Origin: Patescibacteria group bacterium
GTDB lineage: Bacteria > Patescibacteriota > Microgenomatia > Levybacterales > UBA12049
Assembly (NCBI GenBank): GCA_038064195.1
Contig: JBBTTO010000002.1
Span: forward strand, 630,615 to 694,614
Direction: 5' to 3'
Length of the DNA: 64,000 bases
A program made the position numbers and the translations under genes. The notes under the pieces are model-generated. The model made no database searches and had not been told where the DNA came from. It was given only the letters and a program-made list of their open reading frames with translations. This document shows positions 1 to 64,000 of the stretch, one piece after another. The stretch's first letter is position 1. Every line of letters starts with the position of its first letter.

Positions 1-266
1 TTCTCGACGATATGGTAAAGCTGGGGGTTGTCTTTCTCCTCGATTTTTTGGGCGCCGGTTGTGGCCAGGACAAGCTTATCTGAAAAGAAAAAACTGCCGA
101 CTGAACTGAAAGTAGCAAAGATGAGCGCTATGATTGCGTAAGAACCAGCTTCATTTCCTGATGCCTTGCCATATATATAGCCAATTGTAGTAATAAAAAG
201 CACAAACAAGACCATGATAACCACAGTCTTACGTTTGTTACTTCCGACAGCATTATAGATATTCAT
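1..266 (-). CDS. HtpX-like (M48) zinc metalloprotease, N-terminal fragment; gene continues beyond window start
   Basis: Reverse-strand ATG at ~266 (not in supplied ORF track; hand-counted) translates to MNIYNAVGSNKRKTVVIMVLFVLFITTIGYIYG...LYHIVE, TM segments followed by an HtpX-like N-terminal region. Lies directly downstream of lemA, a common lemA–htpX-like pairing. Confidence 0.4.
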   Translation of the reverse strand, partial: MNIYNAVGSNKRKTVVIMVLFVLFITTIGYIYGKASGNEAGSYAIIALIFATFSSVGSFFFSDKLVLATTGAQKIEEKDNPQLYHIVE

Positions 267-423
267 AGGAGAAATTATTTCATTGTTAAATTGTTGCATT
301 GTCGAGCTACGCCTAACTCTCTCCTGAAAAGAGAGAGAACAATTTAGCAATATAACAATCAAACAATGACCACCACTAAAATTTAACTAGAAAACCTAGC
401 CAGGTAAGTGTAAGTCTTTTACA

Positions 424-975
424 CTAGAATGAAACTTTTACTGCTTTTTTCTCTTCTTCTGTAGCAGCAAAGAAGTCTGCTGGCTTGAAGCCGAATAATG
501 ACCCGATAATGTTACTTGGGAATATGTTCAGCTTGGTGTTAAAGTCCAGTACTGTTGAATTCAAGAACTGTCGCGAGTAGGCAATTTTGTTCTCTGTATC
601 AGTCAGTTCATCCTGCAATTTGCCAAAATTTTCGTTGGCTTTTAACTGGGGATAATTTTCCGCAACTGCAAAAAGAGTCTTAAGCGTACCGCTGAGTTCG
701 TTATTTGCCTCGGCTTTTTCCTTAGTGGAATGGGCCTGCATTAAGCTGGTTCGTGCTTTCGTAATGTTCTCAAGAAGTTCTTTTTCATGCTTGGCATAGC
801 CTTTGACTGTCTCGATCAGGTTAGGGATAAGATCAGTCCGTCTTTTGAGCTGAACGTCAATTTGAGAGAGTGCTTCTGAAATACGTAGCTTTGACCGCAC
901 CAGTCCGTTATAGGTGAACCACAGATAAAGGATTATAACTCCGGCTAGCAGCGTAATAATCATTGAAATATTCAT
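424..975 (-). CDS. lemA: LemA family protein
   Basis: 183 aa. N-terminal TM, then a LemA-type region (…[22 protein letters not shown]…[48 protein letters not shown]…). Confidence 0.8.
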
Positions 976-987
976 TCTGTCACCTCC

Positions 988-2751
988 TCAGAGTATAAAC
1001 CACTCATGTAACTTATTATACTCTGTAGCGTTCCAAATGTCATCTTTTGTAGCCCAACCCCGTCTGGCGACAGACACGCCGTACTGCATAAGATCCATTT
1101 GTGATACCGCGTGACTGTCCGTGTTGATAAACAATTTGACTCCATGATTAATGGCCTCTCTGACCATTTTGTCTGAGAGGTCGAGGCGCGAAGGGTAAGC
1201 GTTGATCTCCAGAGCTTTATTTTCAGATTTACAAAAGTCAAAAATCTCCTTCCAGTCCAGATCATAGCCTGGTCTTTCATTAATAAGTCTCCCTGTCGGA
1301 TGGGAGAGTATTTTGGCTTTCGGGTGACTCAGACCTTTAAGAACTCTTTTAGTCATCTCTGCTTTGGACATTGAAAAGACACTGTGAATTGAAACGAGTG
1401 TCCCGTCCAGTAGTTCAAGTGCATCATTTGGCACTGCCAGAGCACCATTAGGCAATATATCCGTTTCGAGTAAAGAAAATATACGAACACTTCTAGTACT
1501 CCTTAGTTGATCAATTTTCTTACTCCGTTGAAGCAAAATTTTATATATTTCTTGCTGAGTATGCTTAGACTGGCTCGGATTATGCTCGGAAAATCCGAGA
1601 TAGTCATAGCCTAAATCGTTAGCCTTTTTTATCATTGTCTCCATTGTGTCTGCACCCATATCGTGACTCGGTTCGATAGGATAGCTGGAGTGGAGATGAA
1701 AATCTCCTTTTATGTCTGATAGCTCGATTAGCTTTGGCAGTTCGTGTTTTTGCGCGAGTTCAATTTCACCGCTGTCTTCACGAAGCTCAGGCGGGATCCA
1801 CTCTAGACCAAGTGCGTGATAAAACTTCTTCTCATCACCGTATTGAATTAGCTTTGAGGGGTTATCTTTCTTTCTGATCCCATACTCTGAGAGTGAGAGT
1901 CCTTTTTTAAGAGCGTATTCACGGAGGTGCACATTGTGTTCCTTACTGCCGGTGAAATGCTGGAGGAGGGAACCGAATGCCTCAGGTGGCTGTACCATGA
2001 GGTCGATATGCTTGCCACCCGAGATCAAAATTGAAGCTGATGCGTCGCCTTTTTCGATAATACGTTCTTTATAGGGGTATTTCGTGAAATACTCGAGTAC
2101 TTTTTGAGGCTCGTTAGTTGCAACAGCGATGTCGACATCGCCGATAGTTTCTTTCCTTCGTCTGAGGCTACCAAGTGGATAGACTTCCTTTACGTCCTTA
2201 CTCATTTTCATGTACTGGACGAGCTTGTCTGCTATCTCACCCGCAAAGGGGAGCGCCATGCGGGTAACTTTATCAACTCCCTGGCCGAATTCCTCAAGAG
2301 CTCGGAGAATATCACTTTGTGACTTCTCGCCGAACCCCTCTAAATCGGCAATTTTGTCTGTCCGGGCCAGTTTTTTTACGTCTGCGATGACGGTTTTGGG
2401 GTCTGTGAGCTTGAAGTGAGATACCAGACGATAGGCTTTCTTAGGGCCAAAGGAGGGAATATCCATAAGCGGGAACAGAGAGAGGGGTATATCCTTCATC
2501 ACGTCATCAAAATGCCTGACTTTGCCGCTCTCCATAAGCTCGGTTAAATGTGCCCTTATAGAGGGGCCTACGCCCGGGAAGCTTTTGAGCCGGTCTTCCT
2601 TGATCAGATCTTTAACTTCTGATGTAGATTGCTCTATTGCGTCTGCTGCCTTTTGATAAGCTATAATTTGGAAGCGGTATTTTTTTTCATCCTTTATGGA
2701 ATAGGCGGCTGCTACGTGACGGAGCAACCTGGCGATATCGTGATTAGTCAT
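988..2751 (-). CDS. polX: DNA polymerase X family protein with C-terminal PHP phosphoesterase domain
   Basis: 587 aa. N-terminal Pol-beta-like HhH/nucleotidyltransferase region (IGDVDIAV motif), C-terminal PHP domain with His-rich motifs (HLHSSY…, FSEHNP…, TDSHAV). Confidence 0.8.
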   Translation of the reverse strand: MTNHDIARLLRHVAAAYSIKDEKKYRFQIIAYQKAADAIEQSTSEVKDLIKEDRLKSFPGVGPSIRAHLTELMESGKVRHFDDVMKDIPLSLFPLMDIPSFGPKKAYRLVSHFKLTDPKTVIADVKKLARTDKIADLEGFGEKSQSDILRALEEFGQGVDKVTRMALPFAGEIADKLVQYMKMSKDVKEVYPLGSLRRRKETIGDVDIAVATNEPQKVLEYFTKYPYKERIIEKGDASASILISGGKHIDLMVQPPEAFGSLLQHFTGSKEHNVHLREYALKKGLSLSEYGIRKKDNPSKLIQYGDEKKFYHALGLEWIPPELREDSGEIELAQKHELPKLIELSDIKGDFHLHSSYPIEPSHDMGADTMETMIKKANDLGYDYLGFSEHNPSQSKHTQQEIYKILLQRSKKIDQLRSTRSVRIFSLLETDILPNGALAVPNDALELLDGTLVSIHSVFSMSKAEMTKRVLKGLSHPKAKILSHPTGRLINERPGYDLDWKEIFDFCKSENKALEINAYPSRLDLSDKMVREAINHGVKLFINTDSHAVSQMDLMQYGVSVARRGWATKDDIWNATEYNKLHEWFIL

Positions 2752-2771
2752 GGGTCAAGTGTAACAAAACG

Positions 2772-2832
2772 TTGACTCCCTAGCAATTATCTGTTAGGAT
2801 ACACCCGTGCTTGGATAAGCACAATTTTTTTT
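2772..2832 (+). promoter_or_regulatory. candidate sigma70-type promoter (TTGACT-17-TAGGAT), then a GTGCTT/AAGCAC hairpin plus T8 tract immediately 5' of tRNA-Asp
   Basis: Hexamers and spacing read directly. The hairpin (2807..2822) plus TTTTTTTT (2825..2832) sits between the putative promoter and the tRNA. No plus-strand gene lies upstream. Confidence 0.3.
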
Positions 2833-2906
2833 GGGGTCGTAGCTCAGTTGGTTAGAGCGCTTCCCTGTCACGGAAGAGGTCGCGGGTTCGAGTCCCGTCG
2901 GCCCCG
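2833..2906 (+). tRNA. tRNA-Asp(GTC)
   Basis: Cloverleaf folds by hand: acceptor GGGGTCG/CGGCCCC (one G·U), D-arm AGCTCAGTTGGTTAGAGC, anticodon loop CTGTCAC (anticodon GTC), T-arm GCGGGTTCGAGTCCCGT. CCA not encoded. Confidence 0.9.
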
Positions 2907-2936
2907 CAACAAAATCTGCCCACCCGAACTAAAGGT

Positions 2937-3701
2937 ATGGCAGCAACTAAAAAGACAACAAAACAAACTGAAAATAAAGAAACGACTCGTCGGAGTCTTG
3001 GAATTAACAATCCGGTGACAGGTGCAGGATTGAATGACTATTTTAAGCTTGGCGAGTCGTATACCAGTTTGGTTCTCGGTATAGTCGTCGTCATCATTGC
3101 CTCCATCCTCTTAGTCTCACTCTTTAAGACACGCCCTACTCCCAAGAAAGATGCTCAGCAGGGGACATCCTCCATCAGTACGGTAGCCAATGCGCCTGTG
3201 ACGCTCAATCCTACTGTGTTAGTTACAGCCACGCCAACACCGACTGTAGCTCAAACAAAGCCCACGCTTACTCCCAAAGTTACTTCTGTTCCTGAAAAGC
3301 CTCGGGCAGGGTCTGAGACCTATACTATCAAGCCAGGTGATGATCTTTGGCATATCGCTGAAAGTAAATATCATGACGGTTATAAGTGGACGTTGATTGC
3401 GCAGGCAAATAAGCTCGACAATCCGGGCCTTATCAATGCGGGGAACAAGCTTGTTCTGCCTGTCGTATCCCAAACAGAAAAGCCGTCAACTCAGCTGGGC
3501 GGCCCGACTGCCACCGCACCGCCAGGTGGATCTTCGATTACTGCCAAGACATATACAGTCGTTCATGGAGATACTCTTTGGGATATTGCGGTACGGGCGT
3601 ATGGTAACGGCTACCGCTGGGTAGAAATCGCAAAAGCTAACAAGCTAAGCAATCCTGAACTGATCCACTCAGGTAATATCCTCTCAATCCCCCGGAAATG
3701 A
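2937..3701 (+). CDS. LysM domain protein (two LysM repeats, N-terminal membrane anchor, Thr/Pro-rich linker)
   Basis: 254 aa. Two LysM motifs: YTIKPGDDLWHIAESKY…LINAGNKLVLP and YTVVHGDTLWDIAVRAYGNGYRW…LIHSGNILSIP. Confidence 0.8.
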   Translation: MAATKKTTKQTENKETTRRSLGINNPVTGAGLNDYFKLGESYTSLVLGIVVVIIASILLVSLFKTRPTPKKDAQQGTSSISTVANAPVTLNPTVLVTATPTPTVAQTKPTLTPKVTSVPEKPRAGSETYTIKPGDDLWHIAESKYHDGYKWTLIAQANKLDNPGLINAGNKLVLPVVSQTEKPSTQLGGPTATAPPGGSSITAKTYTVVHGDTLWDIAVRAYGNGYRWVEIAKANKLSNPELIHSGNILSIPRK

Positions 3702-4132
3702 TAGCTCCAGAGTCCCTCAGACAAATGCTTCCTCAGATGCGCGAAGTAGCGAGACTTGTTAATGAAGATTTACCAATTCTTCTAGGAGATCAATTAGGAG
3801 AGGGAATTACTGTTGATGAAATAGATGATATTGCCGGGTTGGAAAGGGCGGTGTTTTGTCTCGAGCAGATGCGATTAGTTGGGACGTATTGTGGGGAGCG
3901 TTTGGGTGTTATGAATGAGAAAGCAAGTCAGAATCTCTTAGGGAAATTCCATCCCGGAGAAGTTATCATCTTTGAAGATCCTGAAAAAGGGAAAACAGTT
4001 GTATATCAGCCGTATCAGCAAGACTATATTAGAGAGCGCCGTTCAGGCTACATATTTTCCTCGATTACAGTCAACGTCGAAGCCGGATTAGTCCGTCCAG
4101 TAGTTATAGAAGCAGTTAGTGAGGCCCGCTGA
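3698..4132 (+). CDS. hypothetical protein
   Basis: 144-aa ORF overlapping the LysM gene stop by 4 nt (ATGA). No recognisable motif. Confidence 0.45.
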   Translation: MIAPESLRQMLPQMREVARLVNEDLPILLGDQLGEGITVDEIDDIAGLERAVFCLEQMRLVGTYCGERLGVMNEKASQNLLGKFHPGEVIIFEDPEKGKTVVYQPYQQDYIRERRSGYIFSSITVNVEAGLVRPVVIEAVSEAR

Positions 4133-4176
4133 TTATTCCGAGAGTCTGATTTCTATGATATTATTGCAGTAATTCC

Positions 4177-4250
4177 CGCGGGGTTAGTACACCGGTAGTA
4201 TGCTACCTTCCCAAGGTAGAGAAGCGAGTTCGATTCTCGTACCCCGCTCC
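4177..4250 (+). tRNA. tRNA-Gly(CCC), CCA encoded
   Basis: Acceptor GCGGGGT/ACCCCGC, anticodon stem CTACC/GGTAG with loop TTCCCAA (anticodon CCC), T-arm GCGAGTTCGATTCTCGT, 3' TCCA. The first 100 nt of the supplied ORF 4200..4967 overlap it and are probably not coding. Confidence 0.85.
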
Positions 4251-4301
4251 AAATGTACGGAAGTAACCATAAACTCACATAGAGTTACTCTCAAACTACT
4301 T

Positions 4302-4967
4302 ATGACATTACTCATAGCACATCGGGGGAATACAAATTCATTCCGCGAGAATACCCTCGAAGCATTTTTATCAGCTTTTAAGATGGGGGCTGATGGAATT
4401 GAGCTCGATATTCATCTGTTTAATGGCGAAATTGTTGTCGTTCATGATTTTTTATTCAATCAAAATAATAAATACCCAAAACTTAAGGACGTTTTAAGAG
4501 AAATTTATTCAAAAGGAAGAATTGAGATAGAAATAAAGGAGTTTGATTCTAAGATTCTTCAGCCATTGAAAGAAGTACTAAACAAGTTTCCCCGGGCTGA
4601 TTTTGAATTAACAACAAGCGAAATTCCCTTGGCACCATATATCAAGGAAAGTTTTCCTGAAATCCCATTAGGACTGATTTTTCATGACTCACTTTTTCAC
4701 GAATGGATGACGCAAGAACTGGTCAAACAAAAGCTGATTGGTTGGGGCAAATTGGCCAAGGCTGACAGATTACATGTTTCACTCAAAACGTTAAAGCAAT
4801 TCGGACAAGGTGTTCTTGTAGATGAATTGCACAAATCGGGCTTTATTGTTCATTCACATATTTTTAATACTGGAGATCAAAGCAATGACTTTGCAAAAAT
4901 TTCTGAATGGAGTGTCGATCAATGTACTTTTGATAATATCGATATTCTTAAACTAAGGAATACTTAA
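4302..4967 (+). CDS. glycerophosphodiester phosphodiesterase (GP-PDE) family protein
   Basis: Internal ATG at 4302 (MTLLIAHRGNTNSFRENTLEAF…GADGIELDIHL…VVVHD), the typical GP-PDE N-terminal H-R…E-D-H motif pattern. Upstream part of the track ORF overlaps tRNA-Gly. Confidence 0.7.
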   Translation: MTLLIAHRGNTNSFRENTLEAFLSAFKMGADGIELDIHLFNGEIVVVHDFLFNQNNKYPKLKDVLREIYSKGRIEIEIKEFDSKILQPLKEVLNKFPRADFELTTSEIPLAPYIKESFPEIPLGLIFHDSLFHEWMTQELVKQKLIGWGKLAKADRLHVSLKTLKQFGQGVLVDELHKSGFIVHSHIFNTGDQSNDFAKISEWSVDQCTFDNIDILKLRNT

Positions 4968-5015
4968 AGCTTGTATCTGATATAGAATTTCCCAATTGAC
5001 TTACTTGTTTTATTT

Positions 5016-6713
5016 TTGCTAAGATTAATCGTGCCCCGTAGTAAATCAAAGACACACAAAACAAAATTTATCTTCGTCTCAGGTGGAGTCATTTCCGGCA
5101 TCGGAAAAGGCCTAACGGCATCATCCATAGGGTTTCTTCTTAAATCCGCAGGTTATAGCGTCGCCCCGATTAAATTTGAAAATTACCTTAACTTAGACGC
5201 CGGTACTATCAATCCTATAGAACATGGCGATCCTTTCTTGTGTGAAGACGGCACTGAGGCAGATATGGATATAGGGTCATATGAGAAATTTATCGGTGAG
5301 GACATGGGGACAGCGAATTTCGTCACCATGGGCAAAATCTACCAGACGGTAATTGATAAAGAACGCCGATTTGAGTACAACGGTGAAGATGTCGAGGCTA
5401 TACCCCATATAACAGATGAAATAGCCAGGCGGATTCAGCTTCTTGCCAAAAAACGTCAGGCTGACATCGTCCTCATCGAACTCGGTGGTACGGCAGGTGA
5501 GTACCAGAATGTTTTTTATTATGAAGCCTCACGCATCATGACACTGCGTAATCCGGGAGACGTGATTCACGTCCATGTCAGTTATGTGCCGACTCCTGCG
5601 CATTTGGGTGAGCCTAAGACCAAACCCACCCAGCTTTCAGTCCGCACACTTAACTCACTTGGTATCCAACCGGACTTTATCATTGCCCGCTCTGAGAAGT
5701 ATTTGGATAAAAGACGACGGGATCGTTTTGCGCTTTTCTGCAATATGCACCCTGAGGATATTATTTCCAATCCCGATTTGGAAAGTGTTTATGAAATTCC
5801 GCTCACTCTCCATGAGCAGGGACTTGATAGAAGGATCTTAGAAAAACTCGGTTTACCGGTCCATCCGCCCAAACTTGATAAATGGAAGAAATTAGTTGCC
5901 GCGATAAAGGCGCCGAAGAAGCGCACCGTCGAAATTGCCATCATCGGTAAATATTTCGGGACAGGCGAGTACCAGCTGCGTGATTCATACGCTGCACTTT
6001 TTGATGCTATCGACCACGCGGCAACCTACGAGGGAGTTGCGGTTAAGACTCGCTGGGTAGATGCTGAGAAAGTAACGCCTGAGACGGTGGCTGAGGTTGT
6101 CGGTAAGCCGGATGGCATCATCGTGCCGATCGGTTGGGGAGTCAGGGGAGCTGAGGGAATGATAGCTGCTGCCAATTATGCCAGGGAGAAAAAGGTCCCT
6201 TACCTCGGACTCTGTTATGGTATGCAGTTAGCAGTTGTTGCCTATTCCCGCCATATCCTCGGACTTGATAAAGCTAACACTGAAGAGAATGATCCTGAGG
6301 CTGTTGATAAGGTAATTCACTTTATCCCTCACCAAAAAGAGCTTGTGAGACAGCGTGCCTATGGCGGCACGATGCGCCTTGGTGGCTGGGAGGCAATTGT
6401 CAAAAAAGGGACGATCGCTTACGAGGCTTACGCAAAATACGGCGGGCTGCTTGATAAAAAGACAGGACTTACCAGTGAGCGTCATCGTCACCGTTATGAA
6501 TTCAATGATGACTATGCCATAGACTTGGAGAAAGCAGGGCTGGTGATAGCAGCGCGTTCGGTCAAAGAAAATTTAGTTGAGATTGTTGAGCTTCCCCGTG
6601 ACAAACATCCTTTTTACCTGGGGACACAGGGTCATCCGGAGTATAAAAGTCGACCGCTTCATCCTCATCCTCTTTTTATTACTTTTATTCAGGCCTGCGC
6701 CAAACAAAAATAG
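5016..6713 (+). CDS. pyrG: CTP synthase
   Basis: 565 aa. N-terminal synthetase domain (KFIFVSGGVISGIGKGLTASSIG…), C-terminal class I glutamine amidotransferase (GLCYGMQ). Start uncertain: TTG at 5016 or GTG at 5031; a TTGACT-18-TAAGAT promoter-like motif at 4996..5025 would make the mRNA nearly leaderless. Confidence 0.9.
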   Translation: MLRLIVPRSKSKTHKTKFIFVSGGVISGIGKGLTASSIGFLLKSAGYSVAPIKFENYLNLDAGTINPIEHGDPFLCEDGTEADMDIGSYEKFIGEDMGTANFVTMGKIYQTVIDKERRFEYNGEDVEAIPHITDEIARRIQLLAKKRQADIVLIELGGTAGEYQNVFYYEASRIMTLRNPGDVIHVHVSYVPTPAHLGEPKTKPTQLSVRTLNSLGIQPDFIIARSEKYLDKRRRDRFALFCNMHPEDIISNPDLESVYEIPLTLHEQGLDRRILEKLGLPVHPPKLDKWKKLVAAIKAPKKRTVEIAIIGKYFGTGEYQLRDSYAALFDAIDHAATYEGVAVKTRWVDAEKVTPETVAEVVGKPDGIIVPIGWGVRGAEGMIAAANYAREKKVPYLGLCYGMQLAVVAYSRHILGLDKANTEENDPEAVDKVIHFIPHQKELVRQRAYGGTMRLGGWEAIVKKGTIAYEAYAKYGGLLDKKTGLTSERHRHRYEFNDDYAIDLEKAGLVIAARSVKENLVEIVELPRDKHPFYLGTQGHPEYKSRPLHPHPLFITFIQACAKQK

Positions 6714-6811
6714 GAGATCCTCACGATCGCTAATGCGATCTCAGGACAATAGCTTGGGCTAATTACGGAGTTTTGCTTGTAAATTACAGACATTTTCAGT
6801 ATAATCCAAGT

Positions 6812-7096
6812 ATGATTCAAACTATTGATTTTGTACCGGGCGATGTAGTTCGTGTTCATCAGAAAATTCAGGAAGGCGAAAAATTCCGTATTCAGGTATT
6901 TCAGGGTACGGTTCTGCAGATCCGCGGTCGGGGAGAGAGTAAGACTTTTACTGTCCGTAAAGAGGTACAAGGTGTAGCTGTTGAGAAAATTTGGCAAATC
7001 GGTTCACCCCTTCTTGAGAAAGTTGAAGTGAAAGAAAAGCCGAAAGATAAGCCCCGCAGAGCCCGCCTCACCTATCTTCATACCGCCAAACGTTAA
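6812..7096 (+). CDS. rplS: 50S ribosomal protein L19
   Basis: MIQTIDFVPGDVVRVHQKIQEGEKFRIQVFQGTVLQIRGRG…, the classic L19. Internal ATG at 6812 preferred over the track start 6773. TTGTAA-17-TATAAT (6777..6805) ends 6 nt before this ATG. Confidence 0.85.
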   Translation: MIQTIDFVPGDVVRVHQKIQEGEKFRIQVFQGTVLQIRGRGESKTFTVRKEVQGVAVEKIWQIGSPLLEKVEVKEKPKDKPRRARLTYLHTAKR

Positions 7097-7140
7097 ATCT
7101 TCTTTTTTCTTCTCAAATTTGTCATACTCCTTATTGGAGC

Positions 7141-7530
7141 GTGGTTCCTTTTATGTTACGTGGATATAAGAAGCAGTTCGGAGAAAAAGGGGAAAATGAG
7201 GCTTGCGATTACCTTAGCCGTCATGGATATCAGATAGTTGAGCGTAACTTCAGAACTCGTAATGGCGAAATAGATATCATCGCGATTGACAAAGCTGAGA
7301 AACCACCTGCGCTATGTTTTATTGAGGTTAAGAGCCGTTTTTCTGACGAATATGGAGATCCTTTGGAAGCAATTACGTATTTCAAACTGCGGGCTCTTAT
7401 CAGGACAGCTCAGTTCTACATTCTCAGCCATCCCAAATTGCCTCAATTGCTCAGACTTGACGCAATCGCTGTGACTATGGATCATATGGGTAACCTCCGT
7501 GATTTAAAGCTTGTAAAAAATCTTAATTAG
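7141..7530 (+). CDS. YraN family endonuclease (UPF0102)
   Basis: 129 aa. GEKGENEACDYLSRHGYQIVERNFRTRNGEIDIIA…FIEVKSR is the conserved YraN core. Confidence 0.75.
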   Translation: MVPFMLRGYKKQFGEKGENEACDYLSRHGYQIVERNFRTRNGEIDIIAIDKAEKPPALCFIEVKSRFSDEYGDPLEAITYFKLRALIRTAQFYILSHPKLPQLLRLDAIAVTMDHMGNLRDLKLVKNLN

Positions 7531-7546
7531 TGCTATCTTTACGGCC

Positions 7547-8947
7547 ATGTACGATAAAAAAGTAAAAATTGTAGCAACAATCGGTCCTGCGAGTAATTCT
7601 TTTAATACACTTCTAGCACTCGCTAAAGAAGGTGTTGATGTTTTTCGTATCAACCTCTCACATCAACCTCAAGAAGAAATAATAACCTTAGTCAAAAATA
7701 TGCGGGCCGTTGAGGATCGTCTGGGGAGACCGTTAACTATCATGGGTGATTTAGCGGGTCCCAAAATTCGTATCGGTAAAGTGGAGACCGGAACTGTTCT
7801 CAAAAACAATGACGAGGTGGAGATCGTACAAAAGGCAGTTGTCGGGACAGCGCGCAAATTATCGGTTAACTATCCGACCATTATCACGCAACTTAAAAAA
7901 GGAGCAGAAATCTATGTTGATGACGGGAAGATAAGGATGGTAGTTATCCAGGAAGGCAAAGAAAAAGCTGTCGCCAAAGTAGTTGTCGGGGGACCGCTTA
8001 TCTCCTACAAAGGCTTTTACGCTCAGGGACTCTCACTTGAAAATCACGGCCTGACCAAAAAAGATAAAGACGATATCGCATTAATGGTAGAACAGGGAGT
8101 GGATGCGCTGGCTATATCTTTTGTGCAATCAGAAAAAGACGTAGAAGCAGTTCGGCGTTTGTTGCCCCATGACTCAAAGATCGCGCTCATTGCCAAGATT
8201 GAGACAGCCAAGGCAATTGAAAATGTCACTAAAATTATTACAGTATCTGACGGGTTGATGGTCGCCAGAGGTGATCTCGGACTGGCTGTCCCTATGGCTG
8301 AGGTTCCGCATCTGCAAAAGAGACTCATTGATCTATGTCTCCAGCATGCCAAGCCTGTTATTACTGCAACACAAATGCTTGAGTCTATGACTAATAATCC
8401 GCTGCCTACAAGAGCGGAAGTAACGGATGTGGCAAACGCAATTTTAGATGGGACTGACGCAGTTATGCTTTCAGGCGAATCGGCCATGGGTAAATTTCCG
8501 GTTGAGACTGTCAGGATGATGGCACAGATCATAACAAGTGCCGTGCCTCATGTAGTACAGCGGGAATTTGACCATGAGCATGCTGTTGGCAACGCGGTTA
8601 GTGCCAATGTCGGACATGTGGCCAATCAGATCAACGCCCGCCTGGTCGTCGCCTTTACCCACCATGGCAAGTCGGCTCAGCGTATCTCCAGGCACCGCTC
8701 TCAACAGGCAATTATTGCTCTCACACCAGTTAAAGAGACTCTAAGACGCCTTAATTTTAGTTGGGGAGTATTTCCATTCGCTATTGAGCCAACAAAAGGC
8801 TTTACGGATATGACTGAACAGGCCAAAGCAATAGCTTCTAACAATCCGGTCATCAAGCTACATAAAGGCGAGCATTTTGTGATAGCAGCCGGTATGCCCT
8901 TCGGCCAGACCGGAACAACCAACATGATCCTGGTAGAACGAGTATGA
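7547..8947 (+). CDS. pyk: pyruvate kinase
   Basis: 466 aa. KVKIVATIGPAS…FRINLSHQ…, MVARGDLG, and a C-terminal regulatory domain. Confidence 0.9.
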   Translation: MYDKKVKIVATIGPASNSFNTLLALAKEGVDVFRINLSHQPQEEIITLVKNMRAVEDRLGRPLTIMGDLAGPKIRIGKVETGTVLKNNDEVEIVQKAVVGTARKLSVNYPTIITQLKKGAEIYVDDGKIRMVVIQEGKEKAVAKVVVGGPLISYKGFYAQGLSLENHGLTKKDKDDIALMVEQGVDALAISFVQSEKDVEAVRRLLPHDSKIALIAKIETAKAIENVTKIITVSDGLMVARGDLGLAVPMAEVPHLQKRLIDLCLQHAKPVITATQMLESMTNNPLPTRAEVTDVANAILDGTDAVMLSGESAMGKFPVETVRMMAQIITSAVPHVVQREFDHEHAVGNAVSANVGHVANQINARLVVAFTHHGKSAQRISRHRSQQAIIALTPVKETLRRLNFSWGVFPFAIEPTKGFTDMTEQAKAIASNNPVIKLHKGEHFVIAAGMPFGQTGTTNMILVERV

Positions 8948-9231
8948 GTATTGATAATGATCGCCGACCATCAGTTGTTGATAGAATAAAAGCGAAAGGG
9001 GATTTTTTAGTTCCATGGAGACCAGAAGAAGCAGTTGAGCATCCAACTTCTGATGGTGGAAGAGTTGTTTTTCATCCCAGGCTGGATAGAGCGAGTACTG
9101 CGCAATTCAGAGATGTGGAGACGTTCCGCCCTGTATTATTAAGACCTTCGGATGTAGTTCACCTGTATAATGGAGACAACAAATTAGTTAAGCGCTCGCG
9201 GGCACGTAATTTGCCCGTCTCAGAGAGATAA
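8944..9231 (+). CDS. hypothetical small protein (uncertain)
   Basis: 95-aa ORF overlapping the pyk stop by 4 nt and ending where convergent uvrB ends. No motif. A weak CGGGCA/TGCCCG hairpin lies near its 3' end. Confidence 0.25.
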   Translation: MSIDNDRRPSVVDRIKAKGDFLVPWRPEEAVEHPTSDGGRVVFHPRLDRASTAQFRDVETFRPVLLRPSDVVHLYNGDNKLVKRSRARNLPVSER

Positions 9232-11232
9232 TTACTTCCCCTGGAGGCGGCGCACTTGGTCGCGAAGGAGCATCGCAGTCTCAAAATCCAGTCCCTCTGC
9301 TGCAGATTTCATTTCTTTTCTCAGTTGTTTAATTAACTTTTCTTTTTCATCCGGCAGGAGGACATCTTTCTTACCCATCTTGAGGAGAAAATCAACAGAG
9401 GGCTTGCCTTCTTCTTTTTCTTTTTGCTGCTCGATGAGACGGGCGCGGATAGCCTTATCAATGGTGATCGGCGTAATCCCGTGTTTTTCGTTATACGCCA
9501 GCTGGATTTCACGACGCCTTTCGACCTCATCAATTGCCGCTTTCATAGATTTAGTCATATTATCGGCATACATAATGACCTCACTGTCGATATTTCGTGC
9601 GGCTCGCCCCATTGTTTGAATCAGCGATGTACGGCTGCGTAAAAAGCCTTCTTTATCCGCATCAAGTATGGCTACAAGTGTTACTTCCGGGAGATCAAGT
9701 CCTTCACGAAGGAGGTTAATTCCGACCAGGACGTCTACTTCTCCTAGTCTTAATTGGTCGAGGATATCCTGGCGTTCAAGTGTAATAATATCTGAATGAA
9801 GATAGGTTACTTTGATCTGATGTTCCTGGAGGTATGACGAAAGTTCCTCAGCCATACGTTTGGTGAGGGTTGTCACCAGCACACGTTGGTTTTTAGCCGT
9901 CCGTTTTTTGATTTCCTCAAGCAGGTCTTTAATTTGTCCATCAGTCGGCTTGACGATGACTTTCGGATCGACAATACCGGTAGGGCGGATAAGCTGTTCG
10001 GCCACACCACCTGACTCGGAAGCCAAAGATAACTCATACTCTTCAGGAGTGGCTGACACATACACGGCGCGATTGACATGCCGCATGAATTCTTCAAACC
10101 TGAGCGGGCGGTTATCAAGTGCTGAGGGGAGGCGAAAGCCGTAGTCAATGAGTGTTTCTTTACGCGATCTGTCGCCGTTGTACATGCCTCTGATCTGGGG
10201 GAGAGTGATATGAGATTCGTCAACAACAAGCAGCCAGTCTTTAGTACTGTGATCAAAATAGTCAATAAGGGTATAAGGCGGATCTCCCGGCTTGCGTCCG
10301 TCAAAATAAATAGAATAGTTTTCAATCCCGTTGACGTAGCCGACCTCCCGAATCATCTCAAGATCATATTTAGTTCGCTGTTGGATGCGTTGGGCTTCGA
10401 CCAATTTGCCTTGCGACTTAAGGAATTCAACTTGCTTTTCTGTGTCTCTTGTAATGTTTTTAAAAGCCTCGTCATATGTCTTAGGATCAGTCATGTAGTG
10501 TTTGGCAGGATAGATCATAGCTTTGTTCATAACCTGGAGAGTTTCTCCTGTTAAGGGGTCAAATTCCACGATGCTTGTGATCGAATCGGTACCTAGTTCA
10601 ATCCGTATGCCTGTGTCTATGTAGGCCGGGAGGAGCTCTATCGTGCCTCCGCGTACCCTGAACGTACTCCGACGGAACTCATAATCATTACGATCATATT
10701 GCAAGTCAGCAAGACGTACCAGAATGTCACGTTGGGTTATTTTCATTCCCGGTACAAGCTCGAGCACAAATTTCCCGTACTCAACAGGCGAGCCTAGGTT
10801 ATAAATACATGAGACTGATGCGACAACTATCACGTCTTTACGGCTAAGCAAATTGGTGGTCGCAGACAGGCGGAGCTTATCGATTTCTTCATTGATCTCA
10901 GCTTCTTTTTCGATATAGGTATCGCTGCTCGGGACATACGCTTCAGGCTGATAGTAGTCATAGTAAGACACGAAGTAAGAGACAGCGTTATTCGGGAAAA
11001 AGTCCCTGAATTCCTGATAGAGCTGGGCGGCCAGAGTCTTATTATGTGAGATAACCAGTGTCGGCTTTTGGATTTGTTGGATAACATTTGCCATGGTGAA
11101 CGTTTTGCCACTGCCTGTCACGCCGAGGAGAACCTGGTTTTGTTTTTGTGCCTTGAGGCCTTGCGTCAGCTTGGCTATAGCGTCCGGCTGGTCGCCTGTG
11201 GGTTTGAATTTACTGACTAGCTCAAAATCCAT
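9232..11232 (-). CDS. uvrB: excinuclease ABC subunit B
   Basis: Walker [11 protein letters not shown], beta-hairpin [13 protein letters not shown], helicase motifs, and a C-terminal UVR domain ([14 protein letters not shown]). Start taken at MDFELVSKF (11232) rather than the track start 11280. Confidence 0.9.
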
Positions 11233-11295
11233 GGAGCAATTGTAACATAATATCAACAAAGGTAGGTTTGATATAGACAATAACAGTATGTCTTA

Positions 11296-11325
11296 TTGAC
11301 AAAAATACGCGAAAAGTTCTATGAT
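11296..11325 (+). promoter_or_regulatory. candidate lexA promoter TTGACA-18-TATGAT in the uvrB/lexA divergent spacer
   Basis: Hexamers read directly. No obvious canonical LexA box (CTGT-N8-ACAG or GAAC-N4-GTTC) in 11233..11371. A TTGT-N12-ACAA motif (TTGTAACATAATATCAACAA) is present. Confidence 0.3.
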
Positions 11326-11371
11326 TTTTCTTATACAGTTATTCTGCCCAAATAGATTAACTGCTCACTGT

Positions 11372-12004
11372 ATGCCAGGAGTTTTATACCGCAAAGAAAG
11401 AGAACTACTCACATTTTTAGCCCAATTCCAGTCTAAGAATGGATTTTCCCCGACTCTTCGTGAGATGGCTAATGCCACGGGTCATCGCAGCGTCTCGACC
11501 ATTCATGCTATCATCAGGAATTTAGTTGATAAAGGCTATATCCAAAAAGATGACGGGAACGCCCGTGTGTTGAAGATCAAAGACGAAAATGCTGTGCCGC
11601 TTATCGCTAAGCAAATTCAGCCGTCTGTTGAGTTGCCCCTGATGGGTTTTATAGCTGCCGGACAGCCTTTAGAGCCGCATACGGATCCCAATGCATCGTT
11701 CCAGGTCTCAGCCTCCATGTTATCCGGGAAAAATACGTCGTATGTCCTTCAGGTCAAAGGCGAGTCCATGATAGAGGAGGGAATCTTAGACGGAGACTAT
11801 GTAGTCATCGAAAAAGTCAGCACGGCGACTAACGGCGAGATAGTTGTAGCACTCGTTGATGACAATTTAGCCACGCTTAAGAAATTTTATAAAGAAGATG
11901 GAAGAATAGTACTCAAGCCGGCTAACTCCAAGATGGAGCCTATCTATCCGGGAAGCCTCCGTATTCAAGGCCGAGTCGTCGGCCTCGTCCGCCGTTACCA
12001 ATAA
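11372..12004 (+). CDS. lexA: LexA repressor (S24 peptidase)
   Basis: N-terminal wHTH (RELLTFLAQFQSKNGFSPTLREMANATGHRSVSTIHAIIRNLVDKGYI). C-terminal S24 domain with Ser (VKGESMIEEGI) and Lys (ATLKKFY) catalytic motifs. Divergent from uvrB. Confidence 0.8.
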   Translation: MPGVLYRKERELLTFLAQFQSKNGFSPTLREMANATGHRSVSTIHAIIRNLVDKGYIQKDDGNARVLKIKDENAVPLIAKQIQPSVELPLMGFIAAGQPLEPHTDPNASFQVSASMLSGKNTSYVLQVKGESMIEEGILDGDYVVIEKVSTATNGEIVVALVDDNLATLKKFYKEDGRIVLKPANSKMEPIYPGSLRIQGRVVGLVRRYQ

Positions 12005-12036
12005 TTATTTGTTACCAAACATGCTATAATTTCCCC

Positions 12037-12642
12037 ATGATCAAAGCTGGAATTTTTGATATTGGTGGCGTTCTTTTGAGGTGGACAAATTTACCTCTCT
12101 TTGAAGATATAGATCAGACACTCCTGATTACCGAGGAGCAAAGAAATGAGCACTGGCTCAAATACATGAATCTTCTTGAAGTTGGAAAGATTACGGAGAA
12201 AGAATTTTGGGAAGGATTTATAAAGGATACAGGAGCCAAAGGTGAACTTCCTGAAGAATCCCTGCTTCAAAGACGGTTTAAAGAACGCCTCACCATTGAT
12301 GAGGAGGTACTTAAAATCCCCCATGAGCTGAAGGGAAAAGGACATAAAATTGCCATTATTTCCAATACCATAACTCCTCATGCTGAGGCGATGAAGGCTA
12401 CCACGCTTTTTTCAGGATTTGATGTTGTCGTTCTTTCTAATGAAATAGGTCACCGTAAGCCGGGCAACGAGATATTTGAGCTGACTCTTTCGCGGCTGGG
12501 AGTTGCCCCTGAGGAATCATTTTTTGTTGATGATTTGCCGGTTAATGCGGACGCGGCTTCAGCCTTCGGCATACACGGGATAGTCTTTCATGACAGAGAT
12601 CAGTTGCGCCGGGAAATTACAAAGCTTGGGGTGAAAATCTGA
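12037..12642 (+). CDS. HAD superfamily hydrolase
   Basis: N-terminal DxG motif (GIFDIGGVLL), motif III K…, and a C-terminal DD (FVDDLPVN). Confidence 0.7.
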   Translation: MIKAGIFDIGGVLLRWTNLPLFEDIDQTLLITEEQRNEHWLKYMNLLEVGKITEKEFWEGFIKDTGAKGELPEESLLQRRFKERLTIDEEVLKIPHELKGKGHKIAIISNTITPHAEAMKATTLFSGFDVVVLSNEIGHRKPGNEIFELTLSRLGVAPEESFFVDDLPVNADAASAFGIHGIVFHDRDQLRREITKLGVKI

Positions 12643-13376
12643 TGGGTACATTATTTATTGTAGCGACACCGCTTGGTAACCTTGAGGACATTACGATTCG
12701 CGCTATCAAAACTCTCTTCTCAGTTGACGGTATAGCCTGTGAAGATACCCGAAAGACTGGCCAGCTACTTCGTGAGCTCCAAAAACGTTATCCTGAGTTG
12801 GCTACCCCGCAAAACGGCGAAAAATTCCAGCGCATGCTCTCGTACTATGAAGAGAATGAAAAGCAGCGTATTCCCGAGCTAATCACTGCGCTGAAAAACG
12901 GGCTGAATATCGCCTTGGTCTCAGATGCCGGGACCCCCACAGTCTCAGATCCGGGCTTTCGTCTTGTCCGTGAATGTGTGAAGGAGGGGATCGCAGTTGA
13001 TTCACTTCCGGGGCCGTCATCAGTAATTCTCGCCCTCACACTTTCAGGTCTTCCGACTGATAAATTCACATTTCTTGGCTATCCACCGCGAAAGCCGGGT
13101 CATCGCAAAACGTTTTTTACCAAAGCTAAAAACTCTCAGGAAGATGTTTCAAGTACCATGATATTTTTTGAAGCTCCCCATCGCATGCTGCAGTTTTTGG
13201 AGGAGTTACTTGAGGTTTTCGGTGATATTCACATCGTCATTTGCCGCGAAATGACAAAAATCCATCAGGAAATCAGACGGGAGTTGATCTCACAGTCGCT
13301 GACCCACTTCAAAAAAACATTCCCTAAGGGTGAATTTGTCGTTTTGTTGAATCTTCATGAACAGCCTGAGGCTTAA
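12642..13376 (+). CDS. rsmI: 16S rRNA (cytidine1402-2'-O)-methyltransferase
   Basis: LFIVATPLGNLEDITIRAIKTL…ACEDTRKTGQLL and the tetrapyrrole-methylase fold motifs typical of RsmI. Confidence 0.85.
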   Translation: MGTLFIVATPLGNLEDITIRAIKTLFSVDGIACEDTRKTGQLLRELQKRYPELATPQNGEKFQRMLSYYEENEKQRIPELITALKNGLNIALVSDAGTPTVSDPGFRLVRECVKEGIAVDSLPGPSSVILALTLSGLPTDKFTFLGYPPRKPGHRKTFFTKAKNSQEDVSSTMIFFEAPHRMLQFLEELLEVFGDIHIVICREMTKIHQEIRRELISQSLTHFKKTFPKGEFVVLLNLHEQPEA

Positions 13377-15076
13377 TAATCTTCAAGCGTTGATGTGTCA
13401 CCGATTGGCTGGCCGAGCTCTTTGGCTTTTAAAATTCTCCTCATAATCTTCCCTGATCTGGTTTTTGGCAATGCAGCGATAAATTCTATCTCGCGCGGAT
13501 AGGCGTGATCTGCCAAATGCTTCTTGACGTGTTCCTGAAGTCTGGTTTTCAGATCATCAGATCCTTCAACGCCTTCTTTCAGCACCACAAAAGCTTTGAT
13601 TATCTGACCCCGGACTGCGTCCGGCTTACCGATTACCCCCGCCTCAATTACCCCCGGGTAACTGATGAGCGCTGACTCCACCTCAAAAGGGCCGACGCGC
13701 TCACCGCTGGTGTTGATCACATCGTCTGCTCTCCCGATAAACCAGTAATAACCATCAGTATCTTTCTTAGCGCGATCTCCTGATATATACCAGCCCGCAT
13801 TGGCTACGCCAGAAGCGTTGCTGGCGGGCCAACCGTTGATAAAGTAAGAATCGTATTTTTCCTGATTTTGCCAGACTGTCCGCATAAGTGATGGCCAAGG
13901 GGGTTTGATAGCGAGATTTCCTTCAGAATTGGCGGGAAGTATATTCCCCTGGTCATCTACAATTGCCGCTTCAATCCAGGGCAAAGGCTTGCCCATCGAG
14001 CCCGGCTTGAGAGGGAGATCCGGGGTATTGGCAATCATAATCGAACCTGTCTCTGTCTGCCACCAGGTATCATGAAAATAGTTACCATGGAATACTTTTT
14101 GACTCCAAAGTAACGGTTCAGGATTGAGCGGCTCACCAACTGATGCTAAGTAGCGAAGAGCTGAGAGATCAAATGTAGCGAGAAACTCGTCTCCTTTAGC
14201 CATCAGCATACGAATAGCAGTCGGAGCGGTGTACCAGACGGTGATTTTATGCTTTTGCAGCAGGGAATACCAGATCCGGGGATCGAACTTGCCGTTGTGA
14301 ACAAAGATTGTTGTGCCGATTGACAGGGGGGCTAAGATGCCATAGACAATTCCTGTTACCCAACCGGGATCGGCCGTACACCAATAGATATCCTGAGGCT
14401 CAAGGGTGAGGCAAAGTCTGGCGCTCTCTACTTGCTGAACGAGCCCTGCGTGTGCATGCATGATACCCTTAGGATGGCCGGTCGTACCTGAGGTATAGAG
14501 CATGAAAGCATAGTCCTCCGGTCTGGTGTGAATGACAGAAAACACGTCTGAGGCTCCGGCCAGTTCTTGCTGATAAGCCGGATCGTCCACAATGAAGATA
14601 TACTCAAGATTAGGGAGTTCGTCTTTAACTGCGATAATTCGTTCAGAGAGCTCCTTAGTAGTAAATACTGCTTTTGCTTTAGCATTACCCAGTCTGTCTT
14701 TGAGTGCATCTGAGCCGAAGGCCGAGAACATTGTACCCGCGATAGCACCTGTTTTGACAATTCCGAGGAAGTTAATATATAGCTCAGGGACACGGGGGAG
14801 GAAAAGGAACACCCGGTCACCTTTATTGACAGCCTTGGCTGAAAGCAAATTAGCAATTTTGTTACTGGCCTTGCTCAGATCCTCATACGTATATTCTCTT
14901 ATTTTACCGTTGTCATCTTCAACAATGAGTGCCTTTTTATTTCCGTTCCCCTCTAGCAAATGCTTGTCCAGCACCGCGTGCGCGATATTAAGGTTGCCGT
15001 CGTTAAAAAGGCTTAGTAAATGTGATTTTTCGTCCCAGCTAAACTGAGTCATAATATTAGCCCTACCAAATTGCAA
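13373..15076 (-). CDS. acs: acetyl-CoA synthetase-like AMP-forming ligase
   Basis: YTSGTTGHPKG P-loop, DTWWQTETG, and the C-terminal GKIMRR of the ANL superfamily. Start may be the internal M (MTQFSW…, ~15052). Confidence 0.75.
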   Translation of the reverse strand: MQFGRANIMTQFSWDEKSHLLSLFNDGNLNIAHAVLDKHLLEGNGNKKALIVEDDNGKIREYTYEDLSKASNKIANLLSAKAVNKGDRVFLFLPRVPELYINFLGIVKTGAIAGTMFSAFGSDALKDRLGNAKAKAVFTTKELSERIIAVKDELPNLEYIFIVDDPAYQQELAGASDVFSVIHTRPEDYAFMLYTSGTTGHPKGIMHAHAGLVQQVESARLCLTLEPQDIYWCTADPGWVTGIVYGILAPLSIGTTIFVHNGKFDPRIWYSLLQKHKITVWYTAPTAIRMLMAKGDEFLATFDLSALRYLASVGEPLNPEPLLWSQKVFHGNYFHDTWWQTETGSIMIANTPDLPLKPGSMGKPLPWIEAAIVDDQGNILPANSEGNLAIKPPWPSLMRTVWQNQEKYDSYFINGWPASNASGVANAGWYISGDRAKKDTDGYYWFIGRADDVINTSGERVGPFEVESALISYPGVIEAGVIGKPDAVRGQIIKAFVVLKEGVEGSDDLKTRLQEHVKKHLADHAYPREIEFIAALPKTRSGKIMRRILKAKELGQPIGDTSTLEDY

Positions 15077-15078
15077 TG

Positions 15079-16359
15079 CTAGCGGCCAGCCTCAGGTGTC
15101 CTAGCCTGCTGGAGTTGAGCTTCGATCTGGAGAAGACGATTGTACTTGGTTACCCGCTCACCTCTGGCCGGCCCGCCGAATTTAACGTAATCGGCAGCCA
15201 CAGCGACGGAAAAATCTGCAATAAAATCATCGTTAGTGTCCCCGCTGCGGTGTGAGACGATGATTTTAAGACCCGCATGTCTGGCTATCTCCACAACTGC
15301 TAAGGCCTCAATGACAGTGCCAATCTGGTTTGGCTTGATGACCAGCCCGTTAATAGCTGTTTTGTTGAGTGCCATCTGTAGTCTGACTGGGTTGGTAGCT
15401 GTAAGATCATCCCCGACGACGAGGGAATGCTGGCTGAGTTTTGGCAAAATTTCTGTCCAGCCTTCCCAATCATCTTCGCCTAATGGATCTTCAAGATAGA
15501 GAATATGATATTTTTTTATCATTTCCTCATAGAATGCGATCAGCTCAGACGACTTCATGGCTGAAGGTTTGTCCTTGATTTTATAGAGCTGATCGGCATA
15601 AAAATTTTTAGCGGAGGCATCTACCCCGATGAATATGTCATATCCCAGCCTCCAACTGGCGCTTGAAACTGCTTGCTCTATCAACTCAAAAGCATCTTCA
15701 TTCTTTTCAAATATCGGCGCAAATCCGCCTTCGTCCCCTATAGTTGTTCCCCGATGGTTTTTTGCCAGTACTTTCCTGATATTACGATAAACCGCTACCC
15801 CCATTCCCAGCGACTCGGAAAATGACTGATAGGTAGCAGGAATGACCAAAAATTCCTGAAGATCAATATTATTACCGGCATGAAGCCCTCCATTGATCAA
15901 GCTCATGGCGGGAGTCGGTATTTTCAGAGGGAGATTTTCCTTCGCTATATAATTGCGGAGATACAGAAAAAGTGGAAGAGACTGGCTTTTAGCAGCAGCT
16001 TTAGCCACAGCTTGTGAGACAGCGTAAGTAGTATTACCCCCCAATTTTGATTTTGTAATAGTGCCGTCAAGATCTATCAGTGTCCTGTCGACATACTGCT
16101 GGTTAGACGCGTCCATACCCATGAGTGCGGGAGATATCACCTCCTGAATATTCTGTATGCCCCGCAGAACTCCCATACCCTCGTATTGATTAGGATCTCC
16201 GTCCCGTATTTCAAAAGCCTCATAGGAACTTTTTGAGGTACCGCTGGGAGAGGAAGCGGTGGCGGTCGTTCCGTCACTTAAGCCTGCAGTTACCTCTATA
16301 GTCGGAATACCGCGTGAATCAAGTATTTGTCGAGCCAGGAGTTGTTTAATTGTTGCCAT
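15079..16359 (-). CDS. eno: enolase
   Basis: MATIKQLLARQILDSRGIPTIEVT…, a full-length enolase signature. Confidence 0.9.
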   Translation of the reverse strand: MATIKQLLARQILDSRGIPTIEVTAGLSDGTTATASSPSGTSKSSYEAFEIRDGDPNQYEGMGVLRGIQNIQEVISPALMGMDASNQQYVDRTLIDLDGTITKSKLGGNTTYAVSQAVAKAAAKSQSLPLFLYLRNYIAKENLPLKIPTPAMSLINGGLHAGNNIDLQEFLVIPATYQSFSESLGMGVAVYRNIRKVLAKNHRGTTIGDEGGFAPIFEKNEDAFELIEQAVSSASWRLGYDIFIGVDASAKNFYADQLYKIKDKPSAMKSSELIAFYEEMIKKYHILYLEDPLGEDDWEGWTEILPKLSQHSLVVGDDLTATNPVRLQMALNKTAINGLVIKPNQIGTVIEALAVVEIARHAGLKIIVSHRSGDTNDDFIADFSVAVAADYVKFGGPARGERVTKYNRLLQIEAQLQQARTPEAGR

Positions 16360-16362
16360 AGG

Positions 16363-18627
16363 TTATTTAGTGAGTTTATTTTCAATATCTGCAATAGTCC
16401 TGCGTACCGAGTCGATAGCATCCGGGGAGACTGAGACACTTGTCACACCCCATTCCACAAGTTTCTCCACTAGTTTTGGGTAGAGTGAAGGAGCCTGCCC
16501 ACAAATTGATGAGGTAATATGATATTTGTGGGCAATTTTGATAGCGCGCTCAAGCGCCCAGAGCACCGCCTCATTTTGTTCGTCAAATTCCTGGGCTACT
16601 TCGCTATTATCCCGATCTGTTCCAAGGATGAGCATGGTCAGATCGTTGGAGCCGATTGAGATACCGTCAATGCCTTCTTCAATAAATTTGTCAAGGAGAA
16701 TAATGTTGGAGGGAATCTCAACCATCATCCATAGCTTAAAAGTCGGCGAGCGGTGGAGATCATTTTTAGCCAAAATCTTTTTAACCTCCTGAAGTTCCTT
16801 AACTGTTCTGACAAATGGCAGCATGAGAGACAGATTTTTAAGATTTTTCCTGTTACGCACCAGCTTGATCGCATCGAGTTCAAGTTTGAAAACCTCCGGG
16901 TCGTGAATATAGCGGAACGCTCCCCTGTACCCAAGCATAGGATTAGGCTCCACAGGCTCGTAACTTTTACCGCCGATAAGCCCCCTGTATTCATTGGTTT
17001 TAAAGTCCGATGCCCTATACACAACCGGCCGGGGGCTAAAAGCCGAGCAAAACTTTTCAAGTGCGTCTGCTAAAGTTTGGACAAAGACGTCTTTTTTACC
17101 GTCGTGAATGAGTTTTTTTGGGTGGGTTCCGATATTTGCCATGATGAATTCAGCACGAAGCAATCCGATACCGTCTACCTGCTGGGAAGCTACTTTTTCC
17201 GCCAGATCAGGCTGAGCCAAATTGACGTAGACACGGGTTGCGGTCTTAATGTGCTCTGTCGGGATGATTGACTGGGTGGTAGGTGGGGACTTGGAGAGAC
17301 CGCCTTTATAAACTTCACCTAACGCACCGTTAACGGTGACGACCATGTCTGGTTTTAGTATCTCAGTTGCGTTTTCCGTTCCGACGACAGCCGGTATCCC
17401 GAGCTCACGCGAGACAATGGCGGCATGTGAGGTCCGCCCGCCCTTGTCAGTAACAATTGCCACGGCTTTCTTCATTCCAGGAACAAAGTCAGGGTTGGTT
17501 TGAGGAGCGACCATGATATCCCCGGGCATCATTTTATTTAAGTCTCCTGCGGATCTGATAATTTTGACAGGACCTGATGCTATACCGGGGGAGGCGGGAG
17601 CGCCTTTAGTAAGCAATGGGAGATGCCGTGTCTCCTCGCTATGGCTCTCAACTTTTTTGGTTGAGATAGTAGTAATCGGTCTTGTCTGGACAATAAACGG
17701 CTTATTATCAACAACAGCCCACTCGATGTCCTGGGGGAAATAATAATGCCTTTCAAGTTTTTTGCCTAAAATTGCCAAATCGAGAATAAGATTGTCACTG
17801 ATTTTTTGCTTTTTACCTTCTTTCTTCTGAATTTTGACCTCTTTATTAACTCCTCTGACTTTTACCAGCTTAATGTGTTGCTCAGCGACTTGCTTTTGCA
17901 TGATTGTCATTTTAGCTTTATCAATTTCGTAGTGATCAGGCGTGACTTCTCCCTGTACGATCAATTCCCCCAGACCGTAGATTGCCTCAATAACGAGCTT
18001 GGATTTCTCATTGGTGACAGGGTCGATGGTGAACATGATACCGGAGCGCTCAGACTCAATCATTTTCTGTACAACAATTGCAATTCCGACGCGGAAATGG
18101 TCAAATTTCTGTTCGTGGCGATAGAATATAGCCCGAGCGTCAAAAAGAGAGGCCCAGGCTTCTTTAATTTTAAGAATAAGGTTACTGTCACCAAGGACAT
18201 TAAGAAAAGTCTCCTGTTGTCCGGCAAAGGATGCACCCGGAAGGTCTTCAGCTGTGGCGCTGGAACGGACGGCGACTAATGCGTCTCCCAGTCTGCCGCT
18301 GAGAGTGCCGTAAGCAGTAAATACCTCATGTGTGAGTGTCTCACTGATCTCCTCATGCATAATCATCTTTTTGATATGATCTGAGACTTGCTGGAGGGAT
18401 TCCTGTCTGTCAAAATTAATTGTTCCGAGAAGATGATTTATCTTGGTTGTTAAATTATGATCTTTGAGGAATTGAAAGTAGGCCTGCGCGGTAACGATAA
18501 ATCCCGGGGGGACAGGGAAGCCTGCCTGAGTCATTTCGCCTAAATTGGCACCTTTGCCACCTACACGAGGAATGTCGTCTTTATCGACATCCTTAAACCA
18601 CAACAGTAACGAGCTCTTTTCGGGCAT
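16363..18627 (-). CDS. ppsA: phosphoenolpyruvate synthase (pyruvate, water dikinase)
   Basis: 754 aa. N-terminal ATP-grasp-like domain, central phospho-His domain (GGRTSHAAIVSRELGIPAVVG), C-terminal PEP-utilising TIM barrel. Confidence 0.85.
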   Translation of the reverse strand: MPEKSSLLLWFKDVDKDDIPRVGGKGANLGEMTQAGFPVPPGFIVTAQAYFQFLKDHNLTTKINHLLGTINFDRQESLQQVSDHIKKMIMHEEISETLTHEVFTAYGTLSGRLGDALVAVRSSATAEDLPGASFAGQQETFLNVLGDSNLILKIKEAWASLFDARAIFYRHEQKFDHFRVGIAIVVQKMIESERSGIMFTIDPVTNEKSKLVIEAIYGLGELIVQGEVTPDHYEIDKAKMTIMQKQVAEQHIKLVKVRGVNKEVKIQKKEGKKQKISDNLILDLAILGKKLERHYYFPQDIEWAVVDNKPFIVQTRPITTISTKKVESHSEETRHLPLLTKGAPASPGIASGPVKIIRSAGDLNKMMPGDIMVAPQTNPDFVPGMKKAVAIVTDKGGRTSHAAIVSRELGIPAVVGTENATEILKPDMVVTVNGALGEVYKGGLSKSPPTTQSIIPTEHIKTATRVYVNLAQPDLAEKVASQQVDGIGLLRAEFIMANIGTHPKKLIHDGKKDVFVQTLADALEKFCSAFSPRPVVYRASDFKTNEYRGLIGGKSYEPVEPNPMLGYRGAFRYIHDPEVFKLELDAIKLVRNRKNLKNLSLMLPFVRTVKELQEVKKILAKNDLHRSPTFKLWMMVEIPSNIILLDKFIEEGIDGISIGSNDLTMLILGTDRDNSEVAQEFDEQNEAVLWALERAIKIAHKYHITSSICGQAPSLYPKLVEKLVEWGVTSVSVSPDAIDSVRRTIADIENKLTK

Positions 18628-18676
18628 TAATTACATTATGAGATGAGATCTTTAAAATAGCAAGATATCTGAGAAC

Positions 18677-18709
18677 GAAAAACGCCCCCGAGCTGATAGC
18701 CAGGGGGCG
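18677..18709 (-). terminator. intrinsic terminator (CGCCCCC/GGGGGCG stem, 13-nt loop, T5 on minus strand) downstream of 18735..19151
   Basis: The reverse complement reads CGCCCCCTGGCTATCAGCTCGGGGGCGTTTTT. Confidence 0.5.
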
Positions 18710-18734
18710 TGTGAATTGACGTGAAAGTGGTAGG

Positions 18735-19151
18735 TTAGGCGATGACGTGGACCTTCCTGCTCATGAGCTCGGCGGCGTTGTTGATGAGCTCATCTAAAGA
18801 GCTGGAAACGATTACGTTTTCCGGTTGCTCTTCACCGAGCATTGGATTGTCCGATGGATCGAATACCAGTTGCTTCGTTGAAGCTCTCCTCGAGATGCTT
18901 TCAAAGTCATCAAGGTAAGTTTTCCAGTCGTTGCCGGTGAACCAGCCCCTGATGATCAGGATGGCATTGATTTTGCTTTGTTTTCCCTTCAAGGGAGCAA
19001 CGAGCACACGACCATCCGCATTGGAGACACCTTTTTTTTTGAGGCGAGCCACGACCTCGTCTCGCTGTGAACCTTCCGGATTCATCAGCACAAGGACTCG
19101 ATCCATGTAGCCTTGAGCAACTGGTCCGCTTGGATCAGTTTTCATTGTCAC
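18735..19151 (-). CDS. hypothetical protein (locally GC-rich gene)
   Basis: 138 aa with a GTG start (ATG 6 nt in). No motif recognised. Noticeably higher GC than its neighbours, with a 234-nt non-coding region upstream (19152..19385). Confidence 0.45.
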   Translation of the reverse strand: MTMKTDPSGPVAQGYMDRVLVLMNPEGSQRDEVVARLKKKGVSNADGRVLVAPLKGKQSKINAILIIRGWFTGNDWKTYLDDFESISRRASTKQLVFDPSDNPMLGEEQPENVIVSSSLDELINNAAELMSRKVHVIA

Positions 19152-19385
19152 GGTTTTTCTCCCCCTCGTACTATTACCACTCTCGTGAGCGGCCCTTGCA
19201 AATCCGATGTTCTCGGACCTCTAAGCGCCGCTTACGAGTAAACCACTTTCAACGTGCAAAAACTAAAAACTCCTCATTGTCGTTCTTGAAGCGTATATCA
19301 AGAGGAATAGTGAGAAAGTTGTAGGAGAAGTATAGAGGGTTTGTTAGGGAAATGCAACTATAGGCTGTTGTTGAGCTGATTAGAT

Positions 19386-20429
19386 TTATTCCTTGAGCTT
19401 TTCCTTAAACCAGTCCACCCAGGGGTTGACGGCCGGGTTTTGGTCATAACGGAGTGCCAGGAAGATAGTCATATAGCAACCATATGCCAGGACTTCGAGG
19501 AAATCTTCGTAAATCGTTGACCCGCTGGCCATGAACTCGTGCATCTCATGCCCGTTTTGCTTGATCACATCCATGGTAAGTGTCATACGTTTTTTGATCT
19601 TGGGGGAGTAATTAGGCGAGTTCAGGATGAGAAAATGAAGCGGATGAGCTGTCGGGAATTGAAGTCCTTCCATGAGATGGTGATTAAGATCAGGAACGAG
19701 ATAGTAACAGGAAAAAGTCTTACTGGTCTCATTAAATTGGTTACGGAAAATTTGCGCATTACCCGCCAAGTGTTCACCGGCGATTATGACCGGAATTTTA
19801 TTTTCAAAAACTTCAAATTCACGTAATGCTTGACCTTTAATCTCAGGCAACTTCTCCTCAAGCCTGGTGATGGCATCACTGATTTCTTTGTCCTCAATAT
19901 CAATAATTCTGGCTTTGTTCAGAAGGCCGATAAGTCCCAAGATGCTGTAGCCATTGCCAAGTCGGGGTACACCGGAAGGGTTGTATTTACCGTCGAAAAC
20001 ATAAGCCGGGATATTATTTGCCTTGGCAAATTCTGCTAACTGACCGCCTCTAGTCAGGACGAGCATTTTAGCTTTTTTAGCCTTAGCCTCCTCAGCGCAG
20101 GAAAGAACCTCTTCAGTAGTGCCCGAGTAAGATGTAAGCACTACCAGTGAGTTCTCCCCCACATAAGCCGGGAGGTGGTAGTCAGTTACAACTTCACTTG
20201 GATACTGCATCTGCAGACCCAAGAGTGATTTGGTAACGAGTGCGCCGTAAATTGATGCACCCATGCCGCAAAAAACGATATTCTTTATTCCGTCGCTACT
20301 GAAGTTGACCTCAATCTTATTAACCTCATCCCAGGCGGCTTGGCACTGCTTGACCATGAGGTCTGTCGAACCATACGTATCACGAGGATCAATTTTTTTA
20401 ATGGCTTCAAGATCGTTTACGTTTTGCAT
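19386..20429 (-). CDS. bifunctional phosphoglucose/phosphomannose isomerase (SIS domain, archaeal-type PGI/PMI)
   Basis: 347 aa with two SIS-type segments (FCGMGASIYGALV…; VLTSYSGTTEE…). The PGI/PMI assignment is by family resemblance. Confidence 0.6.
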   Translation of the reverse strand: MQNVNDLEAIKKIDPRDTYGSTDLMVKQCQAAWDEVNKIEVNFSSDGIKNIVFCGMGASIYGALVTKSLLGLQMQYPSEVVTDYHLPAYVGENSLVVLTSYSGTTEEVLSCAEEAKAKKAKMLVLTRGGQLAEFAKANNIPAYVFDGKYNPSGVPRLGNGYSILGLIGLLNKARIIDIEDKEISDAITRLEEKLPEIKGQALREFEVFENKIPVIIAGEHLAGNAQIFRNQFNETSKTFSCYYLVPDLNHHLMEGLQFPTAHPLHFLILNSPNYSPKIKKRMTLTMDVIKQNGHEMHEFMASGSTIYEDFLEVLAYGCYMTIFLALRYDQNPAVNPWVDWFKEKLKE

Positions 20430-20496
20430 ATATGAATGATTTTCCCAGATTTGAAACAGATTAACACAGATATTAATATCTGTGAGAAATTAGTAC

Positions 20497-20940
20497 TTAT
20501 CCGTGTAAATCCTTCCTATCTTTTATTCGCATTTCTTCTGTCTCGTCCGGACGTTTGTAATCATCTTCAAGCCGGAAAGTTGTTCCAATCTCAGGAGTTG
20601 AAACCTCAAAAATATCACAATCAGTAATCCCGATCAGACGATGACGTTGTCCGACCATACTCGTAAACCCCTGATCTGTTACTAACTCTGTCTCGATTAA
20701 CTCCCCCGTGTCATTATCCCACATGACTTTCGCCTTACCTGATTTAAGGATCCAGCTCTCGACTTTTTTGTCATGTACCTGAAGAGAGAGGCGTTTACCT
20801 GCTTCTACATGGATTATTTTCCCCGTATAGGGGAGGTGAGGAGGGGTGAAGATCAGCTCAAATCCCCATGGCTTCTCAACCCTTATCGAGAAAGGATCAT
20901 TTGAGAAAGCATCTTTTTTAAATTGCTTATAATCCGTCAT
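20497..20940 (-). CDS. cupin domain protein (mannose-6-phosphate isomerase type II-like cupin)
   Basis: EKPWGFE…GKIIHVEAGKRLSLQVHDKKVESWIL, the cupin motif pair. Confidence 0.55.
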   Translation of the reverse strand: MTDYKQFKKDAFSNDPFSIRVEKPWGFELIFTPPHLPYTGKIIHVEAGKRLSLQVHDKKVESWILKSGKAKVMWDNDTGELIETELVTDQGFTSMVGQRHRLIGITDCDIFEVSTPEIGTTFRLEDDYKRPDETEEMRIKDRKDLHG

Positions 20941-22347
20941 CTAGTGGTGAGGTGAATTAGCATCTTCTTTGGCTACAGATTTGATAAAAGCTATAAGCTC
21001 GTCACGTCTGAGTTCCATCTCATCTTTTTTATACGATTCCACGTTGAGACGAAGCAGTGGCTCTGTATTGGATGTACGTACATTAAAACGCCACTCAGGG
21101 TACGTGACAGAAACACCGTCAAGTTCTGACAGTTCTCCGTCATTGTATTTTTCTTTCAACGCGCTAAGAATTTCGGGCGCGTTAGTAACTCTGAAGTTGA
21201 ATTCGGTTGACTCATAAGCTCTGGTATATTCTTCAACCAGCTCTGAGAGCTTTTTATTTTCCTGAGACATTACTTTGAGTACCGTCAAAATAGTCATAAG
21301 CTGATTCTCTCCATTCCCTGTATCTTTATAGAAATAATGGGCTGAGGATTCGCCCGCAAAAACAGCACCTGTCTTATGCATTGCTTCAGTTATGAAAGCA
21401 TGTCCCACCTTAGTAATATCCGACTTGCCCCCATTTTCCTCAATAATTTTTCTCGCGGAAAGAATATAACGAATATCAAAAAGGATCGTAGCTCCCGGGT
21501 GTTTTTTTAAAAATTCTTTAGCAATAATAGAGGTGATGATCGATGCCTGAATTACCCGACCGAGATCATCTATGAAAAAGAGTCTGTCTCCATCACCGTC
21601 CGGTGCCAACCCAAAATCCGCTTTTTCTTCCAATACTTTTTTCTGGAGATCTTTTAAATTATCGAAATTGAGAGGATCCGGCTGGTGAGCGGGGAAGGTC
21701 CCGTCAAATTCAAAGTTCATCTTAATTAGCTCAGCAGGAACTTTCTCAAAAAGAGCTTGAATATATTGAGCTCCCATAGCATTGGCTGTATCTGCAACGA
21801 TTTTAAATTTACTGATTGTTGGATTATCTAAAATTTTAAGAGCTGTCGTGACTTCGTCTTGTAAAATACCTTCCTTTTTCTCCTCAACTCCGCCGGGGAC
21901 AGGATCGGCGAATTTGCCTTCAATTGCCATAGTCTTAACATCTTCCATACCCGTACTCTTACCGATTTTGATAAGCCCTTGCGGACTATTGAGAACGAAC
22001 TTAGCTCCGTTATACTCTTTAGGATTATGCGACGCGGTGACTTGAAATCCGGCGTCAAAGCCATAATGAAAAACAGAAAAATAAAATGAGGGAGTCGAGA
22101 TAAGACCAACATCGATTACATGAGCGCCCATTTCTATAAAAGCCTGCTTGGCAGCCGGGAAAAGGGAAGGAGATGAGGTGCGCATGTCGTAACCCATGAC
22201 GACTGTTATTTGGCCGTCTTTTTGAAGTTTGTTCTTGAAGAATGTATAGGCTGCTTTAGCAATAGAGGCAATGGCTTCTTCGTTAATTTGATCTGGATAA
22301 ATACCGCGGATGTCGTAGGCCTTGAAGATCTTTGGATCAATGTCCAT
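20941..22347 (-). CDS. phosphoglucomutase/phosphomannomutase
   Basis: Active-site TASHNPKEYNGAKF and a Mg-binding loop DGDGDR. Confidence 0.85.
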   Translation of the reverse strand: MDIDPKIFKAYDIRGIYPDQINEEAIASIAKAAYTFFKNKLQKDGQITVVMGYDMRTSSPSLFPAAKQAFIEMGAHVIDVGLISTPSFYFSVFHYGFDAGFQVTASHNPKEYNGAKFVLNSPQGLIKIGKSTGMEDVKTMAIEGKFADPVPGGVEEKKEGILQDEVTTALKILDNPTISKFKIVADTANAMGAQYIQALFEKVPAELIKMNFEFDGTFPAHQPDPLNFDNLKDLQKKVLEEKADFGLAPDGDGDRLFFIDDLGRVIQASIITSIIAKEFLKKHPGATILFDIRYILSARKIIEENGGKSDITKVGHAFITEAMHKTGAVFAGESSAHYFYKDTGNGENQLMTILTVLKVMSQENKKLSELVEEYTRAYESTEFNFRVTNAPEILSALKEKYNDGELSELDGVSVTYPEWRFNVRTSNTEPLLRLNVESYKKDEMELRRDELIAFIKSVAKEDANSPHH

Positions 22348-22356
22348 GAAAGCATA

Positions 22357-23049
22357 TTAGATCGACAAAAGCAAAATGTCAATGGTAGTGCTTAACGGCG
22401 TAGAGAGTTCTCCTGTCTTCATATCGCGGTCTATTTCAAACAGTTGGGTGTGGAGATCAATCAGTTGTGAAGGAGTGAATGAAACCGCCTGACGCTGCAA
22501 TTTGTTCAGCTGCCAGGGAGCCAGTCTTTTCACCTCATCAATCTGCTCAGAGCTTTTCTCACTGAGAGCCAGGAGGATTCTTATCTGACGAACCAACATA
22601 AAAAATACCATTTCCGGATCCGTTGTGAGCAAAACTTTATGGAAGAGCTGGACCAATTTTGCTCCTTGTCGGGGTGCGATACTATCCAAAAAAAGGAAGA
22701 GTGTCTGGGGGAGCTTGTATTCTTTAACTGTCGCATGACGAAAGACAGAAAGTGATCTTTTATCCAACTCTTTGTCTTCCCAGAGGATAAGCTCATTTTC
22801 AAGCGTTTTAGTCTGGAGATAGTCGACAAACGCCTCAAACTCCTTAGCTGCTTTTTTACGGGTATACAGTCTTTCGATGATGACTGTCTTTTCATTAGCG
22901 AAGAGACCGCCCCCGTCCAGAATCTGGGTGAGATCGGTAAGCGTGACCGACGCTCCGTCAAGAAGGACTGCTTCAGGGCTCCTGCCTCTCAGCTCGTTAA
23001 GATATGTTCGCGAAGCGGCAGTATCACCTCCATGTATGATAGTTATCAT
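22357..23049 (-). CDS. holA: DNA polymerase III delta subunit-like (short HolA)
   Basis: 230 aa. The N-terminal region resembles HolA (IIHGGDTAASRTYLNEL…LFANEKTVIIERL). Shorter than canonical delta; assignment tentative. Confidence 0.4.
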   Translation of the reverse strand: MITIIHGGDTAASRTYLNELRGRSPEAVLLDGASVTLTDLTQILDGGGLFANEKTVIIERLYTRKKAAKEFEAFVDYLQTKTLENELILWEDKELDKRSLSVFRHATVKEYKLPQTLFLFLDSIAPRQGAKLVQLFHKVLLTTDPEMVFFMLVRQIRILLALSEKSSEQIDEVKRLAPWQLNKLQRQAVSFTPSQLIDLHTQLFEIDRDMKTGELSTPLSTTIDILLLSI

Positions 23050-23138
23050 ATTTCGCTTTGCGCAAAGCGCTTAGCGCTATGCGTGCAGTTGTTGATTTAT
23101 ACTCCTAAAAATATAAAATATAATCTGACAAGTAACTT

Positions 23139-24281
23139 TTATAGTTTCATCATCCAGGCAAAAGTCGCCTGAAGCTGTTGTGAAAGCGTCTTTGTGGGCT
23201 TCTCAACAGTCTCAGTTTTAAATTTTTTTTCAGGCAAGTTGTCATAGGAAGCAGACGCCGCAAGAACTTGTCGTGTAATCATTGGACTACCTTTAACTTT
23301 GGGCGTATTTTTTAGAGCCAGGTATTGATCAGTCTGATTGCCGCTCTGGTCAATGAGTGAAAATTGGGCGAAAGGACCCGCTGCTCTGAGGACAAATGGC
23401 GTTATGGCCACAATATCAGGATCATTCCATATAGAACTGAGTGTCGTACGGTAATACTCTGCCTGTGTTTTAGTGGGAACTTTATCACTTGACCAACCGG
23501 TCTCGGTAATAAAAATAGGCAATTTTTTGCCAGTAAATTGTTTGATCAGGTCACGTTCATAGGCAAAACTCCCGACCCCCTGCGTACCTCTACTTGACGG
23601 CGGTTGAGCAAATCCCGGATTTGGATAGGCATGGCTGGCAATCCCATCTATATGTTCAAAGATACCGGGACTAGCCTGATTCATGGCTCTTAAAAAAGTA
23701 TATTCATTTATGAAATCAGTTCCCTGATCAGGGGCAGCGTTGTCAAGGCCGCTGCTTATGACAAAAAAGTCGGGATTGAGATAGTTAAAGACAGTTGTTG
23801 CATAGCTGAGGAGCTGAGCGTATTCTGTCGGATTGGCACTACCACCCCATTCATCACCTCGGTTGACCTCGTTAAAGACCACTATATACCGGTTGCGAGT
23901 CGGCCAGGTGAGGGAGTTCAGGAAGTTAGCAAAGTCGAGAATATCTGCCTCAGTCGGCCGTCTCCAGACTGTCGTATTGAAATAATCTCCTTCAGTTGCC
24001 AGGCGCACTATAGGTATGAGGTGCTTTTGGGCCGCGTCATCCATAAAGCTCTGCCATTTTTTTAGGTCTTTATCTCCTGACTGGATAGGGATGAGGACAT
24101 AACCCCAGTCTCCATTACTCGTATTAACAAGATTGGCGGCTTCGTTAAGTTCGGAGGTAAAAAGGATGTGAATACCTATTTTGTTATTAGGCATGCTGAG
24201 TGGGTCAGATGCGGCATATGTTACGGGAGTATATTGGAAAAATGTGGCTATAAGATTAAAGATGAGCAGTAATTGTTTCAT
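23139..24281 (-). CDS. secreted glycoside hydrolase, GH5-like TIM barrel
   Basis: Signal peptide, then VVFNEVNRGDEWGG (NE[PV] acid/base-like) and PIFITETGWSS (TE nucleophile-like motif). Confidence 0.5.
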   Translation of the reverse strand: MKQLLLIFNLIATFFQYTPVTYAASDPLSMPNNKIGIHILFTSELNEAANLVNTSNGDWGYVLIPIQSGDKDLKKWQSFMDDAAQKHLIPIVRLATEGDYFNTTVWRRPTEADILDFANFLNSLTWPTRNRYIVVFNEVNRGDEWGGSANPTEYAQLLSYATTVFNYLNPDFFVISSGLDNAAPDQGTDFINEYTFLRAMNQASPGIFEHIDGIASHAYPNPGFAQPPSSRGTQGVGSFAYERDLIKQFTGKKLPIFITETGWSSDKVPTKTQAEYYRTTLSSIWNDPDIVAITPFVLRAAGPFAQFSLIDQSGNQTDQYLALKNTPKVKGSPMITRQVLAASASYDNLPEKKFKTETVEKPTKTLSQQLQATFAWMMKL

Positions 24282-24365
24282 GGCGTTTTATTATAGCAAG
24301 TCTACGCAAGGATTACGTGTGGGTTGGTTCCGGAGCGCGGTTAGGCGCCCCGGAACCTCGGTTGA

Positions 24366-24710
24366 TCATTTCTCCGTAGCAGGGAAGGGGAACTCAGTGA
24401 TCGGGACATCAAGCGCGCTCGCTATTCGCTCCCAGAACTCGTCTGGGATGGCACTTAAGCGCTCAATTCCTGAGACCACCGCACGGAGGACCAACTCATT
24501 TACATTGGCTTGCCGCGCAAGCTCTTGTGTGTCAAGGCCATTCTTGGCCTTTCGAACGAAGTCGCCCAGCGCGACCATCCTCAGATTATGAGTAAGGTTG
24601 TTCCTGGCGACATACTCGGCATGCTGTCTTTCAAGTTGAAACGTACTCAACCCTTGAAAGTTGAGCACATTTTCTCGTGGCGGGGTTGCCGCCGGTTGCC
24701 CAGAACCCAT
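24366..24710 (-). CDS. HTH domain protein (XRE-like), locally GC-rich
   Basis: 114 aa. A helix-turn-helix-like segment, LDTQELARQANVNELVLRAVVSGIER. Confidence 0.4.
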   Translation of the reverse strand: MGSGQPAATPPRENVLNFQGLSTFQLERQHAEYVARNNLTHNLRMVALGDFVRKAKNGLDTQELARQANVNELVLRAVVSGIERLSAIPDEFWERIASALDVPITEFPFPATEK

Positions 24711-24850
24711 TCGCTCCTCCTTTTGCTAGACCAACCAATAGATGTCCTTAGTTGGAAGTTCTCAGTGCGATACATGAGACTTCCTTCCTCAGGCAAGATA
24801 TTGTATCGTTGTTTAGGCTTATAGTCAATAATAAGTGTGTAAGGTATAAT

Positions 24851-25852
24851 ATGATGATGAAAAATATTTGGAATACACTACCTAAGCCTTTTTTTATTCT
24901 CGCACCGATGGAGGATGTGACTGATTCGGTCTTTCGCCGGATTGTCCTGACTTGTGGCCGGCCTGATCTGATGATCACCGAGTTTACCAACGTAGACGGG
25001 ATCTTTTCTCCGGGCCGTGAGCAGGTGATAAAGCGCTTCCACTTTGAACCTGAAGAAAAACCTTTGATTGCCCAAATATGGGGGGAGAGGCCTGAAAATT
25101 ACTTCAAAGCCGCTCAACTGGCCAAGGAGATGGGTTTTGATGGGATTGACATCAACATGGGCTGTCCTGAAAGAAGAGTTATCAAGCAAGGTGTTTGCTC
25201 AGCGCTTATGAAAAACCACTCCTTGGCTGAGGAGATTATCCTGGCTACACAGGAAGGAGCAGAGTCCGCCAGCCGGCGGATACCGATCAGTATAAAGACG
25301 CGGCTGGGCTTTAATACAATCGAAATTGAAGATTGGATTGGCTTTCTTTTAGAACACGATCTGGCAGCACTCACTGTTCATGGCAGGACTGTTAAAGAAA
25401 TGTCTGAAGTAGCGGCACATTGGGACGAGATAGCAAATGTCGTTAAGCTTTGTGATCAGATGAAAAAGGACACGCTTATTATAGGCAATGGCGATGTGAT
25501 GAGTAGGGAAGACGGGCTGCAAAAAATAAAAGATACCGGAGTTGACGGCATCATGATAGGCAGGGGGATTTTTCATGACCCCTGGCTTTTTAACCCCCGG
25601 CATTTCGGAGAAGCAGTCACATTTTCAGAAAAATTGCATACATTAGCAGAGCACAGCCGACTTTTTGAGGCTACCTGGGGTGATACTAAGCCCTTTATCA
25701 TTATGCGTAAATTCGTCAAATGTTATGTCGCGGGGATCCCCGGCGCAGCCGAAATACGGGCCGAGCTGATGACTACACAAAATAACCAGGAGCTACAAGA
25801 AAAAATCAGATTGCTGCTCAGTTCTGGAGAACGGTTACAAGCTAGTGTATAA
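24851..25852 (+). CDS. dus: tRNA-dihydrouridine synthase
   Basis: FILAPMEDVTDSVFRRI…, the FMN-binding TIM barrel of the Dus family. Internal start MMMKNIW preferred over track start 24752. Confidence 0.85.
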   Translation: MMMKNIWNTLPKPFFILAPMEDVTDSVFRRIVLTCGRPDLMITEFTNVDGIFSPGREQVIKRFHFEPEEKPLIAQIWGERPENYFKAAQLAKEMGFDGIDINMGCPERRVIKQGVCSALMKNHSLAEEIILATQEGAESASRRIPISIKTRLGFNTIEIEDWIGFLLEHDLAALTVHGRTVKEMSEVAAHWDEIANVVKLCDQMKKDTLIIGNGDVMSREDGLQKIKDTGVDGIMIGRGIFHDPWLFNPRHFGEAVTFSEKLHTLAEHSRLFEATWGDTKPFIIMRKFVKCYVAGIPGAAEIRAELMTTQNNQELQEKIRLLLSSGERLQASV

Positions 25853-26000
25853 TAATCAAAAGTGTAATGTGAAGGCCCTCCGACGCTCAAATTCGCCTCG
25901 AGGTTTGCAGCCACGCAGTCGAATGTTCGCTATGGCGGGCTTAAGAATCTCTAAGCTTTTTGCTTCACACAAAGCAAGAGCTTCTAAAGGGGGTGAAGAT

Positions 26001-26180
26001 ATGCCAAATATAGATCAGAAAAAACTTATTCAAGCAGCTATTATTGTTGGAGCTTTCGGGATTTTTATCCTCTCCCTTACATATGTCATTCCTTTGCTTG
26101 GAATTTTGGGAGCAGTAGGGATCATCGCAGCCGGCATTTACGCAATTTACCTCTTTCTTACCGGGAAATTAAAACTTTAG
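26001..26180 (+). CDS. small membrane protein (two TM helices), uncertain
   Basis: MPNIDQKKLIQAAIIVGAFGIFILSLTYVIPLLGILGAVGIIAAGIYAIYLF… from the internal ATG of the track ORF 25845..26180. Confidence 0.3.
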   Translation: MPNIDQKKLIQAAIIVGAFGIFILSLTYVIPLLGILGAVGIIAAGIYAIYLFLTGKLKL

Positions 26181-26334
26181 TCAACACGAAGTGGCTTCTT
26201 GTTGAAATGTGACCCTTTCAGTCACGGTTCGGAATCAAGTCATTCCCGATCTTGTCAGATATTTTAAGCTCTTTAGCCCTCAAGTGGGTCAGCTTCGAAT
26301 CCAGTCTCTCTAGTACTCCGTTAAGGTAATTGAA

Positions 26335-27132
26335 TTGATATATAATACAACTATGAACGAAATAGGAGAGGATATTTCTCAAGCAGATATTGACACTGAA
26401 CGACTAGACGGATTTTCATCTGGCAAATATCATCAGTCGTTTGGCAAGCTCGCTGAAAGACCACATCAGAGGAGGTACTTAGAAAATGCCTACAAACGCT
26501 CCCTAGGGCTTGTACAAGAGGCTGGATGGGAGAATCCTATTGCTCAACCAGATGCTGAAGTCTTGCTTTGTGGTACTGGATCAACAGAGACGTCTAGTAC
26601 GTTTGTGCGTACCATTAGGGATCTAAATCATGATGCCAAGATTCATATACTAGACAGAGAACAATTCCCCTTGGACAGATCACGTGAGAGATTAGGTAGA
26701 GAATTAGGCGAGCAGATGGATGGTATTGAGTTCCATCAAGAAGACGCTTTGCATACATCTTTTGCTGATTCCGAGATTTCAGCCATTGAAACAGATCTTT
26801 TCTTACAATTTTTTCCTCCAGATGCTAAAGCTGAGCTTTTGAAAGAGTGGTGGAGAATATTAAAACCAGGGGGCATTGTGACAACAAGAGATTTTGTTCA
26901 GTCGACAGGCGGTCGGTTTGAAAAAAGAATTGCGAATCTCCAGCAAAGAGCGGTTGCAAGAGCTGTTCATGTTCCAGTCTATCCCACAACTAATGACGAG
27001 CTTTCTAAACAATTTGAACAAGCTGGGTTTGATGTAAGAATTATTCGAGGCAAAGTCCCAGTTCTAAAAACACAAGCACCACTATATAGCTATATAATTG
27101 CACACAAACCAGAGGCTTCTCCTATAGAATAG
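26335..27132 (+). CDS. class I SAM-dependent methyltransferase
   Basis: Motif I-like LLCGTGSTE…, and ILKPGGIVTTRDF (post-I/II region). Confidence 0.6.
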   Translation: MIYNTTMNEIGEDISQADIDTERLDGFSSGKYHQSFGKLAERPHQRRYLENAYKRSLGLVQEAGWENPIAQPDAEVLLCGTGSTETSSTFVRTIRDLNHDAKIHILDREQFPLDRSRERLGRELGEQMDGIEFHQEDALHTSFADSEISAIETDLFLQFFPPDAKAELLKEWWRILKPGGIVTTRDFVQSTGGRFEKRIANLQQRAVARAVHVPVYPTTNDELSKQFEQAGFDVRIIRGKVPVLKTQAPLYSYIIAHKPEASPIE

Positions 27133-27146
27133 TACTGCTGAGCTTG

Positions 27147-27220
27147 TGACGCCAAGGGGATTCGAACCCCTGATTCTCTGGCTGAAAACCAGATGTCCTA
27201 GGCCACTAGACGATGGCGCC
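27147..27220 (-). tRNA. tRNA-Glu(TTC)
   Basis: The reverse complement is GGCGCCATCGTCTAGTGGCCTAGGACATCTGGTTTTCAGCCAGAGAATCAGGGGTTCGAATCCCCTTGGCGTCA, with anticodon loop TTTTCAG (anticodon TTC) and a Glu-type D-loop. Confidence 0.85.
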
Positions 27221-27337
27221 TTGTTCAAACTTATGGCGTCGAGTCCCTTGCGGGCGATGGCGCCGTATGCAATACAAATCAGACCATCGGGCATGATGGT
27301 CTGACTTATTATAGCTAAAACCGAGTTTTAAGACAAC

Positions 27338-28000
27338 TTACTTCAACTTCCTTCGTAATGTCTCCAAAATCGCTTTAGCTGTGTCTTGTCCCCCTAGTCC
27401 AAAAGCAATCCCGCCGGCGAGAGCCACCATAGCTACAAAACCGGTGAAAAGAATTCGGATCAAATCTGAGGCAACACCCAGTTGTGTCAAGACAGCCAAG
27501 GCCACAAAGACTGTGATAGCCCACCTGGTAACTGAACTCATCAGGTTGGCTACATCAGGCGATATGCCCCGAGCTGATCCCATGACAACATCACTGGCCA
27601 GTTTTGCGAAAGCAAAACCGACAATACCGATAATTGCCGCAACAAAGACATTAGGCAAATACAACAGGAAGGTATTCAGGACTGTCGTAATTTGAGGCAG
27701 GCCCCAGACATCCGCAGTCGGGATAAGGAAAATAATAATGACGAACCACCGGGCAACTTCTGAGAAGACATTGGCCCAACTGTAATCTTTCTTACCCTCA
27801 GGAATTCCGTATTTGTGAAGGTAGGCTTCTAAGTGCAGGCTCGCGAATACACTCACAACAATACGTTTGACTATAGAGCCGACGATAATACCGATGAGAA
27901 GGATAATAATACCTGCAATAAAGTTAGGAAGAAAAGCAGCTGCCGCGTAAAAGCTTTCGCGGATTGAACCGATCAAAGAGTCTCCAACATTTCCACGCAT
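27338..28000 (-). CDS. polytopic membrane protein with conserved TM-helix repeats (mechanosensitive-channel-associated type)
   Basis: Internal ATG at 28000, preceded by AGGAGG (8-nt spacer), preferred over track start 28045. Repeated hydrophobic helices with charged C-terminal tail. Confidence 0.45.
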   Translation of the reverse strand: MRGNVGDSLIGSIRESFYAAAAFLPNFIAGIIILLIGIIVGSIVKRIVVSVFASLHLEAYLHKYGIPEGKKDYSWANVFSEVARWFVIIIFLIPTADVWGLPQITTVLNTFLLYLPNVFVAAIIGIVGFAFAKLASDVVMGSARGISPDVANLMSSVTRWAITVFVALAVLTQLGVASDLIRILFTGFVAMVALAGGIAFGLGGQDTAKAILETLRRKLK

Positions 28001-28096
28001 AGACTCACCTCCTTTCTGTTCTAAGATGTTAGTTTGGTCGTCCAAACAAGATAAATGACTGAAAGGTTAGACTTAGTCTAAAACGCGTAGTCAAGC

Positions 28097-28126
28097 TTGT
28101 CAAGAAGCAGCTTCGCTTGGTATAAT
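28097..28126 (+). promoter_or_regulatory. candidate promoter TTGTCA-18-TGgTATAAT (extended −10) for tRNA-Lys(TTT)
   Basis: Hexamers read directly, about 90 nt upstream of the tRNA. Confidence 0.35.
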
Positions 28127-28213
28127 TCAGATCTAGTGTTTAGGAGGTAGTTAGTAGTGTGTAGCCTAATTTAGGAGTTATTATCTACCTACTAATTTCT
28201 ACTCACTCACTTT

Positions 28214-28286
28214 GGGCCGGTAGCTCAGCGGTAGAGCAGGAGCCTTTTAAGCTCTTGGTCACAGGTTCGAATCCTGTCCGGCTCAC
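28214..28286 (+). tRNA. tRNA-Lys(TTT)
   Basis: GGGCCGGTAGCTCAGCGGTAGAGCAGGAGCCTTTTAAGCTCTTGGTCACAGGTTCGAATCCTGTCCGGCTCA, anticodon loop CTTTTAA. Confidence 0.9.
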
Positions 28287-28440
28287 CTAGTAGGACACCT
28301 GTTTCAGAAAATGAAAGAATTGCTTGATATAATGGGCTAATCGCGTGGTTCGAATAAGCAAAATAGTTCCAAAACAATATAGAGGAGAATATTGACCGGT
28401 TTGACTTTCATTTATACTTTCTGGAATACTTGAGGTAGAT

Positions 28441-29178
28441 ATGGAAAATAATCAAGCAAAAGCCTCACAACCTTTACAAATTCCTACAACACCTGTTGCT
28501 CCACGAAAACTGAGTACCCTGATAATATGCCTTGGTGGGATTGTACTTTTTGGATTTGGGATATTAGGTGGGTATATTTTATTTGCCAACAAATCTCAAT
28601 CCAAATCTTTAGACAAAGACAATCAGAAAACAACTCAAATATCTCCAGCGATTTCAACTCCAACAAAAACTGTTTTTCCAACAAGTGAGCCAACGGGTAT
28701 ATTGAAAAGCTATGTAAGTTCGTCTCTAGGTTTGTCGTTTCAGTATACAACTCCCTATGGTATTTCCGAAAATATTAAGGATTACACTGAATTAAAAGCA
28801 GATGATGAGATTTGGGTAGCATTGCCAGGCTCTGACAAGATTATTTTGCGGATTTTTTATTATAAAAGTAATTTATCCGTATCTAATTGGTGGGAGACTG
28901 AAGGATATAAAAAAATTCAATCACTGCAAGATGACTATAATTCGGCTATCCAGCCTAAACCTTCGCCTGCACTTCCACCAAAATTTATAACTAAAAATGG
29001 AACATTAGATGGAAAGCCATCTCTCGTGGCAGAGGGTGTTATTAATGCACCTCTAACACCTGGTATACAAACAATTACGTTAGTTAATTACAAAAATGGA
29101 GTATATATGTTTATTCAGCAAGAAGATGATAAAAAGTTAAGCGATAAAATCCTTGCAACGTTAAAATTTATTGAATGA
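28441..29178 (+). CDS. hypothetical membrane-anchored or secreted protein
   Basis: 245 aa with an N-terminal TM (LSTLIICLGGIVLFGFGILGGYILFA) and no recognisable domain. AT-rich gene inside the tRNA-Lys-bounded islet. Confidence 0.45.
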   Translation: MENNQAKASQPLQIPTTPVAPRKLSTLIICLGGIVLFGFGILGGYILFANKSQSKSLDKDNQKTTQISPAISTPTKTVFPTSEPTGILKSYVSSSLGLSFQYTTPYGISENIKDYTELKADDEIWVALPGSDKIILRIFYYKSNLSVSNWWETEGYKKIQSLQDDYNSAIQPKPSPALPPKFITKNGTLDGKPSLVAEGVINAPLTPGIQTITLVNYKNGVYMFIQQEDDKKLSDKILATLKFIE

Positions 29179-29366
29179 GAATGCATCTCAACAGCAAATA
29201 GAGCGACTTCAAGAATATACGAATAAACAAGTCTCCAAGCCCTCTCCAATTACCTTAGCGAGCTTTTCATCCTTCTTTTCCTCCAAGGCTTGAAAGGTAT
29301 TCATTAAGGAGTTAAAATGTGCTAGGAGTGGTTCAAAATAAGAATCGCTGGGCTCACATGAAAAAT

Positions 29367-29395
29367 CCCTTGGACTCCTGTCCAGGGGTTTTTTT
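29367..29395 (+). terminator. intrinsic terminator (CCCTTGGA / TCCAGGGG stem, T7)
   Basis: CCCTTGGACTCCTGTCCAGGGGTTTTTTT. Confidence 0.55.
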
Positions 29396-29457
29396 ATTTG
29401 TCAGCTTTCGGACAGGATGAGAAGCGACCCTTCGCAGAAGGTAGTGCCCTTGTGGTA

Positions 29458-29474
29458 AATCCTGTCCGGCTCAC
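29458..29474. repeat. 17-nt direct repeat of the tRNA-Lys(TTT) 3' end (AATCCTGTCCGGCTCAC); putative att-like islet boundary
   Basis: Identical to 28270..28286, the T-arm 3' half plus acceptor 3' strand. Embedded in a GGACAGGAT…ATCCTGTCC inverted repeat. Confidence 0.6.
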
Positions 29475-30908
29475 TCAAAAAGGCATTTCTTCATCTTCAG
29501 CTATAGGAGCTAAATAGCCATAAACACTTCCTAATATTTGTTCAGAGTTTTCAATATTTCTTGCATACTGTTGAGGCAAATGGATATAACCAATTGCTCC
29601 TTTATGTCTTAGAATCCAGGCGTTATACGCAATTACCTCTTCAATCAATTCAGAGTGACCATAATGATGAAATTCAATTAGTTCTTCGACCATTTTGCGA
29701 AGTTGTATTGGCTGGACACTTCCACGCGAGGCTGTTTGTTGAAGCAACCATGAGGCTTCACGAAAATGCTTAGGACCAAGTGTGGCATGCGCCGTATAAA
29801 GAAGATCTTCTGTATCCAGCATGTTCATCGGGTCAAAGATACGAGCGTAGAGAACTGCTGCACTTTTCTTGCCAAGATGCGCCATTCGCATAAATGAATC
29901 TTTAAATTGTTTAGGAGAAAGAAGTGCCTGTCTATCTGAGGCCTGATAAGCTGGGTAAGCAAAAAATCTAAAACCGATTTCTCCATTTATCACATCCATA
30001 TAATGGCCTTTTTCAGGAAGGTCTGCCGTAAGGCGCTGTGCTTCCCCAAGACTTAGTAGGCCACGGGTGAACCAGCTTGTATATGATGGATCGAGGTTCT
30101 TTCCAACCTCTTCGGCATCTGCCATATATTCATCAGGAGGGTAGTCGCCGAAGGTGCTTAGAAGTTGTATTCCAGGAAAACCCCAGCGAGTTGCATCAAC
30201 TCCAAGACGGTCCAGACTTTCAATAGTTGTCTGCGCTGCTGTTTGGAGGGGAGCATTACTTATTCTGGCGACCTCAGCAGCATGCTGCATGAATGTTCTA
30301 GCCATAGGTAAATTGCTATTTTGGCTCACGCTTGTACTGGCTAGTCTAAAATCATCAATATCTGTGTATTGCAAAACATGGGGGAGATAATAGGCAAAAT
30401 TCTGGGCAAAGGTCTTGCCTCCATGATCCACAGCTTGCTCTACTGAGGTGAAGTACTGATTCGGAGATATGTCTTGAGTAATTACATCAGGATATGATCT
30501 TGCAAATTGGGCTCCAACTTTTCTGCCTAAGTGTTGAAAGGCTCTCTTAGTTAAATCTGTATAGTCTTTTACTCCTAGTAACTCATCGTTTTCATCCCTA
30601 GGCAGTTCAGCCAAGTGCTCGAGAAAACGTTCAACATTGAGCGTACCATGTTGTCTGGCAATATACCCAAGGGCTTCGGTCAGGTTGCTATCCCAAAAAG
30701 ACTCTCCGGAAAAGGAATTAGCATATTCAGCTATACCTTTTAATGCATGACTCTCGTCTATGGGAGTCTTCACCCCTGCCTCACGACGCATTTTATTAGC
30801 GAAGCTTTCTCCAGCTGTTGCAAACAAGATGTCTTCAAACTCGGCTCGCATGCGCAGTATTATACACCCTTTAGTACCTAATACGATTGCTTTCCCGCGT
30901 ATTATCAC
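29475..30908 (-). CDS. hypothetical protein
   Basis: 477 aa with no recognisable motif. Its stop codon abuts the tRNA-Lys repeat. Divergent from uvrA with a ~24-nt spacer, or ~80 nt if it starts at internal M20. Confidence 0.45.
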
Positions 30909-30932
30909 CTATAATCTTTAATTGCCAATTTT

Positions 30933-33836
30933 ATGGAAAAAATAGTCGTTAAGGGTGCCCGTGAGCACAATTTAAAGAATATCGACATGGAAATCCCTAA
31001 GAACAAGCTCGTTGTTCTGACAGGGCTCTCAGGCAGTGGCAAATCCTCCCTCGCCTTTGACACGATCTATGCCGAGGGTCAGCGCCGCTATGTCGAAAGT
31101 CTCTCCTCATACGCGAGGCAGTTTCTGGGCACGATGAAAAAGCCTGACGTAGATCTCATCGAAGGACTGTCTCCTGCAATTTCAATTGACCAAAAGGCAA
31201 GCTCTCACAATCCCCGTTCAACAGTCGGTACAGTCACCGAAATCTATGACTATATGCGTCTGCTTTTTGCAAGAGTCGGACACCCGCACTGTCCTGCATG
31301 CGGACGTGAGATCGCCCGGCAGTCCAAAGAGCAAATTGTCGAGCATGTCCTTACTATGCGTACCACTCAGGCAGATCCCGGTAAAAAATTCGTTCGCGTG
31401 ATGATCCTTTCCCCACTTGTTAAAGATAGAAAAGGAGAATACACCGAGCTCTTTACTTCACTTAAAAAAAGAGGCTACCGCAAAGTACGTATTGACGGAC
31501 GGGTTGTCTCACTTGATGACAAAGTTGTTCTTATCAAAACCAATCGTCATACAATCGACCTGGTCGTAGACGTACTTACTATTGCCGAGGAGACAGACCG
31601 AGTTAGGCTCGCAACAGACGTCGAGCAGGCACTCCAGTTTGGCAACGGCGAGATGATCGTTGCAGTCATTAAAGATGCCTCATTTGATATCCCGGAGTTC
31701 CCAAAGGAGATGGAAGATCATCTTTATTCTGAAAAATTTGCCTGTCCAGTTGATAACATCTCATTATCTGAAGTAGAACCTAGAATATTCTCTTTTAATA
31801 CGCCACATGGCGCCTGCCCTGAATGTTCGGGAATAGGAACAGTGCTTATCATTGATCAGGATCTGGTTTTTAATAAGAACTTAACAATTAACGAGGGTGG
31901 CATCCTGCCATTTTTTAATCTGGGCAATAATGATACCTGGTTCTCACGAACCTTCAAAACATTTTGTGAAGAAAATAAAATCCCGCTTGATATCAAAATC
32001 GAAAAACTTTCTCAGCAACATAAAGACCTTCTTCTTTTTGGGACAGGGGAGAGGGAATACAAAGTCCGGGGCGAGAACAGATGGGGAAGTCAGACCGCCA
32101 TCAGTGAGTCCTTCAAAGGCGTATCATTTGAACTAAAGCGGCGATATGGTGAGTCTGATTCTGCCTATGTCCGGGGACAAATTGAAAAATTCATGAAATA
32201 CGATCTCTGCCCTCTCTGTCATGGTGCCAGACTCAAGCAGGAGGCACTTTCCGTCACCATCAATGATCGGTCAATTGTCCAGGTGAGTGATATGCCGATA
32301 GGGGAGGCGCTTGACTTTTTTGATAAACTGCCCGCGTTACTTTCACCTCGTGAGCAGGAAATAGGCAAGCTCATTTTGCGTGAAATCAAAACCCGCATTG
32401 GTTTTCTGGTCAATGTCGGGCTGGAGTATCTCACTCTCTCACGTACAGCCGCTACTCTGGCGGGAGGAGAAGCACAGCGCATCAGGCTTGCCTCCCAGAT
32501 AGGCAGCGGCCTTACGGGCGTCCTCTATGTATTGGACGAGCCGTCGATTGGCTTGCACCAAAGAGACAATGAAAAGCTCATTGAAACTCTTAAAAAACTG
32601 CGCGACCTCGGAAATACTGTCTTAGTTGTTGAGCATGATGAGGATACTATGCAGGCTTCAGACTATATCTATGATTTCGGTCCGGGAGCAGGCTCTTTCG
32701 GAGGAAGAATAGTAGCCAAAGGGACATTCGCTGAACTCAAAGCCAATCCTGACTCTCTTACCGGACAGTACTTGTCCAAAAAAAAGGTTATCAGGATCAA
32801 AAAAACTGTCGACCCCTCCCTTGTTAAGAAAGAGCCGCAGTTCGTTAAGCTGCTCGGATCCAGCGAGCACAATCTTAAAAATATAGACGTGACATTTCCT
32901 CTCCACCAGCTGATTGTAGTTACCGGTGTTTCGGGAAGCGGCAAGTCCACACTCATCAATGACATTCTCTTTCATGCTTTGATGCAAAAAGAAAATCCAT
33001 TCCATAGACAAAAACCGGGCAAGTTCAAGGAGCTGGTGGGTTTTGAACATATCAAAAATATTTTCCAGATTGACCAGTCGCCGATCGGCCGCACCTCACG
33101 GAGTAATGCGGCCACGTACACAGGCAGCTTTAATTACATCCGGGAGCTTTTCGCCCAGACAAAAGAGGCTAAAGTCAGAGGTTATGGGCCGGGAAGATTT
33201 TCTTTTAATGTCAAAGGAGGCAGATGTGAAGCATGTGAGGGTGAAGGGCAGATCAAAATTGAGATGCAGTTCCTGCCTGATGTGTATATAACCTGTGAGA
33301 TTTGTCAGGGTAAGCAATACAATAATGAAGCCCTTGAAGTGCTCTTCCAGGGTAAAAACATAGCCGACGTGCTGGATATGAGCGTACAGGAAGCAGTCGA
33401 ATTCTTTTCTTTTATTCCGGGCCTTGCTCATAAATTGCAAACCCTTCAGGATGTAGGCCTCTCCTACGTCACGCTCGGTCAACCGGCGCCTACACTATCA
33501 GGCGGAGAGGCACAGCGTGTAAAATTAGCAACCGAGCTGTCCAAGCGGGGCAAGGATGCTCTCTACCTGCTTGATGAGCCTACTACCGGACTTCATTTTG
33601 CCGATCTGGAAAAACTCTTAGTCGTCCTCAGAAAATTAGTTGATCAGGGTAATTCTGTGATTGTCATCGAGCATAATCTGGACGTTATTAAAAATGCCGA
33701 TTATGTCATCGATCTTGGCCCTGAGGGTGGAGCTAAGGGCGGGGAGGTTGTGGCTGTAGGTACTCCTCAGGAAATCGCCAAAAATCCTGCCTCTCATACC
33801 GGCAGATTTCTCAAAAAAGTATTAACGAGCTCATAA
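30933..33836 (+). CDS. uvrA: excinuclease ABC subunit A
   Basis: 967 aa. Two ABC ATPase modules ([23 protein letters not shown]; [13 protein letters not shown]), LSGGEAQR signature motifs, and zinc-finger CxxC pairs. Confidence 0.95.
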
Positions 33837-33853
33837 TCTGCTAAAATAAACCG

Positions 33854-35677
33854 ATGCGTTCTCGTTTTTTCAGTCTTCTTGGGTTTATTTTATTCTTTTT
33901 TACACTATTGACACCCAAGTCCTACGCCTCTAGTTATTTTACCCGTGATTACGCCGTCGTCTATGCAGTGGGTGAGGATAGCCGGACCAAGGTCTCAGTT
34001 ACCGTTACATTGACGAACAAAACAAGCGACTATTACGCCTCAAGTGACACAATCAATGTCGGCTTTGACACACTTGAAGAGCTTACAGCCCGTGATCCCC
34101 AGGGGGCTATCAAGCCGATTGTCACCAAAACCGACTCCGGCAACTCAATTGAACTGCCTTTCAACAAGCATGTGGTAGGTAAAGATAAAGCTCTTGTTTT
34201 TAATGTCAGCTTCTTCTCGCCTGATATCGCCCATCATAGCGGTAAGATCAGGGAGATAAATATCCCGGGAGTTGCAAATCCTGACGACTTTAACCGTTTC
34301 AGCGTTGAAGTCAAAGTTCCTGAGTCATTTGGCAAGCCTAATTTTATAAAGCCTGTGACACCGGACGGGAAATTACTCTTTTCTAAAGAACTCCTCGGCA
34401 AATCGGGAATTTCCGTGGTCTTCGGAGACGAACAGGTCTATGACCTTCGTTTGACCTATCATTTAGGTAATAAAAATCTTTTTCCTATACGAACTGAAGT
34501 CGCCATCCCCCCGACTACTAATTATCAGGAGGCAGCAATAAGCTCAATTGACCCCAAGCCTAAAAATGTGGTGATAGACCAAGACGGTAACTGGCTGGCC
34601 CAGTATGAACTCTCTCCTTCCCAGCAGTTTGATGTCCATGTCACAGAAAAGATACGGGTTCTAAGAACCCCCAAAGAGCAAGAACTGAGTCCTCAAGAGA
34701 TGACTGACGATCTCAAAGACAAACAATTCTGGCAAGTAAGTAATCCCAAAATCAAAGAGCTGGCACAAAAGCTAAAGACTCCTAGGGCAATTTATGAGTA
34801 CGTAGTTAAAAACCTTAAGTATGATTTTAACCGCCTCACCACAGACCAGCCTCGCTTAGGTGCTGTTGGTGCATTGGAACGGAGGAATTCGGCTGTCTGC
34901 TTGGAGTACACCGATCTTTTTATTGCTTTAGCACGTGCCGCCGGAATCCCCTCCAGAGAGGTAAACGGTTTTGCTTATACTCAAAACTCCAAACAGCGTC
35001 CGCTCTCACTGGTGCAGGATATTCTCCATGCCTGGCCTGAGTATTATGATCAGGACCGTAAGACGTGGATCATGGTCGATCCTACCTGGGGAAATACGAC
35101 AGGGGGAACAGATTATTTTAACGTGTTTGATTTCGATCATATCACCTTTATTCAAAAAGGTCAGAATAGTCAATACCCGATCCCGCCCGGTGGCTATAAA
35201 TTCGAGAGCGATCAACATAGTAAAGATATTTCTGTTCAATTCGCGCCTGTTTTCCCGACAAACCTTCCACAAGTTGCAGTGAGTGCAGATTTCCCGGCAG
35301 AAGTTCTATCAGGTTTCTCTTTCAAAGGTAAAGTAAAGGTAACTAATAATGGCTCAGTCCTTTATCCGTCTAATATGGGTGTCATTGAATCAATGACATT
35401 GTACCCCAGGCGTCAGGAGGTGACCATACCTCCTCTTCCGCCCTTCGGGAGTGAGTACCTGACAGTAGGATTTAATAAGACTCCTTTCCTGACCAATAAA
35501 AAATATGATTTTACATTCAATTTGCAAGGTACTATAATCCATAAATCAGTGAAGGTTACGCCGTTTTCTTTTAACCGAAATACGCTGATAGGAGGAGCAT
35601 CAATTGTTATACTCACGATCATCGTATCTTTCTTTGCCGTCAAAGCCTGGGGTTTATTTATATCTCGACAAAAATAA
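33854..35677 (+). CDS. transglutaminase-like (Cys protease fold) domain protein, signal peptide and C-terminal TM
   Basis: Core motif AVCLEYTDLFIALARAAGIPSREVNGFAY…H…DPTWG, the Cys-His-Asp triad context. N-terminal signal and C-terminal hydrophobic helix. Confidence 0.7.
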   Translation: MRSRFFSLLGFILFFFTLLTPKSYASSYFTRDYAVVYAVGEDSRTKVSVTVTLTNKTSDYYASSDTINVGFDTLEELTARDPQGAIKPIVTKTDSGNSIELPFNKHVVGKDKALVFNVSFFSPDIAHHSGKIREINIPGVANPDDFNRFSVEVKVPESFGKPNFIKPVTPDGKLLFSKELLGKSGISVVFGDEQVYDLRLTYHLGNKNLFPIRTEVAIPPTTNYQEAAISSIDPKPKNVVIDQDGNWLAQYELSPSQQFDVHVTEKIRVLRTPKEQELSPQEMTDDLKDKQFWQVSNPKIKELAQKLKTPRAIYEYVVKNLKYDFNRLTTDQPRLGAVGALERRNSAVCLEYTDLFIALARAAGIPSREVNGFAYTQNSKQRPLSLVQDILHAWPEYYDQDRKTWIMVDPTWGNTTGGTDYFNVFDFDHITFIQKGQNSQYPIPPGGYKFESDQHSKDISVQFAPVFPTNLPQVAVSADFPAEVLSGFSFKGKVKVTNNGSVLYPSNMGVIESMTLYPRRQEVTIPPLPPFGSEYLTVGFNKTPFLTNKKYDFTFNLQGTIIHKSVKVTPFSFNRNTLIGGASIVILTIIVSFFAVKAWGLFISRQK

Positions 35678-36995
35678 AACTGTTATCTATGTCGGGAAGG
35701 CCAAAGATCTCAAAGCTCGTGTTTCATCGTATTTCACCTCACCTAAGAGCCTCGGCCCCAAAACCAGTCTACTAGTTAACCAAATACAAAAAATCAAAAC
35801 AGTTATCGTCGAGTCAGAGCTTGAGTCACTCCTTCTGGAAGCATTTTACATCAAAAAATATCGACCCCATTTTAATATCCGTTTGATTGACGACAAGTCA
35901 TACCCCTTAGTAAAAATTGCGATCAAGCAGGATTATCCGGCAGTAATACTTGCAAGAAAGATGGATGACCCCAAAGCTCTCTACTTCGGGCCTTACCCCA
36001 GCGCAGGAAGTGTAAGGCTGGTACTCAAAACCTTACGTAAGGCCTTTCCGTATCAATCAACCAGAAATCACCCGAAGCATATTTGTCTCTACTACCACCT
36101 TGGGCTCTGTCCGTGTCCGCCTGTGTTTGCGGGTCCCAAGCTAAAAAGAACATATCGCAAGAACATCCGGGATATTATCCGGGTTTTGGAAGGGAAGTCC
36201 CACAATGTAGTGAAAGACTTAACTCGCGAGATGGAATTAATGAGTAAAAATGAGCGTTTTGAAGAAGCTGATGCGTTAAAAAAGCGAATTACTGCTCTTA
36301 AAGTCATCACCGAACCCTGGCACAAACCTTTTGAATACGATGTCAATCCTAACCTGCGGTCAGATATACGTTTTCAAGAGCTGGACGGCTTGCGACTTGC
36401 ACTCCTCAACCAGGGCTTACTGATAAAGACACTTAAGCGGATTGAATGTTATGACATCTCAAATATTCAAGGAACAAATGCTACCGGCTCAATGGTAGTC
36501 CTGACGCAAGGTGAAATAGATAAGTCACAATACCGTAAGTTTAAGATTCACCAGAATGGCAAACCTGACGATTTTGCCATGATGCAGGAGATGCTTGAGA
36601 GACGTTTAGGCCATGATGAGTGGCCTTTACCTGACCTGATCATCGCAGACGGAGGGAAAGGGCAGTTGACTTCAGTCCTTGCTGCCATGACAGCAAAAAA
36701 TAAAAGTGTCCCGCTTATTGGCCTGGCTAAGAGAGAGGAGACAATTATCGTTCCGACTACTCAATCATTCTTCGACCGAGCAAAGCGAATGGAGAAGCAA
36801 ATCAACAATGATTCTCGACTTCGCTCGAATAATTATTCTAAACTCTACGGAGGAAATGAAGATCACTTTATTGAACTTTCACTTGCCAAAGACTCACCTT
36901 CACTTCATCTCATTCAACGAATTCGAAATGAAGCTCATCGCTTTGCCATAACGTACCACCGTAAATTGAGAAGCAAATCCGCGATCAGAAATTAG
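35604..36995 (+). CDS. uvrC: excinuclease ABC subunit C (short form, no C-terminal HhH)
   Basis: TTG start preceded by GGAGGAG. GIY-YIG domain (PGVYLYLDKNKTVIYVGKAKDLKARVSSYF), Cys cluster, UvrB-interaction region, the DGGKGQL motif and RNEAHRFAITYHR. Ends right after that motif. Overlaps the 3' 74 nt of the upstream gene. Confidence 0.8.
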   Translation: MLYSRSSYLSLPSKPGVYLYLDKNKTVIYVGKAKDLKARVSSYFTSPKSLGPKTSLLVNQIQKIKTVIVESELESLLLEAFYIKKYRPHFNIRLIDDKSYPLVKIAIKQDYPAVILARKMDDPKALYFGPYPSAGSVRLVLKTLRKAFPYQSTRNHPKHICLYYHLGLCPCPPVFAGPKLKRTYRKNIRDIIRVLEGKSHNVVKDLTREMELMSKNERFEEADALKKRITALKVITEPWHKPFEYDVNPNLRSDIRFQELDGLRLALLNQGLLIKTLKRIECYDISNIQGTNATGSMVVLTQGEIDKSQYRKFKIHQNGKPDDFAMMQEMLERRLGHDEWPLPDLIIADGGKGQLTSVLAAMTAKNKSVPLIGLAKREETIIVPTTQSFFDRAKRMEKQINNDSRLRSNNYSKLYGGNEDHFIELSLAKDSPSLHLIQRIRNEAHRFAITYHRKLRSKSAIRN

Positions 36996-38356
36996 CGTCG
37001 CTTCAAGGTGTAGGTATAGGGAAAATAGAGAAATGACGCGGGCGTGTCAATAACAGCATCATCCAAAAGATATTTTTGAAAATCATCATAGATCCTTTTT
37101 CTCTCTTTAACCGCGACTGTTTTGCGACCATCCTCAAGCAGTTTATCTATGCGGAGGCTTCTGAATTTAGTGATATTACTCTCCTGGTCTGAATGCCAAA
37201 GCATGTACTGATCGGGATCTTTCGGCACCGTAAAGTCTCCGAGGTAGACCTGGAACACGGTTGGCTTGACATCTACATCCGTAATTTTTACTTTCACACC
37301 GAGGCCCTCCCAGATTTTGGCAATCGATGCAGCTACGACGTGGTATTTAGTCAGTGTTGTTATAATTAACTCGGGCCTGGCTGATTCAGAAGCATTAAGA
37401 TAGACAGCGTCAAGCAGTAGCTTCGCGTGCGCCAAATCCTGTGAACGAACAGCTGCTTCTTTACTGAAATAAATTGATCGGGGAGGATAGGGAAGGTGGG
37501 CTCTTTCTCCTTGGGAAAAAGAATCGGGCAGACTATAGCTAAGCGCTTTTCGCAACTTGTTGTCTGATATTACCTGATCTTTTGTATTATAAAAAAGTGT
37601 CACCAGTTGATCATAATTTGTTTGCCTTGAGACAGCAACGTTTTTATGAGTGGCAATATCTGTATTATTTGCTTTGGTGTTGATAATATCATCAATCTCA
37701 GTTGCCTCACCAAGGAGAAAAGCTGTCTTAAGAGCTTCCTGATTAGGATAAAAGACGTAGACGACCTGGTGCTTATCAGCTGTATGACTGAGAGTAAGTG
37801 AAGAAATGAAGTCACCGTTGATTTTGATGTCTGTTATGGTGTATTCTCCCAGTCCCTGGAGGCCTCGCGGGAAAATCGGGCGTGAGATAGTAACTAAGAA
37901 AGGCGCGTACTCATCATGAAGATGAAAAATTATAGTATATTTATCGGGTCTCTCGATCTTAACATCTTTAAAAACATACCCCAGGGTCTTTGAAGTAACT
38001 TCAGTTCCGTTACTGAAGCGAATTCCTCTCTTAATTTTGAAGACATAGGTTTTGCCGCTATCTCTAATTTGCCAGGACTCGGCCAAATCAGGCTTAATCT
38101 CTCCACTGGGAGAAAGTTTTGTTAACCCGCGGGATAATTTTTGCGTAATACGATCCGGTAATTTATCGAGTGAATAAGCTCCGACCATCCCCACCCGTTC
38201 TTTTTGAGGAAAAAGATGAACGAGGTAAGAAGAGAAAAAAATAAGAAAGAAAAAGCCTATGAGACCTCCGAGGAATGAGAGAGCTAAAATTCGCCCCCAT
38301 TTTTTGATATAGGCTTTGATAAGCCAGAGAAAGAGACGTTTGTTGATAACCAGCAT
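36992..38356 (-). CDS. ABC transporter substrate-binding protein, family 5-like (peptide/nickel type), N-terminal TM anchor
   Basis: 454 aa. SBP_bac_5-like segment …KLSPSGEIKPDLAESWQIRDSGKTYVFKIKRGIRFSNGTEVTS…. Confidence 0.6.
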   Translation of the reverse strand: MLVINKRLFLWLIKAYIKKWGRILALSFLGGLIGFFFLIFFSSYLVHLFPQKERVGMVGAYSLDKLPDRITQKLSRGLTKLSPSGEIKPDLAESWQIRDSGKTYVFKIKRGIRFSNGTEVTSKTLGYVFKDVKIERPDKYTIIFHLHDEYAPFLVTISRPIFPRGLQGLGEYTITDIKINGDFISSLTLSHTADKHQVVYVFYPNQEALKTAFLLGEATEIDDIINTKANNTDIATHKNVAVSRQTNYDQLVTLFYNTKDQVISDNKLRKALSYSLPDSFSQGERAHLPYPPRSIYFSKEAAVRSQDLAHAKLLLDAVYLNASESARPELIITTLTKYHVVAASIAKIWEGLGVKVKITDVDVKPTVFQVYLGDFTVPKDPDQYMLWHSDQESNITKFRSLRIDKLLEDGRKTVAVKERKRIYDDFQKYLLDDAVIDTPASFLYFPYTYTLKRR

Positions 38357-38362
38357 ATACTC

Positions 38363-38575
38363 TTAATGAGGGAGAAGAAGTAAAACCGAAACAGCAACCA
38401 GCAAAAAAGCCAGGATAGCTGTCGCAAAGAAAAGGAATTTTTCGATATTTCGTTTGCTCCGGTACATTTCTCCTCCTCCACCAAAAACCGGAGAGATGCC
38501 ACCGCCTTGTGTTTGCAGAAGAACACAGGCAATAAGAAGGACAGACAAGATAATCTGGATTATATTAAAAATCAT
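38363..38575 (-). CDS. secG: preprotein translocase subunit SecG
   Basis: 70 aa. LLQTQGGGISPVFGGGG motif flanked by two TM helices. Confidence 0.75.
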   Translation of the reverse strand: MIFNIIQIILSVLLIACVLLQTQGGGISPVFGGGGEMYRSKRNIEKFLFFATAILAFLLVAVSVLLLLPH

Positions 38576-38584
38576 AGACTCCTA

Positions 38585-39544
38585 TTATACGGCTTTTAAG
38601 ACAGCTTCTGCAAGCTTTGCGCTGTCGTGATAAAGCGGGAAAGATTCTTTAACAATATCTGCCTCAATTATAGAAATGTCATGACGCTTGGCCTGATCGC
38701 TAAAGTCATTTTTGATGTAAGTATAGTTATAATTCTCAGGGATAGGGATTAAGTGATTGTTGTTAGCAATAATGGTATTAAAAGGAAATGAACCTAAGTG
38801 GTCCTCAAAAGCTTTGACAAAGTTACTGATCCGGAAGTCACGGGTTTCAAACGGTTTGTTGGCGATATTGGCGACAAAGATTTTATGAGCGTTGCTCTGT
38901 AATACCGCCTGACCTATCTCAGGCACAACAATTACGGGTAATTGATTGGTGTATAGATCTCCGGGACCGCTAATGATCATATCTGCCTCGATAATGCTTT
39001 TAACAACAGCCGGATTGACCTGAGGATGACCGGGTGTAAGATAGATTTTCTTGAGACCATATGGTTCACTATACTTTGCTAAGTCAAGCGTTGTCTCGGT
39101 ATGCACACGCCTGCCGTCCTGTGTTATAGCCGAAAGCCTCACGTGCTCGTCGGTAGCGGGGTAAAAATCAGCCGTTACCCCAAACATTCTTTTGGTCACC
39201 TCGATTGCTTTGTAGAAGTTACCCGTTCGTTGAATCTCGGCCAGCATGACAAGGTTACCCAGCTTGTGTCCGTCAATTGCCTTATTTGACTGACTATTTC
39301 CGGGGAAGCGGTATAACAAAAGCGACTCGAGTTCTTTTTCCTCATCAGGTATCATCGCGGCAATACAGCTCACAATGTCACCGGGGGGCATGATGTTATA
39401 CGCTTTACGCAGTCTTCCTGATGATCCCCCGTCATCAGCCATAGAAGTCACCACACTCAGATCGAGCGGATATTTTTTCAAACCGCGAAGGAGCATACTG
39501 GTACCTATTCCTCCACCGAGACAAACTATTTTTTTATTAGCCAC
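38585..39544 (-). CDS. gluconeogenesis factor YvcK / CofD-like (UPF0052)
   Basis: IVCLGGGIGTSMLLRGLKKY…VVTSMADDGGSSGRLR…, the family signature. Confidence 0.8.
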   Translation of the reverse strand: MANKKIVCLGGGIGTSMLLRGLKKYPLDLSVVTSMADDGGSSGRLRKAYNIMPPGDIVSCIAAMIPDEEKELESLLLYRFPGNSQSNKAIDGHKLGNLVMLAEIQRTGNFYKAIEVTKRMFGVTADFYPATDEHVRLSAITQDGRRVHTETTLDLAKYSEPYGLKKIYLTPGHPQVNPAVVKSIIEADMIISGPGDLYTNQLPVIVVPEIGQAVLQSNAHKIFVANIANKPFETRDFRISNFVKAFEDHLGSFPFNTIIANNNHLIPIPENYNYTYIKNDFSDQAKRHDISIIEADIVKESFPLYHDSAKLAEAVLKAV

Positions 39545-39551
39545 ATTTTTA

Positions 39552-39953
39552 TTATTCTATAAGCCATTTGATAGCAGTTACGATAAGTGAAAGCATAAAT
39601 GACGCTGCCAGAAAAGCAAAAAGGGTGTTAAATGTAAATGATGGAACTACAAATCCGAATACATTAACACCTGAGAACCTATAATGATGGATGATTATAC
39701 CATTTACAAAAATCGTCAGCAAATAGAGGATAAGGGCGTTGGTAAAAATTGAGAAAAAACCGAGAGTGATCAAGTTAAAAGGAAAGCTGATAACGTTTAA
39801 AACAGGTTTGATAACAGTCATCATAATGGAGAGCATAATTCCTCCAAAAATAAATGTCCAAACTCCCCCCGTGATCTCAACACCTGCAATGAGATGAGGC
39901 AGGACAAAAAGTGCGCCACTATAAAGAGCAATGTTGCGAAGGAGTGTCTTCAT
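39552..39953 (-). CDS. DUF360 / phage-holin-4-like small membrane protein
   Basis: Internal ATG at 39953 (MKTLLRNIALYSGALFVLPHLIAGVEITGGVWTFIFGGIMLSIMMTVIKPVLNVISFPFNLITLGFFSIF…). The 5' extension of track ORF 39552..40232 is antisense to the K/E-rich gene and reads as poly-Phe, so is rejected. Confidence 0.55.
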   Translation of the reverse strand: MKTLLRNIALYSGALFVLPHLIAGVEITGGVWTFIFGGIMLSIMMTVIKPVLNVISFPFNLITLGFFSIFTNALILYLLTIFVNGIIIHHYRFSGVNVFGFVVPSFTFNTLFAFLAASFMLSLIVTAIKWLIE

Positions 39954-40040
39954 CTGAACAAAATCGTACCAGACCGGCTGAAGAGGTGTCAAACCAGTCT
40001 TGCAAAGAACGTGTAGAGAAGCTATTATGAGGTACCTTTT

Positions 40041-41141
40041 ATGAATACCGTTATTTGCCCCCATTGTAAAAAAACGCTGGAAATATCTGAGGCGATTGCT
40101 CACCAGTACAAAGAAGAACTCCGAGCGGAAGAACGTAAACTGCTTCAAGCCGAACACGAGAAAAAGAGAGCCGAAGAAGCCGCTCTCCAGGAGAAAAAAC
40201 TTCGTGAAGAGTTTGAGGAAAAGAACAAACAAAAAGCAAAAGAGCTTGATGAAGTAAAGAAAAATGAAAAGGAGTTAAGAGAAAAGCTAGCTCTTGAAGA
40301 GCTTGAGGCAAAAAAAAGAGAGGCAAAGGTCAAAGAATTAGCAGAGGAAGAGATTACGAGAAAATTTCAACTGAGCTTACTTGAAGAGAAGAAAAAAAAC
40401 GCCGATATGCAAAAAGCGCTCGAAGAAGCACAAAGAAAAGCTAAGCAAAGCTCACAACAGCTTCAGGGGGAAGTACTTGAATTAGATCTGGAGGCAAAGC
40501 TAAAGGAAATGTTTCCATCAGACCTGTTTTCCCCGGTGCCAAAAGGCGTACAGGGAGGAGATATCTGGCAAAAAATTCTTTTTAAAGGCGTGGTGGTAGG
40601 ATCGATTCTCTGGGAAACTAAAAATACTAAAAATTGGAGTAAATCTTGGCTTCTCAAACTCAAAGAGGATGCTGGACGAGTCAATGCAACCGAATCGATT
40701 ATTGTCTCGGAAACGCTCCCTGGGGGAGTCACGCTCTTTGACAGACAGGAAGGGGTTTGGATTACCACTTATCAGTACGCCCTCACAACCTGCCGTTTTA
40801 TCAGATATCTGATTACCACGACTTCAGCCATGAAACTATCAACGTCACAAACTGATGAAGAGTGGGGGAAGGTGCGAGATTACATGCTCAGTGATGCTTT
40901 TAAACACAGAATGCAGACCCAGTTTGACAGTGCCAAGACCCTGCGTGAAGTGTTGGAAGCCGAAAAAAGAACTTCAATCCTGCGCTGGAAAAAGCAGGAA
41001 GCTCAGATAGAGAAATTGGATAATAATATGGTGAGTTTTTACGGAGAACTACGGGAAATTGTGCCTGACATCCCTAAAGTCGATGGAGTTAATTCATTTC
41101 TCCTCGAAGAAGGCTCCGGTGAAACAGAAACCATCTTTTAA
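40041..41141 (+). CDS. DUF2130-like protein: N-terminal CxxC zinc ribbon, ~130-aa K/E-rich coiled coil, C-terminal globular domain
   Basis: MNTVICPHCKK…, a long EEKK-rich heptad region, then GGDIWQKILFKGVVVGSILWETKNTKNWSKSWLLKLKED…. Domain call from memory of the family architecture. Confidence 0.5.
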   Translation: MNTVICPHCKKTLEISEAIAHQYKEELRAEERKLLQAEHEKKRAEEAALQEKKLREEFEEKNKQKAKELDEVKKNEKELREKLALEELEAKKREAKVKELAEEEITRKFQLSLLEEKKKNADMQKALEEAQRKAKQSSQQLQGEVLELDLEAKLKEMFPSDLFSPVPKGVQGGDIWQKILFKGVVVGSILWETKNTKNWSKSWLLKLKEDAGRVNATESIIVSETLPGGVTLFDRQEGVWITTYQYALTTCRFIRYLITTTSAMKLSTSQTDEEWGKVRDYMLSDAFKHRMQTQFDSAKTLREVLEAEKRTSILRWKKQEAQIEKLDNNMVSFYGELREIVPDIPKVDGVNSFLLEEGSGETETIF

Positions 41142-41745
41142 CGAAGAAAAGCTACTTCTTAAAAGTGGCTATCATAGTATAGCCGGTATTGACGAAGTCG
41201 GCAGGGGAGCTTTTGCCGGGCCTTTAGTCACAGCAGCAGTCATTTTTCAAGACAATTATTCCTTCAGAGATCCTGACCTCTATACAATTAACGATTCAAA
41301 AGTTCTTAGTCCCAGACAGCGAGAGAATTTAAGCGAAAAAATTAAAAAGGAAGCGCTTTGTTATAGCATCGCTGAGATCCCTGTTAACTACATTAATCAC
41401 TACGGAATCGGTAAGGCAGCACAACTTGGTTTTTATAAGGCTGCTCAAACTCTTTGCCATCAACCTGACTTCTGTCTTATTGATGCTTTTCCTATCTCTA
41501 GACTCAAAAAGTCAATACAAAAAGCAATAATTCACGGCGACTCTATATCTTATTCAATTGCAGCAGCCTCAATAATCGCCAAAGTGTATAGAGATAGCCT
41601 GATGCGAAAAATTCACTGTGATTATAGAGAGTATGACTTTGCCACCAATAAAGGCTACGGCACTCTCAAGCATCGGCAGCAAATCAAAAAACACGGCTTA
41701 TCTCCTGTGCACAGAACTTCTTTTAGCCTCAACAAATTTCTCTAG
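41083..41745 (+). CDS. rnhB: ribonuclease HII
   Basis: IAGIDEVGRGAFAGPLVTAAV… and the DSK / Y…D active-site motifs. Start uncertain; the track ORF begins at 41059, overlapping the upstream gene. Confidence 0.8.
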   Translation: MELIHFSSKKAPVKQKPSFNEEKLLLKSGYHSIAGIDEVGRGAFAGPLVTAAVIFQDNYSFRDPDLYTINDSKVLSPRQRENLSEKIKKEALCYSIAEIPVNYINHYGIGKAAQLGFYKAAQTLCHQPDFCLIDAFPISRLKKSIQKAIIHGDSISYSIAAASIIAKVYRDSLMRKIHCDYREYDFATNKGYGTLKHRQQIKKHGLSPVHRTSFSLNKFL

Positions 41746-41825
41746 CACGAACCGCTTGACAACCCGGTTGAGCCGGGTCTACGATCAATTTATACGGTAG
41801 CTTGTAGAGAAGGGAGGTGATAGAT

Positions 41826-42227
41826 ATGGATTTTAAAAATATTCTCACTCCTCGCGGATTTTTGACTGTTGGTGGTGTAATCCTCGTTCTTGTCGGTGTT
41901 CTCGGTATGGTCGGAGTTATCGGCCCGACCCCTGATAAAAGTCTTTTCGGTGCTTTCTGGTGGTTTGACAGCGCTGAAAATGTAGCTCATCTTGTTTTGG
42001 GAATTGTCGCTCTCGCGGCAGTTTACCTCATCAAAGATGCAGGGGTACATAAGCTGCTTGTCATTCTTGTCGGGCTTCTCGGTCTTGTTGTCGGTCTCTA
42101 TAACTTAATGGGGGACAACACAATGCTCCTTGGTGCCAGCCTGGAATCTCCGGCAGACTTGGTCCTTCACTTAGCAATAGGTGTATGGGGTCTTTACGCC
42201 GGCCTTATGGGATCAAAAACGGCATAA
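41826..42227 (+). CDS. hypothetical membrane protein (3–4 TM)
   Basis: ATG at 41826, 8 nt after GGGAGG. Hydrophobic helices throughout. Confidence 0.5.
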   Translation: MDFKNILTPRGFLTVGGVILVLVGVLGMVGVIGPTPDKSLFGAFWWFDSAENVAHLVLGIVALAAVYLIKDAGVHKLLVILVGLLGLVVGLYNLMGDNTMLLGASLESPADLVLHLAIGVWGLYAGLMGSKTA

Positions 42228-42247
42228 TGCCGTGATCTCTTTTCATC

Positions 42248-42285
42248 ATGAGTCTCGCCCACCGGTCGAGGCTCATTGATTTTTC
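42248..42285 (+). terminator. intrinsic terminator (10-bp stem ATGAGTCTCG/CGAGGCTCAT, then TGATTTTTCAATTT)
   Basis: Read directly; downstream of 41826..42227. Confidence 0.5.
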
Positions 42286-42355
42286 AATTTCTGAAAGGAT
42301 TTTATAAGGTTAGCATCAAGCTTGTCTCCCCAAGGAATACTAGAATAGCTTTAGT

Positions 42356-42556
42356 ATGAATCATGAATTTTCACCAACCACTATAAGAGAGGATGAATTC
42401 TACAAAAGATTCAGGGGGTTTGTAGAGGTCAAATATGGATGCCGGCAAGTTCCTAACCTACAAGGTGAAATACCTGTTAATTCCTTAGAAAGACTGCCGC
42501 AATCAGACTTTAAAGCTCCAGCTCCCGAAGAAACTTTTTCAGCCTATTATCACTAA
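42356..42556 (+). CDS. hypothetical small protein (doubtful)
   Basis: 66-aa ORF overlapping the 3' end of the convergent HD gene. No motif. Confidence 0.2.
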   Translation: MNHEFSPTTIREDEFYKRFRGFVEVKYGCRQVPNLQGEIPVNSLERLPQSDFKAPAPEETFSAYYH

Positions 42557-43085
42557 TAGACTTCTCCTTTGCATAGCTAAAGAGAATAACCCGCTGCTTC
42601 TCGGCAATAAGCTTAGCCAAAGCCAGTTTTTTTATCTGCAGGATATTGGGGGACACTTGCTTGATTTCATAGAGGAAGGAGATCAGATCACAGATCTTCA
42701 GATCGACCTCACAGTCCTCATTCCATTTAACTCTGAGGGCCTTGATGATCTTACTTTGAATAGCGTCCAGGTCTTTTTTTACTTGAGCTGCTTTAAACAT
42801 CGGCAGTATGTCACCGGTTACTGACTCATGGATATCGTGGAGAAGGGCATGGGTTACCAGCTCATTTGTCCTCTCAGGTGTGAATTTGTTAAAGCGTGCC
42901 CAGTAAAGCGCGATGAAAGCTGTAGCGACAGAGTGCATTCCGACATTCCACCCGCCTCCGAAGCCGCTCACGCCAAACGCGCGGGGGATATTAAAGATAT
43001 TCATCAAAAAATCGAGATTGGGATTTTTCTCAACGTGTGAAAGAAGGCCTTGAGGAGTAAAGATGTCTGAGGATTTGTATTTCAC
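42510..43085 (-). CDS. HD domain phosphohydrolase (YfbR-like 5'-deoxynucleotidase type)
   Basis: H…HD motif (THALLHDIHESVTGDI) and downstream D. 191 aa. Confidence 0.65.
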   Translation of the reverse strand: MKYKSSDIFTPQGLLSHVEKNPNLDFLMNIFNIPRAFGVSGFGGGWNVGMHSVATAFIALYWARFNKFTPERTNELVTHALLHDIHESVTGDILPMFKAAQVKKDLDAIQSKIIKALRVKWNEDCEVDLKICDLISFLYEIKQVSPNILQIKKLALAKLIAEKQRVILFSYAKEKSISDNRLKKFLRELEL

Positions 43086-43150
43086 ATCTGTGATTAAACA
43101 ATAGACTGCTTAAGAATGCAACATGTGTGCTGATTTGCTAAAATCAAGTC

Positions 43151-43696
43151 ATGACTCTAAAACCGTTTGTCATTAAAAACGAAAGAGAAACGGCTACTAA
43201 CAACCCCCATCTTGCAGTTGTCGATGCAACACTCATTACTCCAACCAGTAAAGAAGTTACCTGGAGCTATATCAAGACCAACGTTGCTGTTGGGATTCTT
43301 GCCATGGACTCAGATCAAAATGTCTACCTAAAACGGGAATGGCGACTTAACCAAAAATCATTTGTTTGGGAGTTACCGGCCGGATTTGTAGAAGAGGAGA
43401 ATCCGACAGAAGAACAGATACGATCAGCTGCGAATAGAGAACTGCAAGAAGAAGTTGGTATAAAGGCCAAAACGCTTGAAAAACTAGTGACTTTCTATCC
43501 ATCCAACCATATGTCGATGATTGCGCATATATATCTAGGGACTAATCTTAAAGAATCAACACTTGAACCTGATGAGCACGAGTATTTGGAGGTTAAAAAA
43601 CTTCCGATCCGTGAAGCTTATCAACTTGTTACAACTAACCAGATCCCAACCGCCCTGACCCTACTGGCATTTGAAACGATGCTTAAACTTAGGTGA
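43151..43696 (+). CDS. NUDIX hydrolase
   Basis: Nudix box GFVEEEENPTEEQIRSAANRELQEEVGI (GX5EX7REUXEEXGU). Confidence 0.8.
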   Translation: MTLKPFVIKNERETATNNPHLAVVDATLITPTSKEVTWSYIKTNVAVGILAMDSDQNVYLKREWRLNQKSFVWELPAGFVEEENPTEEQIRSAANRELQEEVGIKAKTLEKLVTFYPSNHMSMIAHIYLGTNLKESTLEPDEHEYLEVKKLPIREAYQLVTTNQIPTALTLLAFETMLKLR

Positions 43697-43765
43697 GCCT
43701 GGAAGGATTTGAACCTTCAACCAATACCTTAAGAGGGTACTGCTCTACCGTTGAGCTACAGGCCC
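43694..43765 (-). tRNA. tRNA-Lys(CTT)
   Basis: Reverse complement GGGCCTGTAGCTCAACGGTAGAGCAGTACCCTCTTAAGGTATTGGTTGAAGGTTCAAATCCTTCCAGGCTCA, anticodon loop CTCTTAA. Confidence 0.85.
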
Positions 43766-43851
43766 GCGTAAAATCACTTGGAACGTTCTACGTTCCTGCG
43801 CTCACACGCGGTGAACCGACAAAACTATTATGCTCGTCACGCGGCAAGCCA

Positions 43852-44118
43852 TTATTTTACATTACTTTTAATATAAATGCTTAGTTGTTTGTTTAAGAAC
43901 CTTCTTCCAGACCCACTTTTTAAAAAGCTTTCTCTTCCTGTGGCATCCTCTCTCAACAGGTATGCCTCGTAGTAAATGACCCTCCATGGCCTATATGGCT
44001 TAGTTGATATAACCAAGCCAGAGTTATGTTTTTCAAGTCTCTTATAAACATCATCTGGTGTATATCCTATATACCATTTCCCAGTATTTATGCTTTCCAG
44101 TAAATAAACAAAATACAT
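43852..44118 (-). CDS. small standalone GIY-YIG nuclease family protein (COG2827/URI-domain type)
   Basis: MYFVYLLESINTGKWYIGYTPDDVYKRLEKHNSG…IYYEA…R, the GIY…YIG, R and E/N motifs. Wedged between tRNA-Arg(TCG) and tRNA-Lys(CTT). Confidence 0.75.
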   Translation of the reverse strand: MYFVYLLESINTGKWYIGYTPDDVYKRLEKHNSGLVISTKPYRPWRVIYYEAYLLREDATGRESFLKSGSGRRFLNKQLSIYIKSNVK

Positions 44119-44175
44119 TTAAACTAGCTTGCAACGTGACCGATCGAACTAAATTTTCTGATCGGTTTTACGTTG

Positions 44176-44249
44176 TACGCCTGGAGGGACTTGAACCCCC
44201 GACCCCTTCGTCCGAAGCGAAGTGCTCTAATCCGCTGAGCTACAGGCGC
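44176..44249 (-). tRNA. tRNA-Arg(TCG)
   Basis: Reverse complement GCGCCTGTAGCTCAGCGGATTAGAGCACTTCGCTTCGGACGAAGGGGTCGGGGGTTCAAGTCCCTCCAGGCGTA, anticodon loop CTTCGGA. Acceptor has a G1·U72 pair. Confidence 0.7.
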
Positions 44250-44379
44250 GCGTGAACTCCTCGCTCATTGTAGCAAACTGAGCCTCGCAGAGCAATTAAT
44301 GCATCCTTTCCTACTGGACAATCGAGCTTTTTTCTTCATATACTTTACGAGGCGTTTGTGCCAATAGAATTTCTTCGTT

Positions 44380-45558
44380 ATGAATAAGATCATTGGTATA
44401 ATTTGTTTAACACTCTTTGGATCAGCTCTACTTTTTTCCTACAATCATAAATTGCAACAACCCAAGCTTATTCCCCTTGAGATTTCACCTCAAACAACCA
44501 CCTCCACACAAAAACCAAGAGGGGGAATACTACCTTTTCCTTTAACTGTCCCTAGTGGTTTTCATATAGGACTTTTTGCTGAGGGATTGGGTACCGCAAG
44601 AGACCTCGAGTTTACATCAGGAGGGACACTTTTGGTCTCAGATCCAAATGCTAACACTATCACCGCCTTAAAAGATAACGATGGAGATGGCCAAGCCGAC
44701 ATCAAGAGGGTTATTATCAGTGGCAGGAACGTTGTTCATGGAGTAGCTTTCCATAATGGACAGCTTTATGTCGCTGAGAAAAACAGCGTTGAGCTTTACT
44801 CCTGGGATGAATCCTCAATGCAAGCCACTCGTAACAAAACTGTAGTGACTTATCCGGGGAGTACTAATCACGTTAACCGAACATTAGTTTTTGGCGCTGA
44901 TAACAGAATGTATATCAACTTGGGCTCAACCTGCAACGTTTGTATTGAGAAAAACGCTGAAGAAGGAGCGATACTTGTTGCAAATACTGACGGCTCAGAC
45001 CTGCATATTTTTGCCAAAGGACAACGCAATGCGCCTTTTTTAGCCATTAACCCAATTACTCACCAACTATGGGCAACAGGGATGGGGGGAGACTATCTGG
45101 GTGATAACATACCCCCTGATGAAATTAATATCATTGAGGAAGGTAAGGATTATGGCTGGCCAATCTGTTATGGAGACAAAATTCATGATACTAGCTTTGA
45201 TAAAAAAGTATATCTCAGTGATCCTTGTCGCACCACTATCCCTCCGATTTACCAAATTGCAGCCCACGCTGCTCCTTTAGGACTGGCTTTTGTCCCGAGT
45301 ACTTTCAATACGAGCTGGACGAATGATTTAGTTGTTGCATATCATGGGTCGTGGAATCGCTCAATTCCGATCGGCTACAAAGTTGTCCTTATGAGAGTCA
45401 AAGGAGAATCAATAGGGGGTGAAGAGGACTTAGTTACAGGTTTTCTCAAAGATTCAGTAACCAGAGGCCGGCCGGTTGACGTAATTTTTGATAAAAATGG
45501 CAATTTGTATATCTCAGACGACAAAAGCGGAAATATTTATATTGTTTCATATAACTGA
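44380..45558 (+). CDS. PQQ-dependent sugar (glucose/sorbosone) dehydrogenase-like beta-propeller, N-terminal TM
   Basis: Six-bladed-propeller motifs (…GQLYVAE…, MYINLGSTCNVC, DEINIIEEGKDYGWPICYG, NLYISDDKSGNIYIV) typical of the soluble quinoprotein dehydrogenase family. Confidence 0.6.
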   Translation: MNKIIGIICLTLFGSALLFSYNHKLQQPKLIPLEISPQTTTSTQKPRGGILPFPLTVPSGFHIGLFAEGLGTARDLEFTSGGTLLVSDPNANTITALKDNDGDGQADIKRVIISGRNVVHGVAFHNGQLYVAEKNSVELYSWDESSMQATRNKTVVTYPGSTNHVNRTLVFGADNRMYINLGSTCNVCIEKNAEEGAILVANTDGSDLHIFAKGQRNAPFLAINPITHQLWATGMGGDYLGDNIPPDEINIIEEGKDYGWPICYGDKIHDTSFDKKVYLSDPCRTTIPPIYQIAAHAAPLGLAFVPSTFNTSWTNDLVVAYHGSWNRSIPIGYKVVLMRVKGESIGGEEDLVTGFLKDSVTRGRPVDVIFDKNGNLYISDDKSGNIYIVSYN

Positions 45559-45637
45559 GTCTCTACCTGTATTTTGCATCTTTTATACCTTTTGATATAC
45601 AATATCTCTATCCCTGGGAGAATCTGTCCTCAATCAT

Positions 45638-46219
45638 ATGGAAAAAGTCAAACTTCTTGTTAAAAAAGCCCGCTATTCATATAGAGGCTTGCCGGATAAA
45701 AAGCAGTACGTTGAGTTCTTTACAGCCGTTCTTACCGTACCTGTTCTGCTGACTGTAATTATCCTTAACTTAAATAACCTTCGCGCTAATAATAAAGCGA
45801 ATCAGCCGACTCCCACGCCAGTTCCTGTCAAAACAATTGTCGTTACCGTACCGGTTGCTAACCCCAGTAATAATTCCGCTACAAACCAAACACAACCCTC
45901 GCCTGAGGCGTGCAAAAAAGACATCGGACCGGTAAGTATTGATTTCCCTGAAGAAAAAGACGTGGTCACAGACAATCCTGTCCAAGTCGATATCAACTAC
46001 CTGCAAGGGACATATTGTGCGGTTGTTTGGGCATATAATGTTAACGGCGGTAAATTTTCGGACTTTGACGATAAGTCGATTGCTTTGTATAACCCTCCTC
46101 AGGGTGCAATTACGCTCCAGCTTAAAGTTAAAAGCATTGTGACTGGTGAACAAAAAGTTTTGACACGAACTTTTACTTACTCGGGATCGGGGAACACCGC
46201 CACATCATCTGCCCAATAA
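45638..46219 (+). CDS. hypothetical membrane-anchored protein
   Basis: 193 aa with a TM near residue 30 and a Thr/Pro-rich linker. No motif. Confidence 0.45.
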   Translation: MEKVKLLVKKARYSYRGLPDKKQYVEFFTAVLTVPVLLTVIILNLNNLRANNKANQPTPTPVPVKTIVVTVPVANPSNNSATNQTQPSPEACKKDIGPVSIDFPEEKDVVTDNPVQVDINYLQGTYCAVVWAYNVNGGKFSDFDDKSIALYNPPQGAITLQLKVKSIVTGEQKVLTRTFTYSGSGNTATSSAQ

Positions 46220-46220
46220 C

Positions 46221-48605
46221 ATGCCTAGAAATCTCCGCTCATTCCTTACATTTATTTTCGGATGGCCGCTTTCTCTCATTGCCCTTTTTTTCCTGGCAAA
46301 ATCTTTTTTACCCCACCTCAGCACACTCTCCCAAACAGTACTCCATCCTAACTGGATCTCGCTCTCTCTAGGATTTTTCTGTTTTGTCGGTTATTTTTAT
46401 GTGAGAAGCTTTATCTGGTACAAGCTGCTTTATCTACGGGGGCACGACCTTGATGCTACTGAATCACTTTTTCAGTGGTCCTTTGCCCAACTGAGAAGAT
46501 ACATCCCGGGGAATATCTGGGGGGTCGTTGGAGTCTCACTCCATTTTGAGAAAAAAAACGTATCCCGTAAAGATATTGCCGCCTCTGTTGTGACCGAGTC
46601 ACAACTGGTACTAATAGCGGCAGCCTTCCTCTCACTTTTTAGCCTTCCGCTTGTCATACAACTTGCTCCACTACCACAAATGCTGCTTACGCCTATTAGT
46701 ATTACCGTAATTATGGGTTCTTTGATTTATTTTTTCTCTAAATCAATACTTAAGAAGATTAGTTTTTCTTCAAAAATCACATCTTTTCTCTTTCCGTCGT
46801 TTTCTTTCGAGAAAATTTTATCTTTATGGCTGCTCATGATCATAGCCTTACTCGCATACGGGATCGGGACTTATTTTATTGTTACCAGCTTTACCTATCT
46901 TACTCCGCTTATGTTCTGGGCCTTTGTCGGCTACTTTGTCCTGAGCTTACTCGCCGGCTTTGTTTCCTTTATTACACCAACCGGACTGGGAGTGCGGGAA
47001 GGTGCAATAGCTCTCGGATTGGGGACCGTTATGTCTTCATCACTTGCAGCTTTTATCGCGATTGCAGCCAGAGGAGTGCTTATACTAAGTGAGCTTTTTG
47101 CCATAGGCATTATGTATTTTTTTCATAGGTTCAAAAGCCGACTCCTCCTGCGATGTATCCATTATTTGACAACGTACTCTCATAAGACAGTTCTGCTCTT
47201 CGCGTATGGTTTATTCGCAGGTTATTTTTCCTGGATCAGCATACTGCGCTTTGACAACTACTATGCCGGGAGATTTGATTTGGGGAATATGGAGCAGACT
47301 ATCTGGAATACGCTTCATGGCCACATTTTCGAATTTACCAACCCGAATGGTACTACCATAGTCTCACGACTTGCTTTTCATGCTGACTTTATCTTAGTAC
47401 TCCTGGCACCAATATACGCTCTCTGGCAGGATCCCCGGCTACTTCTTTTAATACAAACAGCTATTTTAGGACTGGGAGCTTTTTTTGTCTATGGATTGTC
47501 TACCTTAGTAACTAAGAACAAAAACGTCTCATTAGTCATATCTTTACTGTATCTTCTCAATCCGAGCCTTGAAAGAGCTGTCATCTACGATTTCCACGCT
47601 GTAACACTGGCAACGACATTTCTTCTCGGAGCTTTTTACTTCATGTACCAAAAAAAATATATCTGGTTCGTGCTTCTGGCAATTTTGGCAGGAATATGTA
47701 AAGAAGAGATTTGGGCAATAGACGCGCTTTTCGGATTGTATATCCTTGTATTCCAAAAGAAAAAAATGCTTGGGAGTACTGTGTTTGCGGGTTCAGTGTT
47801 AATTCTTTATACTCTCATCTGGAAAATTATACCCCAGGCAGCGGGCAGTCAGCACTTCGCTCTGTCTTACTATTCTAACGGGGAAGTGACTGACAGTCCG
47901 ACCAGCCTTATCAAACTCTTTCTTTTCTCACCCCTTAAGACTCTGTCACTCTTGATGGATTCAGCCCGCCTGATGTATCTTAACCAGCTTCTTTTGCCCA
48001 TCGGCTACCTGGGACTTTTAGCTCCGCTTTTTCTTATCTTTGCTTCACCTGATCTCGTAATCAATCTCTTGAGTTCAAAAGCAGAGCTACACCAGATCTA
48101 CTATCAATACTCATCAGCTATCACGCCCTTTCTTTTCATTTCTACAATTTTCGGAGCTGCTTTCGTACTTAAAAGATTAAAAAAAATCCCTGAAATCGTA
48201 CTCCTTGCCTATTTGGTCTGCGCAGGTTTGTATTCTGCATATCTTTACGGCCCGTTGCCCGGAGCAAAATCACCTAATCTTGATATGATCACTAAGCCCA
48301 TGCCGGATCGAATAACCATCAACAGACTATTAGGAGCTATCCCTTCTCAGTACTCAGTCTCCACCAGTAATAGCCTTGGTTCACACGTCACTCACAGGCA
48401 GTATCTCTTCACTATGCCATATGGCTGGGATAAAGCTGATTATATTATCTTTCTTATGAATGAGACCAATGCTTATCCCTCTCCCCAAGACCACAAAAAG
48501 CAAGCCGAAATTCTCTCCCGTAACCCTGAGTACACCAAGTACTACGACGACGGAAATGTTAAAGCTTTTCGCAAAAAGACCATCACCGCTCCGACCGGCC
48601 TCTGA
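46221..48605 (+). CDS. large polytopic membrane protein (flippase-like / LPG-synthase-type TM region fused to a DUF2079-like membrane domain)
   Basis: 794 aa and hydrophobic throughout. Family assignment by architecture resemblance; tentative. Confidence 0.5.
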   Translation: MPRNLRSFLTFIFGWPLSLIALFFLAKSFLPHLSTLSQTVLHPNWISLSLGFFCFVGYFYVRSFIWYKLLYLRGHDLDATESLFQWSFAQLRRYIPGNIWGVVGVSLHFEKKNVSRKDIAASVVTESQLVLIAAAFLSLFSLPLVIQLAPLPQMLLTPISITVIMGSLIYFFSKSILKKISFSSKITSFLFPSFSFEKILSLWLLMIIALLAYGIGTYFIVTSFTYLTPLMFWAFVGYFVLSLLAGFVSFITPTGLGVREGAIALGLGTVMSSSLAAFIAIAARGVLILSELFAIGIMYFFHRFKSRLLLRCIHYLTTYSHKTVLLFAYGLFAGYFSWISILRFDNYYAGRFDLGNMEQTIWNTLHGHIFEFTNPNGTTIVSRLAFHADFILVLLAPIYALWQDPRLLLLIQTAILGLGAFFVYGLSTLVTKNKNVSLVISLLYLLNPSLERAVIYDFHAVTLATTFLLGAFYFMYQKKYIWFVLLAILAGICKEEIWAIDALFGLYILVFQKKKMLGSTVFAGSVLILYTLIWKIIPQAAGSQHFALSYYSNGEVTDSPTSLIKLFLFSPLKTLSLLMDSARLMYLNQLLLPIGYLGLLAPLFLIFASPDLVINLLSSKAELHQIYYQYSSAITPFLFISTIFGAAFVLKRLKKIPEIVLLAYLVCAGLYSAYLYGPLPGAKSPNLDMITKPMPDRITINRLLGAIPSQYSVSTSNSLGSHVTHRQYLFTMPYGWDKADYIIFLMNETNAYPSPQDHKKQAEILSRNPEYTKYYDDGNVKAFRKKTITAPTGL

Positions 48606-48644
48606 CTCTTGTACATTAAGTCAGATCTTAGGTATGATAGATCT

Positions 48645-49472
48645 ATGCTTAATGTCATAAAAGCAGACGGTACGATTGAACCATATAGTGAGGAAAAGGT
48701 TAAAAACTCTATTAAAAGAGCGGGAGTATCACCTGAACTCCAGACAAAAGTGCTGTCTGACATTAAAGCAAAACTTTACGATAATATCCCGACCTATGAT
48801 ATCTATGGACTGATCACCAGTGCCCTCTCTCACTCCCCGGAGCCGTACAGTAAAGCCCGCTATAGTCTCAAACAAGCCATCATGCTCCTGGGTCCGACAG
48901 GGTATCCATTTGAGGATTTTGTTGCCCGGGTTTTTGAGGAGCACGGGTACCAAACCCAAACCAGACTCATCCTTAACGGACGATGTGTTACCCATGAAAT
49001 CGATGTACTAGCCGAAAAGGACGGTAAAAAAAGCATGGTTGAGGCAAAATTTCATAACAATCCGGGGACGCGTTCAGAAGTCCAGGTTGCTCTCTATGTT
49101 AAAGCACGCTTTGATGATGTGAAAGACAGGTACTCATTTGATGAGGCCTGGATTGTTACCAACACCAAAACGACCATGGATGCCAATTCTTACGCCGAGT
49201 GCAACAATATGAAAGTTATCAGCTGGAATTTTCCTGAAGGAGGAAGCCTGAGAGACCTTATCGAGTCAAGAGAGCTACACCCCGTTACTCTGTTAACAAC
49301 CCTGAACGCCAAACAAAAAGCTCACCTTTTGGCTAATCATACTATTTTGTGCAAAGATCTTAAAAAAAATCCGCAATTACTTGACGTATTAGGCCTGTCT
49401 CATGAGGAAAAGGAGCAGACCACATCTGAAGTGGCCTATATCTGCCAAAACACTCACCACCACGCCCCCTAA
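48645..49472 (+). CDS. ATP-cone domain fused to a Mrr-like PD-(D/E)xK restriction-endonuclease-fold domain
   Basis: N-terminal MLNVIKADGTIEPYSEEKVKNSIKRAG… (ATP-cone). Central …HEIDVLAEKDGKKSMVEAKFHN… (D…ExK nuclease core). Internal start preferred over track start 48609. Confidence 0.55.
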   Translation: MLNVIKADGTIEPYSEEKVKNSIKRAGVSPELQTKVLSDIKAKLYDNIPTYDIYGLITSALSHSPEPYSKARYSLKQAIMLLGPTGYPFEDFVARVFEEHGYQTQTRLILNGRCVTHEIDVLAEKDGKKSMVEAKFHNNPGTRSEVQVALYVKARFDDVKDRYSFDEAWIVTNTKTTMDANSYAECNNMKVISWNFPEGGSLRDLIESRELHPVTLLTTLNAKQKAHLLANHTILCKDLKKNPQLLDVLGLSHEEKEQTTSEVAYICQNTHHHAP

Positions 49473-49521
49473 TCCTACACACTCATGCAGCTTAACGGTA
49501 TTTTTCTTAGCCGGCAAGCTA

Positions 49522-50811
49522 TCAGACTGGATAGCCTGTTTTAGCTAATTTCATTCGCTCGAATTTATCAGCCATCCATCCGTTAGGTGTCGTCGTTAGT
49601 TTAGTCGCATAAACCAGAAAACCATTTCTGACGGTATGGTCACCGAACCTATCGTTAAGCGCGTCGACTACTTTGACAATTTTTTCCTTTTTACGATCTT
49701 CGGGAAGAAGAGTAAGCGGAAGATACTTATTATCCTCCAGTAATCCTGCCCAGACATTCAGCCGTCTGACATAGCCGACCGGTAAGCCTCCGTACTTTTG
49801 CTTAAGGATCTGCATACTCCAGTTAAAAAAGTCCGAGCCGGTATCACTGTATGTTTGCTGGGTAATATGACCATAAGCATTATACGCTCCGAAAATTCCT
49901 ATGCCTATGCTTCTGGCTTTTTTGTTAAGACGGCGCAATTTAAGCCCTATCTCCTCATATAGCTCATAGATGTTTTGCAAGACGATACGTTGATCATGCT
50001 GATTGGTAGCCAAACAATATTGTCTCCCGACAGACTTGACAGTCGGCTCCTGTGTATAAGGGAGGACAGGACGGGGATCGATACCTTGACCGACATCATA
50101 AAGGAAATGCCCTTCTACGTTACCGAACTCTGCTATTAAAAATGTCAAAGGAGCCCGGCGTAACTGCAATAAATTATAAATACCCATAAGCTGTAACCTG
50201 GCTTCAATCCTCGGGCCGATACCGCAGATATCCTGTAATGAGGCCGCGCTGTAGACACTCTCTAGCTGGCTTGGCTTGATAATGACCAGACCGTCAGGTT
50301 TTTTGAGGCCTGAGCCCAATTTAGCCAAAAGCTTGTTATATGAAGCACCTACTGAGACGGTGAGATAGTCACCCAACTCCGCTCGGACTCTTTTTTTAAT
50401 AGCAGCCACAAAATTTTCCACAGTGCCATAGAGATGGATACTGTAGGTAGCATCCATAAATAACTCATCAAGTGAAAAAACCTCGATAAAAGGCGAAAAA
50501 TCTTTGCAAATATCAATAAATTTTTTACTGATCTCCCAGTACTTCCAAAAATCAGCAGGAACAAGCTGAATAGTAGGGCAGATACGCAGCGCATCATACG
50601 TACGGGTAGCTGTGCCTATACCTAACCTCTTAGCTTCACGACTGGAAGCAATGATACAAGTCCTGCCATGAGTAGCAGTCACACCTATAGGTCTGTTACG
50701 AAGAAGGGGATTGCATTGTTGTTCACAGCTTGCAAAAAATGAGTCAAAATCAATATGGAGGATAGTACGTTTGGTTGAATTAGTTGCTTTCTCCATCAAA
50801 AGTATCCTCAA
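49522..50811 (-). CDS. dinB: Y-family DNA polymerase (DinB/UmuC-like)
   Basis: ILHIDFDSFFASCEQ…, SLDELFMD, and GIGPRIEARL HhH motifs. 429 aa. Confidence 0.8.
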   Translation of the reverse strand: MRILLMEKATNSTKRTILHIDFDSFFASCEQQCNPLLRNRPIGVTATHGRTCIIASSREAKRLGIGTATRTYDALRICPTIQLVPADFWKYWEISKKFIDICKDFSPFIEVFSLDELFMDATYSIHLYGTVENFVAAIKKRVRAELGDYLTVSVGASYNKLLAKLGSGLKKPDGLVIIKPSQLESVYSAASLQDICGIGPRIEARLQLMGIYNLLQLRRAPLTFLIAEFGNVEGHFLYDVGQGIDPRPVLPYTQEPTVKSVGRQYCLATNQHDQRIVLQNIYELYEEIGLKLRRLNKKARSIGIGIFGAYNAYGHITQQTYSDTGSDFFNWSMQILKQKYGGLPVGYVRRLNVWAGLLEDNKYLPLTLLPEDRKKEKIVKVVDALNDRFGDHTVRNGFLVYATKLTTTPNGWMADKFERMKLAKTGYPV

Positions 50812-51028
50812 GTATCCAAAAGAGAGTAGTCGTGTTCAGACTCAGACGAAAATACAGATTACCAGCACTAACACTGAAGATATGGTAAAGAGTGCGGCCT
50901 GACTCACGAGTGTGATGATTACCGATCTTCGTAATTGTATAAATTCGGCTTCGCCATTTAAGCCGCCAAGGAAATGCTTTTGACTTTGTATGATCATAGA
51001 TAGTAATAACACTTACTTTTTCATTCAT
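50780..51028 (-). CDS. hypothetical small protein between the lexA-like gene and the Y-family polymerase (uncertain)
   Basis: 82-aa ORF (MNEKVSVITIYDHTKSKAFPWRLKW…) overlapping the polymerase start. Sits where UmuD/YolD-type accessory genes lie in mutagenesis cassettes. No motif recognised. Confidence 0.3.
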   Translation of the reverse strand: MNEKVSVITIYDHTKSKAFPWRLKWRSRIYTITKIGNHHTRESGRTLYHIFSVSAGNLYFRLSLNTTTLFWILEDTFDGESN

Positions 51029-51170
51029 TATTAAAACTCGAATACCAAATATCGAAATCCGAAATAATACTCAAATCAGGATGTTTAAAATTCAAAACGT
51101 TTTTGTCATTTTTATTTAGAAAATTTGGATTTGTTTCGGGTTTCGTATTTCGTGCTTCGAATTTAGCTAG

Positions 51171-51740
51171 CTACCTATACTTTCTGATAACACTGGCGAC
51201 TATCCCTCCGATGACGAGGCTTTCTTTGGGCTCTATGACGGGATAGTCAGGATTGGCGGGGGCGAGATAGATCCTGCCGTTTTGTTTTTGGAAATACTTG
51301 ACCGTCCATTCGCCATCGACATTGGCTGCGACTATATCACCGTTACGGGGGGGTGCGTCTTTTTCTACGATGACGATGTCTCCATCATTGATCCCTTCTC
51401 CGCTCATCGACTCTCCTCTGACGGTCAGTGAGAAAATATCTCCCGGCATATCAAGGAGATATTCATAGAAATCAATGCTATCTCCCAAGGATCCCTCCAC
51501 AGGGGCCGGATAGCCTGCCCTGATCAGACCCAAGTGGGGGATATGAAAGAGTTTCTTGGGAAGGAGCTTACCCTTTTCATCCTTCGCCAAGATATCTACC
51601 TCGACCAATTTATTGACGAGATAAACTGCCGCGTTTTTAGATGAGTAGCCGAACATATCACAGATTTCCTGATATGAAGGCAGGCGACGCTGTACTTTAT
51701 AAAATTTACGGAGTTTTTTAATTGCTTTCTCTAAATCCAT
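51171..51740 (-). CDS. second LexA-like S24 peptidase repressor (LexA/UmuD/CI family paralog)
   Basis: Start taken at MDLEKAIKKL… (51740); the track ORF extends to 51800 across a GC hairpin. wHTH (YQEICDMFGYSSKNAAVYLVNKLVEVDIL), Ser motif GESMSGEGI, Lys motif VKYF. Confidence 0.75.
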   Translation of the reverse strand: MDLEKAIKKLRKFYKVQRRLPSYQEICDMFGYSSKNAAVYLVNKLVEVDILAKDEKGKLLPKKLFHIPHLGLIRAGYPAPVEGSLGDSIDFYEYLLDMPGDIFSLTVRGESMSGEGINDGDIVIVEKDAPPRNGDIVAANVDGEWTVKYFQKQNGRIYLAPANPDYPVIEPKESLVIGGIVASVIRKYR

Positions 51741-51880
51741 AAAATAATTTTCCCTTATAATCCCTCTCCTTGAAGGAGAGGGCAGCCTGCCTGCAGGCAA
51801 CGGGTGAGGTCTGCTTTAAGCCTCACTGTACATTTGTATTGTCTTTCGTCACCCCTGGTGATGCACTCTATTGTACGAAT

Positions 51881-51896
51881 GTACAAGAAGTATAAT
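51881..51896. promoter_or_regulatory. perfect-arm 16-bp palindrome TTGTACGAATGTACAA: candidate operator overlapping the predicted −10/+1 of the lexA-like/polY operon
   Basis: Arms TTGTAC/GTACAA are exact reverse complements. On the minus strand a TTGACG-18-TATACT promoter-like pair lies immediately 5' of it. Confidence 0.4.
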
Positions 51897-52009
51897 GTGT
51901 ACGTTCGTTCAACGTCAAGATGACAAAGTAGATCAATATGGATAAAAAAATGAAGAGAATGAGTAGGCGAGGCGGACCAATAAAGGTCCGCCTCGCCACA
52001 AAAGTTGCT

Positions 52010-52555
52010 CTATGGGATATCGGGCTTCTCATCTGCGATTCTCTGTTCCCGTTCAGAAAGTGCAGACGCTGGTAGCGTCTCTGATGGAGATGTTGATTCC
52101 TCTCTAGGTGCCAGAGGATCACCAACCACTCTCACCACTTGAGCACGAACCTTTTCGAGATTGACTCCGAGTGACTCGAGTACGCCGGCTCCAATTCCTT
52201 CGCCTTCCCGGACAAGTCCGAGCAAGATGTGCTCAGTGCCGATGTAGTGATGGTTGAGCTGACGAGCTTCATCAATTGCAAGCTCGATAATCCTTTTGGA
52301 TCGAGGAGTAAGGCTGATCTCACCAACGACAGCTTCTTCTCCACGCCCAATGATGAACTCAACGGCAGAGCGAACTTTATGTAACCGAACTCCCATGTTT
52401 TCCAGGATGCGTGCTGCCACCCCATCTCTTTCCCGAACGAGTCCGAGGAGGAGATGCTCAGTGCCGATATAACCATGGTTGAAGCGCAACGCCTCTTCCT
52501 GAGCCAACGTGAGCACCTTTCGTGCTCGACGTGTGAATTTATCAAAATCAGACAT
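52010..52555 (-). CDS. standalone Clp N-terminal (Clp_N double-repeat) domain protein
   Basis: Two Clp_N repeats: FTRRARKVLTLAQEEALRFNHGYIGTEHLLLGLV and LTPRSKRIIELAIDEARQLNHHYIGTEHILLGLV. ATG at 52555 preferred over track start 52807. Confidence 0.7.
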   Translation of the reverse strand: MSDFDKFTRRARKVLTLAQEEALRFNHGYIGTEHLLLGLVRERDGVAARILENMGVRLHKVRSAVEFIIGRGEEAVVGEISLTPRSKRIIELAIDEARQLNHHYIGTEHILLGLVREGEGIGAGVLESLGVNLEKVRAQVVRVVGDPLAPREESTSPSETLPASALSEREQRIADEKPDIP

Positions 52556-52833
52556 GAGATTGGTCCTTTCAACGTGAGCGGCTTGCCTTTTCTCCCAATT
52601 GAGCAAAGGTCGCCGTACAAAAACTCTATGCTTGATAAAATTTTTATACAGCAACCCTTGCAAGAGCAACTTGTTAAGGTACGTAATAAGAGAAAGAACG
52701 CAATTGTTCTTTCCTTGGAGGGAGTATAGCAAATATAAGATGCAAAATAAACCTATAGTCAGTATGTTTTGGGTTGATTCGCCTTGTAGCTTATTTGACA
52801 AGCCCAAAAGCCATATCTATACTTCAAAAGACT

Positions 52834-54393
52834 ATGCCTCTTGCAAATGAGACACAACCATCGCCAGCTACTGACTTTTCTGCCCAGGTAGTTGATATAC
52901 CTAAATTGGAGTCTACACTTACGAGTCTTACATCTTTTACCAAGGAAAGACCACAGATTGTTCCAGGAGCTATTGACACAACAGCGAGAGAATTCATTGT
53001 CAAAGCAGCTGAAGAGGCAAATACTTTTAAGACAAACTTTGAGAAGCAAGAAAATATTCTTACTCCTTCTGAAAGAACAAGAATTAGTGAATGGGTGCGT
53101 AAAGATGAAGGCGAGACAGGGATGCATCAATTAGAACAATTGGGTAGAGCCTGCATCCGTCTCTGGAGCAGCGTGGGGAGATCAACAGGCACAGAAACAG
53201 AGAAAAAAATGTCAGGGCTTCCGGGACATGATAAAAGACATTTACTCCAAGACTTAACTGCCGGGTTACAATTTCGAAATGATGTCGTAAGTGCAGAAGC
53301 TGGAAACAAAGATGAATATCAGAAAATCGGACTGATTGGTTCGTTACTTCATGATGTAGGTCGGTTAGCGGAGGAACGGGTTGTCGGAACACCTGTAGGA
53401 GGAGAGCAAGGAGACAAACATACTGAACTTTCATTCTATATCGCTAAGCAATTATTTGATGCTTTCCCTCAACTTGATCAGGCAGTAAGAGATCATATTC
53501 TTTATTCAATTCTAGTACATCAAAAATGGCCAAATAAATCAGAAGAGGAAACAATAGGCTATCAAATGACCATGAATGAACCGCTTAACCGAAGCGTAAT
53601 GGGTTCCGATAGACTTCAACTGGTAGGCCCCGAAGCAATTCTACGCTTTATTGGCTTTGATATTGGAGAATCAGACAAGCCACTGGATTTTGATACCAAA
53701 GTCAAACCAGAACGCAAAGAGGCATTAGATAACAAAGCTGAAACAGATCTGTCAGAACATATTGAATTCTACATGCGTAACCTTCTTCCAGTTGAAGTGC
53801 CGGGCAGTCCGCAAGCAGCCAATAACGCTGTTAATCAGCGTTGTAATCTACTTCGGGCTATTTCAGGTGCGTATCTTTGGTTATCATCAAGTGATGAAAT
53901 CCGTAAGCAAATTTTCGCCCCAGAGCTAGCCCGGGACAGAGGAGAAACAGTTGATGAGGTTAAATTAGCGACCAATAAAAAGCGTATTCTTTCTAAGGAA
54001 ATTTGGGGGGAAATTAAAGGTCAGATAGCTGCCATTGAGTTTCCTGATATTCAAACCGGAATAAAAACGGAAGTTCAACAATTGACGAGCACAAAATCCC
54101 TTGAAGAGATTGTTATGAGTTTTGTTAAGGCCGAAAATGCATCAACTACCCAAAAAGGGATAACAAAAATTAAAGAAAAAGTAGGGAAGATAACTGACCC
54201 AGCAGCTACTGAGCGACTAAAGGTAGGGATCGGATACGCTCTAGCTATGCGTGATCGACTTTCTAGAAATACTTTAAAAACGATCTCTGCGATGAATAAT
54301 GACCTACCCCACTTCCCGGCGCATAGTTTGGAAAAATCATTCTCTCAATTCGTCCTCAATAACTACCCAGTAACTTTACAGCAAGCAACCTGA
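52834..54393 (+). CDS. large HD-domain protein (divergent)
   Basis: H…HD…H…H…D pattern: GHDKRHLL, GSLLHDVGR, DKHTEL, ILVHQK. About 300 aa of C-terminal sequence without recognisable motifs. Start at MPLANE preferred. Confidence 0.5.
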   Translation: MPLANETQPSPATDFSAQVVDIPKLESTLTSLTSFTKERPQIVPGAIDTTAREFIVKAAEEANTFKTNFEKQENILTPSERTRISEWVRKDEGETGMHQLEQLGRACIRLWSSVGRSTGTETEKKMSGLPGHDKRHLLQDLTAGLQFRNDVVSAEAGNKDEYQKIGLIGSLLHDVGRLAEERVVGTPVGGEQGDKHTELSFYIAKQLFDAFPQLDQAVRDHILYSILVHQKWPNKSEEETIGYQMTMNEPLNRSVMGSDRLQLVGPEAILRFIGFDIGESDKPLDFDTKVKPERKEALDNKAETDLSEHIEFYMRNLLPVEVPGSPQAANNAVNQRCNLLRAISGAYLWLSSSDEIRKQIFAPELARDRGETVDEVKLATNKKRILSKEIWGEIKGQIAAIEFPDIQTGIKTEVQQLTSTKSLEEIVMSFVKAENASTTQKGITKIKEKVGKITDPAATERLKVGIGYALAMRDRLSRNTLKTISAMNNDLPHFPAHSLEKSFSQFVLNNYPVTLQQAT

Positions 54394-54394
54394 T

Positions 54395-54775
54395 ATGACC
54401 AAAGGAATTTTATGGATTGTACTGATAGAAGAATCCAAACAAAAATTACTTGAAACCGTTCCTGCCAAATATCCTGTGCTATTTGCAAATCACATCACAC
54501 TTTTCTACGATGTGGAATTGACCGGAGAATGGAAAGGACTGGTAGAGAAGCGAATAGAGCTTAGTTTGAAGACACATTGTTACGACCACCAGATCCAGGC
54601 TGTCACAGTCGATATAGGCGATTTGCCCTGTCAAAATCTTTTTCCTCATATCACAATCTCTGCTCAAGAGGGGATTAAGCCTTTCATATCAAACGCAATG
54701 CTTCAGGGAGTTCATAGTTCACAGTATGTAAAAGAAAGTCTGCAGGGAGTAGTTGAATTTGCAGAGTTTGAGTGA
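54395..54775 (+). CDS. 2H phosphoesterase superfamily protein (LigT / cyclic phosphodiesterase-like)
   Basis: Two H-x-T-x motifs about 60 aa apart (ANHITLFYD and FPHITISAQ) in a 126-aa protein. Starts 1 nt after the HD gene stop. Confidence 0.5.
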   Translation: MTKGILWIVLIEESKQKLLETVPAKYPVLFANHITLFYDVELTGEWKGLVEKRIELSLKTHCYDHQIQAVTVDIGDLPCQNLFPHITISAQEGIKPFISNAMLQGVHSSQYVKESLQGVVEFAEFE

Positions 54776-54776
54776 C

Positions 54777-55328
54777 TTATTGCGTCGGGTCGAGGAGGAC
54801 CCAGTTGCGTGATACTGCGGGTTCACTGCAGAGGTTGCGATTAAAACAACATGGTCTACGCATCCCTTTATTGAGTTTGTCGAGTGCAATCTCAATATGT
54901 TTTTGACGGGTCTCCGGAGTTTTGACAGCACGTATCCATCTGATCCAATCCCAACGCGCTAGTGGAGTTATATCTTTCCAGAGTTCCTCGGCTTTGTGAG
55001 AAGTAGACAACGCTTTTTTTAAATCCTCAGGAACTTCCGGTTCTATCCACTCTTTGGTAGGTGTAAGCGAAACTTGTACAGTATCGCCAGCTCTAGCATG
55101 AGCGTCATCAAGCAACTTTTTATCAGGGGCAAACCAGTGGCTCGGTTTGAACCCTGCTCCATACTTTCCATCGGGTTCAAGCAAGGTCTTGAAAGGAACA
55201 CCGTTGAGGGTACCTACTACCATTGTCATACCACGGGATGGGAGCTTTGCAGAGGCATACTCTGGTAGTCTCAGGATAATCCAGGAGTTGATTTTGAAAA
55301 GCGTAGCTTCAAATTGAATTGGAGGCAT
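54777..55328 (-). CDS. DUF1905 / YdeI-OmpD-associated family protein (locally GC-rich)
   Basis: 183 aa. Family call by resemblance (…GMTMVVGTLNGVPFKTLLEPDGKYG…WIRWIRAVKTPETRQKHIE…). Confidence 0.6.
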   Translation of the reverse strand: MPPIQFEATLFKINSWIILRLPEYASAKLPSRGMTMVVGTLNGVPFKTLLEPDGKYGAGFKPSHWFAPDKKLLDDAHARAGDTVQVSLTPTKEWIEPEVPEDLKKALSTSHKAEELWKDITPLARWDWIRWIRAVKTPETRQKHIEIALDKLNKGMRRPCCFNRNLCSEPAVSRNWVLLDPTQ

Positions 55329-55405
55329 ATGAATACAGTTTAGTTTAAGGACGTCGCGTCAAACGCGACTCCTCGTCAATCTCGGGGGAACCGAGTTTGA
55401 CTCGT

Positions 55406-55444
55406 GGGTAGGGTAGCGAATGATGTCCGGACTTATTATAGCAA
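55406..55444. repeat. 39-nt repeat, copy 1: GGGTAGGGTAGCGAATGATGTCCGGACTTATTATAGCAA; reverse complement carries TTGcTATAAT
   Basis: Identical to 56762..56800. Lies about 80–115 nt upstream (minus sense) of the DUF1905 gene start. Confidence 0.7.
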
Positions 55445-55505
55445 ATTAGGGCTTAAAGAACTTGAGTTTTATAAACAATCTTTTACAGCACTGTAATCCA
55501 AAGAA

Positions 55506-56291
55506 TTAATAATTATTAGAACATTCATGCCCATAAATCTCTTTAGGGATTTTGTATTGCTGAACAGGCTTACAAGAAATTATATTTTGTCCAGTCCACA
55601 CTTCTTGCCATTGTCCATTGACCTTTACTGCATACCAAGCTGCACCTCCAGCATATCCACCCACTCCACCAGTAGCATAGTTTCCTACTAACTTACTTAC
55701 ACTCACCATAGTATTCGGGTCATTTTTAGGATTAATCACGGGAGCTAACTCTTTTCGCCAAGCCAATTCTTGTTCATCAACTGTGCCGCAAAAAAAACTT
55801 CCAAAAGGGTCAGACTGAGGAGACAAGCCAATTAAACACTTAACATCATTAAGTTCATATCCATAATTTGTAGCTAAGGAATTTTTCTTATCGTTTGCCC
55901 TACTAAGATTAAAGCCATTTTTTACAAAGAAATTTTCACCCGTAGACTGGAGTGGCTGTAAGGATGTTTCTGTAATCTCACTGATATCAGAAAAGTTACC
56001 ATATTTGCCCATATAATTGTTTGCAAATGTACCAATTCCAAAGCGATACCCTTTTAAAGGAACAACCTGATTATTTGCATCAATCCAATCAATACTTTTA
56101 GTCTCAATGATTGGAGCTGTAGTCGAAATAGTCCTTTGTAAGGAGGATAGTGTTGACTGTGCTGACGTAGTGGTTGAATTTGAAGCTGTGTTATTGTTTC
56201 GTAGCAAATATATCCCTAATAATCCCAGAAGAACAATTAGAGCTATTCCTAATAATTTTGTGTTTCCTATTTTTGTCTTTTTCTTTCCCAC
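55506..56291 (-). CDS. hypothetical secreted/membrane-anchored protein
   Basis: 261 aa with an N-terminal TM (LLGIALIVLLGLLGIYLL), Ser/Thr-rich linker and Gly/Tyr-rich C-terminus. Confidence 0.45.
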   Translation of the reverse strand: MGKKKTKIGNTKLLGIALIVLLGLLGIYLLRNNNTASNSTTTSAQSTLSSLQRTISTTAPIIETKSIDWIDANNQVVPLKGYRFGIGTFANNYMGKYGNFSDISEITETSLQPLQSTGENFFVKNGFNLSRANDKKNSLATNYGYELNDVKCLIGLSPQSDPFGSFFCGTVDEQELAWRKELAPVINPKNDPNTMVSVSKLVGNYATGGVGGYAGGAAWYAVKVNGQWQEVWTGQNIISCKPVQQYKIPKEIYGHECSNNY

Positions 56292-56375
56292 AAATTCAGT
56301 ATGACATAGAAATAGTAAAAATCAATAGAATTGCCAGGTTCGAGTGCGGTCTTGGGGTGAAGTAGTTTGATATAT

Positions 56376-56672
56376 TTACCTGAGGTTAATTTTACTTTTA
56401 CTTAGAGTTTTAAGTTTTTGTAAGTCGCCATTGATTAGCGCCTCTTTTTTAGCTCTCGACCAGCCTTTAAGCTGAGTTTCTCGATGCATTGCTTCAAGCC
56501 TAGTAGCATATTCCTCACTATAATCAAGCTGGAAACCATGACTATCTTTTGTGAACTTTGCTGCTTTCCAATCTTTTGTTATATGCTGCTTGGTCCGAGC
56601 GTTAATATTATTTGTTTGGCCAACATATAGCTCGTTAGAAGAACTTCGAAGAATGTAGACAAAGTAGGGCAC
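56376..56672 (-). CDS. small standalone GIY-YIG nuclease family protein (GTG start)
   Basis: PYFVYILRSSSNELYVGQTNNINARTKQH…. More divergent than the other two paralogs. AAGGAG lies 14 nt upstream of the GTG. Confidence 0.65.
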   Translation of the reverse strand: MPYFVYILRSSSNELYVGQTNNINARTKQHITKDWKAAKFTKDSHGFQLDYSEEYATRLEAMHRETQLKGWSRAKKEALINGDLQKLKTLSKSKINLR

Positions 56673-56761
56673 AGATAGTTCTTCGACTCCTTTCAGTCGC
56701 TCAGAACATTCGCCTCGCTTTTAAATGGTTGGAAACCATGAGCGAGCAAGGCGAGTCGAAT

Positions 56762-56800
56762 GGGTAGGGTAGCGAATGATGTCCGGACTTATTATAGCAA
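56762..56800. repeat. 39-nt repeat, copy 2 (identical to 55406..55444)
   Basis: Lies about 90–130 nt upstream (minus sense) of the GIY-YIG gene 56376..56672. Confidence 0.7.
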
Positions 56801-56846
56801 TCTCAAAGCACAAGAGTTAGTGTTTTATCAAACGGCATTTCCAAGT

Positions 56847-57500
56847 TTATGAGGACTTTTCGTTGTAAATCTTATATTTGCCGTCACCAATAATGCTTAC
56901 TTTGTTGTCTTGCACTAGGACTGCAGCATAGTCATCAACAGCGTAAATTTGATTTTGTGTTGTTTTACTATATTCCCCAACCGACTCATAGGAAATCATA
57001 TCTGGAACGTGGGGTGAAAACTCAAAATCAACAACACTTAATCCTGTAAAATCTTGCATTCCTATATTATTTACATCTCCAGGCTCAACACCAGCAATTG
57101 CGATAGTTGGAGTCACTACAATCCCACCTGCACTTACACCAATATATAACTTATTCTCTGAAAGAAACTTTTTCAGTGCTCCTTCAAATCCACTTTTTCG
57201 CATCCAATCGAGAAGAAAAAAGGTGTTTCCACCGTTCACAAAAAGCATATCCTTTGAAGAAAGCAATTTCTTAAGCTCATCTTGATTTATGTTTCGTAAG
57301 TCCAGGTTTTCAATATTGGTAATGCCTTGTTGGCTAAGTTGGTCTCTAAATTTCCCAAACCAATCTGGGTTACTCTCGTCACCGTATGCTGCTGTTATGT
57401 CAAAGGCAACAGAATACTCCGACGCTGGTTTCTGAAGAAGGGTAGGAAATATATCAACTATTTTTCCTCTTATACCATTGGATGTAAGAAGAAGCGTCAT
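56847..57500 (-). CDS. peptidase S51 (dipeptidase E-like)
   Basis: FVNGGNTFFLL and GVSAGG motifs. 217 aa. Confidence 0.7.
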   Translation of the reverse strand: MTLLLTSNGIRGKIVDIFPTLLQKPASEYSVAFDITAAYGDESNPDWFGKFRDQLSQQGITNIENLDLRNINQDELKKLLSSKDMLFVNGGNTFFLLDWMRKSGFEGALKKFLSENKLYIGVSAGGIVVTPTIAIAGVEPGDVNNIGMQDFTGLSVVDFEFSPHVPDMISYESVGEYSKTTQNQIYAVDDYAAVLVQDNKVSIIGDGKYKIYNEKSS

Positions 57501-57577
57501 ACTTGAAATTATAGCAGAAGTTCAAATCCCATCTTGGGATGAAATAGTCTGATACACAAACTCGAGGCTAAAAAACT

Positions 57578-57653
57578 TGGGGTGGCTGACGGGGATCGAA
57601 CCCGCGACATTCAGGACCACAACCTGACGCTCTACCACTGAGCTACAGCCACC
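57578..57653 (-). tRNA. tRNA-His(GTG) with genome-encoded G−1 and CCA
   Basis: Reverse complement GGTGGCTGTAGCTCAGTGGTAGAGCGTCAGGTTGTGGTCCTGAATGTCGCGGGTTCGATCCCCGTCAGCCACCCCA. The extra 5' G pairs with C73. Anticodon loop TTGTGGT. Confidence 0.85.
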
Positions 57654-57723
57654 AAGTAACCCTGAAAGTATATCATATCTGAGGCTAAGATGCTGTATTT
57701 AATAACCTAAAATAAGAGGCAAG

Positions 57724-58551
57724 CTAGACTAATGCTCTTCCCATATGTACACTAGCTACAGTAATAGGAATAGGATGTGCTGACAAAGATGCGCCCACTG
57801 TGGCATAGGCCTCATCGGTAAATGCTAACAACCTGTCACTTGGTACCATATCTGTAACACGAGACACAGACGTGTGAAATATGTCATCCCATCCATATGG
57901 AAAACCAAATCCTCCGGGAAAGTCTATTTGCTCTTCTCGCTCAAACACAGTCGCAGCTCTTCCCAAAACATGCTTAGTCTTGCCTGGGTTGTCTGGATCC
58001 GCGAAGTTAGTACCAACAATTGCCTCAATTGCCTTTCGCGCCTTATAAGGGGCTCCTTGCTCATCATCGAATTCACCGGCACAAATATAACTATTTGGCC
58101 CAACCACCAATGTATCCATATGGAAGGTCAAACCAGTAAGATATTTGGATATCAACCCCAGATGAGACCTATTTGACAGGAGATAAGCATCCATTTGTGC
58201 TTGATCCTCTGGAGAAAGATCTTTATACGGACTATTGAATAGAGTTACGTGAGGCATCAAGTCTCCTGCTCCAGCAAAGACTGCAGGAACTTCATAGGTA
58301 GAAGCAAGCTCTTGTAGAGGACCAACCACTTGTTCAATTACTTGTTGCTGGGATGGCGCTTCAAGCTCAAACCCGCCCGCAAAAAGATTCTTAAATGAAT
58401 CAGGAAACCCAGCAAATGGAGTATATTTGCCACTTTCAAATGCTTCTCGCCCTTGCTGACGTCTGAGGTTGATTTTGGCGGTATAAGCTGCCTGCATTGC
58501 ATCCACCACCGCTTCATCTCTTACCGGATAAACTCTCTGCTCTGCTGACAT
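57724..58551 (-). CDS. hypothetical protein with two H-x-T/S-x motifs (possible 2H phosphoesterase fold)
   Basis: PHVTLFNSP near residue 95 and IFHTSVSRV near residue 225. Otherwise no recognisable domain. Divergent from the third GIY-YIG gene. Confidence 0.4.
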   Translation of the reverse strand: MSAEQRVYPVRDEAVVDAMQAAYTAKINLRRQQGREAFESGKYTPFAGFPDSFKNLFAGGFELEAPSQQQVIEQVVGPLQELASTYEVPAVFAGAGDLMPHVTLFNSPYKDLSPEDQAQMDAYLLSNRSHLGLISKYLTGLTFHMDTLVVGPNSYICAGEFDDEQGAPYKARKAIEAIVGTNFADPDNPGKTKHVLGRAATVFEREEQIDFPGGFGFPYGWDDIFHTSVSRVTDMVPSDRLLAFTDEAYATVGASLSAHPIPITVASVHMGRALV

Positions 58552-58637
58552 ACGAGGGGATTATATGAAAGATTGGGTAGAGAAGCAAATTAACAAGAGT
58601 TTGCGAGGCTAAGGCTAACTTGCTACAATACCTATAC

Positions 58638-58701
58638 GCGCCTGTACCCGCCTGCCATCCGGCTGGAGCCGTCAGGCGACTGGCGGGCAGGGCTCAGCGG
58701 A
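58638..58701 (+). repeat. split duplicate of the tRNA-Arg(TCT) 5' end (GCGCCTGTA … GCTCAGCGGA), interrupted by a 45-nt GC-rich imperfect palindrome
   Basis: Removing 58647..58691 (CCCGCCTGCCATCCGGCTGGAGCCGTCAGGCGACTGGCGGGCAGG) leaves 19 nt identical to positions 1–19 of the tRNA at 58946. It ends 1 nt before the GIY-YIG ATG. Confidence 0.6.
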
Positions 58702-58702
58702 C

Positions 58703-58939
58703 ATGTTTTATACATATGTATTAAAGAGTTTATTCGATAATAAGTTATACGTGGGTTTTACTGATAATATAGAACGAAGGTTAGACGAGCATAATAATGG
58801 TCTAGTAACTGCAACAAAATCGAGGAGACCTTTAAAATTAATCTATTATGAAGCTACTCTTAGTCAAGAAAAAGCCATAATGAGAGAGAAATATTTTAAA
58901 TCTGGTTTCGGGAGAAATTTTTTGAAAACAAGAATATAA
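58703..58939 (+). CDS. small standalone GIY-YIG nuclease family protein
   Basis: MFYTYVLKSLFDNKLYVGFTDNIERRLDEHNNGLV…IYYEA…R. Clear paralog of 43852..44118. Stop 6 nt before tRNA-Arg(TCT). Confidence 0.75.
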   Translation: MFYTYVLKSLFDNKLYVGFTDNIERRLDEHNNGLVTATKSRRPLKLIYYEATLSQEKAIMREKYFKSGFGRNFLKTRI

Positions 58940-58945
58940 TTATTT

Positions 58946-59018
58946 GCGCCTGTAGCTCAGCGGATAGAGCATGTCGGTTCTAACGACGGGGTCGGGGGTT
59001 CGAATCCCTCCAGGCGTA
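58946..59018 (+). tRNA. tRNA-Arg(TCT)
   Basis: GCGCCTGTAGCTCAGCGGATAGAGCATGTCGGTTCTAACGACGGGGTCGGGGGTTCGAATCCCTCCAGGCGTA, anticodon loop GTTCTAA. Same G1·U72 acceptor as tRNA-Arg(TCG). Confidence 0.8.
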
Positions 59019-59021
59019 CTC

Positions 59022-59059
59022 AAAAAATCTCTTGAACTGAAGGTTCAGGAGATTTTTTT
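59022..59059. terminator. bidirectional intrinsic terminator (A6 – TCTCTTGAAC/GTTCAGGAGA stem – T7)
   Basis: Read directly, immediately 3' of tRNA-Arg(TCT). Confidence 0.55.
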
Positions 59060-59060
59060 G

Positions 59061-59220
59061 ACTATAATGGGGATTCGAACGGCCGGACTGAACGAGGAAG
59101 TCTCCTGACTGACGAAGTGAGGGAGGCGGGGTCGCGGGGATCGCGAAGCGATAACCTGTGACTCGAATCCTTGACTGCCTACCAGCCAATTCCCAGACGC
59201 GCTAAGCTTCTCAACATCCT
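59061..59220 (+). other. GC-rich ~150-bp non-coding element of unknown nature, preceded by TGacTATAAT
   Basis: Marked GC enrichment versus flanks. Contains a T-arm-like GGGGATTCGAACGGCC on the opposite strand and several short GC hairpins. No ORF with coding character. Does not fold as a tRNA by hand. Confidence 0.3.
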
Positions 59221-59286
59221 TAATTGACAAAAAAAGGTGTTCGATATACTATTGTAAAGGAATAGTGAACCTAGTGCTTTTAAATT

Positions 59287-60279
59287 GTGATTCATCGTTT
59301 TTATAAATATCTTCTCAGTAACCAAGTAATTTTTGCTTTGTTCTTGGTTATTTTTGGCTGGCTACTCTTCCAAACCCGAGGGATTATTACCTCAATTTTT
59401 ATTGCCTATATTATTAACGCTGCGTTGCTTCCGGTTGTACGATATCTTAGGAAGAAAGGCGTGCCACATTTCTTATCTGTTTTTATCCCATTTATTGCCA
59501 TCATTATTGTTATTTTCATGATTATATTTCCCTTAATTCCTTTTATTGTTGACCAAATTAAAGCACTTTTGGCGGGGCTTCCCGGGTATGTCAAACAGGC
59601 AGCTGATATATCCGGCTTATCAGTTGATGCTAATCAAATTCAATCTTATGTTTCTCGAGAAATAGGATCTATTGGCAGTAATGCTTTTAGCGTTACCAGT
59701 AAAGTCTTCGGAGGCTTGTTCTCAACCTTAACAGTCTTGGTGGTTAGCTTTTATTTGATTTTGTACCATGACCGCTTTAAACAAAATATCGCTCAACTAT
59801 TTCATAAAGATGAACGGGAAAGAGTCGTTAACACCTTAAGTCTAGTTGATGACAAATTAGGAGCATGGTTATCAGGTCAAATTGTACTCTCGCTTTTTAT
59901 CGGTATTATTACCTGGATTGCCTTAAGTGCTATTGGGCTGCCATACGCTGTACCACTGGCTATCTTAGCGGGAATTTTGGAGATTGTCCCAACGATTGGA
60001 CCGATTATTTCAGCTATTCCAGCAATTGTTGTTGCCTTGACGGTTTCACCCCCTTTAGCAATTATCGTCGCTCTCATCTACTTTGGAATTCAAATGATAG
60101 AAAATAATCTACTAGTTCCAAAAATTATGCAGCGAGCAGTCGGCTTAAATCCGGTGATTGTTATCCTCGCTGTTATGATTGGGGCCAACTTAATGGGTGT
60201 TATCGGGGCTTTATTGGCAGTACCATTTGTCTCCTTTATTATGGTGTTATTTAGGAGCCTGGCTGAAGACACAAATTAA
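59287..60279 (+). CDS. AI-2E family transporter (PerM / UPF0118)
   Basis: 330 aa with 7–8 TM helices and the conserved family layout. Confidence 0.75.
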   Translation: MIHRFYKYLLSNQVIFALFLVIFGWLLFQTRGIITSIFIAYIINAALLPVVRYLRKKGVPHFLSVFIPFIAIIIVIFMIIFPLIPFIVDQIKALLAGLPGYVKQAADISGLSVDANQIQSYVSREIGSIGSNAFSVTSKVFGGLFSTLTVLVVSFYLILYHDRFKQNIAQLFHKDERERVVNTLSLVDDKLGAWLSGQIVLSLFIGIITWIALSAIGLPYAVPLAILAGILEIVPTIGPIISAIPAIVVALTVSPPLAIIVALIYFGIQMIENNLLVPKIMQRAVGLNPVIVILAVMIGANLMGVIGALLAVPFVSFIMVLFRSLAEDTN

Positions 60280-60304
60280 TATTCTATATCCTTCAAAAAA
60301 TAAG

Positions 60305-60895
60305 CTATTTCTTCTCAGCAATAATAAGCGTCCAGGGAATTGGATGAAGCGCTTTCCTGATTTTCAATTTCTTGCCAACGAATTTTTCAAACTGTAAAAA
60401 TGTCCAGTGATTGATATGCTCAATATCGTTACCAAAGCGGGAAATATTTTTACCCCTTAATAAATTTCCTAACATAAAAAATGGCTCATTAGGCACAGAC
60501 AGGACACAGTATTTTTTAGTCACTCGCACAAGCTCTGCCAGACCTTTCTCCGGATCATCGATGTGTTCAAGCACTTCACTGCAGATGACCACGTCAAATG
60601 AATCAGCCTTATATTGCAGGTCATAAATGCTGCCCTGCTTAAGCGTAAGCTTTGGATGTTCTTTTTTGCCTAATTTGATTGCTAAGTCAAGGAAATCAAC
60701 TCCCTCTAAGTGAGTACCGATCTTCGCTTTACGAAGTTTTTCCAGTGTAAAGCCCTCGCCACAACCTACGTCTAAAATACTTTGCGGATTAAGAACTCGT
60801 ATCTCTTTAAGAAGATTCGCTTCGAAGTTATTGAGTAGTTTTTGCTGCAGTGTACTTGAACTTTTGTGCTTTCTATAATTATCAGTTGTATTCAT
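60305..60895 (-). CDS. class I SAM-dependent methyltransferase
   Basis: Motif I ILDVGCGEGFTLEKL, motif II-like DVVICSEVLEHI. Confidence 0.7.
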   Translation of the reverse strand: MNTTDNYRKHKSSSTLQQKLLNNFEANLLKEIRVLNPQSILDVGCGEGFTLEKLRKAKIGTHLEGVDFLDLAIKLGKKEHPKLTLKQGSIYDLQYKADSFDVVICSEVLEHIDDPEKGLAELVRVTKKYCVLSVPNEPFFMLGNLLRGKNISRFGNDIEHINHWTFLQFEKFVGKKLKIRKALHPIPWTLIIAEKK

Positions 60896-60932
60896 AATTA
60901 GGTATTTATTTTAACAGGTAGGGGAAAGTGCA

Positions 60933-61652
60933 TCAAGAATGAGCTTGTGTGTTATTAGAATTAGTACACACATGAAAAACAGTCGGTTTATGAGTTAAGA
61001 CTTTATCGGAAGGTACTATTTTATTTTCGACTACAAAATTAATACTTTCATTCTTTGCTTGCTCTACCAAAACCTCACGTAAGATTTGTATAACTTGCGG
61101 ATTAAATACCTGCCCAGCCTTATGGACGTTTACGTAAGTGTTCTCACCAGTTAAGACAAAGTATCCATTTGGATCTATGTCAAAGGCAGCTCCAGCAAGA
61201 TGACTACTTTCGCGAGGTGGGGCTGCAAAATACGCCCCTTCTCCTGTAGTTAAAGATGTCTGTAGCTTTTCAGTTCGATACAGACTGGTAATCGCGAGAC
61301 GAATAGTATCAGGATTAAGTCCATATTCTTTCATTTTTTGTGCCCAGAGAAGTGAAATTTCTTCCATCTTTGAAAGCGCTTCAGGTCGCAACTCATCTGG
61401 TTCAGGCTCAAGACCTTTGTCATCTGCTTTTCTTAGTCGCCATATCAACTGATAGTAACTACCTTCATGGGGAACCTTTACAAATGTATTTTCAGGAACT
61501 GATTCTTGGTGTAAGTAACGCTGGTCAGATGGGTACCACTGTCTTTCACGAGCGGTTTCTTTCATAACTCGAAGATATTCTTGATCCCTTGCGTCATTGA
61601 TCTCTTTGACAACCGGAGCAACGGATTGAAAAATTTCTGCGTTATTGTCCAA
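60933..61652 (-). CDS. peptidase M15 (VanY / LAS metallopeptidase)-like protein
   Basis: SSHLAGAAFDI fits the S-x-H-x-x-G-x-A-x-D zinc-binding motif of M15 carboxypeptidases. TTG start, no signal peptide. Tentative. Confidence 0.45.
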   Translation of the reverse strand: MDNNAEIFQSVAPVVKEINDARDQEYLRVMKETARERQWYPSDQRYLHQESVPENTFVKVPHEGSYYQLIWRLRKADDKGLEPEPDELRPEALSKMEEISLLWAQKMKEYGLNPDTIRLAITSLYRTEKLQTSLTTGEGAYFAAPPRESSHLAGAAFDIDPNGYFVLTGENTYVNVHKAGQVFNPQVIQILREVLVEQAKNESINFVVENKIVPSDKVLTHKPTVFHVCTNSNNTQAHS

Positions 61653-61681
61653 AATAAAATAGGTTAGTAAGTCTAGTTATG

Positions 61682-61752
61682 AGCGGGTGAAGGGAATCGA
61701 ACCCTCGTATCAACTTTGGAAAAGTTGTGTTCTACCATTGAACTACACCCGC
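61682..61752 (-). tRNA. tRNA-Gly(TCC)
   Basis: Reverse complement GCGGGTGTAGTTCAATGGTAGAACACAACTTTTCCAAAGTTGATACGAGGGTTCGATTCCCTTCACCCGCT, anticodon loop TTTCCAA. Confidence 0.85.
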
Positions 61753-61839
61753 TAAATGGAACAAACCTCACGGTTGTCTTAACACTTGTCAAGCAAGTGG
61801 ACTCCTTTCAGTCCGTCCCAACGATTTCCCTTTGAGGAT

Positions 61840-61880
61840 AGCAAAATCGACACACGTAAATCAACGATTTTGCTGTTTTT
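61840..61880 (+). terminator. orphan plus-strand intrinsic terminator (10-bp perfect stem AGCAAAATCG/CGATTTTGCT, 15-nt loop, GTTTTT)
   Basis: Read directly. No annotated plus-strand gene upstream; tRNA-Gly(TCC) is on the other strand. Confidence 0.4.
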
Positions 61881-61983
61881 GAAACCTGCTAAAGTCGTCA
61901 GCTTTAAACAATCTCACTGAGTATTATAACATTTTTGTAGCTGAAAATGTCATGAATTTGCCTAAAAGAGGTATAATAAGAGC

Positions 61984-62685
61984 ATGAACATATCTAAATG
62001 GTTTTTTATTCCGCATTCTATCAAACGTAAAGTTTTGCAGCTTTTCCGTTATCAGATACAACCTTTTATGTATGTGGCACTGGGGGACAGTACGGCTGAG
62101 GGGATGGGGGCAAGTAGTCATGACAAAGCATACACCAGTATAATTCACTCATCACTCAAAGAGAGGTATCGCAAGGCAAAATACCATAACTTTGCCAAAA
62201 GTGGAGCAATTCTTAACGACGTCATACACCATCAACTCCCAAGAGCTCTGGCAATAAATCCCAGCCTTATTACTATTTCAGTAGGCGCTAACGACATCAT
62301 CAGACGAACTAAGCCTGAGGAATTTGAAGAAAATCTCTACGAATTACTCAAGACTCTTCAGCAAAAAACAGATGCCACTATCGTTATCTCGACTATCCCT
62401 GATCTCTCACTTACTCCTGCAGTACCGAAGCTACTCAAAACATACAGCCGTTATAAGGCAGGAAAGTTGAATACTATTATCAATAGGGTAGGAAAAGACA
62501 CCAATACCATAACTGTTGATATGTTTGAGGATAGCAGGGCAGTCTTACGGGCTTTTCCTGATGCTATAGCCAGTGACGGCTTCCATCCTTCAGACTTCGG
62601 TTATGCTTTATGGGCAAATACTATTTTGGTAACACTTCATAATGTCCTGGCCCCTGTACCGGAGGAGCCCAAACCGGACGCTTAA
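61984..62685 (+). CDS. SGNH/GDSL hydrolase family protein
   Basis: Block I MYVALGDSTAEG (GDS), and block V DGFHPS (DxxH). Start may be the internal M at ~62071. Confidence 0.65.
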   Translation: MNISKWFFIPHSIKRKVLQLFRYQIQPFMYVALGDSTAEGMGASSHDKAYTSIIHSSLKERYRKAKYHNFAKSGAILNDVIHHQLPRALAINPSLITISVGANDIIRRTKPEEFEENLYELLKTLQQKTDATIVISTIPDLSLTPAVPKLLKTYSRYKAGKLNTIINRVGKDTNTITVDMFEDSRAVLRAFPDAIASDGFHPSDFGYALWANTILVTLHNVLAPVPEEPKPDA

Positions 62686-62734
62686 ATGGAGCCTGTAAGT
62701 TTGAGGGACGATCGATTATACTTAGGGTAGATTC

Positions 62735-64000
62735 ATGAGACGACTACTCAACTTACTAATTTTTCTCCTTTCGGTTTCGTTTTCCCTCCTTACCACAAAT
62801 CAAACAGTTTTCGCGGACTCATCAGTCTCTGTTTTACCAGCTATTACAGTCATTAATATGATCCGGGGTAATGCTCTCGGACGGGAGCGGGTAGATTTAC
62901 TACCACGTCTTCAGGCTCAATGGCAGGATACAAAAGAACATAACATCCAGGCCACCTGGCTCTGGCAGTACGACGCGCTGACCAATCAGAGGCTTACAGA
63001 TTTCGCTAAAACCAATCTTAAAAATCAGGAATTCGGCCTTTTTCTCGAAGTTGACCGGAATCTCACGCAAAAGGCCGGAGTCCTGTATCGGGGTCGGGGA
63101 CCGTGGTATTTCTCAGACGGCTTATTTACTTTCTCATACGATCCCCTTGAAAGAAAACGACTGATCGATACTATATTTGCTCAGTTCAAAACGACATTTG
63201 GCTACTATCCGACAACAGTCGGGGCATGGTGGGTAGATGCAAATGCTCTGAGCTATATGCAGCAAAAATACGGCATTACCGCCTCCTTACGAGCTGCCGA
63301 TCAATACAATTTGGATGTTTATTCGATCTGGGGAACCCTCTGGAGCATTCCCTACCTTGCGTCCATTGATAATGCCGGCATACCTGCCGCAAATCTAACT
63401 ACCAGCTCAAAGGTAGTTATCATGCAATGGGCACCCAGGGATCCGCTGAGAGGGTATGGCTCATTACCTGCTAATGGTACCTATAGCCTGGAGGATTATG
63501 AGCTGAAAAAATATGATAATTCTTACTTTAACTACCTTACCGATATTTATCTTAAAAAGCCGTTGGATCAAGTGGTCATAGGCCTTGAGAACGACCGAGA
63601 TGAGACAACTTTTACTCAGGGAGGTCACTACAATAATCTTCTTGAGGCTGCCACGGCTTTACGTGAAAGCGGCAAAGTAAGTATTAGTCTAGCAAAAGAT
63701 TATGCTCAGGCTTTTTTAGCCAGTAAAAAACTTTTACCCCCCACAAATTATTTCCTCACTACAGATTATAAGGAGGAGGATCAGGCTTTTTGGTATAACA
63801 GTCCAAATTATCGTATCGGGATACAAAAAATCGGGGAGACTATCTCTGTTGTCGACTATCGGGATTATACAAACAAAGCAAAAGAAGATTTTTCTCTCCT
63901 GCCTAATTCTTCGGGAACGCTACGCATTTATACACCGGCAATTATTGACTCTTCTGCTTTCCCTCTGCAAAAAAGAATGTTGGCAACAAGTAAAGAGCCT
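62735..64000 (+). CDS. hypothetical secreted protein, partial (continues past window end)
   Basis: ATG at ~62735 with a signal peptide (MRRLLNLLIFLLSVSFSLLTTNQTVFA). An uninterrupted frame to the last base, so not in the supplied track. No motif recognised. Confidence 0.5.
   Translation, partial: MRRLLNLLIFLLSVSFSLLTTNQTVFADSSVSVLPAITVINMIRGNALGRERVDLLPRLQAQWQDTKEHNIQATWLWQYDALTNQRLTDFAKTNLKNQEFGLFLEVDRNLTQKAGVLYRGRGPWYFSDGLFTFSYDPLERKRLIDTIFAQFKTTFGYYPTTVGAWWVDANALSYMQQKYGITASLRAADQYNLDVYSIWGTLWSIPYLASIDNAGIPAANLTTSSKVVIMQWAPRDPLRGYGSLPANGTYSLEDYELKKYDNSYFNYLTDIYLKKPLDQVVIGLENDRDETTFTQGGHYNNLLEAATALRESGKVSISLAKDYAQAFLASKKLLPPTNYFLTTDYKEEDQAFWYNSPNYRIGIQKIGETISVVDYRDYTNKAKEDFSLLPNSSGTLRIYTPAIIDSSAFPLQKRMLATSKEP

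Follow-up and report, generated by a model that had tools for sequence, protein, structure and literature searches.

A tRNA-linked GIY-YIG nuclease gene with a palindrome-split target duplicate: a probable homing-type cassette of Patescibacteria

Introduction

Among the described systems that can be compared with the locus reported here, the Seg family of T-even phages, especially SegB in the tRNA gene cluster (PMC2330249; PMC13096335), likewise places a GIY-YIG gene next to tRNA genes and varies in its presence among relatives. Breaks introduced by Seg nucleases promote gene conversion and the microhomology-based tandem duplication of segments that carry tRNA and nuclease genes. Seg proteins, however, comprise about 200 amino acids or more and contain DNA-binding domains, whereas the protein described here has 78 amino acids and no part beyond the catalytic domain. 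Seg genes are placed between other genes, with neither a split target copy nor a palindromic partner, and are phage-borne, while the present family is chromosomal in Patescibacteria (one viral contig). The best matches in sequence and fold are the domain-only proteins of the UPF0213/YhbQ/COG2827 type (PDB 1YWL, 1ZG2) and the nuclease domain of Slx1, a structure-specific enzyme. UPF0213/YhbQ/COG2827 proteins are longer than the protein found here, and the literature searched describes them neither as tRNA-linked nor, as a preliminary description of the locus had already stated for stand-alone COG2827 proteins, as mobile.

Integrase-type islands and prophages in tRNA genes also regenerate their target by means of a partial duplicate and leave a truncated copy at one border. 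These islands duplicate the 3' end of the gene, span kilobases and carry the gene of a tyrosine or serine recombinase, whereas the cassette considered here duplicates the 5' end (the 3' end in the case of a paralog), contains a single 237-bp ORF and encodes no recombinase. The palindrome of the locus, termed H, has parallels in MITEs and other hairpin elements, among them the mobile GC clusters of yeast mitochondria (e.g., GC42; PMC4478555). H, like the GC clusters, is a GC-rich insertion of around 40 nt in AT-rich DNA that can form a hairpin, with a conserved hairpin, a variable loop and tandem or merged copies; for the GC clusters, assistance by endonucleases from neighbouring genes has been suggested (PMC4478555). 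GC clusters are dispersed in intergenic DNA with putative AG target-site duplications, while H has no such duplication, lies inside a duplicated gene fragment and is linked to an ORF.

In collaborative homing, a free-standing endonuclease gene is located beside an intron that interrupts its target. This resembles the present locus, in which a non-coding insertion also interrupts a conserved target beside a nuclease gene. Group I introns do occur in tRNA genes of Patescibacteria (PMC13011429). H differs from them in that it is not a ribozyme (no Rfam match), cannot be spliced and leaves gene function to be kept by duplication of the target, not by splicing.

The locus analysed here is one copy of a widespread and apparently undescribed family of Patescibacteria cassettes composed of a 237-bp gene and an H of about 45 nt; no description of such an arrangement was found in the literature searched. 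We consider it probable that this is a selfish cassette of the homing type, which rides on a tRNA promoter and restores its target through a duplicate.

Organization of the locus

The window, i.e., the whole 64-kb stretch of DNA that was analysed, contains the following features.

58601..58629, plus strand: promoter-like TTGCGA-17-TACAAT with TG extension, sigma-70-type, putative function
58638..58646, plus strand: upstream copy of tRNA-Arg positions 1-9 (GCGCCTGTA)
58647..58691, no strand: H, an imperfect palindrome of 45 nt with 78% GC, seamless insert in the upstream copy
58692..58701, plus strand: upstream copy of tRNA-Arg positions 10-19 (GCTCAGCGGA)
58703..58939, plus strand: gene for a 78-aa GIY-YIG nuclease, catalytic domain only
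58940..58945, plus strand: 6-nt spacer TTATTT between stop codon and tRNA position 1
58946..59019, plus strand: intact tRNA-Arg(TCT), read as the regenerated target (ARAGORN; Rfam, 60.9 bits)
59022..59058, plus strand: terminator-like hairpin (16-nt arms, 94% complementary) with a T run behind it, where transcription of the unit presumably ends
43692..44249, minus strand: second cassette, tRNA-Arg(tcg), 56 nt, 87-aa GIY-YIG paralog (44118-43855), 90 nt, tRNA-Lys(ctt)

The anatomy claimed in the preliminary description holds on recount. Direct reading shows that the ORF ends 6 nt ahead of the intact tRNA-Arg(TCT) called by ARAGORN and Rfam, and that the first 19 nt of this tRNA recur upstream, split by the insert CCCGCCTGCCATCCGGCTGGAGCCGTCAGGCGACTGGCGGGCAGG exactly between tRNA positions 9 and 10. 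The second block stops 1 nt 5' of the GIY-YIG start codon (C at 58702, ATG at 58703), and the proposed 10-bp imperfect terminal stem of the insert, formed by the arms CCCGCCTGCC and GGCGGGCAGG, pairs at 9 of 10 positions with one C.A mismatch and one U.G wobble. A search of the window for the gapped pattern gave this single match, and none of 100 shuffles contained it. Either block has just three occurrences across the 64 kb, each of which is part of this fragment or of the 5' end of a tRNA-Arg gene. The same 19 nt also begin tRNA-Arg(tcg) (44249-44231, minus strand), so that the window alone cannot tell which tRNA was copied; the relatives point to the TCT tRNA as the source.

The promoter-proximal copy of the target is a dead remnant, split by H and running into the start codon of the nuclease, whereas the distal copy belongs to the intact tRNA and the host therefore loses nothing. 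Only tRNA positions 1-19 are present in the upstream fragment (58638-58702), which forms no cloverleaf and was called neither by ARAGORN nor by Rfam. An Rfam search of the whole window, and a permissive one of 58400-59400, returned only the tRNA at this locus and no ribozyme, riboswitch or T-box; within 58400-59400 no Intron_gpI match appeared even at E<=10, and the downstream tRNA is uninterrupted. The GIY-YIG gene is the sole ORF between the repeats, where no recombinase was found. A hexamer of the insert, CAGGCG, was considered as a copy of the 3' strand of the tRNA acceptor stem and dropped; it belongs to a conserved H motif (..TCAGGCGTTGC..) that is also present at unrelated tRNAs.

The promoter-like element ends 8 nt ahead of the upstream fragment. 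It is presumed to be the original tRNA promoter, which would now drive fragment, H, ORF and tRNA, and from its position the fragment very probably forms a 5' UTR. A similar stretch, ..tgcgaggct..ttgctacaat, lies upstream of tRNA-Arg(tcg) in the same window. A scan for consensus terminators made no call at the hairpin 59022..59058.

The GIY-YIG protein

Residues 1-70 of the 78-aa protein match the Pfam GIY-YIG family PF01541 (E=6.3e-16, 58.9 bits, cut-off 22.6). Y5, Y16, G18, R26, H30 and E62 are invariant among 23 sequences, and by analogy with I-TevI and Slx1 we take Y5, Y16, R26, H30 and E62 to have catalytic roles. The AF2 model (pLDDT 96.8) has the topology EE-H-H-E-H-H of the GIY-YIG fold. 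Its best PDB matches in Foldseek are UPF0213 and Slx1 (TM 0.70-0.74, rmsd 1.8-2.2 A), while I-TevI reaches a TM of 0.50; a phmmer search of the PDB ranked 1ywl (5.5e-5) and 1zg2 (2.9e-4) before SLX1 (0.035) and I-TevI (0.98). The protein is nearest to UPF0213/Slx1, rather than to I-TevI/Seg or UvrC. At E<1e-5, 1660 homologs were retrieved that are 62-76% identical, and those with names are from Patescibacteria; the protein belongs to a distinct and highly conserved clade of Patescibacteria.

With 28% GC, the ORF departs from the window average (43.6 +/- 4.5%) and is the lowest among all 237-nt windows in the 64 kb. PADLOC assigned the protein to no defence system, and an NCBIfam search returned only a sub-threshold match to a group I intron endonuclease. 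All 78 amino acids belong to the catalytic domain and no DNA-binding module of the kind present in Seg enzymes and I-TevI is evident, which counts against a homing reading: the DNA-binding domain with a long recognition site that homing endonucleases have joined to the nuclease was not found in this protein.

Recurrence across Patescibacteria

The comparison set comprised 80 related loci from Patescibacteria genomes, 68 of which could be tested for a split duplication. A tRNA gene on the same strand begins within 120 nt of the ORF stop at 66 of the 80 loci, and four more are gained once intron-containing or weak tRNAs are counted; group I introns are present in the very tRNAs behind some cassettes. 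The downstream tRNAs represent at least 19 different anticodons, and the spacer between stop codon and tRNA mostly measures -1 to 12 nt. An upstream arrangement of tRNA positions 1 to x, H, tRNA positions x+1 to y and ATG was found at 36 of the 68 testable loci, as against 1 of 395 controls, in which comparisons with non-cognate tRNAs were scored for an equally good split match. The split may fall elsewhere in the tRNA, as at L025 (1-20, H, 21-37), and L075, L064 and L080 provide further examples.

The target can also be a protein-coding gene. Two loci carry a second copy of an epimerase 5' end that is interrupted by H, and stop and start codons overlap in ATGA. A GIY-YIG paralog of about 90 amino acids shows the mirror-image layout at tRNA 3' ends, where the target is duplicated in the absence of any H. 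Tandem arrays and decayed, ORF-less units occur as well (L016, L019, L031, L032, L050), and at 11 of the 80 loci a contig end is no more than 300 nt away, as with repeats. The second cassette of the window (43692..44249) also lacks H, and its 87-aa protein matches the 78-aa protein in phmmer at 1.8e-21. In the relatives L057 and L010, the tRNA-Arg(tcg) and tRNA-Lys(ctt) genes that flank this cassette are only 4-7 nt apart.

Empty and filled sites

The comparison with empty sites that had been suggested earlier yielded an orthologous pair at tRNA-Arg(tct). L083 is empty, with GTTTGCC..TACAAT immediately 5' of the tRNA, and L087 is filled, with a tRNA copy that is unbroken to position 29 and fused to the ATG. 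The two agree upstream over 44 nt with 1 mismatch, and about 88% of the flank on the downstream side is shared. The site is not an ancient fixed one devoid of polymorphism: five metagenome loci with this tRNA-Arg carry no cassette (L083, L084, L085, L088 and L089), and in two of them, L084 and L089, the tRNA is identical to that of the window. A tRNA-Lys(ttt) site is empty in the window and filled in L005, L013, L022, L047 and L063. The cassette is polymorphic, present or absent, at an orthologous site in a conserved gene. The empty site of L083 could equally be a precise deletion. The proposal of the preliminary description that a GIY-YIG cassette entered a tRNA gene or a site beside it, duplicating its target and restoring the tRNA, is borne out by this pair and by the many tRNAs involved.

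In the source population, every contig contains the cassette with identical sequence across independent assemblies and runs, and no polymorphism was found among these contigs. Contigs retrieved via the AI-2E transporter and via the GIY-YIG protein represent the same strain and are identical but for one homopolymer indel (long-read contig). A synteny search of metagenomes with the 275-aa neighbour protein gave no relatives, and this exact protein is not on record. Among the related loci, the proteins diverge in a star-like manner (63-78% identity), and near-identical copies at different targets were not seen. The nearest protein neighbour has the same tRNA type in 27 of 70 cases, compared to 10% expected by chance, which amounts to only partial clustering. 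Star-like divergence and a partial tRNA-type signal mean that recent jumps are not documented, and much of the distribution of the cassette could be old. The cassette was found in only 1 of 2.9 million viral contigs in IMG/VR, so that no vector is evident and a phage origin is rejected.

These data bear on the alternative that survives best, although we regard it as unlikely, namely that the locus is a domesticated operon. The GIY-YIG gene would be an old, vertically inherited host gene, e.g., for repair or recombination, that is co-transcribed with the tRNA and immobile today, and the target copies and H would be the debris of local tandem duplication and unrelated MITEs. The star-like divergence, the fixation in the source population, the near-complete absence from viral contigs, the high conservation with catalytic residues intact across phyla and the relationship to the non-mobile UPF0213/Slx1 proteins all agree with such a history. 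Against it speak the same junction logic at 19 or more tRNA targets and a protein-coding one, orthologous sites that are empty or filled, the existence of tandem arrays, of units without an ORF and of genomes with more than one cassette, the extreme composition of the ORF and the proximity of loci to contig ends. Debris would not yield seamless split copies at 36 of 68 loci.

The palindrome H

Counted over the 80 loci and the one 64-kb window, H is a family of 36-62 nt with the arms CCCGCC(C/T)GC / GC(G/A)GGCGGG and 53 copies in the 80 loci. The window holds a single copy, of the asymmetric subfamily CCCGCCTGC..GCGGGCAGG, and folding, as had been recommended, predicts a hairpin of -37.5 kcal/mol. 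H occurs in both orientations and is sometimes nested in another H. This short, non-coding, inverted-repeat palindromic family is MITE-like, in line with the early impression of a miniature inverted-repeat insertion. Genome-wide dispersal was not observed: the window has one copy, and the DNA lying no more than 150 nt from a GIY-YIG ORF, 16% of the total, holds 50 of the 53 copies. H always ends 10-42 nt 5' of the ATG or else sits shortly after the stop codon. A target-site duplication was not found at any of 36 loci, where the tRNA sequence runs seamlessly from x to x+1 across H, and the insertion points cluster at TA^G, GG^TAG and CTC^A of the D-arm. At tRNA-Lys genes that start with GGGCC, H abuts or overlaps tRNA positions 1-4 and its own GGG end preserves the tRNA, while at L066 H interrupts one tRNA-Val and holds a complete replacement tRNA-Val in its loop.

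More doubtful than a domesticated operon is the idea that H itself is the primary mobile element, a non-autonomous palindrome homing into D-arm-like DNA, with the Slx1-like GIY-YIG protein as its structure-specific nuclease acting on the hairpin or cruciform. The fragment would then be a tolerated landing pad, and tRNA genes hit by H would be lethal and hence unseen. Seamless insertion in either orientation, nesting, the D-arm clustering, the preserved tRNA-Lys and tRNA-Val genes and a fold closest to Slx1, a cutter of branched and stem-loop DNA, speak for this idea. An H that is almost never found away from the ORF is more easily understood as a cis component than as a MITE that disperses, no target-site duplication accompanies it, and the paralogs of about 90 amino acids duplicate their target without H, so that duplication is independent of H.

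Very improbable is a device at the RNA level, in which the tRNA 5' fragment and the hairpin serve the nuclease mRNA or tRNA maturation as a leader (tRNA mimic, attenuator or RNase substrate). The promoter very probably places fragment and H in the 5' UTR, and the regular spacing of a stable predicted hairpin to the ATG or stop codon would suit a leader. In the covariation test, the outer stem of H, which is invariant, and the inner part, which is unalignable, gave no covariation signal for a specific RNA fold. H has, however, no Rfam match, and the fragment lacks a 3' partner for a tRNA-like fold. As a cause of the arrangement, the leader offered as an option in the preliminary description is not supported, given the epimerase 5' end in the same layout, the two orientations of H and the mirror image at tRNA 3' ends. 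The hairpin may have a secondary role in aiding mRNA stability. Chance resemblance or an assembly artefact, in favour of which one can cite only that the two blocks are short (9 and 10 nt), is already refuted: zero of 100 shuffles, the three-only block occurrences and 1 of 395 control comparisons exclude a chance origin, independent assemblies and runs yield an identical sequence, and the layout recurs in dozens of genomes.

A probable selfish cassette and its proposed mechanism

The selfish homing-type cassette remains the probable explanation, given that its targets include at least 19 anticodons and an epimerase gene, that orthologous sites are empty or filled, that arrays and decayed units occur and that H is tightly linked to the ORF. 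Counted against it, the regenerated tRNA still carries the presumed target of the nuclease, which makes self-cleavage a difficulty for this reading. Starting from the anatomy and distribution described above, the specificity of the nuclease and the chemistry of insertion can be envisaged as follows. The tRNA promoter would transcribe the whole unit, and RNase P would free the tRNA from the co-transcript. The nuclease would break cassette-free copies of the same conserved target, and recombinational repair from a cassette-bearing copy, with the upstream fragment as the point of invasion and the full gene as that of annealing, would copy fragment, H and ORF, i.e., lead to homing. H would disable the nuclease site of the remnant and cut the direct repeat into pieces of 9 and 10 nt; recombination via the part downstream of H would produce an H-disrupted, lethal tRNA and in this way stabilize the cassette. 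New target types would be acquired rarely, possibly by nuclease-induced, microhomology-mediated tandem duplication, by analogy with SegB, whose double-strand breaks drive tandem amplification of tRNA and segB by microhomology (PMC13096335).

It is conceivable, and we propose this only tentatively, that the cassettes form a new class of minimal mobile element, in which an Slx1-like gene and a palindrome occupy the ends of conserved genes and the target is kept by a duplicate and not by splicing. The palindrome would then be both the structured DNA partner of the nuclease and a 'poison pill' that renders most cassette deletions lethal, and a structure-specific nuclease would drive homing. Such elements would colonize 5' ends, or 3' ends in the case of the paralogs, of those genes that are most conserved in Patescibacteria.

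Stand-alone UPF0213/COG2827 proteins are widespread, and the clade described here displays hallmarks of selfish elements. The target-preserving strategy, in which the end of the interrupted gene is duplicated and the palindrome resides in the dead copy, is apparently undescribed; if true, it would join introns and inteins as a third means by which an essential gene can harbour the gene of a nuclease. The cassettes would account for part of the unusual tRNA-gene neighbourhoods and of the assembly breaks in Patescibacteria genomes, would provide a marker of gene flow among uncultured Patescibacteria and would offer biochemistry a nuclease of very small size whose DNA hairpin partner is defined.

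Borders of the upstream fragment

Two further observations concern the borders of the fragment in the window. The sequence ATACCTATAC ahead of the fragment resembles ATAATTATTT ahead of the tRNA and may be an extension of the similarity in the 5' direction. CATGT at 58702-58706 corresponds to tRNA positions 25-29 if 5 nt, TAGAG, are assumed to be deleted, and may extend the similarity in the 3' direction; if real, this extension may supply the start codon of the GIY-YIG gene.

Anatomy of the tRNA-Arg(tct) locus

A split duplication of the tRNA-Arg 5' end around a 45-nt insert, upstream of a GIY-YIG ORF, had been recognised in the preliminary description, and direct reading reproduced it exactly; the 19-nt match survived the recount as tRNA positions 1-9 and 10-19. 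The locus reads as follows:

58638-58646, + strand: copy of tRNA-Arg positions 1-9, GCGCCTGTA (read from sequence)
58647-58691: GC-rich imperfect palindrome H, 45-nt insert (read from sequence)
58692-58701, + strand: copy of tRNA-Arg positions 10-19, GCTCAGCGGA (read from sequence)
58703, + strand: ATG, preceded by a single C (read from sequence)
58703-58939, + strand: GIY-YIG ORF, 78 aa (Pfam GIY-YIG, E=6.3e-16)
58946-59019, + strand: intact tRNA-Arg(tct) (ARAGORN; Rfam 60.9 bits)
59022-59058, + strand: hairpin and T run 3' of the tRNA (repeat/inverted-repeat reading)

The insert is seamless because the flanking blocks are tRNA positions 1-9 and 10-19, and six bases separate the ORF stop from the tRNA. 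A single copy of the gapped split pattern is present in the window, and 100 shuffles produced none. Each block is found at three places in the 64 kb, every one a tRNA-Arg 5' end or the upstream fragment; tRNA-Arg(tcg), on the minus strand from 44249, begins with the identical 19 nt. The fragment lies 8 nt past the end of a sigma-70-type promoter (TTGCGA-17-TACAAT with TG). It therefore occupies the position expected for a tRNA start and, judged from the sequence, is probably the 5' end of the transcript.

Past the tRNA-Arg terminator lies a GC-rich 130-nt stretch (59060-59190) with T-arm-like pieces (ggggattcgaac and gactcgaatcc), terminating in a degenerate tRNA 3'-end copy. It has no Rfam match and looks like an older, separate 3'-side insertion. 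In two related loci, L083 and L087, a clean 15-nt copy, ATCCCTCCAGGCGTA, lies 31-65 nt past the same tRNA-Arg.

The nuclease and its host

Groundwater assemblies from Hainich contain DNA identical to the locus, some of it on contigs of 0.7-1.08 Mb, and the closest proteins carry a Patescibacteria label. The family (1660 matches at E<1e-5) is unusually uniform, with 62-76% identity across Roizman-, Magasanik-, Paceibacteria and other groups and invariant residues Y5, Y16, G18, R26, H30 and E62. The AF2 model (pLDDT 96.8) finds its best solved relatives in stand-alone UPF0213 proteins and the Slx1 nuclease domain (TM 0.70-0.74, rmsd ~2 A), and I-TevI is more remote. Sequence and fold both place the protein in the UPF0213/Slx1 cluster of the GIY-YIG superfamily, and its 78 aa are too few to include a DNA-binding domain. 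The ORF has 28% GC, and none of the 237-nt windows in the 64 kb is lower (mean 43.6 +/- 4.5%).

Recurrence across Patescibacteria

A one-genome-per-species scan yielded 503 relatives, from which 80 loci were retained for analysis. A same-strand tRNA starts -10 to +120 nt from the ORF stop in 66 of them, mostly at 0-12 nt, and ARAGORN had overlooked the downstream tRNA in four more (three with a group I intron, one weak tRNA). The three introns (RF00028, 70-79 bits, Rfam; L014 2268-2480, L023 2265-2499, L056 2264-2504) place two kinds of invader in one tRNA gene. At least 19 different anticodons are represented. At L056, a LOOT RNA (RF03000, 69.7 bits; 3991-4119, - strand) lies ~1.7 kb from the cassette and is probably unrelated to it. 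Many MAGs with cassette loci are labelled 'uncultured Gammaproteobacteria' though the loci appear patescibacterial; the record of L051 is labelled Methanosarcinaceae.

The longest common substring between the downstream tRNA and the 150 nt 5' of the ATG reached at least 13 nt in 21/66 loci, compared with ~1% for non-cognate control tRNAs, and nearly always began at tRNA position 1. Alignment gave a general formula: flank, tRNA[1..x], H, tRNA[x+1..y], 0-36 nt, ATG to stop, ~0-20 nt, complete tRNA. A strict parser recovered this full split formula in 36/68 loci and 1/395 controls. The insertion point x peaks at 9, 13 and 19-21, with some cases at 5-7 and 11, typically in the contexts TA^G, GG^TAG and CTC^A. 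Values of the end point y fall at 15-38 (y minus x, 8-22), and in these loci the distance from the end of H to the ATG is always 10-42 nt. In the window, L080 and L087, which have the three cassettes at tRNA-Arg(tct), x=9 throughout and H is of one subfamily, with proteins 63-71% identical.

The palindromic element

H has the consensus CC(C/T)GCC(C/T)GC ... GC(A/G)GGC(A/G)GG, often with an inner part ..CGCAAGC-loop-GCTTGCG..GGCGTTGC, and measures 36-62 nt. Its orientation relative to the ORF is A in 24 cases, B in 13 and ambiguous in the remainder. The imperfect terminal stem noted in the preliminary description reflects the subfamily of the window's copy. This subfamily is asymmetric, CCCGCCTGC..GCGGGCAGG, and on the opposite strand reads as the CCTGCCCGC..GCAGGCGGG form found elsewhere; membership of it explains the C.A mismatch and U.G wobble in the window's stem. 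The outer stem is invariant and the inner part unalignable, so that covariation is silent on an RNA fold.

H is closely linked to the nuclease gene. DNA up to 150 nt from a GIY-YIG ORF makes up 16% of the total and contains 50 of the 53 H copies; the 64-kb window has one. The split-copy loci parsed show no target-site duplication of H. H is nested within another H at five loci (L035, L045, L049, L064, L082) and tandemly repeated at L021. At tRNA-Lys genes beginning GGGCC, H lies 3' of the ORF and abuts the tRNA, its GGG end substituting for the first tRNA bases. At L066 (2240-2435), H breaks a tRNA-Val copy at position 21/22 and holds a complete second tRNA-Val(cac) within its loop; the ORF upstream of it has an additional Val-like fragment, split by a 62-nt H. 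L018 (1003-1180) carries, in order, a GIY-YIG ORF, H, a tRNA-Lys fragment split by a small palindrome unlike H (ccccgattaaatcgggg) and a second GIY-YIG ORF of a different subfamily. Similar motifs, ccccga(a)ttaatcgagg, precede the ORFs of L024 and L063.

Evidence for insertion and turnover

Scanning metagenomes for the tRNA-Arg(tct) sequence gave seven loci. In the filled site L087, the flank leads into positions 1-9, H and positions 10-29, which run directly into the ATG; ORF, TAA, tgc and tRNA follow. In the empty site L083 the same 44-nt flank (one mismatch) stands directly before the tRNA, and the downstream DNA of the two is ~88% identical. L083 could also reflect precise deletion instead of a never-filled site. 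The tRNA-Arg(tct) genes of L085 and L088 likewise stand without ORF or fragment, as do those of L084 and L089, with a tRNA identical to the window's. The locus is thus polymorphic between relatives (L083 vs L087), contrary to the invariant ancient arrangement foreseen as counter-evidence. The window's tRNA-Lys(ttt) (28214; region 28090-28287) has a cttgtcaag..tataat promoter and an 85-nt leader, the ORF being absent, and at five loci (L005, L013, L022, L047, L063) a GIY-YIG ORF and tRNA-Lys(ttt) are driven by a promoter of this type; on this comparison, the window gene is an empty (or emptied) cassette site.

Targets extend to protein genes. L060 and L081 (1900-2300 each) have an NAD-dependent epimerase gene as target (..TGGAGFIGS..; Pfam E=9e-41 and 3e-64), its 5' end being duplicated and the upstream copy split by H; nuclease stop and epimerase start overlap as ATGA in L060, and the right arm of H is deleted in L081. 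A mirror image is formed by ~90-aa GIY-YIG paralogs directly past tRNAs, with the 3' part of the tRNA repeated beyond the ORF (33 nt in L033, 18 nt in L007, and in L012 12 nt together with 45 nt or more of the 3' flank); H is absent from all three. Arrays and decayed units (L016, L019, L031, L032, L050) and duplications taking in 7-29 nt of 5' flank (L033, L045, L059) were also found. A contig end lies <300 nt away in 11/80 loci, which would be expected were short-read assemblies disrupted by the cassette or H. These comparisons provide evidence that the cassette is inserted DNA undergoing turnover. The initial proposal of insertion into or beside a tRNA gene with duplication and regeneration is thereby supported by the empty/filled pair and generalised by the split-formula loci.

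Proposed mechanism and relation to known systems

A selfish cassette is, in our judgement, the probable explanation, with high confidence in the anatomy and moderate confidence in the mechanism. The cassette would use the target's own promoter. RNase P releases tRNAs from co-transcripts, and at tRNA targets it would free the tRNA here. Spread would occur by homing, in which a conserved target without the cassette would be broken and then repaired from a cassette-bearing copy, the left end invading the upstream fragment, synthesis proceeding through H and ORF into the full gene, and the new strand annealing to the right end within the full gene, which would recreate the architecture exactly. 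H would break up the nuclease site in the remnant and shorten the uninterrupted direct repeat (9 + 10 nt in the window). Recombination via the segment 3' of H would leave an H-split, dead tRNA, so that viable loss would proceed only via the short [1..x] repeat. New targets may be gained by nuclease-induced, microhomology-mediated tandem duplication and subsequent homing from the array, by analogy with phage T6 SegB, where tRNA+segB units are tandemly duplicated through microhomology (PMC13096335).

This account has weak points: the intact tRNA is still a potential nuclease target, and the protein has no DNA-binding domain. The proteins are star-like at 63-78% identity, and no recent jumps between targets were seen among the cassette proteins compared; the source population (Hainich assemblies) is fixed for the cassette, and no vector was evident in the viral contigs searched. 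Alternatively, an Slx1-like enzyme may act on the extruded palindrome, for which the modelled, Slx1-like fold leaves room. A group I intron as the identity of the cassette is ruled out, no Rfam intron matching at the locus.

For the selfish cassette, the closest system in its proposed working is the free-standing homing endonuclease gene of the Seg family. Seg proteins join the nuclease to a DNA-binding domain, unlike the 78-aa protein, and Seg genes lack the split target duplication and palindromic partner. Integrase islands share only tRNA regeneration; the cassette is without a recombinase and duplicates the opposite tRNA end. Yeast mitochondria have mobile GC clusters (PMC4478555) that H resembles, but H is not dispersed and makes no target-site duplication. 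The earlier remark that stand-alone COG2827-type GIY-YIG proteins are not described as mobile agrees with the full-text literature searched, which contained no account of GIY-YIG genes nested in Patescibacteria tRNA genes, or of H; a paper on group I introns in Patescibacteria tRNAs (PMC13011429) never mentions GIY-YIG. We rate the target-preserving architecture as the novel part of this homing-type nuclease cassette.

Other GIY-YIG genes in the window

Two further GIY-YIG genes were found:

44249-43692, - strand: second GIY-YIG cassette, comprising tRNA-Arg(tcg), 56 nt, 87-aa paralog (44118-43855), 90 nt and tRNA-Lys(ctt)
56379-56800, - strand: third, distant GIY-YIG ORF, 98 aa, with its own TTGCTATAAT promoter

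The 87-aa paralog stands directly past tRNA-Arg(tcg), as in the mirror-image loci, but no tRNA 3'-part copy was seen after it, and the cassette has no H; the gap between the two tRNAs is 4-7 nt in relatives. A small palindrome GGAACGTAGAACGTTCC lies 5' of tRNA-Lys(ctt). The third ORF has no tRNA downstream, a degenerate T-arm-like stretch lying past its stop, and its leader contains a GC-rich hairpin of a different kind (about 56770-56700).
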